The notes: generated by a model from the letters alone, not told the origin. A DNA stretch of 45,623 nucleotides from Chitinophagaceae bacterium (GCA_036260755.1 DATAMD010000357.1:1-45623); one strand, 5' to 3'. Numbered from the stretch's first letter, positions 1-45,623 are shown. Numbers and translations are program-made.

Positions 1-390
1 GATCAGCAGCAGGAACCCAAAACATTAAAGAACATTAAAGTATTTCCTGCAACAGCAACTTTTAAAGAAGTAGATAAGGCGATGGATGGTTTTAAAGTTG
101 CTTTAGGTGTTCATTGCGATTATTGCCATGCACATTCAAAAGAAAATCCGAGAAAGATGGATATGCCAAGTGATGAAAATCACAAAAAAGATATTGCCCG
201 TGATATGATGCGAATGACTGAAGAAATGAATAAAAAATTTATCAGCCAGATACCGCATGACGATACCGCAAAAGTGCAAATGATAACTTGTAATACTTGC
301 CATCGCGGCGCACCAAAACCCTTTGGCCAACCGCCGGTATATCCAAAATGGCCGGGAAACCCGCCACCGCCTCCTCCACATGAAAAATAA
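1..390 (+). CDS. c-type cytochrome (photosynthetic-reaction-centre cytochrome c subunit-like), 5'-partial
   Basis: Frame 1 is open from nt 1, so the ORF-track Met at 82 is internal. Two CxxCH haem motifs (CDYCH, CNTCH). Pro-rich tail GNPPPPPPHEK. TAA stop at 388-390. Confidence 0.7.
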   Translation, partial: DQQQEPKTLKNIKVFPATATFKEVDKAMDGFKVALGVHCDYCHAHSKENPRKMDMPSDENHKKDIARDMMRMTEEMNKKFISQIPHDDTAKVQMITCNTCHRGAPKPFGQPPVYPKWPGNPPPPPPHEK

Positions 391-415
391 TTAATTAGAT
401 CAAATTTTTTTTTTG

Positions 416-480
416 AGGTTGAATAATTTAGTTTGCATTTGCTTGTAACCGGCATTTGAAAACTTTTATTCAACCTTTTT
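416..480 (+). terminator. long stem-loop plus T-run downstream of the cytochrome gene
   Basis: AGGTTGAATAA (416-426) pairs with TTATTCAACCT (466-476), extended by AGTTT/AAACT, then TTTTT. The loop carries a solo GTAACCGGC box (445-453). Confidence 0.4.
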
Positions 481-623
481 TATATGGCCATAGACAGAAT
501 ATTGTTTTAAACTGCTGTTTCGCAAACGTTTAATATACTGATTAAAGGCTGTAAAAAAATTTAAAACTAATCATCATTGAGCGCTTGCAAAAAAACGATA
601 TACTTGAATTTATTTTTTATCGG

Positions 624-658
624 CAGAATTAATGTGTTCGAAATACACATTAATTCTG
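624..658. promoter_or_regulatory. perfect 14-bp inverted repeat (hairpin or operator) just upstream of malQ
   Basis: CAGAATTAATGTGT (624-637), 7 nt, ACACATTAATTCTG (645-658), no mismatch. It lies 28 nt before the malQ ORF start. Confidence 0.4.
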
Positions 659-686
659 TATTTTAGCATTCTTAAAAATTTGTCAA

Positions 687-3554
687 TTGGCTAACGATAA
701 ACTTGCTGCTAAAGATTTGCAGAATAAACCCCTGTCTGCACGTCAGCCTTCAAAGAAAAAAACAGGCATTTCTGTAAAAGAAATAAAAATAAATGCAAGT
801 TCTGATGATCAGTCAAAAGCGAATAATAATAAATTAAATACGAATAACGTGGCCCTTAAAATTACATTTCAGCTCAAGTACAGAACGCAATATGGTCAGA
901 ATTTATACATTACCGGTAATCATCCGTTATTGGGAAATGGAGATACAAATAAAGCCTTGCCGCTACGATATTTGAATGAAGAATTATGGAGCATATCGAT
1001 TGAAATTGATAAAACAGTTAATTACGCCATCAACTACAATTATATTTTGCAAAATGCCGATGGTACTTTCAGTTACGATTGGGGCAGCGATAAAACATTT
1101 AATCCTTCAACAACCTGTGCCGATGAAATATTAATGCTCGATTCATGGAATTATGCAGGTTACTACGAAAATGCTTTTTATTCTGAAGCTTTTAAGAATG
1201 TTTTACTCAAGTCCGGTTACACAAAAGCAAAAATTGCCGAACCCGAAACGTTCACTCATATTTTTAAAATAAAAGCACCGTTACTTACCAAAGGGCAAAC
1301 TGTTTTTATTTCGGGAAATGCAAATGCCTTGAACGATTGGAATAAAGAAAAAATTATTTTGATGAGCCGCGCTGAAGGCGATGATTTTTATGAAGTGAAA
1401 TTAAACCTCGGCAACGAAATGTTTCCCATTGCTTACAAATACGGCGTGTACGATATTCAAAAGAAAAAAATTGTTCGTTACGAAGATGGAAATAACAGAT
1501 TGCTGTATAATTTTCTTACCGGAAATAAAATAACTGTGTTGAACGATGGCTTTGCCTTTTTGCCAAATAACACATGGAAAGGCACCGGCGTTGCTATTCC
1601 TGTTTTTAGTTTACGCTCTGAAAAAAGTTTTGGCGTTGGCGAATTTTCGGATCTGAAATTATTGGTTGATTGGGCAAAACAAACCGGATTAAAATTAATT
1701 CAGATATTGCCCATCAACGATACTACGGCTACCCATACATGGCAAGACTCTTATCCGTATGCCGCCATATCTGCATTTGCATTGCATCCTATTTATCTCG
1801 ATCTGAGCAAAATGGTGAGTGATGAAAATAAAATTTTATTAGAAGATTTGGAAGATGACAGAATAAGATTAAATATTCTGGATGCTATCGATTACGAAAC
1901 GGTATTAAATACCAAAATAAAATTCATCAAACAAATTTATCCTTCACAAAAAGATAAAACTTTTGCTTCATCATCGTATAAAAAATATTTCGAAACAAAT
2001 AAACATTGGTTAATACCTTATGCAGTTTTTTGTTATTTGAGAGATCAAAACGGCACATCCGATTTTAATCAATGGAAAGCTTACAAAAATTATAAGGCCG
2101 AAGATATTGCCGAACTGACTTCCGAAAAATCTGAAGTGTACAACGATATAGCCATTAACTATTTTATGCAATATCATCTGCATTTGCAATTAAAAGAAGC
2201 AAACGAATATGCACATCAAAACGGTATTGTTTTAAAAGGCGATATTGCCATTGGTATTTATCGTTACGGCGCCGATGCATGGCAACAAACAGATTTGTTT
2301 AACATGAACGTGCAGGCCGGTGCGCCGCCTGATGATTTTGCCGTGAAAGGCCAGAACTGGGGCTTTCCCACATACAACTGGCATCGCATGCGTGAAGATG
2401 GTTTTGCCTGGTGGAAAAGCCGCTTCGAACAAATGAATTATTATTTCGATGCATTCCGCATCGATCATATTTTAGGTTTCTTCCGCATCTGGAGTATTCC
2501 AATGCACGCTGTTGAAGGAATCATGGGGCATTTTGTTCCGGCCATTCCTGTGCACCTCAACGAATTTAACAGCCGCGGTATCTGGTTCGATTATAACCGT
2601 TATACCAAACCATTTATAAACGATAATGTTTTATGGGAAATATTCGGATACGATCAGGAGTATGTAAAAAATAATTTTCTTAATGGTGATGGCTTTGGCA
2701 ATTATGCGTTGAAACCGGAGTTTGCAACGCAGCGCCAGGTAGAAGAATATATTGCCGGATGGGATAAAAACGATTTTGCAAATAAAATAAAACTGGGTTT
2801 ATTCGATTTGATAAGCAATGTTATTTTGTTTGAAGCCGAAGGATTGAACGGGCAACAATATCATTTTCGTTTTGCAATGAACAGCACATCATCGTTTAAA
2901 AATTTAGATGGCAATACGCAGGATCAATTGAATGAATTATATGTAAATTATTTCTTCCGCCGTCAGGATGATTTTTGGATGAAAGAGGCTTTGCAAAAAT
3001 TACCCGCGTTAAAACGTGTAACAAATATGCTGGTTTGCGGCGAAGATCTGGGATTGGTTCCGTCATGTGTGCCCGATGTGATGCGGCAATTGGGGTTATT
3101 AAGTTTAGAAATTCAACGCATGCCTAAGGATCCAAAGAAAGAATTTTTTCATCCCGATGATGCACCTTACCTGAGTGTGATCACACCATCAACTCACGAC
3201 ATGAGTACCATTCGCGGATGGTGGGAAGAAGATAAAATACGCATTCAAAAATTTTATAATCACGAATTGGGACAGTGGGGTGAAGCGCCATATTATTGTG
3301 AAGCATGGATTAATAAAGCCATTGTTGTGCAGCATCTGAATTCGCCAGCCATGTGGAGCATTTTTCAGTTGCAGGATATTTTAGGAACGAATGAAATGCT
3401 GCGCAGAAATAATCCTGATGAGGAGCGTATCAATGTTCCCTCTAATCCAAAACATTTTTGGCGGTACAGGATGCACCTTACTTTAGAAAATTTGTTGCAG
3501 CAAAAAACATTTAATGATGAATTTGCCGGTTATATAAAAACAAGCGGCAGGTAA
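687..3554 (+). CDS. malQ: 4-alpha-glucanotransferase (GH77 amylomaltase) with two N-terminal CBM20-like modules (DPE2-like architecture)
   Basis: 955-codon ORF. CBM20-like segments LKITFQLKYRTQYGQNLYITGN and FKIKAPLLTKGQTVFISGNANALNDWN. GH77 motifs FRIDHILGFFRIW, CGEDLGLVP, PSTHDM. The ORF-track start is TTG 687; in-frame GTG 849, just before the first CBM20, is an alternative. Confidence 0.9.
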   Translation: MANDKLAAKDLQNKPLSARQPSKKKTGISVKEIKINASSDDQSKANNNKLNTNNVALKITFQLKYRTQYGQNLYITGNHPLLGNGDTNKALPLRYLNEELWSISIEIDKTVNYAINYNYILQNADGTFSYDWGSDKTFNPSTTCADEILMLDSWNYAGYYENAFYSEAFKNVLLKSGYTKAKIAEPETFTHIFKIKAPLLTKGQTVFISGNANALNDWNKEKIILMSRAEGDDFYEVKLNLGNEMFPIAYKYGVYDIQKKKIVRYEDGNNRLLYNFLTGNKITVLNDGFAFLPNNTWKGTGVAIPVFSLRSEKSFGVGEFSDLKLLVDWAKQTGLKLIQILPINDTTATHTWQDSYPYAAISAFALHPIYLDLSKMVSDENKILLEDLEDDRIRLNILDAIDYETVLNTKIKFIKQIYPSQKDKTFASSSYKKYFETNKHWLIPYAVFCYLRDQNGTSDFNQWKAYKNYKAEDIAELTSEKSEVYNDIAINYFMQYHLHLQLKEANEYAHQNGIVLKGDIAIGIYRYGADAWQQTDLFNMNVQAGAPPDDFAVKGQNWGFPTYNWHRMREDGFAWWKSRFEQMNYYFDAFRIDHILGFFRIWSIPMHAVEGIMGHFVPAIPVHLNEFNSRGIWFDYNRYTKPFINDNVLWEIFGYDQEYVKNNFLNGDGFGNYALKPEFATQRQVEEYIAGWDKNDFANKIKLGLFDLISNVILFEAEGLNGQQYHFRFAMNSTSSFKNLDGNTQDQLNELYVNYFFRRQDDFWMKEALQKLPALKRVTNMLVCGEDLGLVPSCVPDVMRQLGLLSLEIQRMPKDPKKEFFHPDDAPYLSVITPSTHDMSTIRGWWEEDKIRIQKFYNHELGQWGEAPYYCEAWINKAIVVQHLNSPAMWSIFQLQDILGTNEMLRRNNPDEERINVPSNPKHFWRYRMHLTLENLLQQKTFNDEFAGYIKTSGR

Positions 3555-3600
3555 AAATAATGATTGAATGATAGAGTGAATGAATGACAGAATTAAAAAA

Positions 3601-3636
3601 GGCTGATTACATAATTTGTAATTGGCTTTTATTTTT
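3601..3636 (+). terminator. putative intrinsic terminator after malQ
   Basis: GGCTGATTAC (3601-3610) pairs with GTAATTGGCT (3618-3627): 10 bp, three of them G-U. Followed by TTTTATTTTT. Confidence 0.4.
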
Positions 3637-3645
3637 AAGTACTGC

Positions 3646-3653
3646 TATCTTTG
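3646..3653 (+). promoter_or_regulatory. Bacteroidetes-type -7 promoter box (TAnnTTTG)
   Basis: TATCTTTG is an exact match to TAnnTTTG, 45 nt upstream of ATG 3699. The ORF-track TTG start at 3651 sits inside this box. Confidence 0.35.
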
Positions 3654-3698
3654 AAAAAATATTTTTCTCAGCATAAAAATATCTCACCGAATATTTAT

Positions 3699-4724
3699 AT
3701 GAAGATTCATTACAAAAAACACGAACTGCCTTTCCAATATCCATTTACCATTTCTAACGGAAGAACAAAAACACATCAACCCACGCTCATCGTTTCGCTG
3801 CAACTCGGCAACTGCATTGGTTTTGGCGAAGCACCGGCCATTACTTATTATAATATTACTGTAGAAGAAATGATTGCTGATATTGAATCTAAAAAAACTT
3901 ATTTAGAAAAATTTGCTTTCACCGATCCCGAACGTTACTGGCATTATGTGCATCATTTATTTCCAAACAATCCATTTTTGGTTTGTGCACTGGATATAGC
4001 CGGATGGGATTTATTTGGAAAGATGGACAACAAATTATTGTACGAATTATGGCAAACAAAATGGGAAAACACAGCTTCAACCGATTATACCATTGGCATT
4101 GATACCATCGAAAAAATGGTTGCTAAAATGAAAGCAAAACCATGGCCTATCTATAAAATTAAATTAGGAACCGATGAAGATATTGCCATTGTAAAAGCAT
4201 TGCGAAAACATACAGATGCAGTTTTTAGAATTGACGCAAATGCAGGATGGACGCTGGATGAAGCCGTTGTTAAAATTGCACAGTTAAAAGAATTGGGTGT
4301 TGAATATATAGAGCAGCCTTTGGCAAAAGATAACTGGGCTGATATGAAAATATTATTTCAGCAATCGGCTTTGCCGTTGATTGCCGATGAAAGTTGTGTA
4401 TCGGAAAACGATGTCGAAAAATGTGTGAATCATTTTCACGGCATTAATATTAAACTTACAAAATGCAGCGGCATAACACCGGCTTTGCGCATGATTAAAA
4501 ATGCAAGGGCATTGAATTTAAAACTGATGATGGGCAGTATGAATGAGAGCAGCATTGGTTCTGCGGCCATCGCTAATTTTTTGCCGCAATTAGATTATGT
4601 TGATATGGATGGACCGTTATTGCAAACAGAAGACTTGGCAACAGGAATTGATTTTGATTTTGGTAAAGTAGAAATAAAGGGTAAAGTTGGTTTGGGGATT
4701 GAAGCAATAAAAAATATTTTTTAA
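3699..4724 (+). CDS. dipeptide epimerase (L-Ala-D/L-Glu epimerase-like, enolase superfamily)
   Basis: Enolase-superfamily MLE-subgroup landmarks YKIKLG, RIDANAGW, YIEQP, IADES, NIKLTKCSG. ATG 3699 (MKIHYKK) is preferred over TTG 3651. Confidence 0.8.
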   Translation: MKIHYKKHELPFQYPFTISNGRTKTHQPTLIVSLQLGNCIGFGEAPAITYYNITVEEMIADIESKKTYLEKFAFTDPERYWHYVHHLFPNNPFLVCALDIAGWDLFGKMDNKLLYELWQTKWENTASTDYTIGIDTIEKMVAKMKAKPWPIYKIKLGTDEDIAIVKALRKHTDAVFRIDANAGWTLDEAVVKIAQLKELGVEYIEQPLAKDNWADMKILFQQSALPLIADESCVSENDVEKCVNHFHGINIKLTKCSGITPALRMIKNARALNLKLMMGSMNESSIGSAAIANFLPQLDYVDMDGPLLQTEDLATGIDFDFGKVEIKGKVGLGIEAIKNIF

Positions 4725-4746
4725 AAAGCTGAGCAGCATTGATTAC

Positions 4747-4805
4747 GTACAAGTGTGCGACGCAACAACAGCTTCATAGAAATATTGCTGCCGGTAACAA
4801 AAAAA
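4747..4805 (+). repeat. bipartite intergenic element, copy A (Box1-N23-Box2-A-run)
   Basis: GTACAAGTGTGCGACGCAAC (4747-4766), 23 nt, GCCGGTAAC (4790-4798), AAAAAAA abutting the stop codon at 4806. Confidence 0.85.
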
Positions 4806-6554
4806 TTATCTTCTTTTCTTTTTAGAATAATTATAAAGCTTATCGGCTTTTTGAATCAATAAAATAAATTCCTGTTGCGAAATATTGTTGGCATCGGCGG
4901 CATGTTGTGCAATTAATTTTACATCTTCATAATTATATTTTACAAACTTCGATTGTTTTATTAAACTGCTGAACATGGCAACAGCAGCGGCAAAACGAAC
5001 AGGAGCAGGTGCCGTTAAAAAATCCTGCAGATTGCAGGGAGCATAAAATTTTTGCGTAATCATTTTTTCATCGCCGGGTAAATGATATTGCAGCGTAAAG
5101 TTTGCCAATGTTGCCGAAGAATCTTTCATTTCTTTATTGGGTATAATTTCAAAAATGGCTGTGGTGTTATGTCCGCTGCCAATTTCGCCGCCTTCTAATA
5201 CACTGCTGCTGTCGGCCACAGCATCTTTTTTATTTTCAAAACCAATCAATCGGTATTCTTTTACATAATCATTTGCGAAGCGAACATTTAAAAAAGCATC
5301 GTTGGCAACAGCATAAACTGTTTTGGTAAATTCGGTGACTAAAACTTTTTCGGCTTCATTAATATTATCCAGATAAGCAAAATTGCCATTGCCTTTTTTT
5401 GCAAGCACTTCTAATTTACTGTCTTTATAATTTCCCATGCCAACGCCAATACAGGTAAGATAAATTCCGCTTTGCCGTTCAAACGAAATAAGGTCTTCCA
5501 ATTCTTTTTCGGATGTTTGTCCAACATTAAAATCGCCATCGGTAGCCAAAATAATTCTGTTGTTGCCATTTTTAATAAACGATCTTCTGGCAATGGAATA
5601 AGCAGTACGGATAGCACCTTCGCCCGGTGTATCGCCATCGGCATACAATGAATCGATGATGTTATTTATTTTTTCTTTTTCGGCGCCGCTGGTTGAATAT
5701 AATCGTATGTTAACGCCACCGCCGTAGGTTACAATGCAGATGCTATCTTTTGCACGTAAATTTTCTACCAATAATTTAAAAGCGCTTTGTAGAAGAGGTA
5801 AACGATTGGGGCGTTCCATCGACCCCGAAACATCAATTAAAAAAACAAGATTACTGGATGGAATAGTATCTAAATTAATTTTTGGCGCCGTAAGATTAAT
5901 AAACAATAATTTACTTGCTGCATTCCACGGGCAGGAAGTTAGGATTGTGTTGCAGGTGAAATTTTTATGATTGTTATTTGTTTTATTTGTTCGCAGATCA
6001 AAATAATTAAGCATCTCTTCAATCCGCACTGCATCAACCGGAACACGCATTTGATTTACCAGAAAACGGCGGGTATTGCTGTACGATGCACGGTCGATGT
6101 TTAACGAAAAACCTGTTTCGGGATAATGGTTTGCATCAACAAAAACATTTTCTGCAAGGCTGCTGTAGCTTTCGCCAAGGCCCGAAAATAATTTGTTATC
6201 TTCTTTTGTAAGATTAATTGTTTTTGAGGCCAGTTTATTTTTCATTGTGCTTGCCAATGCAGGCAGCATCTTCATCACTATAACCTGATATTTTTCTGTT
6301 TCAACAGCTTTGCGTAATGTTTCGTAACCATCGGCCGATAAAGTGATGGTGTCTATTTGAAGAGAAGAAGCAATGCCGAATAAACCAGAGTTTCCGCTGG
6401 AGAAAGTATAATTTCTTTTTGAAGATAAATTAATTTTTATGCCCGATAATAACTGTCCCTTCTCGTTTTTTACTTCGCCCTGCAAATAATATTGGCTGTT
6501 TGCAGTAAAAAATATTTCAAGACACAAACCAATGGTAAGCAAACACGATTTCAT
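4806..6554 (-). CDS. von Willebrand factor type A domain protein (YfbK-like), secreted
   Basis: N-terminal signal peptide. CarboxypepD_reg-like segment YYLQGEVKNEKGQLLSGIKINL. vWA MIDAS motif LVFLIDVSGSM. Long C-terminal domain typical of YfbK-type proteins. Confidence 0.8.
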   Translation of the reverse strand: MKSCLLTIGLCLEIFFTANSQYYLQGEVKNEKGQLLSGIKINLSSKRNYTFSSGNSGLFGIASSLQIDTITLSADGYETLRKAVETEKYQVIVMKMLPALASTMKNKLASKTINLTKEDNKLFSGLGESYSSLAENVFVDANHYPETGFSLNIDRASYSNTRRFLVNQMRVPVDAVRIEEMLNYFDLRTNKTNNNHKNFTCNTILTSCPWNAASKLLFINLTAPKINLDTIPSSNLVFLIDVSGSMERPNRLPLLQSAFKLLVENLRAKDSICIVTYGGGVNIRLYSTSGAEKEKINNIIDSLYADGDTPGEGAIRTAYSIARRSFIKNGNNRIILATDGDFNVGQTSEKELEDLISFERQSGIYLTCIGVGMGNYKDSKLEVLAKKGNGNFAYLDNINEAEKVLVTEFTKTVYAVANDAFLNVRFANDYVKEYRLIGFENKKDAVADSSSVLEGGEIGSGHNTTAIFEIIPNKEMKDSSATLANFTLQYHLPGDEKMITQKFYAPCNLQDFLTAPAPVRFAAAVAMFSSLIKQSKFVKYNYEDVKLIAQHAADANNISQQEFILLIQKADKLYNYSKKKRR

Positions 6555-6626
6555 GTAGCATAGGGTTTCGTGTTAAATATAATAACGAAAAAAAATAAAT
6601 GCGCAGGTAAGGGCTGTAAAGTTTTC

Positions 6627-7166
6627 TTAATCTGTGTGCAACTGATATATTTCGGGTATATTTCTTCCAAAACCATCATAATCCAAACCATAGCCGATCA
6701 CAAATTTATTGGGGATAGAAAAACAGCAATAATCAATCTTTACTTCAAATTCTGTTGCTTCGGGTTTGTGTAACAACACTGCAATTTTTAAGGATAACGG
6801 TTGCTGATTAATTACCTGCGGTAAAAAATTGTGCATGGTTTTTCCGGTATCAATAATATCTTCTAAAATAATAATGTGCCGGTTGGTAATATCTGCATCG
6901 AGGCCGATGGAAGTAATAACATGCCCCGTTGATCTTGTGCCTTTGTATGAAGCTAATTTAATAAAACAAATTTCGGCTTCAATGGTGAGCGATTTAAAAA
7001 GATCGGCCGCAAACATGAAAGAACCATTGAGCACTGCAATGAACAGAGGTTTTTTTCCCGCATAATCCTTATCTAATTGCGCAGCTAATTCTTTTATTTT
7101 ATGCTCAATAGTTTCGGCAGAAATAAAAGGAACAAATTTTTTATCGAGTACCTGAATGGTTGACAT
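6627..7166 (-). CDS. hpt: hypoxanthine phosphoribosyltransferase
   Basis: 179 aa. PRPP-binding motif IIILEDIIDTGKT and C-terminal FVIGYGLDY, both typical of HGPRT. Confidence 0.9.
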   Translation of the reverse strand: MSTIQVLDKKFVPFISAETIEHKIKELAAQLDKDYAGKKPLFIAVLNGSFMFAADLFKSLTIEAEICFIKLASYKGTRSTGHVITSIGLDADITNRHIIILEDIIDTGKTMHNFLPQVINQQPLSLKIAVLLHKPEATEFEVKIDYCCFSIPNKFVIGYGLDYDGFGRNIPEIYQLHTD

Positions 7167-7182
7167 AGACCGAAATTAATAA

Positions 7183-8268
7183 TTATTTGCCTGAATTAAA
7201 AGCACTGAAATTTTTTATGACAATTGTTTTAGGAATAAACGGGGCAGGGGCACGCAGGTAAATTTTTTCGCCGGTAACCGGTTGCATGTTTGCCTGAATT
7301 TTATTGTACTGCAACACTGCATCCATGCGCACACCTTCTTTCTGGCAAATGCTGTGTAATGTTTCGCTGGCTTGGGTTACATGAAAATCAACTGCACCTC
7401 TTTTTAATTTTTTTTCTAAAAATATTAATGAGTCGGCTGGCAAAATATCTACTTCATCCATTTCATTAAATGCCAACAAATTGCTGAGCGAAATATTATA
7501 CTGATTGGCCAATGCCAGCAACGAACTTCCTTCTTTTGCCAGAATTACTTTTGAATGATTGATGGTAAAAATACCATCGGGATAAACAGATGATTTTTTT
7601 TCTTTGCTGATAACCGGAGTTGATGGCTTGGTAAATATTTCTACTTCTTCTTTTTCTGCAACAGCAACAACTTTTTTAAAAGCGTTGTTTTGGTTTGCAA
7701 CAACCGGTGATTGATTTATTTTTTCTGCAACAGCAATATTTGATTTATTGTTTTGGTTTTGCAAAGCCAGTAAAGAATATTGATTCAGGTTATAATCGTT
7801 GATGACTTTTAATAATTTCTGAGGATAATCTTTTTCGGTTGCATAGCCTGCTTTCTTTAAACCGTAGGCCCATCCTTCAAAATCTGTTGGATCTAATTTA
7901 AACAGATCGGTATAATAAGGCCTGTTCTTTAAAAAATCGGAATGATCTCTGAAAGATGCAGCAGCATCGGGATAACTGCGGAAACATTCATGCTTTGCAT
8001 CATCATCGTGATAAACTTTATCACCCATCCATTCAGGTTTGCATTTTATACCGAAATGATTATTTGATTGAAGGCATAAATCGCTTTCGCCGTATTTCGA
8101 TTCTAAGATTCCCTGTGCCAGTGTAATGGCCGCAGGTACGCCACTGCGCTGCATTTCGGCCATAGCAAGTTCTTTATATTTTGCAATATACGTGTCGCCT
8201 TTTTCTTTTTGTGCAAAAGAATTAAGTTGTAAAAAAATGATGGCAACTAAAAAAATAATCCGCTTCAT
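7183..8268 (-). CDS. peptidoglycan N-acetylglucosaminidase (GH73-like) with C-terminal LysM repeats
   Basis: Signal peptide. Glucosaminidase motif AITLAQGILESKYGESDL..NNHFGIKC. Two LysM-like segments (HSKVILAKEGSSLLALANQYNISLSNLLAFN; FHVTQASETLHSICQKEGVRMDAVLQYN). Its ATG overlaps the upstream stop (ATGA, 8265-8268). Confidence 0.8.
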   Translation of the reverse strand: MKRIIFLVAIIFLQLNSFAQKEKGDTYIAKYKELAMAEMQRSGVPAAITLAQGILESKYGESDLCLQSNNHFGIKCKPEWMGDKVYHDDDAKHECFRSYPDAAASFRDHSDFLKNRPYYTDLFKLDPTDFEGWAYGLKKAGYATEKDYPQKLLKVINDYNLNQYSLLALQNQNNKSNIAVAEKINQSPVVANQNNAFKKVVAVAEKEEVEIFTKPSTPVISKEKKSSVYPDGIFTINHSKVILAKEGSSLLALANQYNISLSNLLAFNEMDEVDILPADSLIFLEKKLKRGAVDFHVTQASETLHSICQKEGVRMDAVLQYNKIQANMQPVTGEKIYLRAPAPFIPKTIVIKNFSAFNSGK

Positions 8269-8909
8269 TCATCTCTTTTTTTAATCAATAATAAACCATC
8301 ACGCATGGTTAATAAAACCTGTTCGGTTCTTTCATCATTGGCCACATGTTCATTAAATTTTTTAATGGCAATGGCACTTTTATTTTTTATCGGTTCTTCA
8401 AAAATTTGTCCGTGAAATAAAACATTATCTGCAATAATCAATCCATTTGCATTTAAATTGGGTAATACCATTTCGTAATAATCTATATACCCTGTTTTAT
8501 CGGCATCAATAAAAACCAAATCCCATTTACGGTTTAATGTTGGAATAATTTCCAGCGCATTTCCGGTGTGCAAATGTATTTGCTTGCTGTATTTCGAATT
8601 GCTGAAATTTTTCCGAGCTGTTGCCGCATCTTCTTCTCTTAATTCCAGCGTATGTAATTCGCCGCCGGCTTTTAATCCTGCGGCCAAACACAAAGCACTG
8701 TAACCGGTAAATGTTCCTATCTCTAAAACGTAATTGGGTTGTATAATAGTACTGAGGAACGATAAAAATTTTCCCTGCACGCTGCTGCTAAGCATGTGTG
8801 CCTGCGGATGTGTTTGCAAAGTGTGTGCATGAATTTGCTGCAAAAAAACATCATCGGCAGAGGTAAACAGCGCCGCATATTTTTCTACCAGAGGGTTAAT
8901 CAATTCCAT
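8265..8909 (-). CDS. class I SAM-dependent O-methyltransferase (caffeoyl-CoA OMT / YrrM family)
   Basis: VLEIGTFTGYSALCLA SAM-binding motif and FIDADK motif. ATG at 8909 (MELINPLVEKYAA) is preferred over the upstream TTG at 8969. Confidence 0.8.
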   Translation of the reverse strand: MELINPLVEKYAALFTSADDVFLQQIHAHTLQTHPQAHMLSSSVQGKFLSFLSTIIQPNYVLEIGTFTGYSALCLAAGLKAGGELHTLELREEDAATARKNFSNSKYSKQIHLHTGNALEIIPTLNRKWDLVFIDADKTGYIDYYEMVLPNLNANGLIIADNVLFHGQIFEEPIKNKSAIAIKKFNEHVANDERTEQVLLTMRDGLLLIKKRDE

Positions 8910-9129
8910 TCGGTAAAAATAAGCGAAATAGATTTGTTTTTTGTTAATAGGCTGTGGTAATTGCGCCAACCCGCGATTACTTACCGAACTTTATTGATAG
9001 ATTAATACACGCCATTGGTATCTTATTTCAATAGAAACAATGATAAAAAAACTGGGTCATATAATTCCAAGAAATTAATTTATTCTGTGAAATAATTATT
9101 TAATAAGATTATCTTAACTTTTATGGTAT

Positions 9130-9137
9130 TATTTTTG
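9130..9137 (+). promoter_or_regulatory. Bacteroidetes-type -7 promoter box
   Basis: TATTTTTG matches TAnnTTTG, 30 nt upstream of ATG 9168. Confidence 0.3.
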
Positions 9138-9167
9138 AATATTGCAATGCAATAAAAATTAATAATT

Positions 9168-9989
9168 ATGAAAATGTTTTTGCCTGTTCTCTTTGTGCTT
9201 ATTTGCTTTAATGCAAAATCTCAAACCGATACGCTTTATACCAACAGCGAAAAGATTGCCTGCAGTGTTAAAGAAATTACACCCGATGCGGTAAGATTTG
9301 CATATCCCGGAGAAGATTTAATTAATTCGGTATATAAAAATACTATTCAGAAAATTGTGTTTAAGTCGGGGCGTGTTCAAACCTTTGCCGAATCTACTTC
9401 GTATAAAACTGTAAAAGGTGCCGAAGACTATGAAAACGTTGCTTTAAGCCAGGTTGAATCGGAAGTAAAAGGATTATTTAAAGTGGGTGATGTTAGTTCT
9501 AAAGCAAAGGGTACCACTGTTTTTTCCAGTATGGAAAAAGTTAAAGAAAGGGCTATTAAAAAATTAAAAATCCAGGCGGCAATGTTGGGGGCAAATATTA
9601 TTTATATAACTCAAAGTAATACAAGCGGCAATCAATATGGCACGCAATATCAGGCCGGTAAAACTACCGAAACAAATTTTGCAGGCGTTGCTTACTCAAA
9701 TCTGCTGCCGGTTTACAACGATTTTATAAAAGCGATAGGAGATAAAAAAGATTTTTATGCTTTTGAAAAATATAAACTTGCGGGCAGTGATTTTGATTTT
9801 GAAAAGAAAATTTTTTCGGGAAGCGTGCAACTCCAAAATGTGTATAACGAAAACGGGTTAATTATGGTTACTGCAAAAATCGATGGCGTTGATAATACAA
9901 CTTTCAGAGTTATTTCTTTTACGGATAATCAATTTATTATTTCGTACAAGGATGGAGAGAGGATTTATAATTACAGAATTACGATTTAG
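9168..9989 (+). CDS. hypothetical secreted protein
   Basis: 273-aa ORF with signal peptide MKMFLPVLFVLICFNAKSQ. No family recognised by eye. Clean ATG behind a -7 box. Confidence 0.55.
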   Translation: MKMFLPVLFVLICFNAKSQTDTLYTNSEKIACSVKEITPDAVRFAYPGEDLINSVYKNTIQKIVFKSGRVQTFAESTSYKTVKGAEDYENVALSQVESEVKGLFKVGDVSSKAKGTTVFSSMEKVKERAIKKLKIQAAMLGANIIYITQSNTSGNQYGTQYQAGKTTETNFAGVAYSNLLPVYNDFIKAIGDKKDFYAFEKYKLAGSDFDFEKKIFSGSVQLQNVYNENGLIMVTAKIDGVDNTTFRVISFTDNQFIISYKDGERIYNYRITI

Positions 9990-10144
9990 CATTAACGCAT
10001 CAATCAATTAATAACTGTTGCTATGAATTCAATTCGGGACTTTGAAACGAGTCCCGATTGCATCGGAATAAACTATGCAACAGGAGATGCCCTGATAGTA
10101 TCGGGGGGCCGGCTACAAAATACTTCTACCGATAACATAAAAAA

Positions 10145-11014
10145 TTAATCCAGCAAATTAGCCAGTTGTTTTAATTCGTTTTGTTTGTATTCGTTAGACG
10201 GGAGATCGAAACATTTGGCAACTTCTTCGGCCAATACCTGAATGATTCTTTTGTGCGATAAAGGTTTGTAATAAGATGCAACAGGCGGCACATTGATACG
10301 CTTAAAATAATTTTCTATGTCTTTGTGCGAATAAGCTTGCCCGTTAACGCCATCAACATAAAAATGAATTTTTTCCTGCGGATTACCTTTATACGTTTCG
10401 GCATCAAAATCTGTTTGATAAAATGCAATGATCATTTGTTTTGGGATGTTGATGATCTTGGCATTAATATCCAGCAACTCGCACATCACCTGATAAATAA
10501 TTCCGTTGCTGATGGCATTGCCGTTCTTGGTTTCTAAAACTTTATTGATAAAAAATTCATCGTGATTGGTATAATTAACCTCGGCACCTTTTAACTGATA
10601 ATAATTATACATGATGCTCGATAAAACATTGGCTTGTTCGAGCGGCGTGAGGTAGCTGTTTAATTCTAACCAAACATTGCGCCTTATTTTTTCAATATCC
10701 TGTAACACAGGCGTAGTGTGCAGATCGGGATATTGAAACTTGGCAATTAATAAGGCACCAAATAAAAGATCGTGGTATGAACTGTTTTTCCATTCAATTA
10801 AATCGTTGGTGAGATCGGTGTAGTGCAAGCGATGGATAAGCATTTCAATTCTTTCCTGCACATCTTCACTTAAAGTATTTTCCCATAAATCTTCCAGATT
10901 AGGAATAATGCCTTTTCCAAACTCAACGATCTTTTCCGATACGGTTGAATAAACTTCATGATCGGGATCGTCTATCAGGGTAAACAGTGCGTTGATTTCC
11001 TTTGTCTGTTGCAT
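10145..11014 (-). CDS. conserved hypothetical protein, possibly transglutaminase-like / SirB1-like
   Basis: 289-aa ORF with no signal peptide. It resembles Bacteroidetes proteins usually annotated as transglutaminase family. This assignment is from memory only. Confidence 0.45.
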   Translation of the reverse strand: MQQTKEINALFTLIDDPDHEVYSTVSEKIVEFGKGIIPNLEDLWENTLSEDVQERIEMLIHRLHYTDLTNDLIEWKNSSYHDLLFGALLIAKFQYPDLHTTPVLQDIEKIRRNVWLELNSYLTPLEQANVLSSIMYNYYQLKGAEVNYTNHDEFFINKVLETKNGNAISNGIIYQVMCELLDINAKIINIPKQMIIAFYQTDFDAETYKGNPQEKIHFYVDGVNGQAYSHKDIENYFKRINVPPVASYYKPLSHKRIIQVLAEEVAKCFDLPSNEYKQNELKQLANLLD

Positions 11015-11367
11015 AACTTTATGTTTTGAGTGATGGCAACCATTTCAATAACGTTGAATATTGTGCTGCCATTTCATTATCAAACTAAAATATTTTTTCT
11101 TAAAGCGCAATCATTTACTTATTCATAATTGTGGAAACATCTTTTTTGAGATACACAATCTTTTTAAAACTTTTACGTTAGGCTTCTTCACCGCCACATA
11201 GCCGAACTTTTCAGATACCGCTAAGTCAATGCATATCAATGCTATTTGCGTCACTAAAAATAAATGACAAAGTCATTACTATTTTCAATCTGCAATACAT
11301 CAAAATTAACAAGATGGTTAATTGCCCACGATTTAAATTGCACAATTAATAGTTTCAATTTTAGTTT

Positions 11368-12447
11368 ATGTCAACAACATCTTATGTACCTAAGTTTCCC
11401 GCTTCAAACGATTCGCTGCATGCGGAATTAAGAAAAAGGGTTCAACAATATTTTGAAGAAAAAGGTATCAGGGCTACCGGCACCACAGGTTTATTTACCA
11501 AAGCAACTTTAATGATTGCTGGTTTCATCATCGTTTATATTCAGTTATTGGTTTGGACGCCGGTATGGTTTATAGCATTGGCAGAATGTATTATTCTGGG
11601 CGGATTGATTGCCGGTATTGGTTTTAATGTAATGCACGATGGAAGCCACGGAAGCTTTTCTAAAAATAAATTAACAAATAAATTAGCGGCCTATTCGGCA
11701 AATATTGTAGGCGCCAATCATTTTATGTGGAACATGAAACATAATATGATCCATCACAGTTTTACCAATGTTGATGGTGTGGATGATGATATTGAAATCG
11801 GATTTTTAATGCGTATGGCTCCCACACAAAAACGCATGTGGGTGCATCGTTTCCAGCATTTTTATTTTTGGGTTTTATATTCTATGTTGTATGTGTTCTG
11901 GATATTTTTTACCGATTATCAAAAATATTTCAGTCAGCGTATCGGCGCATTTCCATTAAAAAAGATGAACATAAAAAATCATATTGCTTTTTGGCTGATT
12001 AAAATTTATCATGGTTTTGTGTTCATTGCATTGCCCGTTATTTTGGTTGGATGGTTGCCCTGGCTGATTGGTTTTTTAACCATGAGTTTGGTATCGGGTT
12101 TTATTTTAAGCATCGTTTTTCAATTGGCGCATACCGTTGAAGGTACTGAGTTTCCTTTGGCCGATGCAAACAGCAAATTACCCGATGAGTTTGCAGCGCA
12201 TCAAATTAAAACAACAGCCAACTTTGCTACTAAAAATAAATTGGTAAGTTGGTTGGTTGGCGGATTAAATTTTCAGATCGAGCATCATTTATTTCCAAAA
12301 ATTTCTCATGTGCATTATCCTGCCGTCAGTAAAATTGTCAGAACTGTTTGCAGAGAGTATAAATTGCAATACATCGAATATCCAACCATGCGAAGGGCCA
12401 TTGTGGCGCATGTTCGGTTCTTAAAACAAATGGGTAAGTACGACTAA
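11368..12447 (+). CDS. membrane fatty-acid desaturase
   Basis: Three His boxes (HDGSHG, HNMIHH, QIEHHLFP) and multiple TM segments. Confidence 0.85.
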   Translation: MSTTSYVPKFPASNDSLHAELRKRVQQYFEEKGIRATGTTGLFTKATLMIAGFIIVYIQLLVWTPVWFIALAECIILGGLIAGIGFNVMHDGSHGSFSKNKLTNKLAAYSANIVGANHFMWNMKHNMIHHSFTNVDGVDDDIEIGFLMRMAPTQKRMWVHRFQHFYFWVLYSMLYVFWIFFTDYQKYFSQRIGAFPLKKMNIKNHIAFWLIKIYHGFVFIALPVILVGWLPWLIGFLTMSLVSGFILSIVFQLAHTVEGTEFPLADANSKLPDEFAAHQIKTTANFATKNKLVSWLVGGLNFQIEHHLFPKISHVHYPAVSKIVRTVCREYKLQYIEYPTMRRAIVAHVRFLKQMGKYD

Positions 12448-12473
12448 TAAGATATTGTATACAGCTTAGAAGA

Positions 12474-12498
12474 CTTCGGCATTTGCCGGAGTTTTTTT
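12474..12498 (+). terminator. intrinsic terminator after the desaturase gene
   Basis: CTTCGGCA (12474-12481), TT, TGCCGGAG (12484-12491), then TTTTTTT. Confidence 0.65.
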
Positions 12499-12580
12499 AT
12501 TTTCTGATTTTTATCATATAATAAAGTTTGGTTATTAGAAATTTTTGCATTTATTTTAACCAACCAAAAAACTAATTACC

Positions 12581-13015
12581 ATGAAAAAAATGTTCTTATT
12601 AATCTCAATTCTTTTAGGCTTTCAATTAAGTTATGCTGTTGTTCCATCAACAGTTAACAAAGCCGATCATAAAGTTGTACTCTCTGTTGCCGAAAGGGCA
12701 AGGTTAGAAAAGTTTTCAAAAATGACAGTGAAGGAATATGAATTATCCACTGGCAAAAAAATGAATGCTTTTCAAAAAATCGCTTTTAAATCGGCACAGC
12801 GAAAAGCAGCAAAACAATTGAAGGCTGCTTATGGAGACAGTGAAACCGAAGGATTTAATTTTGGGGGATTTTTATTGGGCCTTATCTTAGGCGGTATTGG
12901 CGTATTAGGCGCATATATTTTTTCTAAAGACCGCAATTTTCGCAAATGGGCATGGCTTGGATGGGGTACATGGGTTGCCATTTACTTAATATCGCTTTTG
13001 TTTGCCGCACATTAA
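12581..13015 (+). CDS. hypothetical membrane protein
   Basis: Signal peptide MKKMFLLISILLGFQLSYA plus two C-terminal hydrophobic helices. 144 aa. Confidence 0.5.
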   Translation: MKKMFLLISILLGFQLSYAVVPSTVNKADHKVVLSVAERARLEKFSKMTVKEYELSTGKKMNAFQKIAFKSAQRKAAKQLKAAYGDSETEGFNFGGFLLGLILGGIGVLGAYIFSKDRNFRKWAWLGWGTWVAIYLISLLFAAH

Positions 13016-13040
13016 TTTGAAATATATAGCTAAATAAAAA

Positions 13041-13069
13041 AGCTTCAGCAATTGACTGAAGCTTTTTTA
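13041..13069. terminator. bidirectional intrinsic terminator between convergent genes
   Basis: AGCTTCAG (13041-13048), 7-nt loop, CTGAAGCT (13056-13063). Flanked by an A-run upstream and TTTTTT downstream. Confidence 0.7.
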
Positions 13070-13079
13070 TTTTAATTAT

Positions 13080-13131
13080 GTTACCGGCTACAGAATGCTT
13101 ATGTGGCTTTGGTTGCGTCGCACTCTTCAAC
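13080..13131 (-). repeat. bipartite intergenic element, copy B
   Basis: GTTACCGGC (13080-13088), 23 nt, GTTGCGTCGCACTCTTCAAC (13112-13131). This is the reverse complement of the copy A architecture. It starts 14 nt after the topA stop. Confidence 0.85.
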
Positions 13132-13144
13132 GTTTAGTTCGCTA

Positions 13145-15700
13145 TTATTTTTTCTTCGAAGTTTTCTTTGTTGCTGTTTTTTTCACGGTTGATTTTTTTG
13201 CAAATGCATTAGGCACTTGTTCTTCAATCATTTTTTTTATGGTATCCAAATCAATTGTTGAAAGTTCTGAAGCTTCATATTTTGTTCCATCTGCTTTTTT
13301 ACCAAGCTTAAGCATTTTCTTCTGAAAGCGAATAAATGCACCCCATCTTCCGTTCTCGATAGATATTTTTTCTGCCGGCCATTGCTGAATAAAACGATTG
13401 GCTTCTTTATCAATTTTTTTCTCAATCAATTCTTTAATATCATTCTCGCTTAACGCATCAAAATTATACGCCCTTGGAATATTGATGTACATATCGTTCC
13501 ACTTAATAAAAGGGCCAAATCTTCCTTTGCCTTTTGTTACCCGAAGTTCTTCATAAAAACCAATCGGTGCATCGGCGTGTTGCTTTTCATTAATTAATTG
13601 AATGGCTCTGTCTAATTCAATGGTATGTAAATCTTCGCCTTTCGGAATAGAAATAAATTGTTCGCCTAATTTAATGTATGGGCCAAACCTTCCAACATTA
13701 ACGCTTAATTCCATTCCTTCATATTCGCCCAATGTTCTTGGCAATTCAAATAATTTCATTGCCTCATCAAACGTAATGGTTTCGATACTTTGCGTAGATT
13801 TTAATTTTGCAAAACGTGGCTTCTCTTCTTCGTTATTGCTATCACCAATTTGCACCATCGCACCATAACGCCCCATTCTTGCAATAACTTTTTTACCGCT
13901 TGCAGCATCAACACCTAATTCTCTTTCGCCCTTGGCACGTTCGGCATTTTCTAAAGTATGTTCAATACCAACATGAAATGGTTTATAAAAATCATCGATC
14001 ATTTTATTCCATTGCATTTTGCCTTCGGCAATTTCATCAAACTCCTGTTCAATAAACGCAGTAAAACCGTAATCCATCACTTTATCAAAATGTTGTTTCA
14101 AAAAATCTGTTACAACACTGCCCAGATCGGTTGGAAATAATTTCGATTTTTCGGCGCCTGTATTTTCAAACGAACTCGATTTTTCTATTGCATTATTTTT
14201 TGTTAACCTCAATAAATTTACTTCGCGTTTAACACCTTCCTTATCGCGTTTTTCAACATAATTTCTTTTAACAATTGTAGAAATAGTTGGTGCATAAGTT
14301 GATGGGCGGCCAATGCCTAATTCCTCCAACTTCTTTACCAGCGAGGCTTCTGTGTATCTTGCTGCGGGCCGGGAAAATTTTTCGGTTGCAGTCATTTCCC
14401 TAAAATCTAAAATCTGGTTTACACGCAACGGCGGCAGTATGCCTTCGTTATCTTCTTCATCTTCATCATCTTTTCCTTCGAGATAAATTTTCAAAAAACC
14501 ATCAAACTTCATCACTTCGCCGGTTGCTGAAAGTTGTTCGTTATTGGTGCTGATATTAATTTTTGCAGTGGTCTTTTCAAATTCGGCATCACTCATCTGC
14601 GAAGCAATGGTTCTTCTCCAAATTAATTCATACAAACGTTTCAGATCAACATCATCAACCGTTTTATTATTCATGTATGTTGGGCGAATGGCTTCATGCG
14701 CTTCCTGTGCGCTATCATTTTTATTTTTAAATTTTCTCGGCTGATGATAATTATCGCCGTACGAATTTTTAATTTCTTTGCTGATATCTGCCAATGCTGT
14801 ATCACTTAAATTAATACTGTCGGTACGCATATAAGTTATCTTACCGCTTTCGTATAATTTTTGTGCCAGCAACATGGTTTTACTAACACCATAACCTAAT
14901 TTTCTGGAAGCTTCCTGTTGCAAGGTGGATGTAGTAAAAGGCGCAGCCGGTGTACGTTTGCCGGGCTTTACCTGGATATCCGTTACCGTATAATTTGCGG
15001 CCTTGCAGGTTTCTAAAAAATGTGCGGCATCCTGTTGTGTATTAACTTTCGAAGGGCCGTCGGCTTTAAACGTAACATCTTTTCCGTTAATACCTTTTGC
15101 AGCAAATAGTGCTTCAATTTTATAACTGCTCTCTGCAATAAACTGGTTAATTTCTCTTTCTCTTTCAACAATCAATCGCACTGCAACGCTTTGTACACGG
15201 CCTGCACTTAAACTTCGTTGCATACCAATTTTTCGCCATAGAACCGGACTTAATTCAAATCCTACCAATCTATCCAGCACACGCCTGGCTTGTTGTGCAT
15301 TAACCAAATTCATATCAATTAATCTGGGATTATCAACTGCTTTTCTAATGGCTGGTGCAGTAATTTCATGAAACACAATTCGCTTGGTTGTTTTAGGATC
15401 CAGTCCCAATACTTCAGCCAAATGCCAACTGATACTTTCTCCTTCGCGGTCCTCATCCGATGCCAGCCAAACTTCATCGGCTTTTTTTGCCAACTGCTTC
15501 AAATCCTTTACTACTTTGGATTTATCGTCGGGTACAAAATATCGCGGCGTATAATTATTATTTACGTCAATGCCCATATCATCTTTTTCCAGATCACGGA
15601 TATGGCCGTAACAGCTCTTTACTTCGAAATTACTTCCAAGTATTTTTTCAATTGTTTTTGCTTTTGCAGGCGACTCAACGATCAATAGATTTTTTGCCAT
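13145..15700 (-). CDS. topA: DNA topoisomerase I
   Basis: 851 aa. TOPRIM N-terminus LLIVESPAKAKTIEKILG, active-site region GKITYMRTDS, C-terminal repeated domains and a Lys-rich tail. Confidence 0.95.
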   Translation of the reverse strand: MAKNLLIVESPAKAKTIEKILGSNFEVKSCYGHIRDLEKDDMGIDVNNNYTPRYFVPDDKSKVVKDLKQLAKKADEVWLASDEDREGESISWHLAEVLGLDPKTTKRIVFHEITAPAIRKAVDNPRLIDMNLVNAQQARRVLDRLVGFELSPVLWRKIGMQRSLSAGRVQSVAVRLIVEREREINQFIAESSYKIEALFAAKGINGKDVTFKADGPSKVNTQQDAAHFLETCKAANYTVTDIQVKPGKRTPAAPFTTSTLQQEASRKLGYGVSKTMLLAQKLYESGKITYMRTDSINLSDTALADISKEIKNSYGDNYHQPRKFKNKNDSAQEAHEAIRPTYMNNKTVDDVDLKRLYELIWRRTIASQMSDAEFEKTTAKINISTNNEQLSATGEVMKFDGFLKIYLEGKDDEDEEDNEGILPPLRVNQILDFREMTATEKFSRPAARYTEASLVKKLEELGIGRPSTYAPTISTIVKRNYVEKRDKEGVKREVNLLRLTKNNAIEKSSSFENTGAEKSKLFPTDLGSVVTDFLKQHFDKVMDYGFTAFIEQEFDEIAEGKMQWNKMIDDFYKPFHVGIEHTLENAERAKGERELGVDAASGKKVIARMGRYGAMVQIGDSNNEEEKPRFAKLKSTQSIETITFDEAMKLFELPRTLGEYEGMELSVNVGRFGPYIKLGEQFISIPKGEDLHTIELDRAIQLINEKQHADAPIGFYEELRVTKGKGRFGPFIKWNDMYINIPRAYNFDALSENDIKELIEKKIDKEANRFIQQWPAEKISIENGRWGAFIRFQKKMLKLGKKADGTKYEASELSTIDLDTIKKMIEEQVPNAFAKKSTVKKTATKKTSKKK

Positions 15701-15724
15701 TCTATATAATTATGATATTGTTTT

Positions 15725-15776
15725 TTAACCGGCTTTTGTATTACTATTTAGCTGCGGTTGCGTCGCACACTTCAAC
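15725..15776 (-). repeat. bipartite intergenic element, copy C
   Basis: TTAACCGGC (15725-15733), 23 nt, GTTGCGTCGCACACTTCAAC (15757-15776). Box2 lies 24 nt upstream of the topA ATG. Confidence 0.8.
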
Positions 15777-15835
15777 TGTCGGGATGTGCTTCGGCAGTTG
15801 CAATATTAGTTCAAACTGTTAAATCACAAAAAATC

Positions 15836-16696
15836 TTACACGAGCGTAAAGAACGAAACAATCTGTTTGGCAACTTTATTTTCTTTATAGATACGGCTAT
15901 GGCCCAAGCCATTGGTAATATAAAATTGCACCGAGGGAAGGTTCATTCTTTGCACCGGCAATACATCTTCGAACGAACAAACCATATCTTCTGTATCGTG
16001 CAGCCAGAGTATGTTTGCGGCAATATTGGTTAATGCCCTGCTCACCGAAAAATAGGAGATAGGCTCGCCGGCTAATTCTGACAAAACTTCTTCAAATTCT
16101 TTTTTATATGAATGATTGAGTTGAATGAGGTTAAAAAAATTATCAACAGCCCTGTAAGTTTCGGTTGCCGGAGCAATTAAAACTAATTTTTGAAGGGTTT
16201 TAATTTTTTCTGCGGCTAAAGCTGCCGACAGTCCGCCCAACGAATGCGCTATGATGCCAAACAGTTGCCCATATTTTTTTTCAATCTCCAGAATCATGTT
16301 TCTGTAAACTAAAGCATTCACTCTTTTTCCTTCACTCATTCCGTGCGCCGGTGCATCAAATGCCAATACTTCGAATCCCTCGGTTTTTAAAAGCGAGACA
16401 TATTTTTCGAATTTATAACTGTAACTATTAAAACCATGTGCAATTAATATTTTTTTTGGATTGGGTTGATCAGATTTCCATCTCCATCCATTAACAATTA
16501 GTTTATTTTTTAATTCAAAACTTAATTTTTCGGCATGATGAAATACAGGCGGGGCATGCAATTTATTTCTTTTGCCAAACGGGGTACAAAATAAATCCAA
16601 AGCTTTTTCGGCCGCTAAACGCGGTGATACCAAGGCAATGGTATTTAATTTTGTTTTATAATATTTGATGGCTATTCTTTGTTTCAAATTGCGCAT
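15836..16696 (-). CDS. alpha/beta-fold hydrolase
   Basis: Nucleophile elbow AHSLGG and HGF oxyanion region. ATG 16696 (MRNLKQRIAIKYY) is preferred over the upstream start at 16783. Confidence 0.75.
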   Translation of the reverse strand: MRNLKQRIAIKYYKTKLNTIALVSPRLAAEKALDLFCTPFGKRNKLHAPPVFHHAEKLSFELKNKLIVNGWRWKSDQPNPKKILIAHGFNSYSYKFEKYVSLLKTEGFEVLAFDAPAHGMSEGKRVNALVYRNMILEIEKKYGQLFGIIAHSLGGLSAALAAEKIKTLQKLVLIAPATETYRAVDNFFNLIQLNHSYKKEFEEVLSELAGEPISYFSVSRALTNIAANILWLHDTEDMVCSFEDVLPVQRMNLPSVQFYITNGLGHSRIYKENKVAKQIVSFFTLV

Positions 16697-17043
16697 GCAA
16701 CAAAGATAAGTGTGCGTTGTAAACAGATGTGTATTAAAAAAATAATCCCCGCCGGAAAAACCAAACGGGGATATACTGAGCAAGCAACCGAGACTCTTAT
16801 AAAAATATATTTAAATAATGGAATTGTTATTGCAGCAGTGTGCTTTGTTTCTAAAAACAATCTTCAGGCACACCTGAAAAAAAATAATAAGTTTTGGTTT
16901 TTAATAAATGGTAGCACAATTTGTAAAAATATTTCGAAACCAACAAATCTTATTCATAAATAATTTTAATATGGGTTTAAAATATTTCCCTATCTCGTTG
17001 TAAAATCATTTCATTCACCGGCTTCATTATAAATGATTTGAAA

Positions 17044-17051
17044 TACTTTTG
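17044..17051 (+). promoter_or_regulatory. Bacteroidetes-type -7 promoter box
   Basis: TACTTTTG is an exact TAnnTTTG match, 19 nt upstream of ATG 17071. The ORF-track TTG 17038 lies upstream of the box. Confidence 0.4.
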
Positions 17052-17070
17052 CAGCCGAAAGAGAAGTCTT

Positions 17071-17406
17071 ATGTATTCTATTAAAATTAAGTTCGAACAA
17101 AAAGGATTAGAGCCCGTAACACTCGAAAACATTGCGCCCGGCGACAGTCTATTGGAAATATTTTTGGATCATGATATTGATTTGCACCATAACTGCGGCG
17201 GCGTTTGCGCCTGCAGCACCTGCCATTTATATTTAGACAAGGGCGAAGAATTTATTGAAGAACTCAGCGAAAAGGAAGAAGATTTTATCGACCGCGCCGT
17301 TAACCCCAGAATAAATTCACGCTTAGGTTGCCAATGCGTTTTACAAGAGGGAACCGGTGTAATTGAAGTAACTTTACCCGATCAAACACAATTCTTAGGA
17401 GAATAA
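17071..17406 (+). CDS. fdx: 2Fe-2S ferredoxin, ISC/adrenodoxin type
   Basis: Cys ligand pattern CGGVCACSTCH plus a distal C (LGCQC), as in ISC-type Fdx. 111 aa from ATG 17071. Confidence 0.8.
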   Translation: MYSIKIKFEQKGLEPVTLENIAPGDSLLEIFLDHDIDLHHNCGGVCACSTCHLYLDKGEEFIEELSEKEEDFIDRAVNPRINSRLGCQCVLQEGTGVIEVTLPDQTQFLGE

Positions 17407-17496
17407 AATTAATTTGAGAATGCATTAATTTGAAAACACAGAAACCAACCTTTTAGTTTTTAAATTATTCAATTTTCAAATTGTCAAATTAAAATT

Positions 17497-17739
17497 ATGA
17501 GTCATTTTGAGCCACCCATTCACTGGAACGATTACGAAGACATAGCATTAAAATTATACGAACGTTTTGGAGATGATTTTAATGAATCAAAAATTTACCG
17601 GCTGCGTTTTACCGATTTATTAGAGTGGGTTTTGCAAATACCTAATTTTGTTGGCACCCGCGAACAAAGTAATGAAGGCCATTTAGAAATGATTCAGAGC
17701 AGTTGGGTGTACGAATGGCGCGATAACCAGAAGAAATAA
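17497..17739 (+). CDS. iscX: Fe-S cluster assembly protein IscX (YfhJ family)
   Basis: 80 aa. It aligns by eye to E. coli IscX landmarks (W.D..DIA..LY, RFTDL..WV, SNEGHLEMIQSSW). Confidence 0.7.
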   Translation: MSHFEPPIHWNDYEDIALKLYERFGDDFNESKIYRLRFTDLLEWVLQIPNFVGTREQSNEGHLEMIQSSWVYEWRDNQKK

Positions 17740-17743
17740 TTTT

Positions 17744-17829
17744 TATTACACAGATTAATTCGAATTACACGAATTAATACAATAAACTATTTTGCGAACT
17801 CGTGTAATTAGCTAAAATTCGTGTAATAA
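17744..17829. repeat. 33-bp imperfect inverted repeat built from TTCGTGTAAT units
   Basis: Left arm TTATTACACAGATTAATTCGAATTACACGAATT (17744-17775). Right arm AACTCGTGTAATTAGCTAAAATTCGTGTAATAA (17797-17829). Four (C/T)GTGTAAT units, two in each orientation. Confidence 0.7.
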
Positions 17830-17883
17830 ATTGGCAAATGCATTTTAATTACCACATTTGCAGTATCATTTAACCCCACGCAA

Positions 17884-18405
17884 ATGAATGTTCTCGAATT
17901 ATTTAATCAAATCAACACTTTTGTTTTTGATGTTGATGGTGTTTTAACCGATGGTTCTTTATTGGTTTTGCCGCAGGGCGTTATGGCAAGGCGAATGAAT
18001 ATTAAAGATGGTTATGCGTTGCAATTGGCTGTTAAAAAAGGATATCATGTGGTAATCATTTCAGGCGGCACGTCGGATGAAGTGAAAGAACGTTTCGAGA
18101 AATTGGGTGTGAAAGATGTGTTCATGAAAATTACCAATAAGGCTGAAACCCTTATGCAGTACATGAAGTCGCAGCAATTGCAAAAAGAACAGGTTTTATT
18201 TATGGGCGATGATATCCCCGATTTTGAAGTAATGCAAATGGCTGGCCTTGCCTGTTGCCCGGCAGATGCTGCCACCGAAATAAAATCCATCTCACAATAT
18301 ATTTCTCACGTAAAAGGCGGCGATGGTTGTGCAAGGGATGTGATAGAAAAAGTTATGCGGCTTCAAAATAACTGGAACGAAGATGTTACAGTACGTTCAC
18401 AATAA
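17884..18405 (+). CDS. kdsC: KDO 8-phosphate phosphatase (HAD-IIIA)
   Basis: FVFDVDGVLTDG HAD motif I, GDDIPD motif. 173 aa, typical KdsC size. Confidence 0.8.
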   Translation: MNVLELFNQINTFVFDVDGVLTDGSLLVLPQGVMARRMNIKDGYALQLAVKKGYHVVIISGGTSDEVKERFEKLGVKDVFMKITNKAETLMQYMKSQQLQKEQVLFMGDDIPDFEVMQMAGLACCPADAATEIKSISQYISHVKGGDGCARDVIEKVMRLQNNWNEDVTVRSQ

Positions 18406-18454
18406 TTTTTTACAGGCTTCGTATGCAATTAATATCTTGCAATAAATTTTTTCG

Positions 18455-19393
18455 TTGAAAATAATTGCAGCTTTTTTTAAACTCATCCGATGGCCTAATC
18501 TGGTGTTTATTATTCTTACGCAAGTGCTGTTCGAATACTGCATTTATTTTCGTGTATTTCCGCCATCCATGCGATATCAAAACGAACAGTATCAATTTTT
18601 TTTATTGGTGGCAGCATCGGTTTGTATTGCCGCAGCAGGTTATATCATCAACGATTATTTTGATCTGAATATTGATCAAATCAATAAACCAGATAAAGTA
18701 GTTGTTAATTCAATCATCAGCAGGCGATGGGTAATTCTCTGGCATTTGTTGTTAAGCTTGGCGGGGTTGATTCTTACCATCATGGCACTTCCTCATAAAT
18801 TATATTTGCCGTTGATCATGGCTAACACTATCAGCATTTTTTTATTGTTGTTGTATTCATCAACATTAAAAAAAAGATTACTGATAGGCAATGTGCTGAT
18901 CTCTTTGTTAACGGCATGGGTAATAGCTATTATCTTTTTTTCGAAAATGAATGAGAATCTTTTGCAGGGAAAAGGTGATGAAATATTGCATGTTCGTTTC
19001 TTCAGATTTACTGTTTTGTATGCTGGATTTGCTTTTATTATTTCGCTGGTACGTGAAGTGATAAAAGATATGGAAGATATTGAAGGCGACAGAAAATATG
19101 ATTGCCGCACTATGCCCATTGTTTGGGGAATGAATGCCAGCAAGGTTTTCGTGGCAGTGTGGTTAAGTGTACTGATCACCGTACTTTTTATACTTCAATT
19201 GTACGTGTGGCAATTTGATTGGTGGTTCAGCATTTTGTACTGCACTGTTTTAATAATTATTCCGTTGATATGGGTATTTAAAAAATTATTTACGGCAAGT
19301 TCATCAAAAGATTTTCATCGGTTAAGCACGTCCGTTAAAATGATTATGTTTACGGGTATTTTATCAATGTTTTTCTTTTTATTCTATCATTGA
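18455..19393 (+). CDS. UbiA-family prenyltransferase
   Basis: YIINDYFDLNIDQINKP (NDxxD motif), second Asp-rich region KDMEDIEGD, about 8 TM helices. TTG start. Confidence 0.8.
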   Translation: MKIIAAFFKLIRWPNLVFIILTQVLFEYCIYFRVFPPSMRYQNEQYQFFLLVAASVCIAAAGYIINDYFDLNIDQINKPDKVVVNSIISRRWVILWHLLLSLAGLILTIMALPHKLYLPLIMANTISIFLLLLYSSTLKKRLLIGNVLISLLTAWVIAIIFFSKMNENLLQGKGDEILHVRFFRFTVLYAGFAFIISLVREVIKDMEDIEGDRKYDCRTMPIVWGMNASKVFVAVWLSVLITVLFILQLYVWQFDWWFSILYCTVLIIIPLIWVFKKLFTASSSKDFHRLSTSVKMIMFTGILSMFFFLFYH

Positions 19394-19407
19394 AAAAATA
19401 AAATTAA

Positions 19408-19998
19408 GTGGTAAAAGATATAATTCTCGCTTCTCAATCGCCCCGAAGAAAACAATTAATGGAGTGGGCCGAAATTAAATTTGAAGTAGTAACAGTAGGT
19501 ACCGATGAAAACTTTCCCGAAGGAATGAATGTTAAAGAGATTCCTGTCTTCATTGCAAAAGAAAAAGCAGTGGCCGTAAAAGAAAAACTGCAAAATGCGT
19601 ATCACGCTTTATATGCACAAAAAGCAGTGGTGGCTGCCGATACGATTGTTGTTTTAGATGGGGTTGTTATCGGCAAACCAACAGACAGGGATGATGCCAT
19701 AAAAATTTTAACATCTTTATCAGGCAAAAAACATCAGGTAATTACCGGCGTTGTGATTTTGAAAGATGCAAAAGAAATAAGTTTCAGCGATACTACCGAA
19801 GTGGAATTTCATCCGCTTACACAGCAGCAAATAGAGTTCTATGTTGATAAATACGAACCTTACGATAAGGCCGGTGCGTATGCCATTCAGGAATGGATTG
19901 GTGTTATTGGCATTAAAAGAATCGAAGGCGATTTTTATAATGTGATGGGGCTGCCTGTTAGTAAAGTAGTGCAGCAGCTCAAGACTTTATTATCTTAA
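19408..19998 (+). CDS. maf: Maf-like nucleoside triphosphate pyrophosphatase
   Basis: ILASQSPRRKQLM N-terminus, DKAGAYAIQ motif. GTG start. Confidence 0.85.
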   Translation: MVKDIILASQSPRRKQLMEWAEIKFEVVTVGTDENFPEGMNVKEIPVFIAKEKAVAVKEKLQNAYHALYAQKAVVAADTIVVLDGVVIGKPTDRDDAIKILTSLSGKKHQVITGVVILKDAKEISFSDTTEVEFHPLTQQQIEFYVDKYEPYDKAGAYAIQEWIGVIGIKRIEGDFYNVMGLPVSKVVQQLKTLLS

Positions 19999-20055
19999 AA
20001 AAATATCTTAATTTTATTTATTGCATCGATTTCTCCCGTAGTTAACCAACTAACT

Positions 20056-20586
20056 ATGACAGAAAAATTATTGCAATTCATCTGGCAATTCCAGTACTTC
20101 AACAAAAGTGAATTATGCACCGATGACGGTGATGTTTTACAGATCATCAAACCCGGTATTTATAATCTAAATCAAGGCCCCGATTTTTTGGAATCATCTG
20201 TAAAAGTAGCGGCAGTAAAGCTTTTCGGCAATATAGAATTGCATGTTAATGCTTCAGATTGGAATAAACACGGGCATTCTTCCGACAAAAATTATTCGAA
20301 TATAATCTTGCATGTTATCTGGGAAGATGATATAAAAACACCTAATAAAATTAAACTGCCAACATTAACACTGCACAACAGGGTTCCCAAAATTTTATTG
20401 CAGCGGTACGAGCAATTAATGAACGAAGGAAATGTTTTGCACTGCAAAAATTATTTGCCTGCATTAAGCAATATGGGCTGGATAGCATGGAAAGAAAGAT
20501 TGATGATTGAAAGATTAGAAATAAAATCAAAAAAGATTTTAAATTTTTTAGAAGAAACCAATCGTCATTGGGAAGAAGTTTTTTGA
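20056..20586 (+). CDS. DUF2851 family protein, N-terminal part (ends at an in-frame TGA)
   Basis: LLQFIWQFQYF and ELHVNASDWNKHGH motifs typical of DUF2851. Same reading frame as the next ORF. Confidence 0.7.
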   Translation: MTEKLLQFIWQFQYFNKSELCTDDGDVLQIIKPGIYNLNQGPDFLESSVKVAAVKLFGNIELHVNASDWNKHGHSSDKNYSNIILHVIWEDDIKTPNKIKLPTLTLHNRVPKILLQRYEQLMNEGNVLHCKNYLPALSNMGWIAWKERLMIERLEIKSKKILNFLEETNRHWEEVF

Positions 20587-20589
20587 TGG

Positions 20590-21324
20590 ATGATTGCTGC
20601 CAACTTTGGCGTAAAAGTAAATGCAGAATTATTCGGGGCTGTTGCAAAATCCATCTCCATAAATATTTTGGCGAAACATAAAAATCAAATTCATCAATTA
20701 GAAGCATTGTTAATGGGACAGGCAAATTTACTGAATGAAGATTTTGAAGAAGATTATCCAAAGCTGTTGCAGCGTGAATATCAATTCCTTTTCAAAAAAT
20801 ATAAACTTGCCAAAGTTAATGCTGCCGTGCATTTCCTGCGGATGCGCCCTGCAAATTTCCCAACCGTTCGATTGGCGCAGTTAGCCATGCTGATAAAAAA
20901 TGTTTCTCATCTTTTTTCAAAGATCAAAGAAATGAATGAGGTTGATGAAGTGCGCAAATTATTCAACATCACCTGTAACGATTACTGGCATTATCATTTT
21001 GTGTTTGATGAAACAACAAAGTATAAACCCAAACATTTGGGCCAGCAAATGATCGATAATATTTTAATCAATACCATCATCCCTGTTTTATTTGCGTATG
21101 GCCTGCATCAAAACGAACAGGCATGCAAAGACAAAGCCCTGCGTTGGTTATCCGAAATAAAACCCGAAGAAAATATTATTACCAAATCATGGAAATTATT
21201 GCAAATCGAAAATAAAAATGCGTTCGATTCTCAGGCATTAATTCATCTTAAAAATAATTATTGCCAAAATAAACTTTGCCTGCAATGTGCTGTTGGAAAT
21301 AAAATTTTAAAGCCTACCAGTTAA
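20590..21324 (+). CDS. DUF2851 family protein, C-terminal part
   Basis: Starts with ATG two codons after the TGA at 20584-20586 and is in frame with 20056-20586. It continues the family (IAANFGVKVN ... CLQCAVG). Confidence 0.7.
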   Translation: MIAANFGVKVNAELFGAVAKSISINILAKHKNQIHQLEALLMGQANLLNEDFEEDYPKLLQREYQFLFKKYKLAKVNAAVHFLRMRPANFPTVRLAQLAMLIKNVSHLFSKIKEMNEVDEVRKLFNITCNDYWHYHFVFDETTKYKPKHLGQQMIDNILINTIIPVLFAYGLHQNEQACKDKALRWLSEIKPEENIITKSWKLLQIENKNAFDSQALIHLKNNYCQNKLCLQCAVGNKILKPTS

Positions 21325-21721
21325 AGCTTACATCCAATTTAATATCGGGATGCAAACTTTTTTCAACAGGGCAACTTCTTGCAATTCGTATCAATTGTTC
21401 TTTTTGTTCGGCAGTAGCTTCAAAAAGTTTTGTGAAAAATAGGTCGGCTTTAATACCAATCACTCTTCTCGGGGCATCGCTGCTCATGATTTTGGTTATC
21501 TCTACTTTGGTACCGTCAAAATTTAAATTCATGTCGGCAGCACGTATTGCCATTGTAGTTATCATGCAGCTTCCGTACGAAGTTGCCAGCATATCGGTAG
21601 GCGAAAAACGTTCGCCTTTACCCATATTATCGGTAGGTGCATCGTTTTCAATCACAGTGCCGCTTTGTAGATGTGTTAATTCTGTTCTTAAGGAACCTTT
21701 ATAAATTACTGTTGATGTCAT
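21314..21721 (-). CDS. OsmC family peroxiredoxin-like protein
   Basis: 135 aa. OsmC-like pattern with two Cys (GSCMITT, ARSCPV). Its 3' end overlaps the convergent DUF2851 gene by 11 bp. Confidence 0.8.
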   Translation of the reverse strand: MTSTVIYKGSLRTELTHLQSGTVIENDAPTDNMGKGERFSPTDMLATSYGSCMITTMAIRAADMNLNFDGTKVEITKIMSSDAPRRVIGIKADLFFTKLFEATAEQKEQLIRIARSCPVEKSLHPDIKLDVSFNW

Positions 21722-21765
21722 TGATCTTATTTTTATATAAATTTACAACCATTAAATTTATTTAA

Positions 21766-22578
21766 GTGAAGAAGTTAATTGTATTCATCATTGTTTCAAT
21801 TCCGGTAATACTAATTGCACAGGAAAATAAACCATTGACACGAAAAGAAAAGAAAGAACAACGCAAAGAAAAAATTAATCAATTAATTAAACAGGAAGAA
21901 GAAGGGGCACTCATTTATCAAAAACAAAGTTTATGGGGCTTGGCTTTAAACACCGATGGATGGGATATAATTTACGAACACGGAAAATATAAATCCATCA
22001 CCAAAACAAATCTTTGGTGGTTAGAATTGGGCGAACACAAAAATCCAAAACAGGAAAAATTATCCAAAAGTGCTTACAATATTCCCGGATTAACTTTGGG
22101 CAACCCGTTTGTTTACGGCAAACAAAATAATTTTTATTATTTAAAATTAGGTTTAGGCGGTCAATATTTAATTGGCGGAAAAGGCAATAAAAATGGTGTG
22201 GCTGTTTCTGCAATTTATGGCGGCGGCTTTAGCTTAGGAATGTTGAAACCTTATTATATTGATGTTGTTGACCCCAACACCGGAAATACAACCGAAATAA
22301 AATACAATAACAACGACAGCACTTTTCTAAATCCCAATATAATTACAGGCGCAGCCAATTTTGGTAAGGGTTTCAGCGAAATAAAATATGTTCCCGGCAT
22401 TCATCTTCGTACCGGACTCCGTTTCGATTATGGCCGTTATAACGAAGTTTTATCTGCACTCGAAGTGGGATTAAACTTAGAATATTACAGCGAAAAAATG
22501 CCCATCATGGTTCAAAACGATCCGCACCATGCATTCTTAAATGCGTACATTAAAATTGAGTTTGGTAAAAGAAAGTAA
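21766..22578 (+). CDS. hypothetical outer-membrane beta-barrel protein
   Basis: Signal peptide, Lys/Glu-rich linker, then alternating-hydrophobicity strands. GTG start. Confidence 0.5.
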   Translation: MKKLIVFIIVSIPVILIAQENKPLTRKEKKEQRKEKINQLIKQEEEGALIYQKQSLWGLALNTDGWDIIYEHGKYKSITKTNLWWLELGEHKNPKQEKLSKSAYNIPGLTLGNPFVYGKQNNFYYLKLGLGGQYLIGGKGNKNGVAVSAIYGGGFSLGMLKPYYIDVVDPNTGNTTEIKYNNNDSTFLNPNIITGAANFGKGFSEIKYVPGIHLRTGLRFDYGRYNEVLSALEVGLNLEYYSEKMPIMVQNDPHHAFLNAYIKIEFGKRK

Positions 22579-22600
22579 TTTATTTTCGCGGTTTAATTTT

Positions 22601-22676
22601 TTATTGGCCAACTGTAGTGCTGCTATCGGCTCCGGTTGTCTTCGCTTCTTCCGGTGGAAGAAGGGCTCACTTATAC
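22601..22676 (-). repeat. decayed copy of the bipartite element with an inserted 8-bp hairpin
   Basis: TTGGCCAACTGTAG resembles GTTACCGGCTACAG of copy B. CTTCTTCC-GGT-GGAAGAAG is a perfect stem (22645-22663). GGCTCACTTATAC resembles GTCGCACACTTATAC. Confidence 0.35.
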
Positions 22677-22677
22677 A

Positions 22678-22701
22678 TTCAGTTCAATACTGAACTTTTT
22701 T
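22678..22701 (+). terminator. weak intrinsic terminator
   Basis: TTCAGT (22678-22683), 5-nt loop, ACTGAA (22689-22694), then CTTTTTT. Confidence 0.35.
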
Positions 22702-22722
22702 AAAAAATAAAATAAAAACAGC

Positions 22723-23652
22723 GTGCAGGAAATATCATTTATCGATTCATCAAATCAAACAAAAACAAAAATAAAAAAACCCGATTGGCTTCGTGTAAAA
22801 TTACCATTGGGCGAAAGTTATAAGCATGTTCGCGGATTGGTCGACGATCATAAATTGCACACCATCTGCGAAAGCGGTAATTGTCCCAACATGGGCGAAT
22901 GCTGGGGCGAAGGCACGGCAACATTTATGATTCTCGGTAATATTTGTACACGCAGTTGCCGTTTTTGTGCAGTAGCAACAGGCAGGCCCGAAGCGGTTGA
23001 TTGGGACGAGCCGCAGCGTGTTGCCGAAGCTGTTCATCTGATGAAAGTAAAACATGCCGTCATCACCAGTGTAGATCGTGATGAGTTAAATGATGGCGGT
23101 TCAATTATTTGGCATAACACCATCAAAGCTGTAAAAACATTAAACCCGGAAACAACTTTAGAAACATTAATTCCCGATTTCAGAGGAATACAAGAACAAG
23201 TACAACGCATCATCGATGCAGCACCCGAAGTAGTTAGTCATAATATGGAAACAGTTGAACGTTTATCCAAACAAGTTCGCATTCAGGCAAAATATCACAG
23301 AAGCCTGGAAGTAATTAAAATGCTGAAACAAGGTGGCATGCGAACTAAAACAGGTATTATGCTCGGACTTGGCGAAACAAAGGAAGAAGTTATTAAAAGC
23401 ATGGAAGACCTGGTGGCTGTTGGATGTGATGTGCTAACCTTGGGACAATATCTTCAACCAACGCTGAAACACTTGCCTGTACAGCGTTTTGTTCATCCCG
23501 ATGAATTTGCAGAGTTAAAAGAAATTGGTTATTTATTAGGTTTCGATTATGTAGAAAGCGGCCCGTTGGTTCGATCATCTTATCACAGCGAAAAACATGT
23601 GATTAAAGGTTACGGAAGAAAACTTTGGAGCGAACAAAAAAATAATAACTAA
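22723..23652 (+). CDS. lipA: lipoyl synthase
   Basis: CPNMGECW auxiliary-cluster motif and radical-SAM [11 protein letters not shown] start. Confidence 0.95.
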
Positions 23653-23705
23653 TCATATTTTTTGCCGTCGCAAAAAGCAATTAAAATTTTATTGTGCCAA
23701 TAACT

Positions 23706-24194
23706 TTATTTTTTTTTGAGCATTGTTAATGCAATCAGCAGGTATAAAATAATTAATGCTGCAAAAATAAATTTAAAAGTTGCACAATAAAAAGTAAGCG
23801 TTAAAGAAACAGAAGTATAATTTCCTGCTGCTGTTTGCAGCATAAAAATATTTTCGCAAACATCTAATAATCCTGCAACAAACGCAAGGCGACTGAAAAA
23901 AATGCCTGCCTGTTTAAAGAACCCCATTTTCAATTTTGCAGCAGTGGCTTTGGCTGCAAGCGATAAAAAAGAAACGTAGGCGATGATGAACAAAAAATCT
24001 ATCCACACATTTATTTTAACGGTTTGTAAATTCCATACAGCAAATAATTCCTGTACACGTTTAACAGTATCTGCAAATTCTAAATCAACAATTGCTTTTT
24101 TGCTGATAGGTGTTTTTAATTCGCTGCCCTGAATTCGTAATACAATAAACATTACAACAGAGGCCACAGCAGCAACCGATAATTTCTTTTTCAT
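23706..24194 (-). CDS. hypothetical integral membrane protein
   Basis: 162 aa with about 4-5 hydrophobic helices. No family recognised. Confidence 0.5.
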   Translation of the reverse strand: MKKKLSVAAVASVVMFIVLRIQGSELKTPISKKAIVDLEFADTVKRVQELFAVWNLQTVKINVWIDFLFIIAYVSFLSLAAKATAAKLKMGFFKQAGIFFSRLAFVAGLLDVCENIFMLQTAAGNYTSVSLTLTFYCATFKFIFAALIILYLLIALTMLKKK

Positions 24195-24284
24195 CTGAAT
24201 GTTTTTATGGCTTATTTCATACTATGAAATTAAACAACCTTTTGCATAATTAATTAAACCCAAGTTTCCCTTTTTTCGAATGAT

Positions 24285-24292
24285 TATATTTG
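24285..24292 (+). promoter_or_regulatory. Bacteroidetes-type -7 promoter box
   Basis: TATATTTG is an exact TAnnTTTG match, 16 nt upstream of ATG 24309. Confidence 0.4.
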
Positions 24293-24308
24293 TATCAAAC
24301 ATCGGTAT

Positions 24309-25739
24309 ATGAAAATATTTCGTATCAGGCTTCAAACAATTTTATTTCTATCCTTATTTTTTATTTCGGTTGCAGCAACTGCACAGGAACTGATAAAAAA
24401 AACAAGCAAAAAAACTGTAAAAGTTGATGCACCGGTTGGTGTGTTCGATTCAGGTACGGGCGGACTTACCGTTTTAGAAGCAATGCTTACTTTGGATGCT
24501 TTTAACAACGAAACCGGAATGCCCGGTGCCGATGGTAAATTAGATTTTCAATCGGAGTTTTATCAATATCTCGCCGATCAGGCAAATATGCCTTACGGTA
24601 ATTATGCTGCCGAAAATAAAACCGATTTATTGAAAGAACATATTTTCAAAAACATGAATTTCTTTTTGCAAAAGCATTATTCGTTGTTGCAGGAAAAAGA
24701 AATGATAACACTCGAAAAGCCGCAGGTTAAAATGATCGTCATCTCCTGTAATACAGCCACAGCCTATGCTTTGCCCGATATTAAAAAATTGGTGAAAGAG
24801 CAGGGTTATTCAATTCCGGTGATTGGTGTGATTGATGCAGGAAGTAAAGCTGCATTGCAATTTCAAAAAAATAATTCGAAAGGAACCATTGGTGTTTTTG
24901 CAACTGCCGGAACTGTTGCATCAAACGGTTATCCAAAAACATTAAATGCAATGGCTGCAAAATTTGGCTTTGAAAAATTGTCTGTTATCAGTCAGGGCGG
25001 TGTTGGTTTAGCCGAAAGTATTGACCGCGATTATAGTTTTTTTGTTGATACTTTAACCAAAGCAAGAAAAGATTATAAAGGCCCATCGTTAAAAAATGCA
25101 ATAAAAATTGATACTGCGTTGATGAACATTTATCATTTTAATAAATCGTACAATCAATTGTTGTGCGAATATGATGATGGCGGAAAATGTTTGGATGTGC
25201 AATTAAACGATCCTTCTAATTATGTGCGTTATCATCTGGTTACTTTGTTGGAAAAGATGATTGCCGAAAAATATTTATTGCCGATGAATACTTTAATTCT
25301 GGGCTGTACACATTATCCGTATTTAAAAGATACCATCGCCAATGTGTTGCATGAATTATATAATTTTCAATCGAACGGAAATTACAGGTACAGAAAATAT
25401 TTAGCCCAACATGTTGAATTGATAGATCCTGCCTTGGAAACTGCAAAGGATGCATACATTGCCATGCGTGAAAATAATTTGATGAATAAAATTTCGAAAA
25501 AGGAAAACACTTTCTTTATTACCGTGCCAAATACAGCGTTACACGAAGTTCAGTTGCAGGCAGATGGCTGGTTTACGTATCAATATAAATATGGGCGGAA
25601 AGCGGGTGCCGGATTGAATTACGTGAAGTTTGTCCCTTTCGATCAAAAAAATATTTCGCAGGCAACGTATCAACGTTTTCATGTTGTGCTGCCGCATGTG
25701 TATGATGAGATAAAAAAATTTAATACCGAACTTCCGTAG
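24309..25739 (+). CDS. glutamate racemase homologue, unusually long (476 aa) with an N-terminal signal peptide
   Basis: VGVFDSGTGGLTVLEA, ISCNTATAYAL and LGCTHYPYL (both catalytic Cys motifs). Sec-type leader MKIFRIRLQTILFLSLFFISVAATA/QE. Confidence 0.75.
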   Translation: MKIFRIRLQTILFLSLFFISVAATAQELIKKTSKKTVKVDAPVGVFDSGTGGLTVLEAMLTLDAFNNETGMPGADGKLDFQSEFYQYLADQANMPYGNYAAENKTDLLKEHIFKNMNFFLQKHYSLLQEKEMITLEKPQVKMIVISCNTATAYALPDIKKLVKEQGYSIPVIGVIDAGSKAALQFQKNNSKGTIGVFATAGTVASNGYPKTLNAMAAKFGFEKLSVISQGGVGLAESIDRDYSFFVDTLTKARKDYKGPSLKNAIKIDTALMNIYHFNKSYNQLLCEYDDGGKCLDVQLNDPSNYVRYHLVTLLEKMIAEKYLLPMNTLILGCTHYPYLKDTIANVLHELYNFQSNGNYRYRKYLAQHVELIDPALETAKDAYIAMRENNLMNKISKKENTFFITVPNTALHEVQLQADGWFTYQYKYGRKAGAGLNYVKFVPFDQKNISQATYQRFHVVLPHVYDEIKKFNTELP

Positions 25740-25744
25740 AAAAT

Positions 25745-25899
25745 GGAACAGGGATAACGCTGATGAAGTTGTGAGTAGCGAGCTGTGAGCTTCGAGCAAC
25801 TTCTCGTAGCTCGCAGCTCACAGCTCATAGCTTTCCTCAGTACAAGAGTGCGACGCCTCAAAAGTTAAACAGAATACCAAAAGCTTGTAAACAAAAAAA
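25745..25899 (+). repeat. long variant of the bipartite element, copy D (heptamer-array module + Box1-N23-Box2-A-run)
   Basis: Begins GGAACAGGGATAACGC. Mirror heptamer arrays at 25771-25798 and 25804-25831. Box1 GTACAAGAGTGCGACGCCTC (25840-25859), 23 nt, GCTTGTAAA (25883-25891). The A-run abuts the stop codon at 25900. Confidence 0.85.
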
Positions 25900-26829
25900 T
25901 TAAACTACATCATTTTCTTTTTTCGATTGACGGCCAATTAATATTACACCAAGAATGACCAATAATGTTCCGATTAATTGCAAAGGAATAATTTTTTCGC
26001 CTAAAATAAAATGTGCCTGCACGATAGTTGAAACAGGGCCAACACTTGTTATGATGGCAACATTATTACTGCCAATACTCTTCATGCCGTAACTCATCAT
26101 AAACGATGGAAGTACCGTTGCTACAATTGCTATTGTTAGCGAATAATAAATTAATGTTGGCGAAAACGCAATGCCGGCAACAGTTTTAGCGGATAAGAAA
26201 TGAACAAAAATTCCGGCAGTTGCAAACAACATGGCATAAACGGTGTAACGCGTGGCACCAACTTTGTTTACTAATCTTCCTGTACCTACCAAATAAAATG
26301 AGTAAGTAACAGCGCAAAGAAAAATCATAAATGTGCCGTAATAAAAATTTGGATTCGAAGTATCTAATTTCATTTCGCCTAAATAAGCAATGCCAATTCC
26401 GGCATAAGTTAATGCCAACGCAATGATCTGTGTTTTGCTGAGTTTTGTTTTAAACCAAAATGTATTTATTAAAATGGCGAATGTGGGATAGAGAAATAAA
26501 ATTAATCTTTCTAATCCTGCAGAAATGTATTGCAGTCCGATGAAATCGAACAGGCTGCTTAAATAATAACCAAAGATGCCCATCAAAAAAATAAAGAACC
26601 ACTGACGTGAATTAATTTTTTGCGAGCCTTCTTTTCTTCCTTCAACAAATCCAACAATTAAATAAAATGGTAATGAAAATAACATGCGTAAACTAAGCAA
26701 TGTTAATGCATCAACATGTGTTGAGTGAAAAGTTAATTTGACAAAAATTGCTTTGGTAGAAAAAAATATAGCACCCGCCAATGTAACCAAAAAACCGGTT
26801 AATGATATTTGTTTTTGTTGTTGGGTCAT
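25900..26829 (-). CDS. DMT-superfamily (EamA-like) transporter
   Basis: 309 aa, 10 predicted TM helices in two EamA-like halves. Confidence 0.85.
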   Translation of the reverse strand: MTQQQKQISLTGFLVTLAGAIFFSTKAIFVKLTFHSTHVDALTLLSLRMLFSLPFYLIVGFVEGRKEGSQKINSRQWFFIFLMGIFGYYLSSLFDFIGLQYISAGLERLILFLYPTFAILINTFWFKTKLSKTQIIALALTYAGIGIAYLGEMKLDTSNPNFYYGTFMIFLCAVTYSFYLVGTGRLVNKVGATRYTVYAMLFATAGIFVHFLSAKTVAGIAFSPTLIYYSLTIAIVATVLPSFMMSYGMKSIGSNNVAIITSVGPVSTIVQAHFILGEKIIPLQLIGTLLVILGVILIGRQSKKENDVV

Positions 26830-26837
26830 TTTTTAGG

Positions 26838-26906
26838 TTATAAATTATAAGTTATAAATGATGAGTTGGATAAACCACTTATAACTTATCACTTATAACT
26901 TATAAT
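26838..26906. repeat. ATAAGTTATA inverted plus tandem repeat tract between dapD and the EamA gene
   Basis: ATAAGTTATAA (26847-26857) is the reverse complement of TTATAACTTAT. That unit lies within two tandem 14-mers CACTTATAACTTAT (26876-26889, 26890-26903). Confidence 0.75.
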
Positions 26907-26909
26907 TTT

Positions 26910-27725
26910 CTATACGCTTACATTAAAATCTCTCAGCGCATCATTTAAACTTGTCTTCAAATCCGTGCTGGGCTTGCGTTGTCCGATGATGAGTGCGCAA
27001 CTAACATTATATTCTCCGGCAGGAAATTTCTTTGGATAAGTGCCCGGTATCACTACACTTCTTGCCGGAACACGGCCGCGATATTCAACAGGTTCGTTAC
27101 CGCTTACATCAATAATTTTTGTTGATTGTGTTAAAACAACATTGGCTCCCAATACCGCTTCCTTTTCTACTTTCACTCCTTCCACAACAATGCTTCTGCT
27201 GCCCAGAAAACATCCGTCTTCAATAATAACCGGACTTGCCTGCAACGGTTCCAATACGCCGCCAATACCAACGCCACCGCTTAAATGAACATGTTTGCCA
27301 ACTTGTGCGCAACTGCCCACAGTTGCCCATGTATCAACCATCGTTCCTTCATCAACATAAGCACCGATGTTTACATAACTTGGCATCAATACCACATTCT
27401 TTGCAAGAAACGATCCGTAACGGGCCACAGCATGCGGCACTGCACGCACACCTATCGATGCATAATCTTTTTTCAATAACATTTTATCGTAAAACTCAAA
27501 CGGCGGCAACGAAAATGTTTGCATCTGCTGAATGCCGAAATACAGCAGTATCGCCTGTTTCACCCATTCGTTTACCTGCCATCCTGCTTCGGTTGGCGCT
27601 GCGGTTCTTAATCTTCCTTTATCTACTTCTTCAATAACGGCACGCACGGCATCGCTGTATTTTTTGTCTTTCAATAATTCGCGGTTAGCCCATGCTTCTA
27701 AAATCAATTCTTGTAATTCCATCAT
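26910..27725 (-). CDS. dapD: 2,3,4,5-tetrahydropyridine-2,6-dicarboxylate N-succinyltransferase
   Basis: 271 aa with a hexapeptide-repeat left-handed beta-helix region and DapD-type N-terminal domain. Confidence 0.9.
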   Translation of the reverse strand: MMELQELILEAWANRELLKDKKYSDAVRAVIEEVDKGRLRTAAPTEAGWQVNEWVKQAILLYFGIQQMQTFSLPPFEFYDKMLLKKDYASIGVRAVPHAVARYGSFLAKNVVLMPSYVNIGAYVDEGTMVDTWATVGSCAQVGKHVHLSGGVGIGGVLEPLQASPVIIEDGCFLGSRSIVVEGVKVEKEAVLGANVVLTQSTKIIDVSGNEPVEYRGRVPARSVVIPGTYPKKFPAGEYNVSCALIIGQRKPSTDLKTSLNDALRDFNVSV

Positions 27726-27737
27726 TCAAAATTTTTG

Positions 27738-27745
27738 CAAACATA
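27738..27745 (-). promoter_or_regulatory. Bacteroidetes-type -7 promoter box for dapD
   Basis: The minus strand reads TATGTTTG, an exact TAnnTTTG match, 12 nt upstream of the dapD ATG. Confidence 0.35.
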
Positions 27746-27752
27746 ATGTTTG

Positions 27753-27802
27753 ATGTGCAAATAGCCGAATGTGCAAATTTGAAGATGTGCAAATGTGTAA
27801 AT
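27753..27802. repeat. ATGTGCAAAT decamer repeated three times at exact 16-bp phasing
   Basis: Identical decamers at 27753-27762, 27769-27778 and 27785-27794, plus a degenerate ATGTGTAAAT at 27793-27802. Confidence 0.8.
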
Positions 27803-27810
27803 TATTTTGT

Positions 27811-27943
27811 GTAACGAGCTGTAGTTTTTCACTGAAACGTCTGTTGCGTCGCACACTTGTACTAAGAAAAGCTATGAGCTGTTAGCAGCGAGCTACGAGG
27901 ATTTGCTCGAAGCTCACAGCTTCTTTAGCGTTACCCGTGTTCC
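27811..27943 (-). repeat. long variant of the bipartite element, copy E (inverted relative to copy D)
   Basis: GTAACGAGC (27811-27819), 23 nt, GTTGCGTCGCACACTTGTAC (27843-27862), then the heptamer module. Ends ...GCGTTACCCGTGTTCC (27943). The reverse complement aligns with copy D end to end. Confidence 0.85.
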
Positions 27944-27957
27944 TATAAAAAAATTAT

Positions 27958-28782
27958 TTAACTAAACAACCCCAACTGCACCGGCTTTTTTAAAACAACT
28001 TTTGTTTCTTTTATTTCGGATAAAGTAATTGTAAAAACTTCTGTTGCTTCATGCCTCGATGCAACAATAATTTTTGTTCCGTTGGAATATGGCGTAAAAA
28101 CAGATTCGGCAATTTGAGGAGAATTATTTTCCTGTGATAAATGCGACAACAACAAATGCGTCATAAACGGCGGACGATGATTGATAAATAATTCTAATGC
28201 CTGTTTGTTGGAAATATGCCCTTGTCCGCCACGTATCCGGTTTTTTAAATGCAGCGGATACGAACCGTTTTCTAACATCACTTCATCGTAATTGGTTTCT
28301 AAAAATGCAGCGTGGCATTGTTTAAAATAATGAATTACTTTATCGCAGGCAATACCTATATCGGTTATAATGCCCACCGTGATTGAGTTGTAGCTTACAA
28401 TAAAACTATGCGGATCGGCTGCATCGTGTTGTTTGGTAAATGCGGTAACTGTTAATTCGCCCACAACAACGGGTTCGTTCGCAGTAAATTTTTTTGAAAG
28501 ATGTTTAATTAAAATGGGCCCGTGCTGGGCAGTTGCTTCGGTAATATAAACCGGTAAACTGTATTTATTTGCCAGCACCGAAACACCGCGGATATGATCG
28601 CCATGTTCGTGCGAAACAAAAATAGCTTTTACTTTTTTAATATCAAGCCCAAGCTTCTTCATCCTTCTTTCCGTTTCGCGGCAACTAATGCCAACATCAA
28701 TCAGCACAGCATCGTTGTGGTTGCCCACATAATAACAATTGCCGTTGCTGCCCGAATTTAATGAGGTGATGAATAATGACAT
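27958..28782 (-). CDS. MBL-fold metallo-hydrolase
   Basis: HEHGDH metal-binding motif. 274 aa. Confidence 0.8.
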   Translation of the reverse strand: MSLFITSLNSGSNGNCYYVGNHNDAVLIDVGISCRETERRMKKLGLDIKKVKAIFVSHEHGDHIRGVSVLANKYSLPVYITEATAQHGPILIKHLSKKFTANEPVVVGELTVTAFTKQHDAADPHSFIVSYNSITVGIITDIGIACDKVIHYFKQCHAAFLETNYDEVMLENGSYPLHLKNRIRGGQGHISNKQALELFINHRPPFMTHLLLSHLSQENNSPQIAESVFTPYSNGTKIIVASRHEATEVFTITLSEIKETKVVLKKPVQLGLFS

Positions 28783-28835
28783 GGTTGCAAAGAAAACTAA
28801 TTTTTATGTAAACCATGTTGAATAAAGAACAAAGC

Positions 28836-28896
28836 GTATAAGTGTGCGACGCAACAGGTGTTGAAAAGAATTACTGTTGCCGGTAAACAAAAAAAT
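28836..28896 (+). repeat. bipartite intergenic element, copy F
   Basis: GTATAAGTGTGCGACGCAAC (28836-28855), 23 nt, GCCGGTAAA (28879-28887), then an A-run. This is the only full copy antisense to both flanking genes. Confidence 0.85.
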
Positions 28897-28906
28897 AAAT
28901 AAAATT

Positions 28907-30103
28907 TTATTTCAGCAGATCAAAACACTGGTGTGCAATTTCTAATTCTTCGTTGGTAGGCACCACCAAAATTTTTACTTTACTGCCGGAAGTATTTATT
29001 TCGCGAATGCCTTTTGTTACGGATATATTTTTTTCTTCATCCAATGAAATGCCCAGCCACTCAAGGTTTGAAGAAGAAAGTTTGCGTGTAAGCTCGTCAT
29101 TTTCACCAACGCCGGCAGTAAAAACAATGGCATCGAGGCCATTCATGGCGGCGGCATAAGCGCCAATATATTTCCTGATGCGGTAGGCATACATATCGTA
29201 AGCCAATGCGGCATCTTTATTTCCTTTATTAATTTCGGCACGTATGTCGCGCATATCGCTGAAACCTGTTAAACCAAACATACCGCTTTTTTTGTTGAGG
29301 ATATTGTTTACCTGATTAACATCGTAACCCAATTGATTGACCATGTGAAAAATAACAGATTGATCGATATCGCCCGAACGTGTGCCCATCATTAAACCAT
29401 TAATGGGACCGATGCCCATGGTTGTATCGATACATTTTCCTGCATCAACAGCAGCCATGCTGCAACCGTTTCCTAAATGAATGGTAATAATTTTTGCATT
29501 TTTATTTTGCAAATAATCAATTGTTTTTTCTGAAACATATTTATGGCTGGTGCCATGAAAACCATAAGCCCTGATACCATGTTCCTGATAAAATTCTTTT
29601 GGAATGGCATAACGAAATGCAACTTCGGGCATGGTTTGATGAAAAGCCGTATCAAAAACTGCAACTTGCTTTGCATTAAAAAATATTTTTTCGGCTACTT
29701 CAATCCCTAAAAAATTGGGCGGATTATGTAAAGGAGCTAATGGAAATAATTTTTTTATTTGTTCTTTAACATCGGCGGTAATAATAGTTGTTGCAGCAAA
29801 ACTTTCGCCGCCATGCACTACACGGTGACCAACAACTTTTATTTCATCGGGATTTTTTATTACACCAAATTCTTCATTGGTTAATAACCGTGCAACTTCT
29901 TCCAGGCCGGCGCCATGATCATCAATATCCAATGTTTCTTTATGAACAGTTTCAATATTATTCTTAAAAGTTTTATGTGTGATGGATGAATTGGTTAATC
30001 CGATTCTATCAATTAATCCGCTGCAGATTAATGCTGCTTCGGGCATTTTAATTAACTGGTATTTTATAGAACTGCTGCCTGAATTAATTACAAAAATGTT
30101 CAT
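28907..30103 (-). CDS. ackA: acetate kinase
   Basis: MNIFVINSGSSSIKYQL N-terminus, GFHGTSH motif. 398 aa. Confidence 0.95.
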   Translation of the reverse strand: MNIFVINSGSSSIKYQLIKMPEAALICSGLIDRIGLTNSSITHKTFKNNIETVHKETLDIDDHGAGLEEVARLLTNEEFGVIKNPDEIKVVGHRVVHGGESFAATTIITADVKEQIKKLFPLAPLHNPPNFLGIEVAEKIFFNAKQVAVFDTAFHQTMPEVAFRYAIPKEFYQEHGIRAYGFHGTSHKYVSEKTIDYLQNKNAKIITIHLGNGCSMAAVDAGKCIDTTMGIGPINGLMMGTRSGDIDQSVIFHMVNQLGYDVNQVNNILNKKSGMFGLTGFSDMRDIRAEINKGNKDAALAYDMYAYRIRKYIGAYAAAMNGLDAIVFTAGVGENDELTRKLSSSNLEWLGISLDEEKNISVTKGIREINTSGSKVKILVVPTNEELEIAHQCFDLLK

Positions 30104-30114
30104 TCAAAAATAAA

Positions 30115-32205
30115 TTATTGTTGTGCTTGAATGGCTGTTATCATCACTGTGTTATAAATATCATCAACGGTACAACCACGGCTTAAATCATTAACCGGTT
30201 TATTTAATCCTTGTAACATTGGTCCGATGGCTAAGGTACCTGTTTCGCGTTGTACTGCTTTGTAAGTATTGTTTCCTGTATTCAGATCGGGGAAGATTAA
30301 AACGCTTGCCTGGCCTGCAACCTGTGAGTTCGGCATTTTTTGTTTACCAACTGTTGGATCAACTGCAGCATCGTATTGAATAGGGCCTTCCACTTTTAAA
30401 TCGGGGCGGCGTTGCCGGATGATTTCTGTTGCACGGCGAACTTTCTCCACATCTTCACCTTCGCCTGAAGTTCCTGATGAATAAGAAAGCATTGCAATTT
30501 TTGGATCGATGCCAAACATTAAACTGCTTTCGGCAGAAGAGATAGCAATATCAGCTAATTGTTCGGATGTTGGATTTGGATTAACTGCACAATCGCCAAA
30601 AACAGAAACGCGATCGGGTAAGCACATAAAGAAAACTGATGAAACGGTTGATACGCCCGGCTTTGTTTTTACAAATTGTAATGCCGGACGGATAGTATGT
30701 TGCGTTGTGTGGGCGGCCCCCGAAACCATTCCATCGGCATCGCCTTTATAAACCATCATGGTGCCGAAATACGAAACATCGGTCATCATATCATAAGCCA
30801 TTTCTTTATTTACATTTTTATCTTTACGAAGCTCGTACAAGGTTTCAACATAATCTTCGTACTTGTCCGATTCGGCAGGATTAACAATTTGCACCTGATC
30901 TAAATCGAAATTTAAATTCAAACGTTTTATTGTTGCTTTAATATCATCTTTCACTCCCAAAATCGTCAGATCAACAATGTCTTTTTTAATAAGCATTGAT
31001 GCGGCTGTTATAATGCGATCATCATTTCCTTCAGGCAAAACAATATGTCTCTTTTGCGATTTTGCACGTTTAGATAACTGATATTGAAACATGCGTGGGG
31101 TAATACCTTCGGGATGAAAAGTAACTATTTTGTCTTCTATATTTTTTGTGTCGATATATGTTTCAAAAGTGTGAATGGCCAGATCTATCTTTTGTTTGTT
31201 GTTGGAATAAATTCTTGATTGGATATTACTAACATTGCTAACGGTTTCGAATGTTCCGGTTTCTACCTGGATGATGGGAACAACTGTTTGCAAACCTTCG
31301 ATTAATTTCATGATCGGTTCTTCGGGATCTAATCCGCCGGTTAAAATTATTCCCGATACTTTGGGATAATTTTTCGAAAGATTGGCCTGCAATGTGGCAA
31401 CAATAATATCGGCCCTGTCACCGGGCGTTACAATCAACGTATTTTCTTTCAATCGTGTTAAGCAATTGCGCAATTGCATGGCCCCAACAATAGAATGGTC
31501 AACCTGATTGGATAAAACTGTTTCGCCAAATAAAAGTTTTCCGTGCAAGGCTTCACTGATTTCCTGCATGGTAGGGTTACCAAGATCTTTATTAAAAGGG
31601 ATCACAACACCCATCACATCTTTGGGCAAACGTTTATTAAATATTTGTTGCAGATTATCAACTTCTTTTTCATCAACTTTATTGGCAACAATAGCCAGTA
31701 CCTGAATATCTTTATCATTAAAGCTTTGATAAGTTGAAAGAAGTTTCGAAGCGGTATCCGTAACCGAATTGTCTTCGCCGTTAATTACTAAAATTACAGG
31801 GATGCCTAAATTTTTTGAGATCACCACATTGGCATCAAATTCGAAAGTGATGCCTTCTCCCATAAAGTCGGTTCCTTCAACAACAATAAAATCGTGTGTT
31901 TCTTCTAATTTTTTATATTTAGAAATTATTTTATCGATTATCAGAGCCTCATTGCCTTCGCTGCGCAGTGTTAAAATTTCATCCCGGGTAAAAGCATACA
32001 TGTCGTTATAATTGTCGCTTATGCCAAAATGCGAAACAATTGTTTCGATATGTGTATCCTTTGCCTTTTCGGGTGATTCGTTTACTACCGGTTTAAAGTA
32101 ACCTATTTTTTTTGTCTTGCCCACCAGCATGTTTATTAAACCCAGCGCTATCACTGATTTTCCGCTGAAAGGAGAGGTGGATGCAATATAAATAGCCTTA
32201 GTCAT
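30115..32205 (-). CDS. pta: phosphate acetyltransferase (long form with N-terminal P-loop/DRTGG region)
   Basis: 696 aa with a C-terminal PTA_PTB domain. It lies 11 nt upstream of ackA on the same strand. Confidence 0.95.
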   Translation of the reverse strand: MTKAIYIASTSPFSGKSVIALGLINMLVGKTKKIGYFKPVVNESPEKAKDTHIETIVSHFGISDNYNDMYAFTRDEILTLRSEGNEALIIDKIISKYKKLEETHDFIVVEGTDFMGEGITFEFDANVVISKNLGIPVILVINGEDNSVTDTASKLLSTYQSFNDKDIQVLAIVANKVDEKEVDNLQQIFNKRLPKDVMGVVIPFNKDLGNPTMQEISEALHGKLLFGETVLSNQVDHSIVGAMQLRNCLTRLKENTLIVTPGDRADIIVATLQANLSKNYPKVSGIILTGGLDPEEPIMKLIEGLQTVVPIIQVETGTFETVSNVSNIQSRIYSNNKQKIDLAIHTFETYIDTKNIEDKIVTFHPEGITPRMFQYQLSKRAKSQKRHIVLPEGNDDRIITAASMLIKKDIVDLTILGVKDDIKATIKRLNLNFDLDQVQIVNPAESDKYEDYVETLYELRKDKNVNKEMAYDMMTDVSYFGTMMVYKGDADGMVSGAAHTTQHTIRPALQFVKTKPGVSTVSSVFFMCLPDRVSVFGDCAVNPNPTSEQLADIAISSAESSLMFGIDPKIAMLSYSSGTSGEGEDVEKVRRATEIIRQRRPDLKVEGPIQYDAAVDPTVGKQKMPNSQVAGQASVLIFPDLNTGNNTYKAVQRETGTLAIGPMLQGLNKPVNDLSRGCTVDDIYNTVMITAIQAQQ

Positions 32206-32431
32206 AATTATTATCCAATGATTATTCTTTTATAAATACAAATTAAAAACTGTGCTGCAAAAATTGTAATTAATTTTCAGGAATCAACTGACAGAAATCA
32301 CATTTCAAACATAAAATAAATAAATTCATCAGGCCATTTTATCGAAAATGTTCCCGAAAGGTTTATCAGAAAATAATAACAACAGATATTAGTATAATAA
32401 GTTTAAACCGGTTCAGTTATTTTTACATTTC

Positions 32432-32998
32432 GTGAACTCCTTCGATCCCGATATAGAAAATTGTTTACGCATGTTGCAAAACGGCGGAATCATTTTATAT
32501 CCAACCGATACCATTTGGGGCATTGGTTGTGATGCTACTGATGCTGCGGCTGTTGAAAGAATTGTAGCATTAAAGAATCGCCCCGAAAATAAAAGTTTTG
32601 TGGTATTGGTTGCAACTGCGGATGAACTGATGAAATATGCCACTGTTCCGGATAAAAATATATTCAATTATCTTGATACAACAATAAAACCTGCAACTGT
32701 TATTTATGAATCGGCTACAGGGTTGGCAAAAAATGTTACTGCCGCCGATGGATCGGTTGCCATTCGTATTTGTAAGGACGAATTTTGCAAACAATTAATC
32801 AAACATTTTGGAAAACCAATAGTAAGCACCTCGGCAAATATGGCCGGGATGCCATCTCCGTCTGCATTTGCAGATATTGATGATAAAATAAAATTGAATG
32901 TTGATTATGTTGTGAATCACAAACAGAATGATACAACAATTGCATCTCCTTCTTCCATTATTAAATGGAAAGATGGTAAAGCTGAAGTAATAAGGTGA
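32432..32998 (+). CDS. tsaC: L-threonylcarbamoyladenylate synthase (TsaC/YrdC family)
   Basis: YPTDTIWGIGCDA and STSANMAGMPSP motifs. GTG start. Confidence 0.85.
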   Translation: MNSFDPDIENCLRMLQNGGIILYPTDTIWGIGCDATDAAAVERIVALKNRPENKSFVVLVATADELMKYATVPDKNIFNYLDTTIKPATVIYESATGLAKNVTAADGSVAIRICKDEFCKQLIKHFGKPIVSTSANMAGMPSPSAFADIDDKIKLNVDYVVNHKQNDTTIASPSSIIKWKDGKAEVIR

Positions 32999-33035
32999 TC
33001 CCTTTTACTTATTTAATATCAGGAAAATTATTAAC

Positions 33036-33043
33036 TACTTTTG
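33036..33043 (+). promoter_or_regulatory. Bacteroidetes-type -7 promoter box (near-leaderless)
   Basis: TACTTTTG is an exact match, only 4 nt before ATG 33048. Confidence 0.35.
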
Positions 33044-33047
33044 CAAC

Positions 33048-34046
33048 ATGCAGAAAATATTGGTGATTCAAACTGCTTTTATCGGTGATGCTGTTTTAGC
33101 AACAGGTATTTTAGAAAAATTACATAGTTCGTTCCCCGCAGCGCAAATAGATTTTTTGGTGCGAAAAGGAAATGAAACTTTATTTACACAACATCCTTTC
33201 CTGCATAAAGTTTTGGTGTGGGATAAAAAGAAAAATAAGTACAGGCACTTATTTCAATTATTATTTAAAATCAGAAAGCATAAATATGAAACCGTAATTA
33301 ATGTGCAACGTTTTGCTGCAACGGGTTTTCTCACTGCTTTTTCGGGTGCCAAAGAAAAAATAGGCTTCAATAAAAACCCTTTCAGTTCATTTTTTACTAA
33401 AAATATTGAACATGTGGTAAGCGATGGAACACATGCGCTGCATGAGATTGAACGAAATCATCAGCTCATCAAATCTTTTACAGATGCTGTTGCTGCCAAG
33501 CCAAAATTATATCCAACACAAAAAAATTTTGATGCGGTTGCAAAATTTAAAAATAAAAAATACATCTGCATTGCACCGGCATCGGTTTGGTTTACCAAAC
33601 AATTTCCTGCCGATAAATGGACATCATTTATTCATAATATATCAGGTGGCGTTTTTGTTTATTTATTAGGCGCACCGGCTGATTTTGCTTTGTGCGAAGA
33701 AATAGATTTGCAATGCTCTAATCTGAATGTGGTAAACCTTGCAGGCAAACTTAATTTTTTAGAATCTGCCGCATTGATGAAAGATGCAATGATGAATTAT
33801 GTAAACGATTCGGCACCTATGCATTTTGCATCGGCTGTTAACGCACCTGTTACTGCTGTGTATTGCAGCACTGTTCCTGCATTTGGCTTTGGCCCCCTGA
33901 GTGATAAAAGTTTTATTGCAGAAACAAAAGAAAAATTAAGTTGCCGCCCCTGCGGTTTGCACGGAAAAACCGAATGCCCGCTGCAACATTTTAATTGCGC
34001 CCATCAAATTACCAACGAGCAATTGTTAAGATCAATGAATGAATAA
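33048..34046 (+). CDS. glycosyltransferase family 9 (LPS heptosyltransferase-like)
   Basis: ILVIQTAFIGDAVLATG N-terminus and C-terminal NDSAPMHFASA motif, both typical of GT9. Confidence 0.8.
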   Translation: MQKILVIQTAFIGDAVLATGILEKLHSSFPAAQIDFLVRKGNETLFTQHPFLHKVLVWDKKKNKYRHLFQLLFKIRKHKYETVINVQRFAATGFLTAFSGAKEKIGFNKNPFSSFFTKNIEHVVSDGTHALHEIERNHQLIKSFTDAVAAKPKLYPTQKNFDAVAKFKNKKYICIAPASVWFTKQFPADKWTSFIHNISGGVFVYLLGAPADFALCEEIDLQCSNLNVVNLAGKLNFLESAALMKDAMMNYVNDSAPMHFASAVNAPVTAVYCSTVPAFGFGPLSDKSFIAETKEKLSCRPCGLHGKTECPLQHFNCAHQITNEQLLRSMNE

Positions 34047-34100
34047 GCGTATTCCAAAAACTCAAAATTCATCATTCATAACTCATAATTCTGCTACGCT

Positions 34101-34108
34101 TATATTTG
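34101..34108 (+). promoter_or_regulatory. Bacteroidetes-type -7 promoter box
   Basis: TATATTTG is an exact match, 7 nt before ATG 34116. Confidence 0.4.
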
Positions 34109-34115
34109 TAACCGC

Positions 34116-35531
34116 ATGCACACTAAATTTTTTGATAAAGAAAAAATTATTTTTAATAAGGTTTCAAAAGCCGCAGCAGAATTAAATGTTCCTGCATTTT
34201 TGATTGGCGGTTTTGTACGCGATAAAATAATCGGCCGCTCTACAAAAGATGCCGATATTGTTTGTTTGGGCGATGGCATTGCATTGGCACATGCGGTTGC
34301 CAATAAGTTTCATCCCAAACCTCATGTTTCTTTTTTTAAAAACTTTGGAACTGCACATATAAAAGTGGATGATTTCGATATAGAATTTGTTGGTGCACGC
34401 AAAGAAAGTTATAATTTTGAAAGCCGTAATCCAGTTGTTGTTCCGGGAAGCCTGGAAGATGATCAGGACCGCCGCGATTTTACCATCAATGCGTTGGCAA
34501 TAAGTTTAAACGAAAATGATTTTGGCAATTTAATCGATCCGTTTGATGGTTTGCACGATATCAAACATAAAATTATTCAAACACCATTGGCACCGTTGCA
34601 AACTTTCAGCGACGATCCTTTGCGCATGATGCGTGCCATCAGGTTTGCATCGCAATTAAATTTTTCTATCGAAGAAAAAACTTTTTCGGCAATTGTTGAT
34701 AATGCTGAAAGAATAAAAATTATTTCACAGGAAAGAATTACGGATGAATTAAATAAAATAATGCTTAGCCCGAAACCTTCGGTAGGATTAGATTTGCTGA
34801 GCAAAAGCGGATTGATGCAAATTATTTTTCCGCAGATGGTGGCATTGCACGGCGCCGAATATGTGGATGGCTTGGGGCATAAAGATAATTTCTATCATAC
34901 GTTGCAGGTGGTTGATAATATTTGTGCCAACACAAACGATCTGTGGTTGCGTTGGGCTGCATTGTTGCACGATATTGGTAAACCGCAAACAAAACGTTTC
35001 GAAGAAGGGCATGGTTTTACATTTCACGGCCACGAAGTTGTTGGTGCCAGAATGGTTCCTAAAATATTTTCGAAATTAAAATTGCCGATGAACGAAAAAA
35101 TGCGTTTCGTTCAAAAGTTAGTAGAGCTGCATTTGCGCCCCATAAGTGTTACCAAAGAAAATATTACCGACAGTGCTATCCGCCGTTTGTTATTTGATGC
35201 CGGCGAAGATATTGATGCATTGATGCATTTATGCGAAGCCGATATTACCAGCAAAAACAAACAAAAAGTAAAACGTTATTTACAAAATTTCGAAATAGTT
35301 CGCCAGCGCATGAAAGAAGTGGAAGAAAAAGATCACTTGCGCAACTGGCAACCGCCCATTACCGGCGAAATGATTATGCAAACTTTTGGCTTAGAACCCA
35401 GTCGCAATGTGGGTATTATTAAAGATGCCATTCGCGAAGCAATTTTAGACGGCATCATTCCAAATTCTTACGAAGCTGCGCATTTATTTATGCTGCAAAA
35501 AGCCGCCGAATTAAACTTGCAACCTGTTTAA
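34116..35531 (+). CDS. tRNA nucleotidyltransferase (CCA-adding / poly(A) polymerase family) with C-terminal HD domain
   Basis: GGFVRD..DADIV head-domain motif, RRDFTINA motif, HD region LLHDIGKP. Confidence 0.8.
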
Positions 35532-35567
35532 ATTGTTTTTCGTTTCTTTGATGGTGATGTTATTTTT

Positions 35568-35675
35568 GTAACCGGCAAAAGTATTTCATGGCATAAAACA
35601 AATTGCATCCGTTTCTCTTCTCCAATTGGAGAAGATGCCTGAAAGGCAGATGAGGCTTGTGTCACTCACTTGTAC
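35568..35675 (-). repeat. decayed reverse-orientation copy of the bipartite element with inserted hairpins (G-left)
   Basis: GTAACCGGC (35568-35576). Perfect stem TCTTCTCC-AATT-GGAGAAGA (35616-35635). TGCCT-GAA-AGGCA (35636-35648). Degenerate Box1 complement CTTGTGTCACTCACTTGTAC (35656-35675). Confidence 0.5.
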
Positions 35676-35797
35676 GTTCTAAGCTGCGAGGAGCGAGCTG
35701 TGAGCTTCGAGAAAAAGCTCATAGCCTTTCTTAAGTTGAAGAGTGCGACGCAACAACAGCATTATTGAAAAACAGAAGCCGGTAACATTAAAAAAAC
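35676..35797 (+). repeat. long-variant bipartite element, copy G-right
   Basis: Short heptamer module GAGCGAGCTGTGAGCTTCGAG..AGCTCATAGCC. Box1 GTTGAAGAGTGCGACGCAAC (35735-35754), 23 nt, GCCGGTAAC (35778-35786), then an A-run. Confidence 0.85.
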
Positions 35798-35846
35798 TAA
35801 AAAATAAAAACTAAATCATCGAATTAGGATTGCAGATTTAAAAAAA

Positions 35847-35883
35847 TTAATTCGTGTAATTCGCAAAAATTCGTGTAATAAAA
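35847..35883 (+). repeat. second locus of the TTCGTGTAAT motif pair
   Basis: AATTCGTGTAATTCGCAAAAATTCGTGTAATAAA closely matches 17797-17829 (CTCGTGTAATTAGCTAAAATTCGTGTAATAAA). It lies 20 nt upstream of ATG 35903. Confidence 0.7.
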
Positions 35884-35902
35884 ATATTAAATCTTATATC
35901 GG

Positions 35903-36472
35903 ATGGCTATTTTAAAATTCAGGGTTTATTTGGAAGAAGATGATTCTGTGTATCGTGATATTGTAATTAATCACAAACAAAGTTTTGCTGATCTGCATTT
36001 TGCAATTTTAAAAGCGTATGAGTTCGACAGCAAACATCAGGCAACATTTTTTCGCAGCAACGATAACTGGTTACAGGGCCGTGAAATAAGTTTTGAAAAG
36101 TATGATAAAAAATATGTGGCCGAACCCTTGCTGATGGCCGAAACGCCTATTGGCAGCGAGATTCGTGATACCAACCAGCGGTTTATTTATGTGTACGATT
36201 TTCAAAAAAACTGGACATTCTTAATTGAACTGATTAATGTTAGCAAGGAAGAAAATCCTAAAATAATATATCCTTCAGTTTCAAGAAACGAAGGTATTGG
36301 CCCGCAACAATATGGCACAAAAAGTTTATTGGGTGATAAGTTTGCCGAAATAGAAGAGAAGTACGATATAAAAGAAGCAGGCGAAGGTTTTAGTGAAGAA
36401 GGCGAAGAAAAAGAAGATGCCGAAAGTGAAGATAATTTTGAAGATGGAAACGGAACAGAAGAAGAATTTTAA
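35903..36472 (+). CDS. MM3350-like (plasmid pRiA4b ORF-3 family) domain protein with an acidic C-terminal tail
   Basis: LKFRVYLEEDDSVYRDIVINHKQSFADLHFAILKAYEFD ... YVYDFQKNWTFLIEL resembles the PRiA4_ORF3 fold family (recognised from memory). The tail is Glu/Asp-rich. Confidence 0.6.
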   Translation: MAILKFRVYLEEDDSVYRDIVINHKQSFADLHFAILKAYEFDSKHQATFFRSNDNWLQGREISFEKYDKKYVAEPLLMAETPIGSEIRDTNQRFIYVYDFQKNWTFLIELINVSKEENPKIIYPSVSRNEGIGPQQYGTKSLLGDKFAEIEEKYDIKEAGEGFSEEGEEKEDAESEDNFEDGNGTEEEF

Positions 36473-36513
36473 TTTATGATTTGATATTTCTAATTTTTAA
36501 TTTCTAATTTAAA

Positions 36514-37401
36514 ATCTCAAATAATAAATTACATACCGTTGTTGTTATTGTTGGCCCAACTGCTGTTGGTAAAACATCTTTTGCAATAAAACTGGCGCAG
36601 CAATTAAATACAGAAATTATTTCGGCCGACTCGCGTCAATGTTATAAAGAATTAAATATTGGAGTTGCCAAACCCAGCGACGAGGAATTAAAAAAGGCGC
36701 ATCATTATTTTATTAATTCGCATTCTATTTTTGATGATATTAATGCCGGAACGTTTGAACAATATGCTTTGCAAAGTGCAGAAACTATTTTTCAAAAAAA
36801 CAAAATAGCTGTAATGGTTGGTGGCACCGGTTTGTACGTGAAAGCATTTTGCGAAGGCATGGATGAAATTCCCAAAGCCGATGATTCTATCCGCAAAAAT
36901 ATTCTGCAGCAGTTTGAAATAAACGGATTAAAATGGTTGCAGGAAGAAGTTCAAAAAAAAGATGCAGCATTCTGGCAAATTGCCGAACAACAAAATCCTC
37001 ACCGTTTAATGCGAGCATTGGAAGTGTTAGAAGCAACAGGAAAATCGATCACTTTATTTCATCAACATAAAAAAACAGAACGGCCATTTAATATTATCAA
37101 GATAGGATTGGTGTTACCGAGAGAAGAATTAAAATACCATATCAACACAAGAGTTGATGCCATGATGCGGCAGGGGTTATTGGAAGAAGTAAAATTATTA
37201 TTGCCGCATCGTTCGCTGAATGCCTTGCAAACAGTGGGTTACAAAGAATTGTTTAATTATTTCGACGGAAAAATTTCTTTGGCAAAAGCTGTTGAAGAAA
37301 TTAAAACAAATACGCGGCATTATGCCAAACGCCAGATGACATGGTTTAAAAAAGATGAAGAAATTAAATGGCATCATCCATCAGACAGCATTAAAATTTA
37401 A
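36514..37401 (+). CDS. miaA: tRNA dimethylallyltransferase; true start uncertain (no canonical start upstream of the P-loop)
   Basis: The frame is open from 36508. VVVIVGPTAVGKTS P-loop at 36538-36579, SADSRQCYKELNIGVAKP motif. The first ATG/GTG/TTG in frame is TTG 36769 (ORF-track start), which would delete the P-loop. ATC 36514 is proposed. Confidence 0.8.
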   Translation: MSNNKLHTVVVIVGPTAVGKTSFAIKLAQQLNTEIISADSRQCYKELNIGVAKPSDEELKKAHHYFINSHSIFDDINAGTFEQYALQSAETIFQKNKIAVMVGGTGLYVKAFCEGMDEIPKADDSIRKNILQQFEINGLKWLQEEVQKKDAAFWQIAEQQNPHRLMRALEVLEATGKSITLFHQHKKTERPFNIIKIGLVLPREELKYHINTRVDAMMRQGLLEEVKLLLPHRSLNALQTVGYKELFNYFDGKISLAKAVEEIKTNTRHYAKRQMTWFKKDEEIKWHHPSDSIKI

Positions 37402-38920
37402 ATCCAACCGTCATCATTAAATTTCCGTAACCGCCTTTTTGCACGGCATAAGTATTGGCAACATCATTTAAACGATAAGGGAAATTAACATCGTTTACAA
37501 AAACCTGCGAGTAACCGAGATCAATAAACATTCCGTGATTGCGGTAACCGATACCACCACTGGCAATAAAACGGTTGGCTTTTAAAGTTGCATCGGCATA
37601 AGGGCTGCCGTAATATGCGGTACCTAAGCGAATCATAAATACATCAAATTTTAGTTCGCCGCCCACACGGATATTTACATTGCCTTTGTAATAATCTTTT
37701 ATTTCGTTGTTGATATAAGTGTAATACTTAGACAACGACTGATCGGTATTATTTCCTTTTGCCGAAAACCTTGCGCCACGATAATTTACATATTCAACAT
37801 CGGCGCTGATAAAACCTTTTTGATTCTTAATGTTGGCATCTTCACTAAAAATAAAACTTGCACTGGCAATGGCACGCCATGGTGTGATTAAATTATATGA
37901 TCTGTCGCCGGGGTTGCCGCTGTTTAAGTTATCGCTGCTTTCGCTTTTTAATCCTGCATAGGCTTCAGTATTTGTTGTTAGCCACGATCTGATCTGATCT
38001 CTGTAACTCATTAACTGCGGTGTGTGAAAAGCAAATCCCAAACGAAAATTATTTTGCGGTTTATAGATGACGCCTAATTTTAAACCAACACCGGTTCCGC
38101 TCGACGTTGATGTTTCGTGATAATTGAAATACGCAAAATTATTATTCGGATTATTAGTTGCATCTTTTTCGGAATAATAAAAATCTTTTTTATGATAGAT
38201 GATTGGAATAACCAAGCTTCCCCCAACATATAATTTGTCTTCAATGTTACCTGCTAAACCAAGTGCTATTTCGTGATAACCGCCCTGCGTTTTGGCATCA
38301 TAATATTGATTGATTCCGGTAGAAACAGGTACTAAACTTTTATAACCAATTTGATTGCCGATTAAAACGGTATCAATCAGATAAGTCCTGAAAGCAAGTG
38401 ATGAACCAAAAATATAATTACTTAATGCAGCATTGGTATCGGCCCGGTCTCTCACCAATTCTTCCAAATATTGTTCGGAGAATGAACTGTAATTATTATA
38501 GCCGCTGTATTGTACATGATTATTATAACTTGCCAACTGGTTAACAGAAATCGAAAATGCAGTACTGGTCCATTTGCTGTATTTGTTGGTACTTCCCGAA
38601 CCAAAAACAAATCCGATAGGGCCGTATTGAAAAATATTTTTTTTAACTGTTGTATCTGTACCGCGATAATTTAGTTTATTATTATTGAAAGTAATTCCGG
38701 GCGATAAAACAAATTCATTTGTTTTATACATTCCTAATCCGGCAGGATTAATATTGGCAGAAGTAATATCGCCGCCCAAAGAAGCATTTACACCACCAAT
38801 CGAAATAATGCGGGCAGATCCGTTTTGCGTGAACCATGCAGTTCGTAAAGCATCATCGGGAACCTGCGCGAAAATATGAAGACATGAAAATGTTGCAATG
38901 AATAATAAATATTTTTTCAT
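37391..38920 (-). CDS. outer-membrane beta-barrel protein, FadL/TodX-like
   Basis: Signal peptide. N-terminal NPAGLG motif typical of the FadL family. C-terminal ...MMTVGFKF with terminal Phe. 509 aa. Confidence 0.6.
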   Translation of the reverse strand: MKKYLLFIATFSCLHIFAQVPDDALRTAWFTQNGSARIISIGGVNASLGGDITSANINPAGLGMYKTNEFVLSPGITFNNNKLNYRGTDTTVKKNIFQYGPIGFVFGSGSTNKYSKWTSTAFSISVNQLASYNNHVQYSGYNNYSSFSEQYLEELVRDRADTNAALSNYIFGSSLAFRTYLIDTVLIGNQIGYKSLVPVSTGINQYYDAKTQGGYHEIALGLAGNIEDKLYVGGSLVIPIIYHKKDFYYSEKDATNNPNNNFAYFNYHETSTSSGTGVGLKLGVIYKPQNNFRLGFAFHTPQLMSYRDQIRSWLTTNTEAYAGLKSESSDNLNSGNPGDRSYNLITPWRAIASASFIFSEDANIKNQKGFISADVEYVNYRGARFSAKGNNTDQSLSKYYTYINNEIKDYYKGNVNIRVGGELKFDVFMIRLGTAYYGSPYADATLKANRFIASGGIGYRNHGMFIDLGYSQVFVNDVNFPYRLNDVANTYAVQKGGYGNLMMTVGFKF

Positions 38921-38962
38921 AGATGAGATTTAGAATAAAATTGTAATGGCGATAATAACGAT

Positions 38963-39772
38963 CTAATTTCTGGTAGCACGGCCACCACTGCTGTTGCTGC
39001 CTCTGCTGCTGTAGCCACCGCTATTACCTCCGGCCGAACTGCTTGAAGAAGAAGAAGAAGTGTTTTGCATTCTGACAGGATTGCTCCACGAATTAGAATA
39101 ATTATTATTAGAATTATTGGCAGGAGAACTAAATACCCTGCGTACTAATGTGCCAAAATTATTGGTACTTGTTCCTGCAATTGTGCCGGGACGGAAATTA
39201 TATGATGCATTATTGCTGTTATTATAAAGTCTGTTTTGATATGCAAAAATATTAGAGCCCATCGTGCCTGTATTTTTTAATGTTGGGTCCTTATAACTGT
39301 TTACCACAAACACAGGATTATACCAACCACCGCCATAACCGCCGTATCCTCCATAATAATTATAGAATGGATTCCATCCAAAATAAAATGGGTTATAACC
39401 AAATCCCGAATAATAACTTCCCCAACCAAAAGGATTGTAAAAAGAAGAATAATACGGATTGTAGAAAGAGGAATAGTACGGGTTATAAAAAGAATTGTTA
39501 TAATAATAACGGCTGTCGTTCCAGTAACTGTAATCATCCAACGAATTCCAGTAATCGTAATTATGAACTTTCATTTGTAAATAACGATCATCATTGCTGC
39601 TGATGTATTCCTGATATTCGCGTTGATCTTTTGTTGTATTTAATTCTTTTGCAACAATATATTTTGCAGGAGAATAATATACATCATCAGGTGTTTGACT
39701 TGATCTGTATGCACTGGTACATCCGCTTAATAAACCGGCTGCAATTAATATGGAAAATAGGGTTTGTTTCAT
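38963..39772 (-). CDS. lipoprotein with a Tyr/Asn/Gly/Ser-rich low-complexity region and 8-aa tandem repeats
   Basis: Lipobox LLSGC. SSFYNPYY repeated three times (24-bp DNA repeat around 39430-39500). GGYGGYGGGWYNP. Poly-Ser C-terminus. Confidence 0.6.
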   Translation of the reverse strand: MKQTLFSILIAAGLLSGCTSAYRSSQTPDDVYYSPAKYIVAKELNTTKDQREYQEYISSNDDRYLQMKVHNYDYWNSLDDYSYWNDSRYYYNNSFYNPYYSSFYNPYYSSFYNPFGWGSYYSGFGYNPFYFGWNPFYNYYGGYGGYGGGWYNPVFVVNSYKDPTLKNTGTMGSNIFAYQNRLYNNSNNASYNFRPGTIAGTSTNNFGTLVRRVFSSPANNSNNNYSNSWSNPVRMQNTSSSSSSSSAGGNSGGYSSRGSNSSGGRATRN

Positions 39773-39906
39773 GGCTTCAGTTTTTGATAAGTTTCTTAAT
39801 GTGAAGTTACATACATTTGCGACGTTGGCAATGCTATAATAAATGCTGCAAAGATTCTGCCAAAGTGTATTAAAAAATGTTAATTTGTTAAAGTAGACAA
39901 AAAAGT

Positions 39907-41385
39907 ATGAGTAAGGAAATTACATCGAGGGAACAAGATTATTCCCAGTGGTACAACGACATTGTGATTAAAGCAAGTTTGGCAGATTATAGTGCTGTTA
40001 GAGGTTGCATGGTTATTAAGCCGCATGGTTTTGCTTTATGGGAAAATATGAGAGATGCTTTAGATAAAATGTTTAAAGACACTGGGCATGTGAATGCTTA
40101 TTTTCCTTTGTTTGTTCCAAAAAGTTTATTTGAAGCCGAAGAAAAAAATGCAGAAGGTTTTGCTAAAGAATGTGCCGTTGTTACACATTATCGTTTAAAA
40201 GCCGATCCCGATAATAAAGGGAAATTAATTGTTGATCCCGAAGCAAAATTGGAAGAAGAGTTAGTAGTTCGCCCAACCAGCGAAGCAATTATCTGGAGTA
40301 CTTATAAAGGTTGGATTCAATCATACCGCGATCTTCCATTATTAATTAATCAATGGGCAAATGTGGTTCGCTGGGAAATGCGTACGCGTTTGTTTTTACG
40401 CACTGCCGAATTTTTATGGCAGGAAGGTCATACTGCTCATGCAACAAAAAATGAAGCGGTTGCTGAAGCAAAATTAATTTTAGAATTATATGCCGATTTT
40501 GCAGAGAACTGGATGGCATTGCCCGTAATTAAAGGAGTAAAAACTGCCAGCGAACGTTTTGCCGGTGCCGAAGATACTTATTGCATTGAAGCCCTGATGC
40601 AGGATGGCAAAGCATTACAGGCAGGCACTTCGCATTTCCTCGGGCAAAATTTTGCCAAAGCATTCGATGTAAAATTCAGCGATAAAGAAAATAAACTCGA
40701 ATATGTTTGGGCAACAAGCTGGGGCGTTAGTACAAGATTGATTGGTGCATTGGTGATGGCGCACAGCGATGATGATGGTTTGATATTGCCTCCAAAAATT
40801 GCACCAATACAAGTTGTAATAGTTCCAATTTTTAAAGGAGATGAACAAAAAGCAATGATTGATGCAAAAGTGAACGGGATTGTTAAACAATTGAAATCTT
40901 CCGGCATTTCTGTAAAATATGATGATAACGAAAATAACCGCCCGGGATGGAAATTTGCTCAATACGAATTGCAGGGAATTCCTGTTCGTTTGGCAATTGG
41001 TGCAAGAGATTTAGAAAATAATGTGGTTGAAGTTGCACGCCGCGATACAAAAGAAAAGAAGAGTGTAAGTCTTGATGGCATTGCCTCGTACATAACAACT
41101 TTATTAAACGATATTCAATCAAATATTTTTAACAGGGCAAAAGCTTATCGCGATGAGCATATTACTAAGGCTGATAGTTGGGATGAGTTTGTAAAATTAT
41201 TAGATGAAAAAGGCGGATTTATTTCTGCGCATTGGGATGGTACCGATGAAACAGAAGAAAAAATTAAAGAATTAACCAAAGCAACTATTCGTTGTATTCC
41301 TGTTGATAATGAATTGGAAAATGGCGTTTGTATTTTAACAGGAAAGCCTTCTGTACAAAGGGTTTTATTTGCAAGAGCGTATTAA
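39907..41385 (+). CDS. proS: proline--tRNA ligase (archaeal/eukaryote-like type)
   Basis: 492 aa. Class II motifs ([31 protein letters not shown]) and a C-terminal ProRS-C domain ending in ARAY. Confidence 0.95.
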
Positions 41386-41408
41386 TTTTATTCTTTAAAT
41401 AAATTATG

Positions 41409-41446
41409 AATGCCGGTTACTTAAAACAAGTGCCGGCATTTTTTTA
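41409..41446 (+). terminator. intrinsic terminator after proS
   Basis: AATGCCGG (41409-41416) pairs with CCGGCATT (41433-41440), followed by TTTTTTT. Confidence 0.55.
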
Positions 41447-41463
41447 TTGCTTAAAAAGTTGCA

Positions 41464-41548
41464 GTTGAAGTATGCAATACTTTGTTGAGCTAAGTACCGA
41501 TTGCCTCTTTTGATGCCATGAAAATGTGTTGCCGGTAACAAAATATTT
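41464..41548 (+). repeat. decayed copy of the bipartite element
   Basis: GTTGAAGTATGCAATAC differs from GTTGAAGTGTGCGACGC only by transitions. An intact GCCGGTAAC (41531-41539) plus A-rich tail runs to the stop codon at 41553. The spacer is lengthened. Confidence 0.4.
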
Positions 41549-41552
41549 TGCA

Positions 41553-42149
41553 TTAAAATTCGATCCCCATTTTTATTGATAGCCTTTGAAAGCTGAAATG
41601 GTATTGATAATAATTGGTTTGATAATGGAGCATTTGAGACAGATCCATCCATGGGAAATATGTAATAATATGTTGCGAATAATTAAACTGTTTGTAACTG
41701 TAGCCTGCCGACAAAAAAAACTTATTGTTTTTTGTAATGGCTTTGCTTATTCCAATTCCTGTTTCTGCATATAGCGAATTAGTAAACGTATATGCCTCAC
41801 TGCCATCGCTCCAGTTTTTTGGATAATTATTATTGCGTAATGTGTAATTTTTTCCGGCATCGGCATACAAAAAAGGCATCCATTGTTTGTTGCCAAAATA
41901 TTTTCTGGCATCAATAAAAACGGGGACGCTTGCAATTTGATACGGATCGTAAGCAACGCCAAAACCCGCAATCCAATTGTGTTTTAGCTTAAAACCATTT
42001 ACAGTTTGCAAACTAATGCCGCTAGAATTTTTTCCAACAATAACACCAATATTGTTGATACTTGTAAACCTTAATTTCTTTTCTGTTTTTTGTGCATTGA
42101 TGTGTTGAAATAAAATTAACAGCACAATGACTATTATAATTTTTTTCAT
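41553..42149 (-). CDS. small outer-membrane beta-barrel protein (hypothetical)
   Basis: Signal peptide MKKIIIVIVLLILFQHINAQ, alternating strands, C-terminal ...KMGIEF. Confidence 0.5.
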   Translation of the reverse strand: MKKIIIVIVLLILFQHINAQKTEKKLRFTSINNIGVIVGKNSSGISLQTVNGFKLKHNWIAGFGVAYDPYQIASVPVFIDARKYFGNKQWMPFLYADAGKNYTLRNNNYPKNWSDGSEAYTFTNSLYAETGIGISKAITKNNKFFLSAGYSYKQFNYSQHIITYFPWMDLSQMLHYQTNYYQYHFSFQRLSIKMGIEF

Positions 42150-42150
42150 A

Positions 42151-43416
42151 CTAATTATTTTGATTGATACTTAATTTGCTGAGCCGTTGAATATGGTTTA
42201 TATTAGAATAATCAAACTGGTACAAACCATCGGCGGCGGTTACAATTGCAATTCCATTTATGCAAATAACATCGTACGGCGTATTAATTGATATAGATTT
42301 TTTTAGTTGCAATGCTGAAACATTTGATGCATCGTAAACTTTTAAAACATCATCACAAATAATTAAAGTATTACCGTCTTTTGCAAGTCCCACGGGTTTA
42401 CTCATCGGATAGATTGTAACCAAATGAGGATTTAATACATCAGTTACATTCACTACATCCAATTCGTTTTTTTGCCCGCTGCACATCGATCCGTTATACA
42501 AGGTGATGAAAGCATTAATGCCATCTGTAATAACCGGATCGCAGGCTGTTGCATGAGTAAATGTTTTTAATAAAGTTGGATTATCGGCATCGGCAATGCT
42601 AAAAATATACATGCCCGATGTAGAGCCGATGAATAACTTATCCTGAAACGGATAAATAGTTTCGGCCGTGCCAATACCTAAGTGAAGATTATTTTTAGAG
42701 AGGAAAGTTGGTGCTGAAGGATCGCTGATATTTAATGCCAGCAAATTATCGGAACTAACAGAATATAAACGATTATTTATAACGGCCATCTTTGCCATAG
42801 AACCTGCCGTGCCTGTTGTTGATTGAGCTGATGAAGCATTTGCCATTGAAGGGTTTGAAGTAAAATAAATACCGCCCTGATACCAATAATTATTTCCGCT
42901 AAAACTTGCATCAACAATGGTGTCGTGCTTAATCCAATCTGTAATTATTTTATTGCTGTCAATATAATAACCACTTGCATATCTTCTTTCGGGATAAAGG
43001 TTTGCCGCATAGCTTTTAAGTGTAACGTTATTAATGTTGCTAATGTCTATTGCAAATAAATCGGTATAACAATCGGCATATAAAATATTTCCGTTTACAG
43101 CTAGATCTTCATTTCCCGGAATGGTTATAAACGCTTTATTTATGGGCGATGAAGGATTGCTGTTATCAATAATATGGATGCCTTTTTCTTTTTCAATCAT
43201 AAAAATAAAATTGCCTTTCACATATATTTTACCGGCATTTACGATGGGTTGTGCAACATCGCTTTTAACAGATGCCCTTACCTCGGCAGTGGTGTGCAAG
43301 ACCGGAGTATAAAAACTGTACATGCGTGTGCCGGAATCTTTTATACAAGCTTTCAGAGAAAGCAATACAATTACTGCAAGCACCAAAGTGCTTGTTAACA
43401 TTATTTTCTTTTTCAT
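42151..43416 (-). CDS. LVIVD-repeat beta-propeller lipoprotein
   Basis: Lipobox LSLKAC. Repeated G..a.DV.V.GN.aYvA-type units (for example GNEDLAVNGNILYADCYTDLFAIDIS). Only 1 nt separates it from the downstream gene. Confidence 0.65.
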   Translation of the reverse strand: MKKKIMLTSTLVLAVIVLLSLKACIKDSGTRMYSFYTPVLHTTAEVRASVKSDVAQPIVNAGKIYVKGNFIFMIEKEKGIHIIDNSNPSSPINKAFITIPGNEDLAVNGNILYADCYTDLFAIDISNINNVTLKSYAANLYPERRYASGYYIDSNKIITDWIKHDTIVDASFSGNNYWYQGGIYFTSNPSMANASSAQSTTGTAGSMAKMAVINNRLYSVSSDNLLALNISDPSAPTFLSKNNLHLGIGTAETIYPFQDKLFIGSTSGMYIFSIADADNPTLLKTFTHATACDPVITDGINAFITLYNGSMCSGQKNELDVVNVTDVLNPHLVTIYPMSKPVGLAKDGNTLIICDDVLKVYDASNVSALQLKKSISINTPYDVICINGIAIVTAADGLYQFDYSNINHIQRLSKLSINQNN

Positions 43417-43426
43417 AATGATGAGT

Positions 43427-44758
43427 TTACTTGTTTATTTTTTTCTTTTTCGTTGATGTATTAATTGGAAAAAGAAGCTGAGCAGAAATTTGTTGTTTAA
43501 AATATTTTTTATTGTTGATTTGATAGAATGGCGTAAAGCCTTGTTCCACCTTAATTACAGCCTGCATGTTGTTGTAAAAACAAATACCGGCACCAATGCC
43601 TGCATTAAACTGAACGTTTTTAATAAGTGATGGATTGTAATAATATCCGTTTAAGTATTCATCGGTGAGTAACCATTTTTTTGCAAACAAAAAATATATA
43701 GAAACCCCTGCCTGCAAATAAAATTTATTTTTATTTTTTGGATTGATAAAATAATTTAATGCAAAAGGGATGTCGATAGCATGAGCATAATTAATGATGC
43801 TGTTTGTTGTACCTGCTTTGTAATAATATGCAGCAAAACCCATGGTAGTGTCGGTTTTATTTCCGGTAAACTGTTTGTTTTGCAGATAATAATATTGTAA
43901 TCCGGTTTCAAAATTCCATGCAGTTGAAATTTCTTTTTTGTAACGGATACCGGCGGTAAAATGAGCCCCTGTTTGCGGATTAGTGATATTATAAGCTGTG
44001 CCGGGATTTGTAAAGTTTACATTGCCTGTATTAGCCTGTGGCAAACTAAAATTTTGTAAAAGCGAATTATTATTTATTGCAAGAGTGCCGGCACCTGCAA
44101 CTATAAACCATTGATTTGTTTTGCTTTTTATTTTCTTTGATTGATTTGTTGCAACGTTTTTTACCGAATCACTTTTTAATACAACCAAATCTTTTTTGGC
44201 AACCTTTATATTTTTCTTTTGAATTGTATCGGTATTAACTGCATTATTTTCTGTTGTTGTATTTAAATTAAGTATGTTGATTGAATTGTTTTGTTTTTTA
44301 GTGTTATCAGCAATAACATTTTTCTGCAACAATTTATCCGAAATGTTTTCATTACTCAAATCAGGGTGAGCAATAATTTGCAACTGGTTAATTAATTTTT
44401 TTTGCTGTTGTTTATTATCAGCAACTATAACATTATTTTCTTTTGTTGTTACATTTTTTAATTGCCCAATGTTGTTTGCTGTATCTTTTTTATGCTCGTT
44501 TATTTCCTCAATCTTTTTTAATTTGGCGGTTGATGATAAACTTGTTGCTGTATTACTTGCTTGCTTTTTATTGTTGTTTTCCCACACAAAAAAAACAATG
44601 GCAACAATGCCTGCAAGGGGCATCCACCACCAAAAAATCCACCTGTGTTTTTGGCGTGGATGTAAAGTTGCTTCCACATCCTGCCATATTTTTGGCGAAG
44701 GATTTAAGCTGAAACCTCTTACTTGTTGTTCAATATTTTTTTCAAATTTTCCCTGCAT
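43427..44758 (-). CDS. membrane-anchored protein: short cytoplasmic N-terminus, 1 TM, low-complexity linker, C-terminal OMP-like beta-barrel (putative anti-sigma partner)
   Basis: WIFWWWMPLAGIVAIVFFVW TM helix after about 40 aa. Asn/Lys/Thr-rich linker. C-terminal about 220 aa with alternating aromatic strands. Overlaps the sigma gene by 17 nt. Confidence 0.6.
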   Translation of the reverse strand: MQGKFEKNIEQQVRGFSLNPSPKIWQDVEATLHPRQKHRWIFWWWMPLAGIVAIVFFVWENNNKKQASNTATSLSSTAKLKKIEEINEHKKDTANNIGQLKNVTTKENNVIVADNKQQQKKLINQLQIIAHPDLSNENISDKLLQKNVIADNTKKQNNSINILNLNTTTENNAVNTDTIQKKNIKVAKKDLVVLKSDSVKNVATNQSKKIKSKTNQWFIVAGAGTLAINNNSLLQNFSLPQANTGNVNFTNPGTAYNITNPQTGAHFTAGIRYKKEISTAWNFETGLQYYYLQNKQFTGNKTDTTMGFAAYYYKAGTTNSIINYAHAIDIPFALNYFINPKNKNKFYLQAGVSIYFLFAKKWLLTDEYLNGYYYNPSLIKNVQFNAGIGAGICFYNNMQAVIKVEQGFTPFYQINNKKYFKQQISAQLLFPINTSTKKKKINK

Positions 44759-45317
44759 GATTCTCTATTTCAGATTCATAGTCATATTCCTTCATCATTT
44801 TAAGTAACATACTTTTTGCCCTGCTGTATTGACTTCGTACGGTATTTACATTCATTTCCAACAACTTTGCAACTTCGATATGATTATATCCTTCAACGGC
44901 AACTAAATTAAAAATGGTTTGATAACCACTCGGCAACTGCCTGATTAATTGTATCAATTGTTTACCGTCTAACTTTACCTCAGGGTCTTCATCGCTTATG
45001 GGGTGAAGAGTTATATCATCCAAATTCATTTCTCTGCGATAACGGCTATGCTTATTGAGATAAGTGATAGCCGTATTAACCATTATTCTTCTTATCCATG
45101 CACCCAATTCCCCATCATTCTTAAATTGATGCAGATTCATAAATACCCGTATAAAACCATCTTGCAAAATATCTTCGGCATCTTCATAACTTTTAGTATA
45201 TCTATAGCAAAGCCCTAACATTGCAGCAGCATAAATGTTGTATAACTCTTGCTGTGCTTCTTTTTTGCCTTTGAGGCAATTGTTGAGCAACTGTTGGGTT
45301 TCCATTGTGAGATGCAC
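44742..45317 (-). CDS. RNA polymerase ECF-type sigma-70 factor
   Basis: Region 2 (DAEDILQDGFIRVF) and region 4 HTH (GYNHIEVAKLLEMNVNTVRSQYSRAK). GTG 45317 or ATG 45305 as start. Confidence 0.85.
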   Translation of the reverse strand: MHLTMETQQLLNNCLKGKKEAQQELYNIYAAAMLGLCYRYTKSYEDAEDILQDGFIRVFMNLHQFKNDGELGAWIRRIMVNTAITYLNKHSRYRREMNLDDITLHPISDEDPEVKLDGKQLIQLIRQLPSGYQTIFNLVAVEGYNHIEVAKLLEMNVNTVRSQYSRAKSMLLKMMKEYDYESEIENHAGKI

Positions 45318-45436
45318 TCTAATATGACTAAGCTATTGCCTTTTTTATTGCATTTTTAAAAAATAATTTTGGTAACGTTTTTTTTTAATGTAATATTATC
45401 TTCAAATAATTTATCATCTGTCAAAACGCGCCATCT

Positions 45437-45623
45437 ATGGAAGAAAAAAAATTTCGCCTTGCTTTTTTAGGAAATGGAAAGGATCTTTTTAAAATCCAAA
45501 TTGTAAATTTTATTTTAAATGTTATTACACTCGGCATATTTTATCCGTGGGCAAAAGCAAGAAAACTGCAATACATATATAATAACACAGCGTTCGAAGA
45601 TCATCCTTTTGCATTTACAGGTA
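45437..45623 (+). CDS. DUF898 (YjgN-like) membrane protein, 3'-partial
   Basis: ATG 45437. FRLAFLGNGKDLFKIQIVNFILNVITLGIFYPWAKARK matches the DUF898 N-terminal pattern. Runs off the window end. Confidence 0.6.
   Translation, partial: MEEKKFRLAFLGNGKDLFKIQIVNFILNVITLGIFYPWAKARKLQYIYNNTAFEDHPFAFTG

Follow-up and report, generated by a model that had tools for sequence, protein, structure and literature searches.

The window that we analysed, a stretch of 45.6 kb of Chitinophagaceae DNA with a G+C content of 36%, contains at least a dozen copies of an intergenic element, seven of them full and at least four variant or decayed. Across the family to which these copies belong the element has a full size of about 85 bp, each copy is made up of two tandem half-units of about 43 bp each, and only the boxes are conserved. 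We tentatively read it as an old, lineage-restricted family of interspersed intergenic DNA, found in Chitinophagaceae and in phages, that may serve as the cis-acting site of a dedicated putative protein.

Copies of the element in the window

A first-pass annotation of the window had placed seven full copies, and these were confirmed both by direct matches and by an independent profile HMM built from copies in other genomes only, which recovered the same seven (E = 3.5e-19 to 3.5e-6) plus weaker partial matches. The 12-mer GTGCGACGCAAC of Box1 is present exactly six times, and the seventh copy, at 25848, carries it with two mismatches. At up to two mismatches this 12-mer gives 7 matches in the window where 1.84 are expected, and Box2 at up to one mismatch gives 24 where 4.4 are expected. 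The spacer that separates the two boxes is 23 nt long in all seven copies, as had been stated.

Copy A (4720-4811, plus strand; 63.7 bits) has Box1 at 4747-4766, a 23-nt spacer, Box2 at 4790-4798 and an A-run at 4799-4805, so that 4747-4805 reads GTACAAGTGTGCGACGCAAC, 23 nt, GCCGGTAAC and AAAAAAA. It occupies an 81-nt gap between convergent genes for an MR_MLE enolase-like protein and a VWA protein, and the convergent gene's stop codon (TTA on the plus strand) begins 7 nt past Box2. Copy D (25832-25901, plus strand; 22 bits), with Box1 at 25840-25859 ending in a degenerate 3′ sequence, GTGCGACGCCTC, and with Box2 GCTTGTAAA at 25883-25891, adjoins the stop codon of a convergent gene, in this case one encoding an EamA protein.

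Two copies flank topA. Copy B (13070-13145, minus strand; Box1 13112-13131, Box2 13080-13088) lies 13 nt past the topA stop codon and upstream of a bidirectional intrinsic terminator at 13032-13072. Copy C (15715-15798, minus strand; Box1 15757-15776, Box2 GCCGGTTAA at 15725-15733) falls within the topA 5′ leader, downstream of the promoter TTTG-N18-TAATATTG and 24 nt before the ATG. This promoter is kept in 10 of 10 relatives inspected and, because copy C lies between it and the topA start codon, copy C must be transcribed.

Of the remaining full copies, E (27800-27864, minus strand; Box1 27843-27862, Box2 GCTCGTTAC at 27811-27819) is found between an MBL-fold gene and dapD, and F (28811-28896, plus strand; Box0 TTGAATAAAG, Box1 28836-28855, Box2 28879-28887) lies 19 nt past the ackA stop codon, antisense to both of its neighbours. 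Copy G (35715-35794, plus strand; Box1 35735-35754, Box2 35778-35786) is the right-hand member of the one head-to-head pair in the window. Its partner, the variant copy H (35557-35675, minus strand), is complete, having an A-run, Box2 GCCGGTTAC at 35568-35576, a typical 23-nt spacer followed by an inserted stretch of some 56 nt that contains two small hairpins, and a dialect form of Box1 (GTACAAGTGAGTGACACAAG / GAGTGACACAAG) at 35656-35675; it starts about 25 nt past the stop codon of the CCA-enzyme gene. An AGCT-rich, terminator-like hairpin module stands in place of Box0 in three of the window copies. It is fused to the 5′ side of Box1 in copy D (25766-25839, plus strand; GAGCTGTGAGCT...AGCTCACAGCTC); the module is also found at 27863-27921 (minus strand), on the 5′ side of copy E, and at 35681-35734 (plus strand).

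Partial copies were recognised by eye. Those that had been proposed at 22601-22676, 35568-35675 (copy H) and 41464-41548 are real, the Box2 remnant at 445-453 is weak and the possible copy at 39801-39870 is doubtful. The copy at 22601-22676 (minus strand) has a 20-nt hairpin, CTTCTTCC-ACCG-GAAGAAG, inside the Box1 palindrome and a degenerate Box2, GGCCAATAA. At 41464-41548 (plus strand), only GTTGAAGTATGCAATAC is left of Box1 and the gap has become longer, with the spacer, Box2 (41531-41539) and A-run intact, and the copy adjoins a convergent stop at 41553. A further decayed copy at about 10060-10145 (plus strand), ..TATGCAAC followed by a 25-nt spacer, GGCCGGCTAC and an A-rich tail, matches the profile weakly and adjoins a convergent stop at 10145. 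The weak remnant (442-463, minus strand) retains only Box2 (GCCGGTTAC; profile E = 0.079).

Neighbouring genes in the window are housekeeping genes only, topA, dapD, ackA-pta, the CCA-enzyme gene, proS, lipA and miaA among them; neither a transposase nor a tRNA was found in the window.

Architecture, distribution and context of the family

We aligned 145 copies that share the Box1 12-mer. The annotation had described an architecture of about 60 bp with two boxes; Box1, Box2 and the A-run are all borne out by the alignment, and it additionally revealed a third box, Box0, upstream of Box1. The order of the element is Box0, Box1, a spacer holding a second TGAATAR-like motif, Box2 and the A-run. 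Box0 has the form T[GC][AC][AG][TC]A[AG], typically TGAATAA or TGAATAG, and is found at position -25 ± 1 relative to the 12-mer in 50 of 196 copies. A Box0-like heptamer recurs within the spacer at +18 ± 1, and the spacer, which had been taken to be non-conserved, is semi-conserved (RA..GYT.AAYA). Between the Box0 region and the spacer there is a weak copy-specific similarity (5.69 versus 5.21, p = 0.012), of the sort that a long target duplication would leave, which base composition could also produce. As a TGAATAR-type heptamer occurs at -25 and again 43 bp further on at +18, we conclude that the element consists of two tandem half-units that together make up the approximately 85 bp. The TGA or TAA of Box0 sometimes doubles as the stop codon of the upstream gene.

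Box1 is composed of GYAC or GTTG, then AAGW, then the 12-mer, with the eight bases 5′ of the 12-mer (G, T/C, AC/TG, A-A-G-W) also conserved. The exact 12-mer is found in 162 of 180 profile matches, most of these loci having been selected on that same 12-mer; in the window, to which no such selection applied, it is exact in six of the seven canonical copies. The 5′ tetranucleotide, which is 4-5 nt from the palindrome described below, is GTAC in 67 copies, GTTG in 28, GCTG in 11 and GCAC in 10. It can be seen that this end of Box1 is dimorphic, with AC in 66 copies and TG in 36 and the intermediates nearly lacking (AG 0, TC 1); no linkage of the AC/TG class to other alignment columns was found. 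Alternative local pairings, GUAC:GUGC or GUUG:CAAC, would account for the dimorphism, as would a template-switch mutation in a quasi-palindrome. Beyond the window the spacing of Box1 and Box2 is no longer fixed at 23 nt, ranging from 21 to 24 nt (21 nt in 16 copies, 22 in 40, 23 in 47 and 24 in 4). The consensus of Box2 is GCYGGTWAC, with the dialects GCCGGTAAC, GCTGGTTAC or GCYGGSTAC, and it is directly followed by 4-7 A and thereafter by a T-rich stretch.

A coding reading of Box1 (VQECDAT in one frame) was rejected, as the gaps of 21, 22 and 23 nt break the frame and some copies contain stop codons. Box1 may also resemble helix 45 of 16S rRNA, with the order of the boxes reversed.

Within Box1 is a 9-bp palindrome, TGCG-A-CGCA, with 4-bp arms around a single central nucleotide, and the annotation had rightly singled it out. 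In a recurrent dialect, GAGTGACACAAC (also given as GAGTGACAC; GTG-A-CAC), C3 is changed to T together with a change of G7 to A, so that symmetry is kept; this dialect occurs in loci L088, L089, L095 and L097, in phage locus L199 and in window copy H. Since both arms change symmetrically, we conclude that the small palindrome matters. Its exact centre (GTGCGA^CGCAAC) is in addition a recurrent insertion point for perfect GC-rich hairpins, which we found in L102, in phage loci L249 and L253, in L110 and in the window at 22601-22676.

Species-representative genomes were scanned with the pattern Box1-N10-40-GCCGGTAA, which gave at least 109 loci. Among the matches listed with titles, all except three chance matches came from Chitinophagaceae or other Chitinophagales/Bacteroidota, and the genera among the matches listed were Terrimonas, Ferruginibacter, Segetibacter, Flavisolibacter, Hydrotalea, Sediminibacterium, Lacibacter, Niabella and Flavihumibacter. 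There was one copy per 4.8 kb in these loci, which had been chosen because they contain one, and one per 7.6 kb across the window; extrapolating from about one per 5-8 kb, there would be hundreds of copies per genome. By contrast, an unbiased sample of 527 kb, taken from 80 metagenomic loci that surround topA orthologues with 68-90% identity at the protein level, held only 7-8 copies. The family is patchy, being absent or decayed in most close relatives. Within the window's own small clade, L115 (84% TopA identity) resembles the window in that the copy in the topA leader and the one following topA are both intact, the closest relative, L110 (89-90%), has decayed copies at both places, and L111 and L112 (85-86%) have none at either; the distant clades L156 and L174/L182 again have the topA-leader copy. 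There was no same-species genome among the loci compared, the best DNA identity being 79%.

Phages also carry the element. In IMG/VR approximately 30 of 56 matching stretches were true elements, often with two or three per contig, and the contigs that bear them encode major head protein, portal, terminase, tail sheath and tape measure proteins. These phages presumably infect Chitinophagaceae. Their copies completely fill gaps of 73-98 nt between co-directional late genes of the head and tail operons, with nine copies in sense orientation, 14 antisense and five between convergent genes. At the junction of the tail tube and chaperone genes, four related phages (L250-253) have the element, in one case with a 20-nt palindrome in Box1, and in the more distant L254-259 this junction holds an intrinsic terminator or is a gap of 27 nt. 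A search for closer phage relatives with an exact empty site yielded only near-identical or distant junctions, and no element match was obtained from GenBank phages or PLSDB plasmids.

No copy was found inside a gene, so that the element is strictly intergenic, as annotated; the accompanying statement that most of the window's spacers over 100 bp carry a copy was too generous, as about half of them do. It had also been noted that the element lies in sense orientation after a stop codon. This holds for six of the seven full copies in the window and does not extend as a rule beyond it: the 114 genomic copies that could be classified comprise 43 tandem-sense, 34 tandem-antisense, 20 divergent and 17 convergent ones, and these figures, together with those for the phages, show no preference for either direction with respect to transcription. 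The density per kb of intergenic sequence is 2.0 copies in convergent regions, as compared with 1.4 in tandem and 0.9 in divergent ones. Neighbouring genes usually lie closer to the Box2 end than to the Box1 side; a convergent stop codon lies 4-7 nt past Box2 in about 27 copies, and a same-strand ATG lies 13-55 nt past Box2 in about 45 of 132 copies. Copies also pair: of the close pairs (up to 250 nt apart), 15 are head-to-head, one is tail-to-tail and none is in direct orientation. Some head-to-head pairs are fused into a perfect 38-nt palindrome (L069, L081, L103), and others surround a conserved 80-nt core, forming a repeated composite (L091, L095, L099). No protein family, such as a transposase, recurs beside the copies in approximately 1.3 Mb of context.

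The family appears to be old. Spacer similarity is 0.44 within a genome and 0.41 between genomes, compared with 0.32 for shuffled sequences, and as spacers within a genome are no closer than those between genomes or genera, there is no trace of recent copying. Where the flanks of orthologous copies are 70-94% identical, the 12-mer and Box2 are retained and the spacers have diverged, the retention of the 12-mer being partly due to ascertainment, and the 5′ tetranucleotide of Box1 flips between the AC and TG classes from one orthologous copy to another. Decayed copies are found beside intact ones within the same genome, from which it follows that not every copy is under selection.

A DNA site or something else

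None of our analyses revealed a structured RNA or a terminator, in line with the first-pass annotation, which had also proposed the Rfam and covariation searches. Rfam gave no match in the window at the gathering threshold, none to the element when the cut-off was relaxed to E ≤ 5, and none in ten further loci, which were scanned at the gathering threshold. RNAalifold found no consensus fold on either strand in 146 copies, and mutual information gave no long-range covariation, the strongest pairs being near neighbours in the same box or at the spacer end. For the seven window copies the folding z-scores averaged about -0.5 on both strands (range -2.4 to +0.9), the predicted folds were inconsistent with each other, and shuffling of the spacer left the folding energy unchanged. 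A terminator scan called no canonical copy, Box2 being followed by an A-run and not a T-run, and the calls near elements were confined to neighbouring modules, namely the AGCT hairpin at 35697-35725 and the separate hairpin at 13032-13072. The Bacteroidota sigma-A motifs (-33 TTTG and -7 TAnnTTTG, about 18-19 nt apart) are not present in the element logo on either strand. Given this lack of RNA signal and the orientation counts of 43:34 and 9:14, the element is probably read as DNA.

On this reading the element would act as DNA and not as a folded RNA. The near-invariant 20-nt box, the symmetric dialect, the fixed spacing of the boxes and the indifference to orientation together lead us to infer a dedicated sequence-specific DNA-binding protein, which would bind symmetrically on the Box1 palindrome and might make further contacts at Box0 and Box2, some three to four helical turns away. 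A protein recognition site with two contacts had been suggested before; the exclusion of an RNA fold and of a terminator is in keeping with that suggestion, which had missed Box0, the spacer motif and the head-to-head dimers, and the protein itself is putative. Binding may serve DNA topology or architecture, or the element may be kept up by a domesticated, transposase-like enzyme. It would then be a genomic counterpart of REP, REPIN and BIME sequences, permissive for transcription, tolerated at gene borders in either direction and often head-to-head, and it would be inherited vertically and decay when the system is lost. Transcription must indeed pass through the element, as copy C is in the topA leader and phage copies fill gaps in co-directional late operons. 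Several observations count against a protein-binding site, however. The AC/TG dimorphism has no simple protein-DNA explanation, the insertion of perfect hairpins at the palindrome centre fits the apex of a hairpin in single-stranded nucleic acid better than a duplex dimer site, the sharp placement of convergent stops 4-7 nt past Box2 is left unexplained, and there is neither a recurrent protein family in the 1.3 Mb of context nor anything other than housekeeping genes in the window.

Each of the alternatives accounts for some of these data and is contradicted by others. A somewhat unlikely one is that the element is a selfish, non-autonomous transposable element, a MITE or strict REPIN, moved into permissive intergenic DNA of chromosomes and phages by a transposase encoded elsewhere; the head-to-head pair would then represent the whole element, bounded on its outer sides by Box2 and the A-run, and single copies would be half-elements. 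Mobility of this kind would explain presence and absence at orthologous junctions (in phages L250-253 versus L254-259 and at the bacterial topA flanks), the filling of whole gaps in compact phage operons in both orientations, the dimers, including the composite with the 80-nt core, and the decayed copies and patchy phylogenetic distribution. Against this, recent copying is not seen, spacers being as different within a genome as between genera, and the two arms of a dimer have unrelated spacers. The ends of the unit differ (Box0 as opposed to Box2 and the A-run), with neither a target-site duplication nor a terminal inverted repeat at the ends of single units and no duplication at the dimer flanks, the empty and filled phage sites not being precisely alignable for this check. 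There is no transposase near any copy, and a neutral fossil would not show boxes that are intact at orthologous sites where spacers are randomised.

A broader proposal, which we consider unlikely, is that the element is the cis-signal of a genome-wide, vertically inherited DNA-recognition system in part of the Chitinophagaceae, for example a non-palindromic REPIN-like system run by a domesticated enzyme, or a signal for DNA uptake or for 'self'. Uniformity of the boxes would be actively maintained by the host, and phages resident in it would have the signal in common with it or imitate it. If true, no earlier system of this sort would have been described in Bacteroidota, and two tandem half-units around a 9-bp palindrome would be unlike any known repeat class.

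It is also possible, although we give it rather little weight, that the element acts in cis as RNA in untranslated regions and operon junctions, as a linear site for an RNA-binding protein or RNase involved in processing, stability or factor-dependent termination. Copy C in the transcribed topA leader and copy B in the topA 3′ untranslated region before the terminator would suit such a role, as would the many copies that are 13-55 nt before a start codon and the position of the element at the phage tube-chaperone junction, where relatives have an intrinsic terminator. Copies of the AC class could moreover form a small hairpin, GYAC-AAGW-GUGC, with a G.U pair, and additional hairpins have entered the palindrome at its apex. 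Set against this, both neighbouring genes run antisense to the element in about 30% of the copies in genomes and in half of those in phages, no promoter motif at a fixed distance would give the element a transcription unit of its own, and there is no covariation, no excess folding energy on either strand and no Rfam match.

A DNA uptake or self-recognition signal comparable to the DUS of Neisseria and the USS of Pasteurellaceae, kept uniform by a surface or periplasmic receptor through biased uptake and recombination, seems to us improbable. The core is nearly invariant across genera and occurs in either orientation, Box2 and Box1 have dialects (GAGTGACACAAC in the latter), box variants flip between orthologues, and whole lineages have lost the element with decayed copies left behind. 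DUS form inverted pairs near gene ends and USS have an A-tract downstream of the core, and both features are seen here. DUS and USS occur at a density of about one per kb, however, as compared with one per 5-8 kb for the element, and the 85-bp multipartite architecture with fixed spacing is unlike that of known uptake signals. Uptake sequences are over-represented in coding as well as in non-coding DNA, whereas no copy of the element lies inside a gene. The polar placement at gene borders would be left unexplained, and a literature search for sequence-specific competence in Bacteroidota found nothing.

Finally, it is highly improbable that the element is a promoter, whether with Box1 and Box2 recognised by an alternative sigma factor or with Box1 as the target of an RNA-guided activator (dCas12f-sigmaE): the position of Box2 13-55 nt before a same-strand ATG, the presence of some copies directly after a terminator hairpin and the resemblance of GCAAC and GTAAC to ECF -35 motifs speak for it, but 17 copies are between convergent genes, in about 27 a convergent stop lies within 4-7 nt of the Box2 end, half of those in phages oppose the direction of the operon, a spacing of 21-24 nt between the boxes is too long for the sigma-70 family, and topA already has a conserved -33/-7 promoter upstream of copy C. 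RNA-guided transcription from targets of about 15 nt does occur in Bacteroidota, which would favour the activator, but the dCas12f-sigmaE systems have few targets (1-7 per genome), upstream of transporter operons, with the guide RNA encoded beside dcas12f and rpoE (PMC13472631), as against the extrapolated hundreds of element copies in all intergenic contexts.

Significance and comparison with known repeats

If the boxes are indeed held uniform in several genera, at hundreds of sites in each genome, there must be dedicated machinery that reads them, and none is known to have been described for Bacteroidota. Element-rich and element-free sister lineages, some with decayed copies, offer a handle on the partner gene through phylogenetic profiling, and cultured element-rich strains (Terrimonas rubra, T. 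pollutisoli and Flavisolibacter longurius) make direct testing possible. In practical terms, the element can mark gene borders when Chitinophagaceae DNA is annotated, and it can connect phage contigs with such hosts. Interspersed intergenic repeats are a known kind of sequence; the repeat described here appears to be new, judging from Rfam and from a literature search in which Box1 as text gave only chance primer matches and neither box sequences nor keywords led to a description of the element.

REPs have a stem of 5-13 bp and are found mainly as head-to-head dimers (PMC3733652), and REPIN populations are inherited vertically and decay once the RAYT is lost (10.1101/2022.05.22.493013). REPs are known from Proteobacteria and other bacteria; the RAYT is a Y1 transposase whose single-copy gene is flanked by REP copies and shares their distribution, and within a genome the copies group around a master sequence. 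The present element is like them in its many short intergenic copies (hundreds per genome, here by extrapolation), which occur as singlets and mainly head-to-head dimers (15:1:0), in favouring tandem and convergent regions over divergent ones, in a mild preference for gene 3′ ends, in what looks like vertical inheritance with long persistence and decay in lineages that lose the system, and in having a conserved tetranucleotide 5′ of a palindrome (GTAC here, compare GTAG). It is unlike them in that it has no 5-13-bp stem, only a 9-bp palindrome whose 4-bp arms around a single base leave the unit unable to form a REP-type hairpin, in being multipartite (Box0, Box1, Box2) with a spacer of fixed length and free sequence, in sharing only boxes and no master sequence, and in being present in phage operons. 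Of the conserved unpaired tags, GTAG or CGTC, that REPs have at one end of the palindrome, GTAG was not seen at Box1, and CGTC occurs only inside the palindrome, on the other strand; no RAYT was found in the window. As hairpin, GTAG/CGTC tag and master sequence are all missing, we do not file the element as a REP.

In the BIMEs of E. coli, REPs are combined with conserved motifs outside the palindromes, to which IHF and gyrase bind. The element resembles them as a modular mosaic of boxes, joined here with the AGCT module and with small GC hairpins in or beside Box1. Like BIMEs, it is situated at the 3′ ends of genes, and DNA-binding proteins of the host presumably recognise it. It has no sequence relationship to them, and the non-palindromic boxes are here the conserved core whereas the hairpins are optional. 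DUS and USS share with it a core that is near-invariant family-wide with dialects, the occurrence in either orientation, inverted pairs near gene ends and an AT-tract beside the core; the element is far longer, multipartite, about five times sparser and absent from coding DNA. MITEs such as the Correia elements of Neisseria, and the BOX elements of pneumococcus, differ from it in that the present units have no terminal inverted repeats or target-site duplication and share only boxes and not their whole length. All are short intergenic insertions that are built of modular boxes, are present or absent at orthologous sites and can sit in operons.

AGCT-rich hairpin modules and Box2 within hairpins

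Three element copies in the window are joined, on the 5' side of Box1, to an AGCT-rich hairpin module (25766-25839, plus strand; 27863-27921, minus strand; and 35681-35734, plus strand), which has the layout GAGCTGTGAGCT...AGCTCACAGCTC followed by a T-rich tail. The first two of these modules, taken together with their elements, make up a pair of inverted arms, 117 nt long and 79% complementary, on either side of the EamA and dapD genes. The AGCT-rich hairpin could be a module in its own right, of the REP-like or the terminator kind.

Box2-like sequence was also found within hairpins. The intrinsic terminator after proS (41405-41445) has the Box2-like sequence GCCGGTTAC as its 5' arm, and in L091, one of the other loci analysed, a Box2 variant pairs with downstream sequence to give a perfect hairpin. 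We conclude that Box2 can be co-opted into hairpins.

The topA leader and a phage tail-tube junction

The topA promoter (about 15801-15830, minus strand), TTTG-N18-TAATATTG, is a Bacteroidota-type promoter; the preceding gene's stop codon lies immediately before its start, and all 10 relatives inspected conserve the promoter. Where relatives lack the element, the topA leader has hairpins with U-runs that are attenuator-like in appearance.

Among related myovirus-like phage contigs from IMG/VR (L229 and L250-L259), what follows the tail-tube gene takes three forms. Some contigs have the element there, in antisense orientation and with its spacer holding a perfect hairpin; others have an intrinsic terminator, and others again a gap of 27 nt.

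Other features of the window and of locus L042

Two intergenic regions (17739-17830 and 35846-35885) carry operator-like palindromic repeats, AATTCGTGTAAT / ATTACACGAATT, with 88-91% identity between the two; the genes downstream are a HAD-hydrolase gene and a PRiA4_ORF3-like gene. The repeats are probably a transcription factor binding site. A DUF2851 protein is divided between two adjoining ORFs that match consecutive parts of the profile (20056-20586, profile positions 1-176; 20590-21324, positions 179-374), which indicates an in-frame stop or frameshift; the interruption could mean that the gene is a pseudogene or is recoded, or it could stem from an error in sequencing. The Chitinophagaceae locus L042 encodes a Bacteroidales-type small SRP RNA (RF04183, 93 bits; 112-219, minus strand) that is unrelated to the element.

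Apparent likeness of the boxes to 16S rRNA

The Box1 consensus, GTACAAGAGTGCGACGCAAC, appears to resemble the helix-45 region of 16S rRNA, GTACCGGAAGGTGCGGCTGGAAC, and Box2 with its A-run appears to resemble CGTAACAAGG, which lies directly upstream of that region. Since the order of the boxes in the element is reversed relative to their 16S rRNA counterparts, this likeness is probably due to chance.
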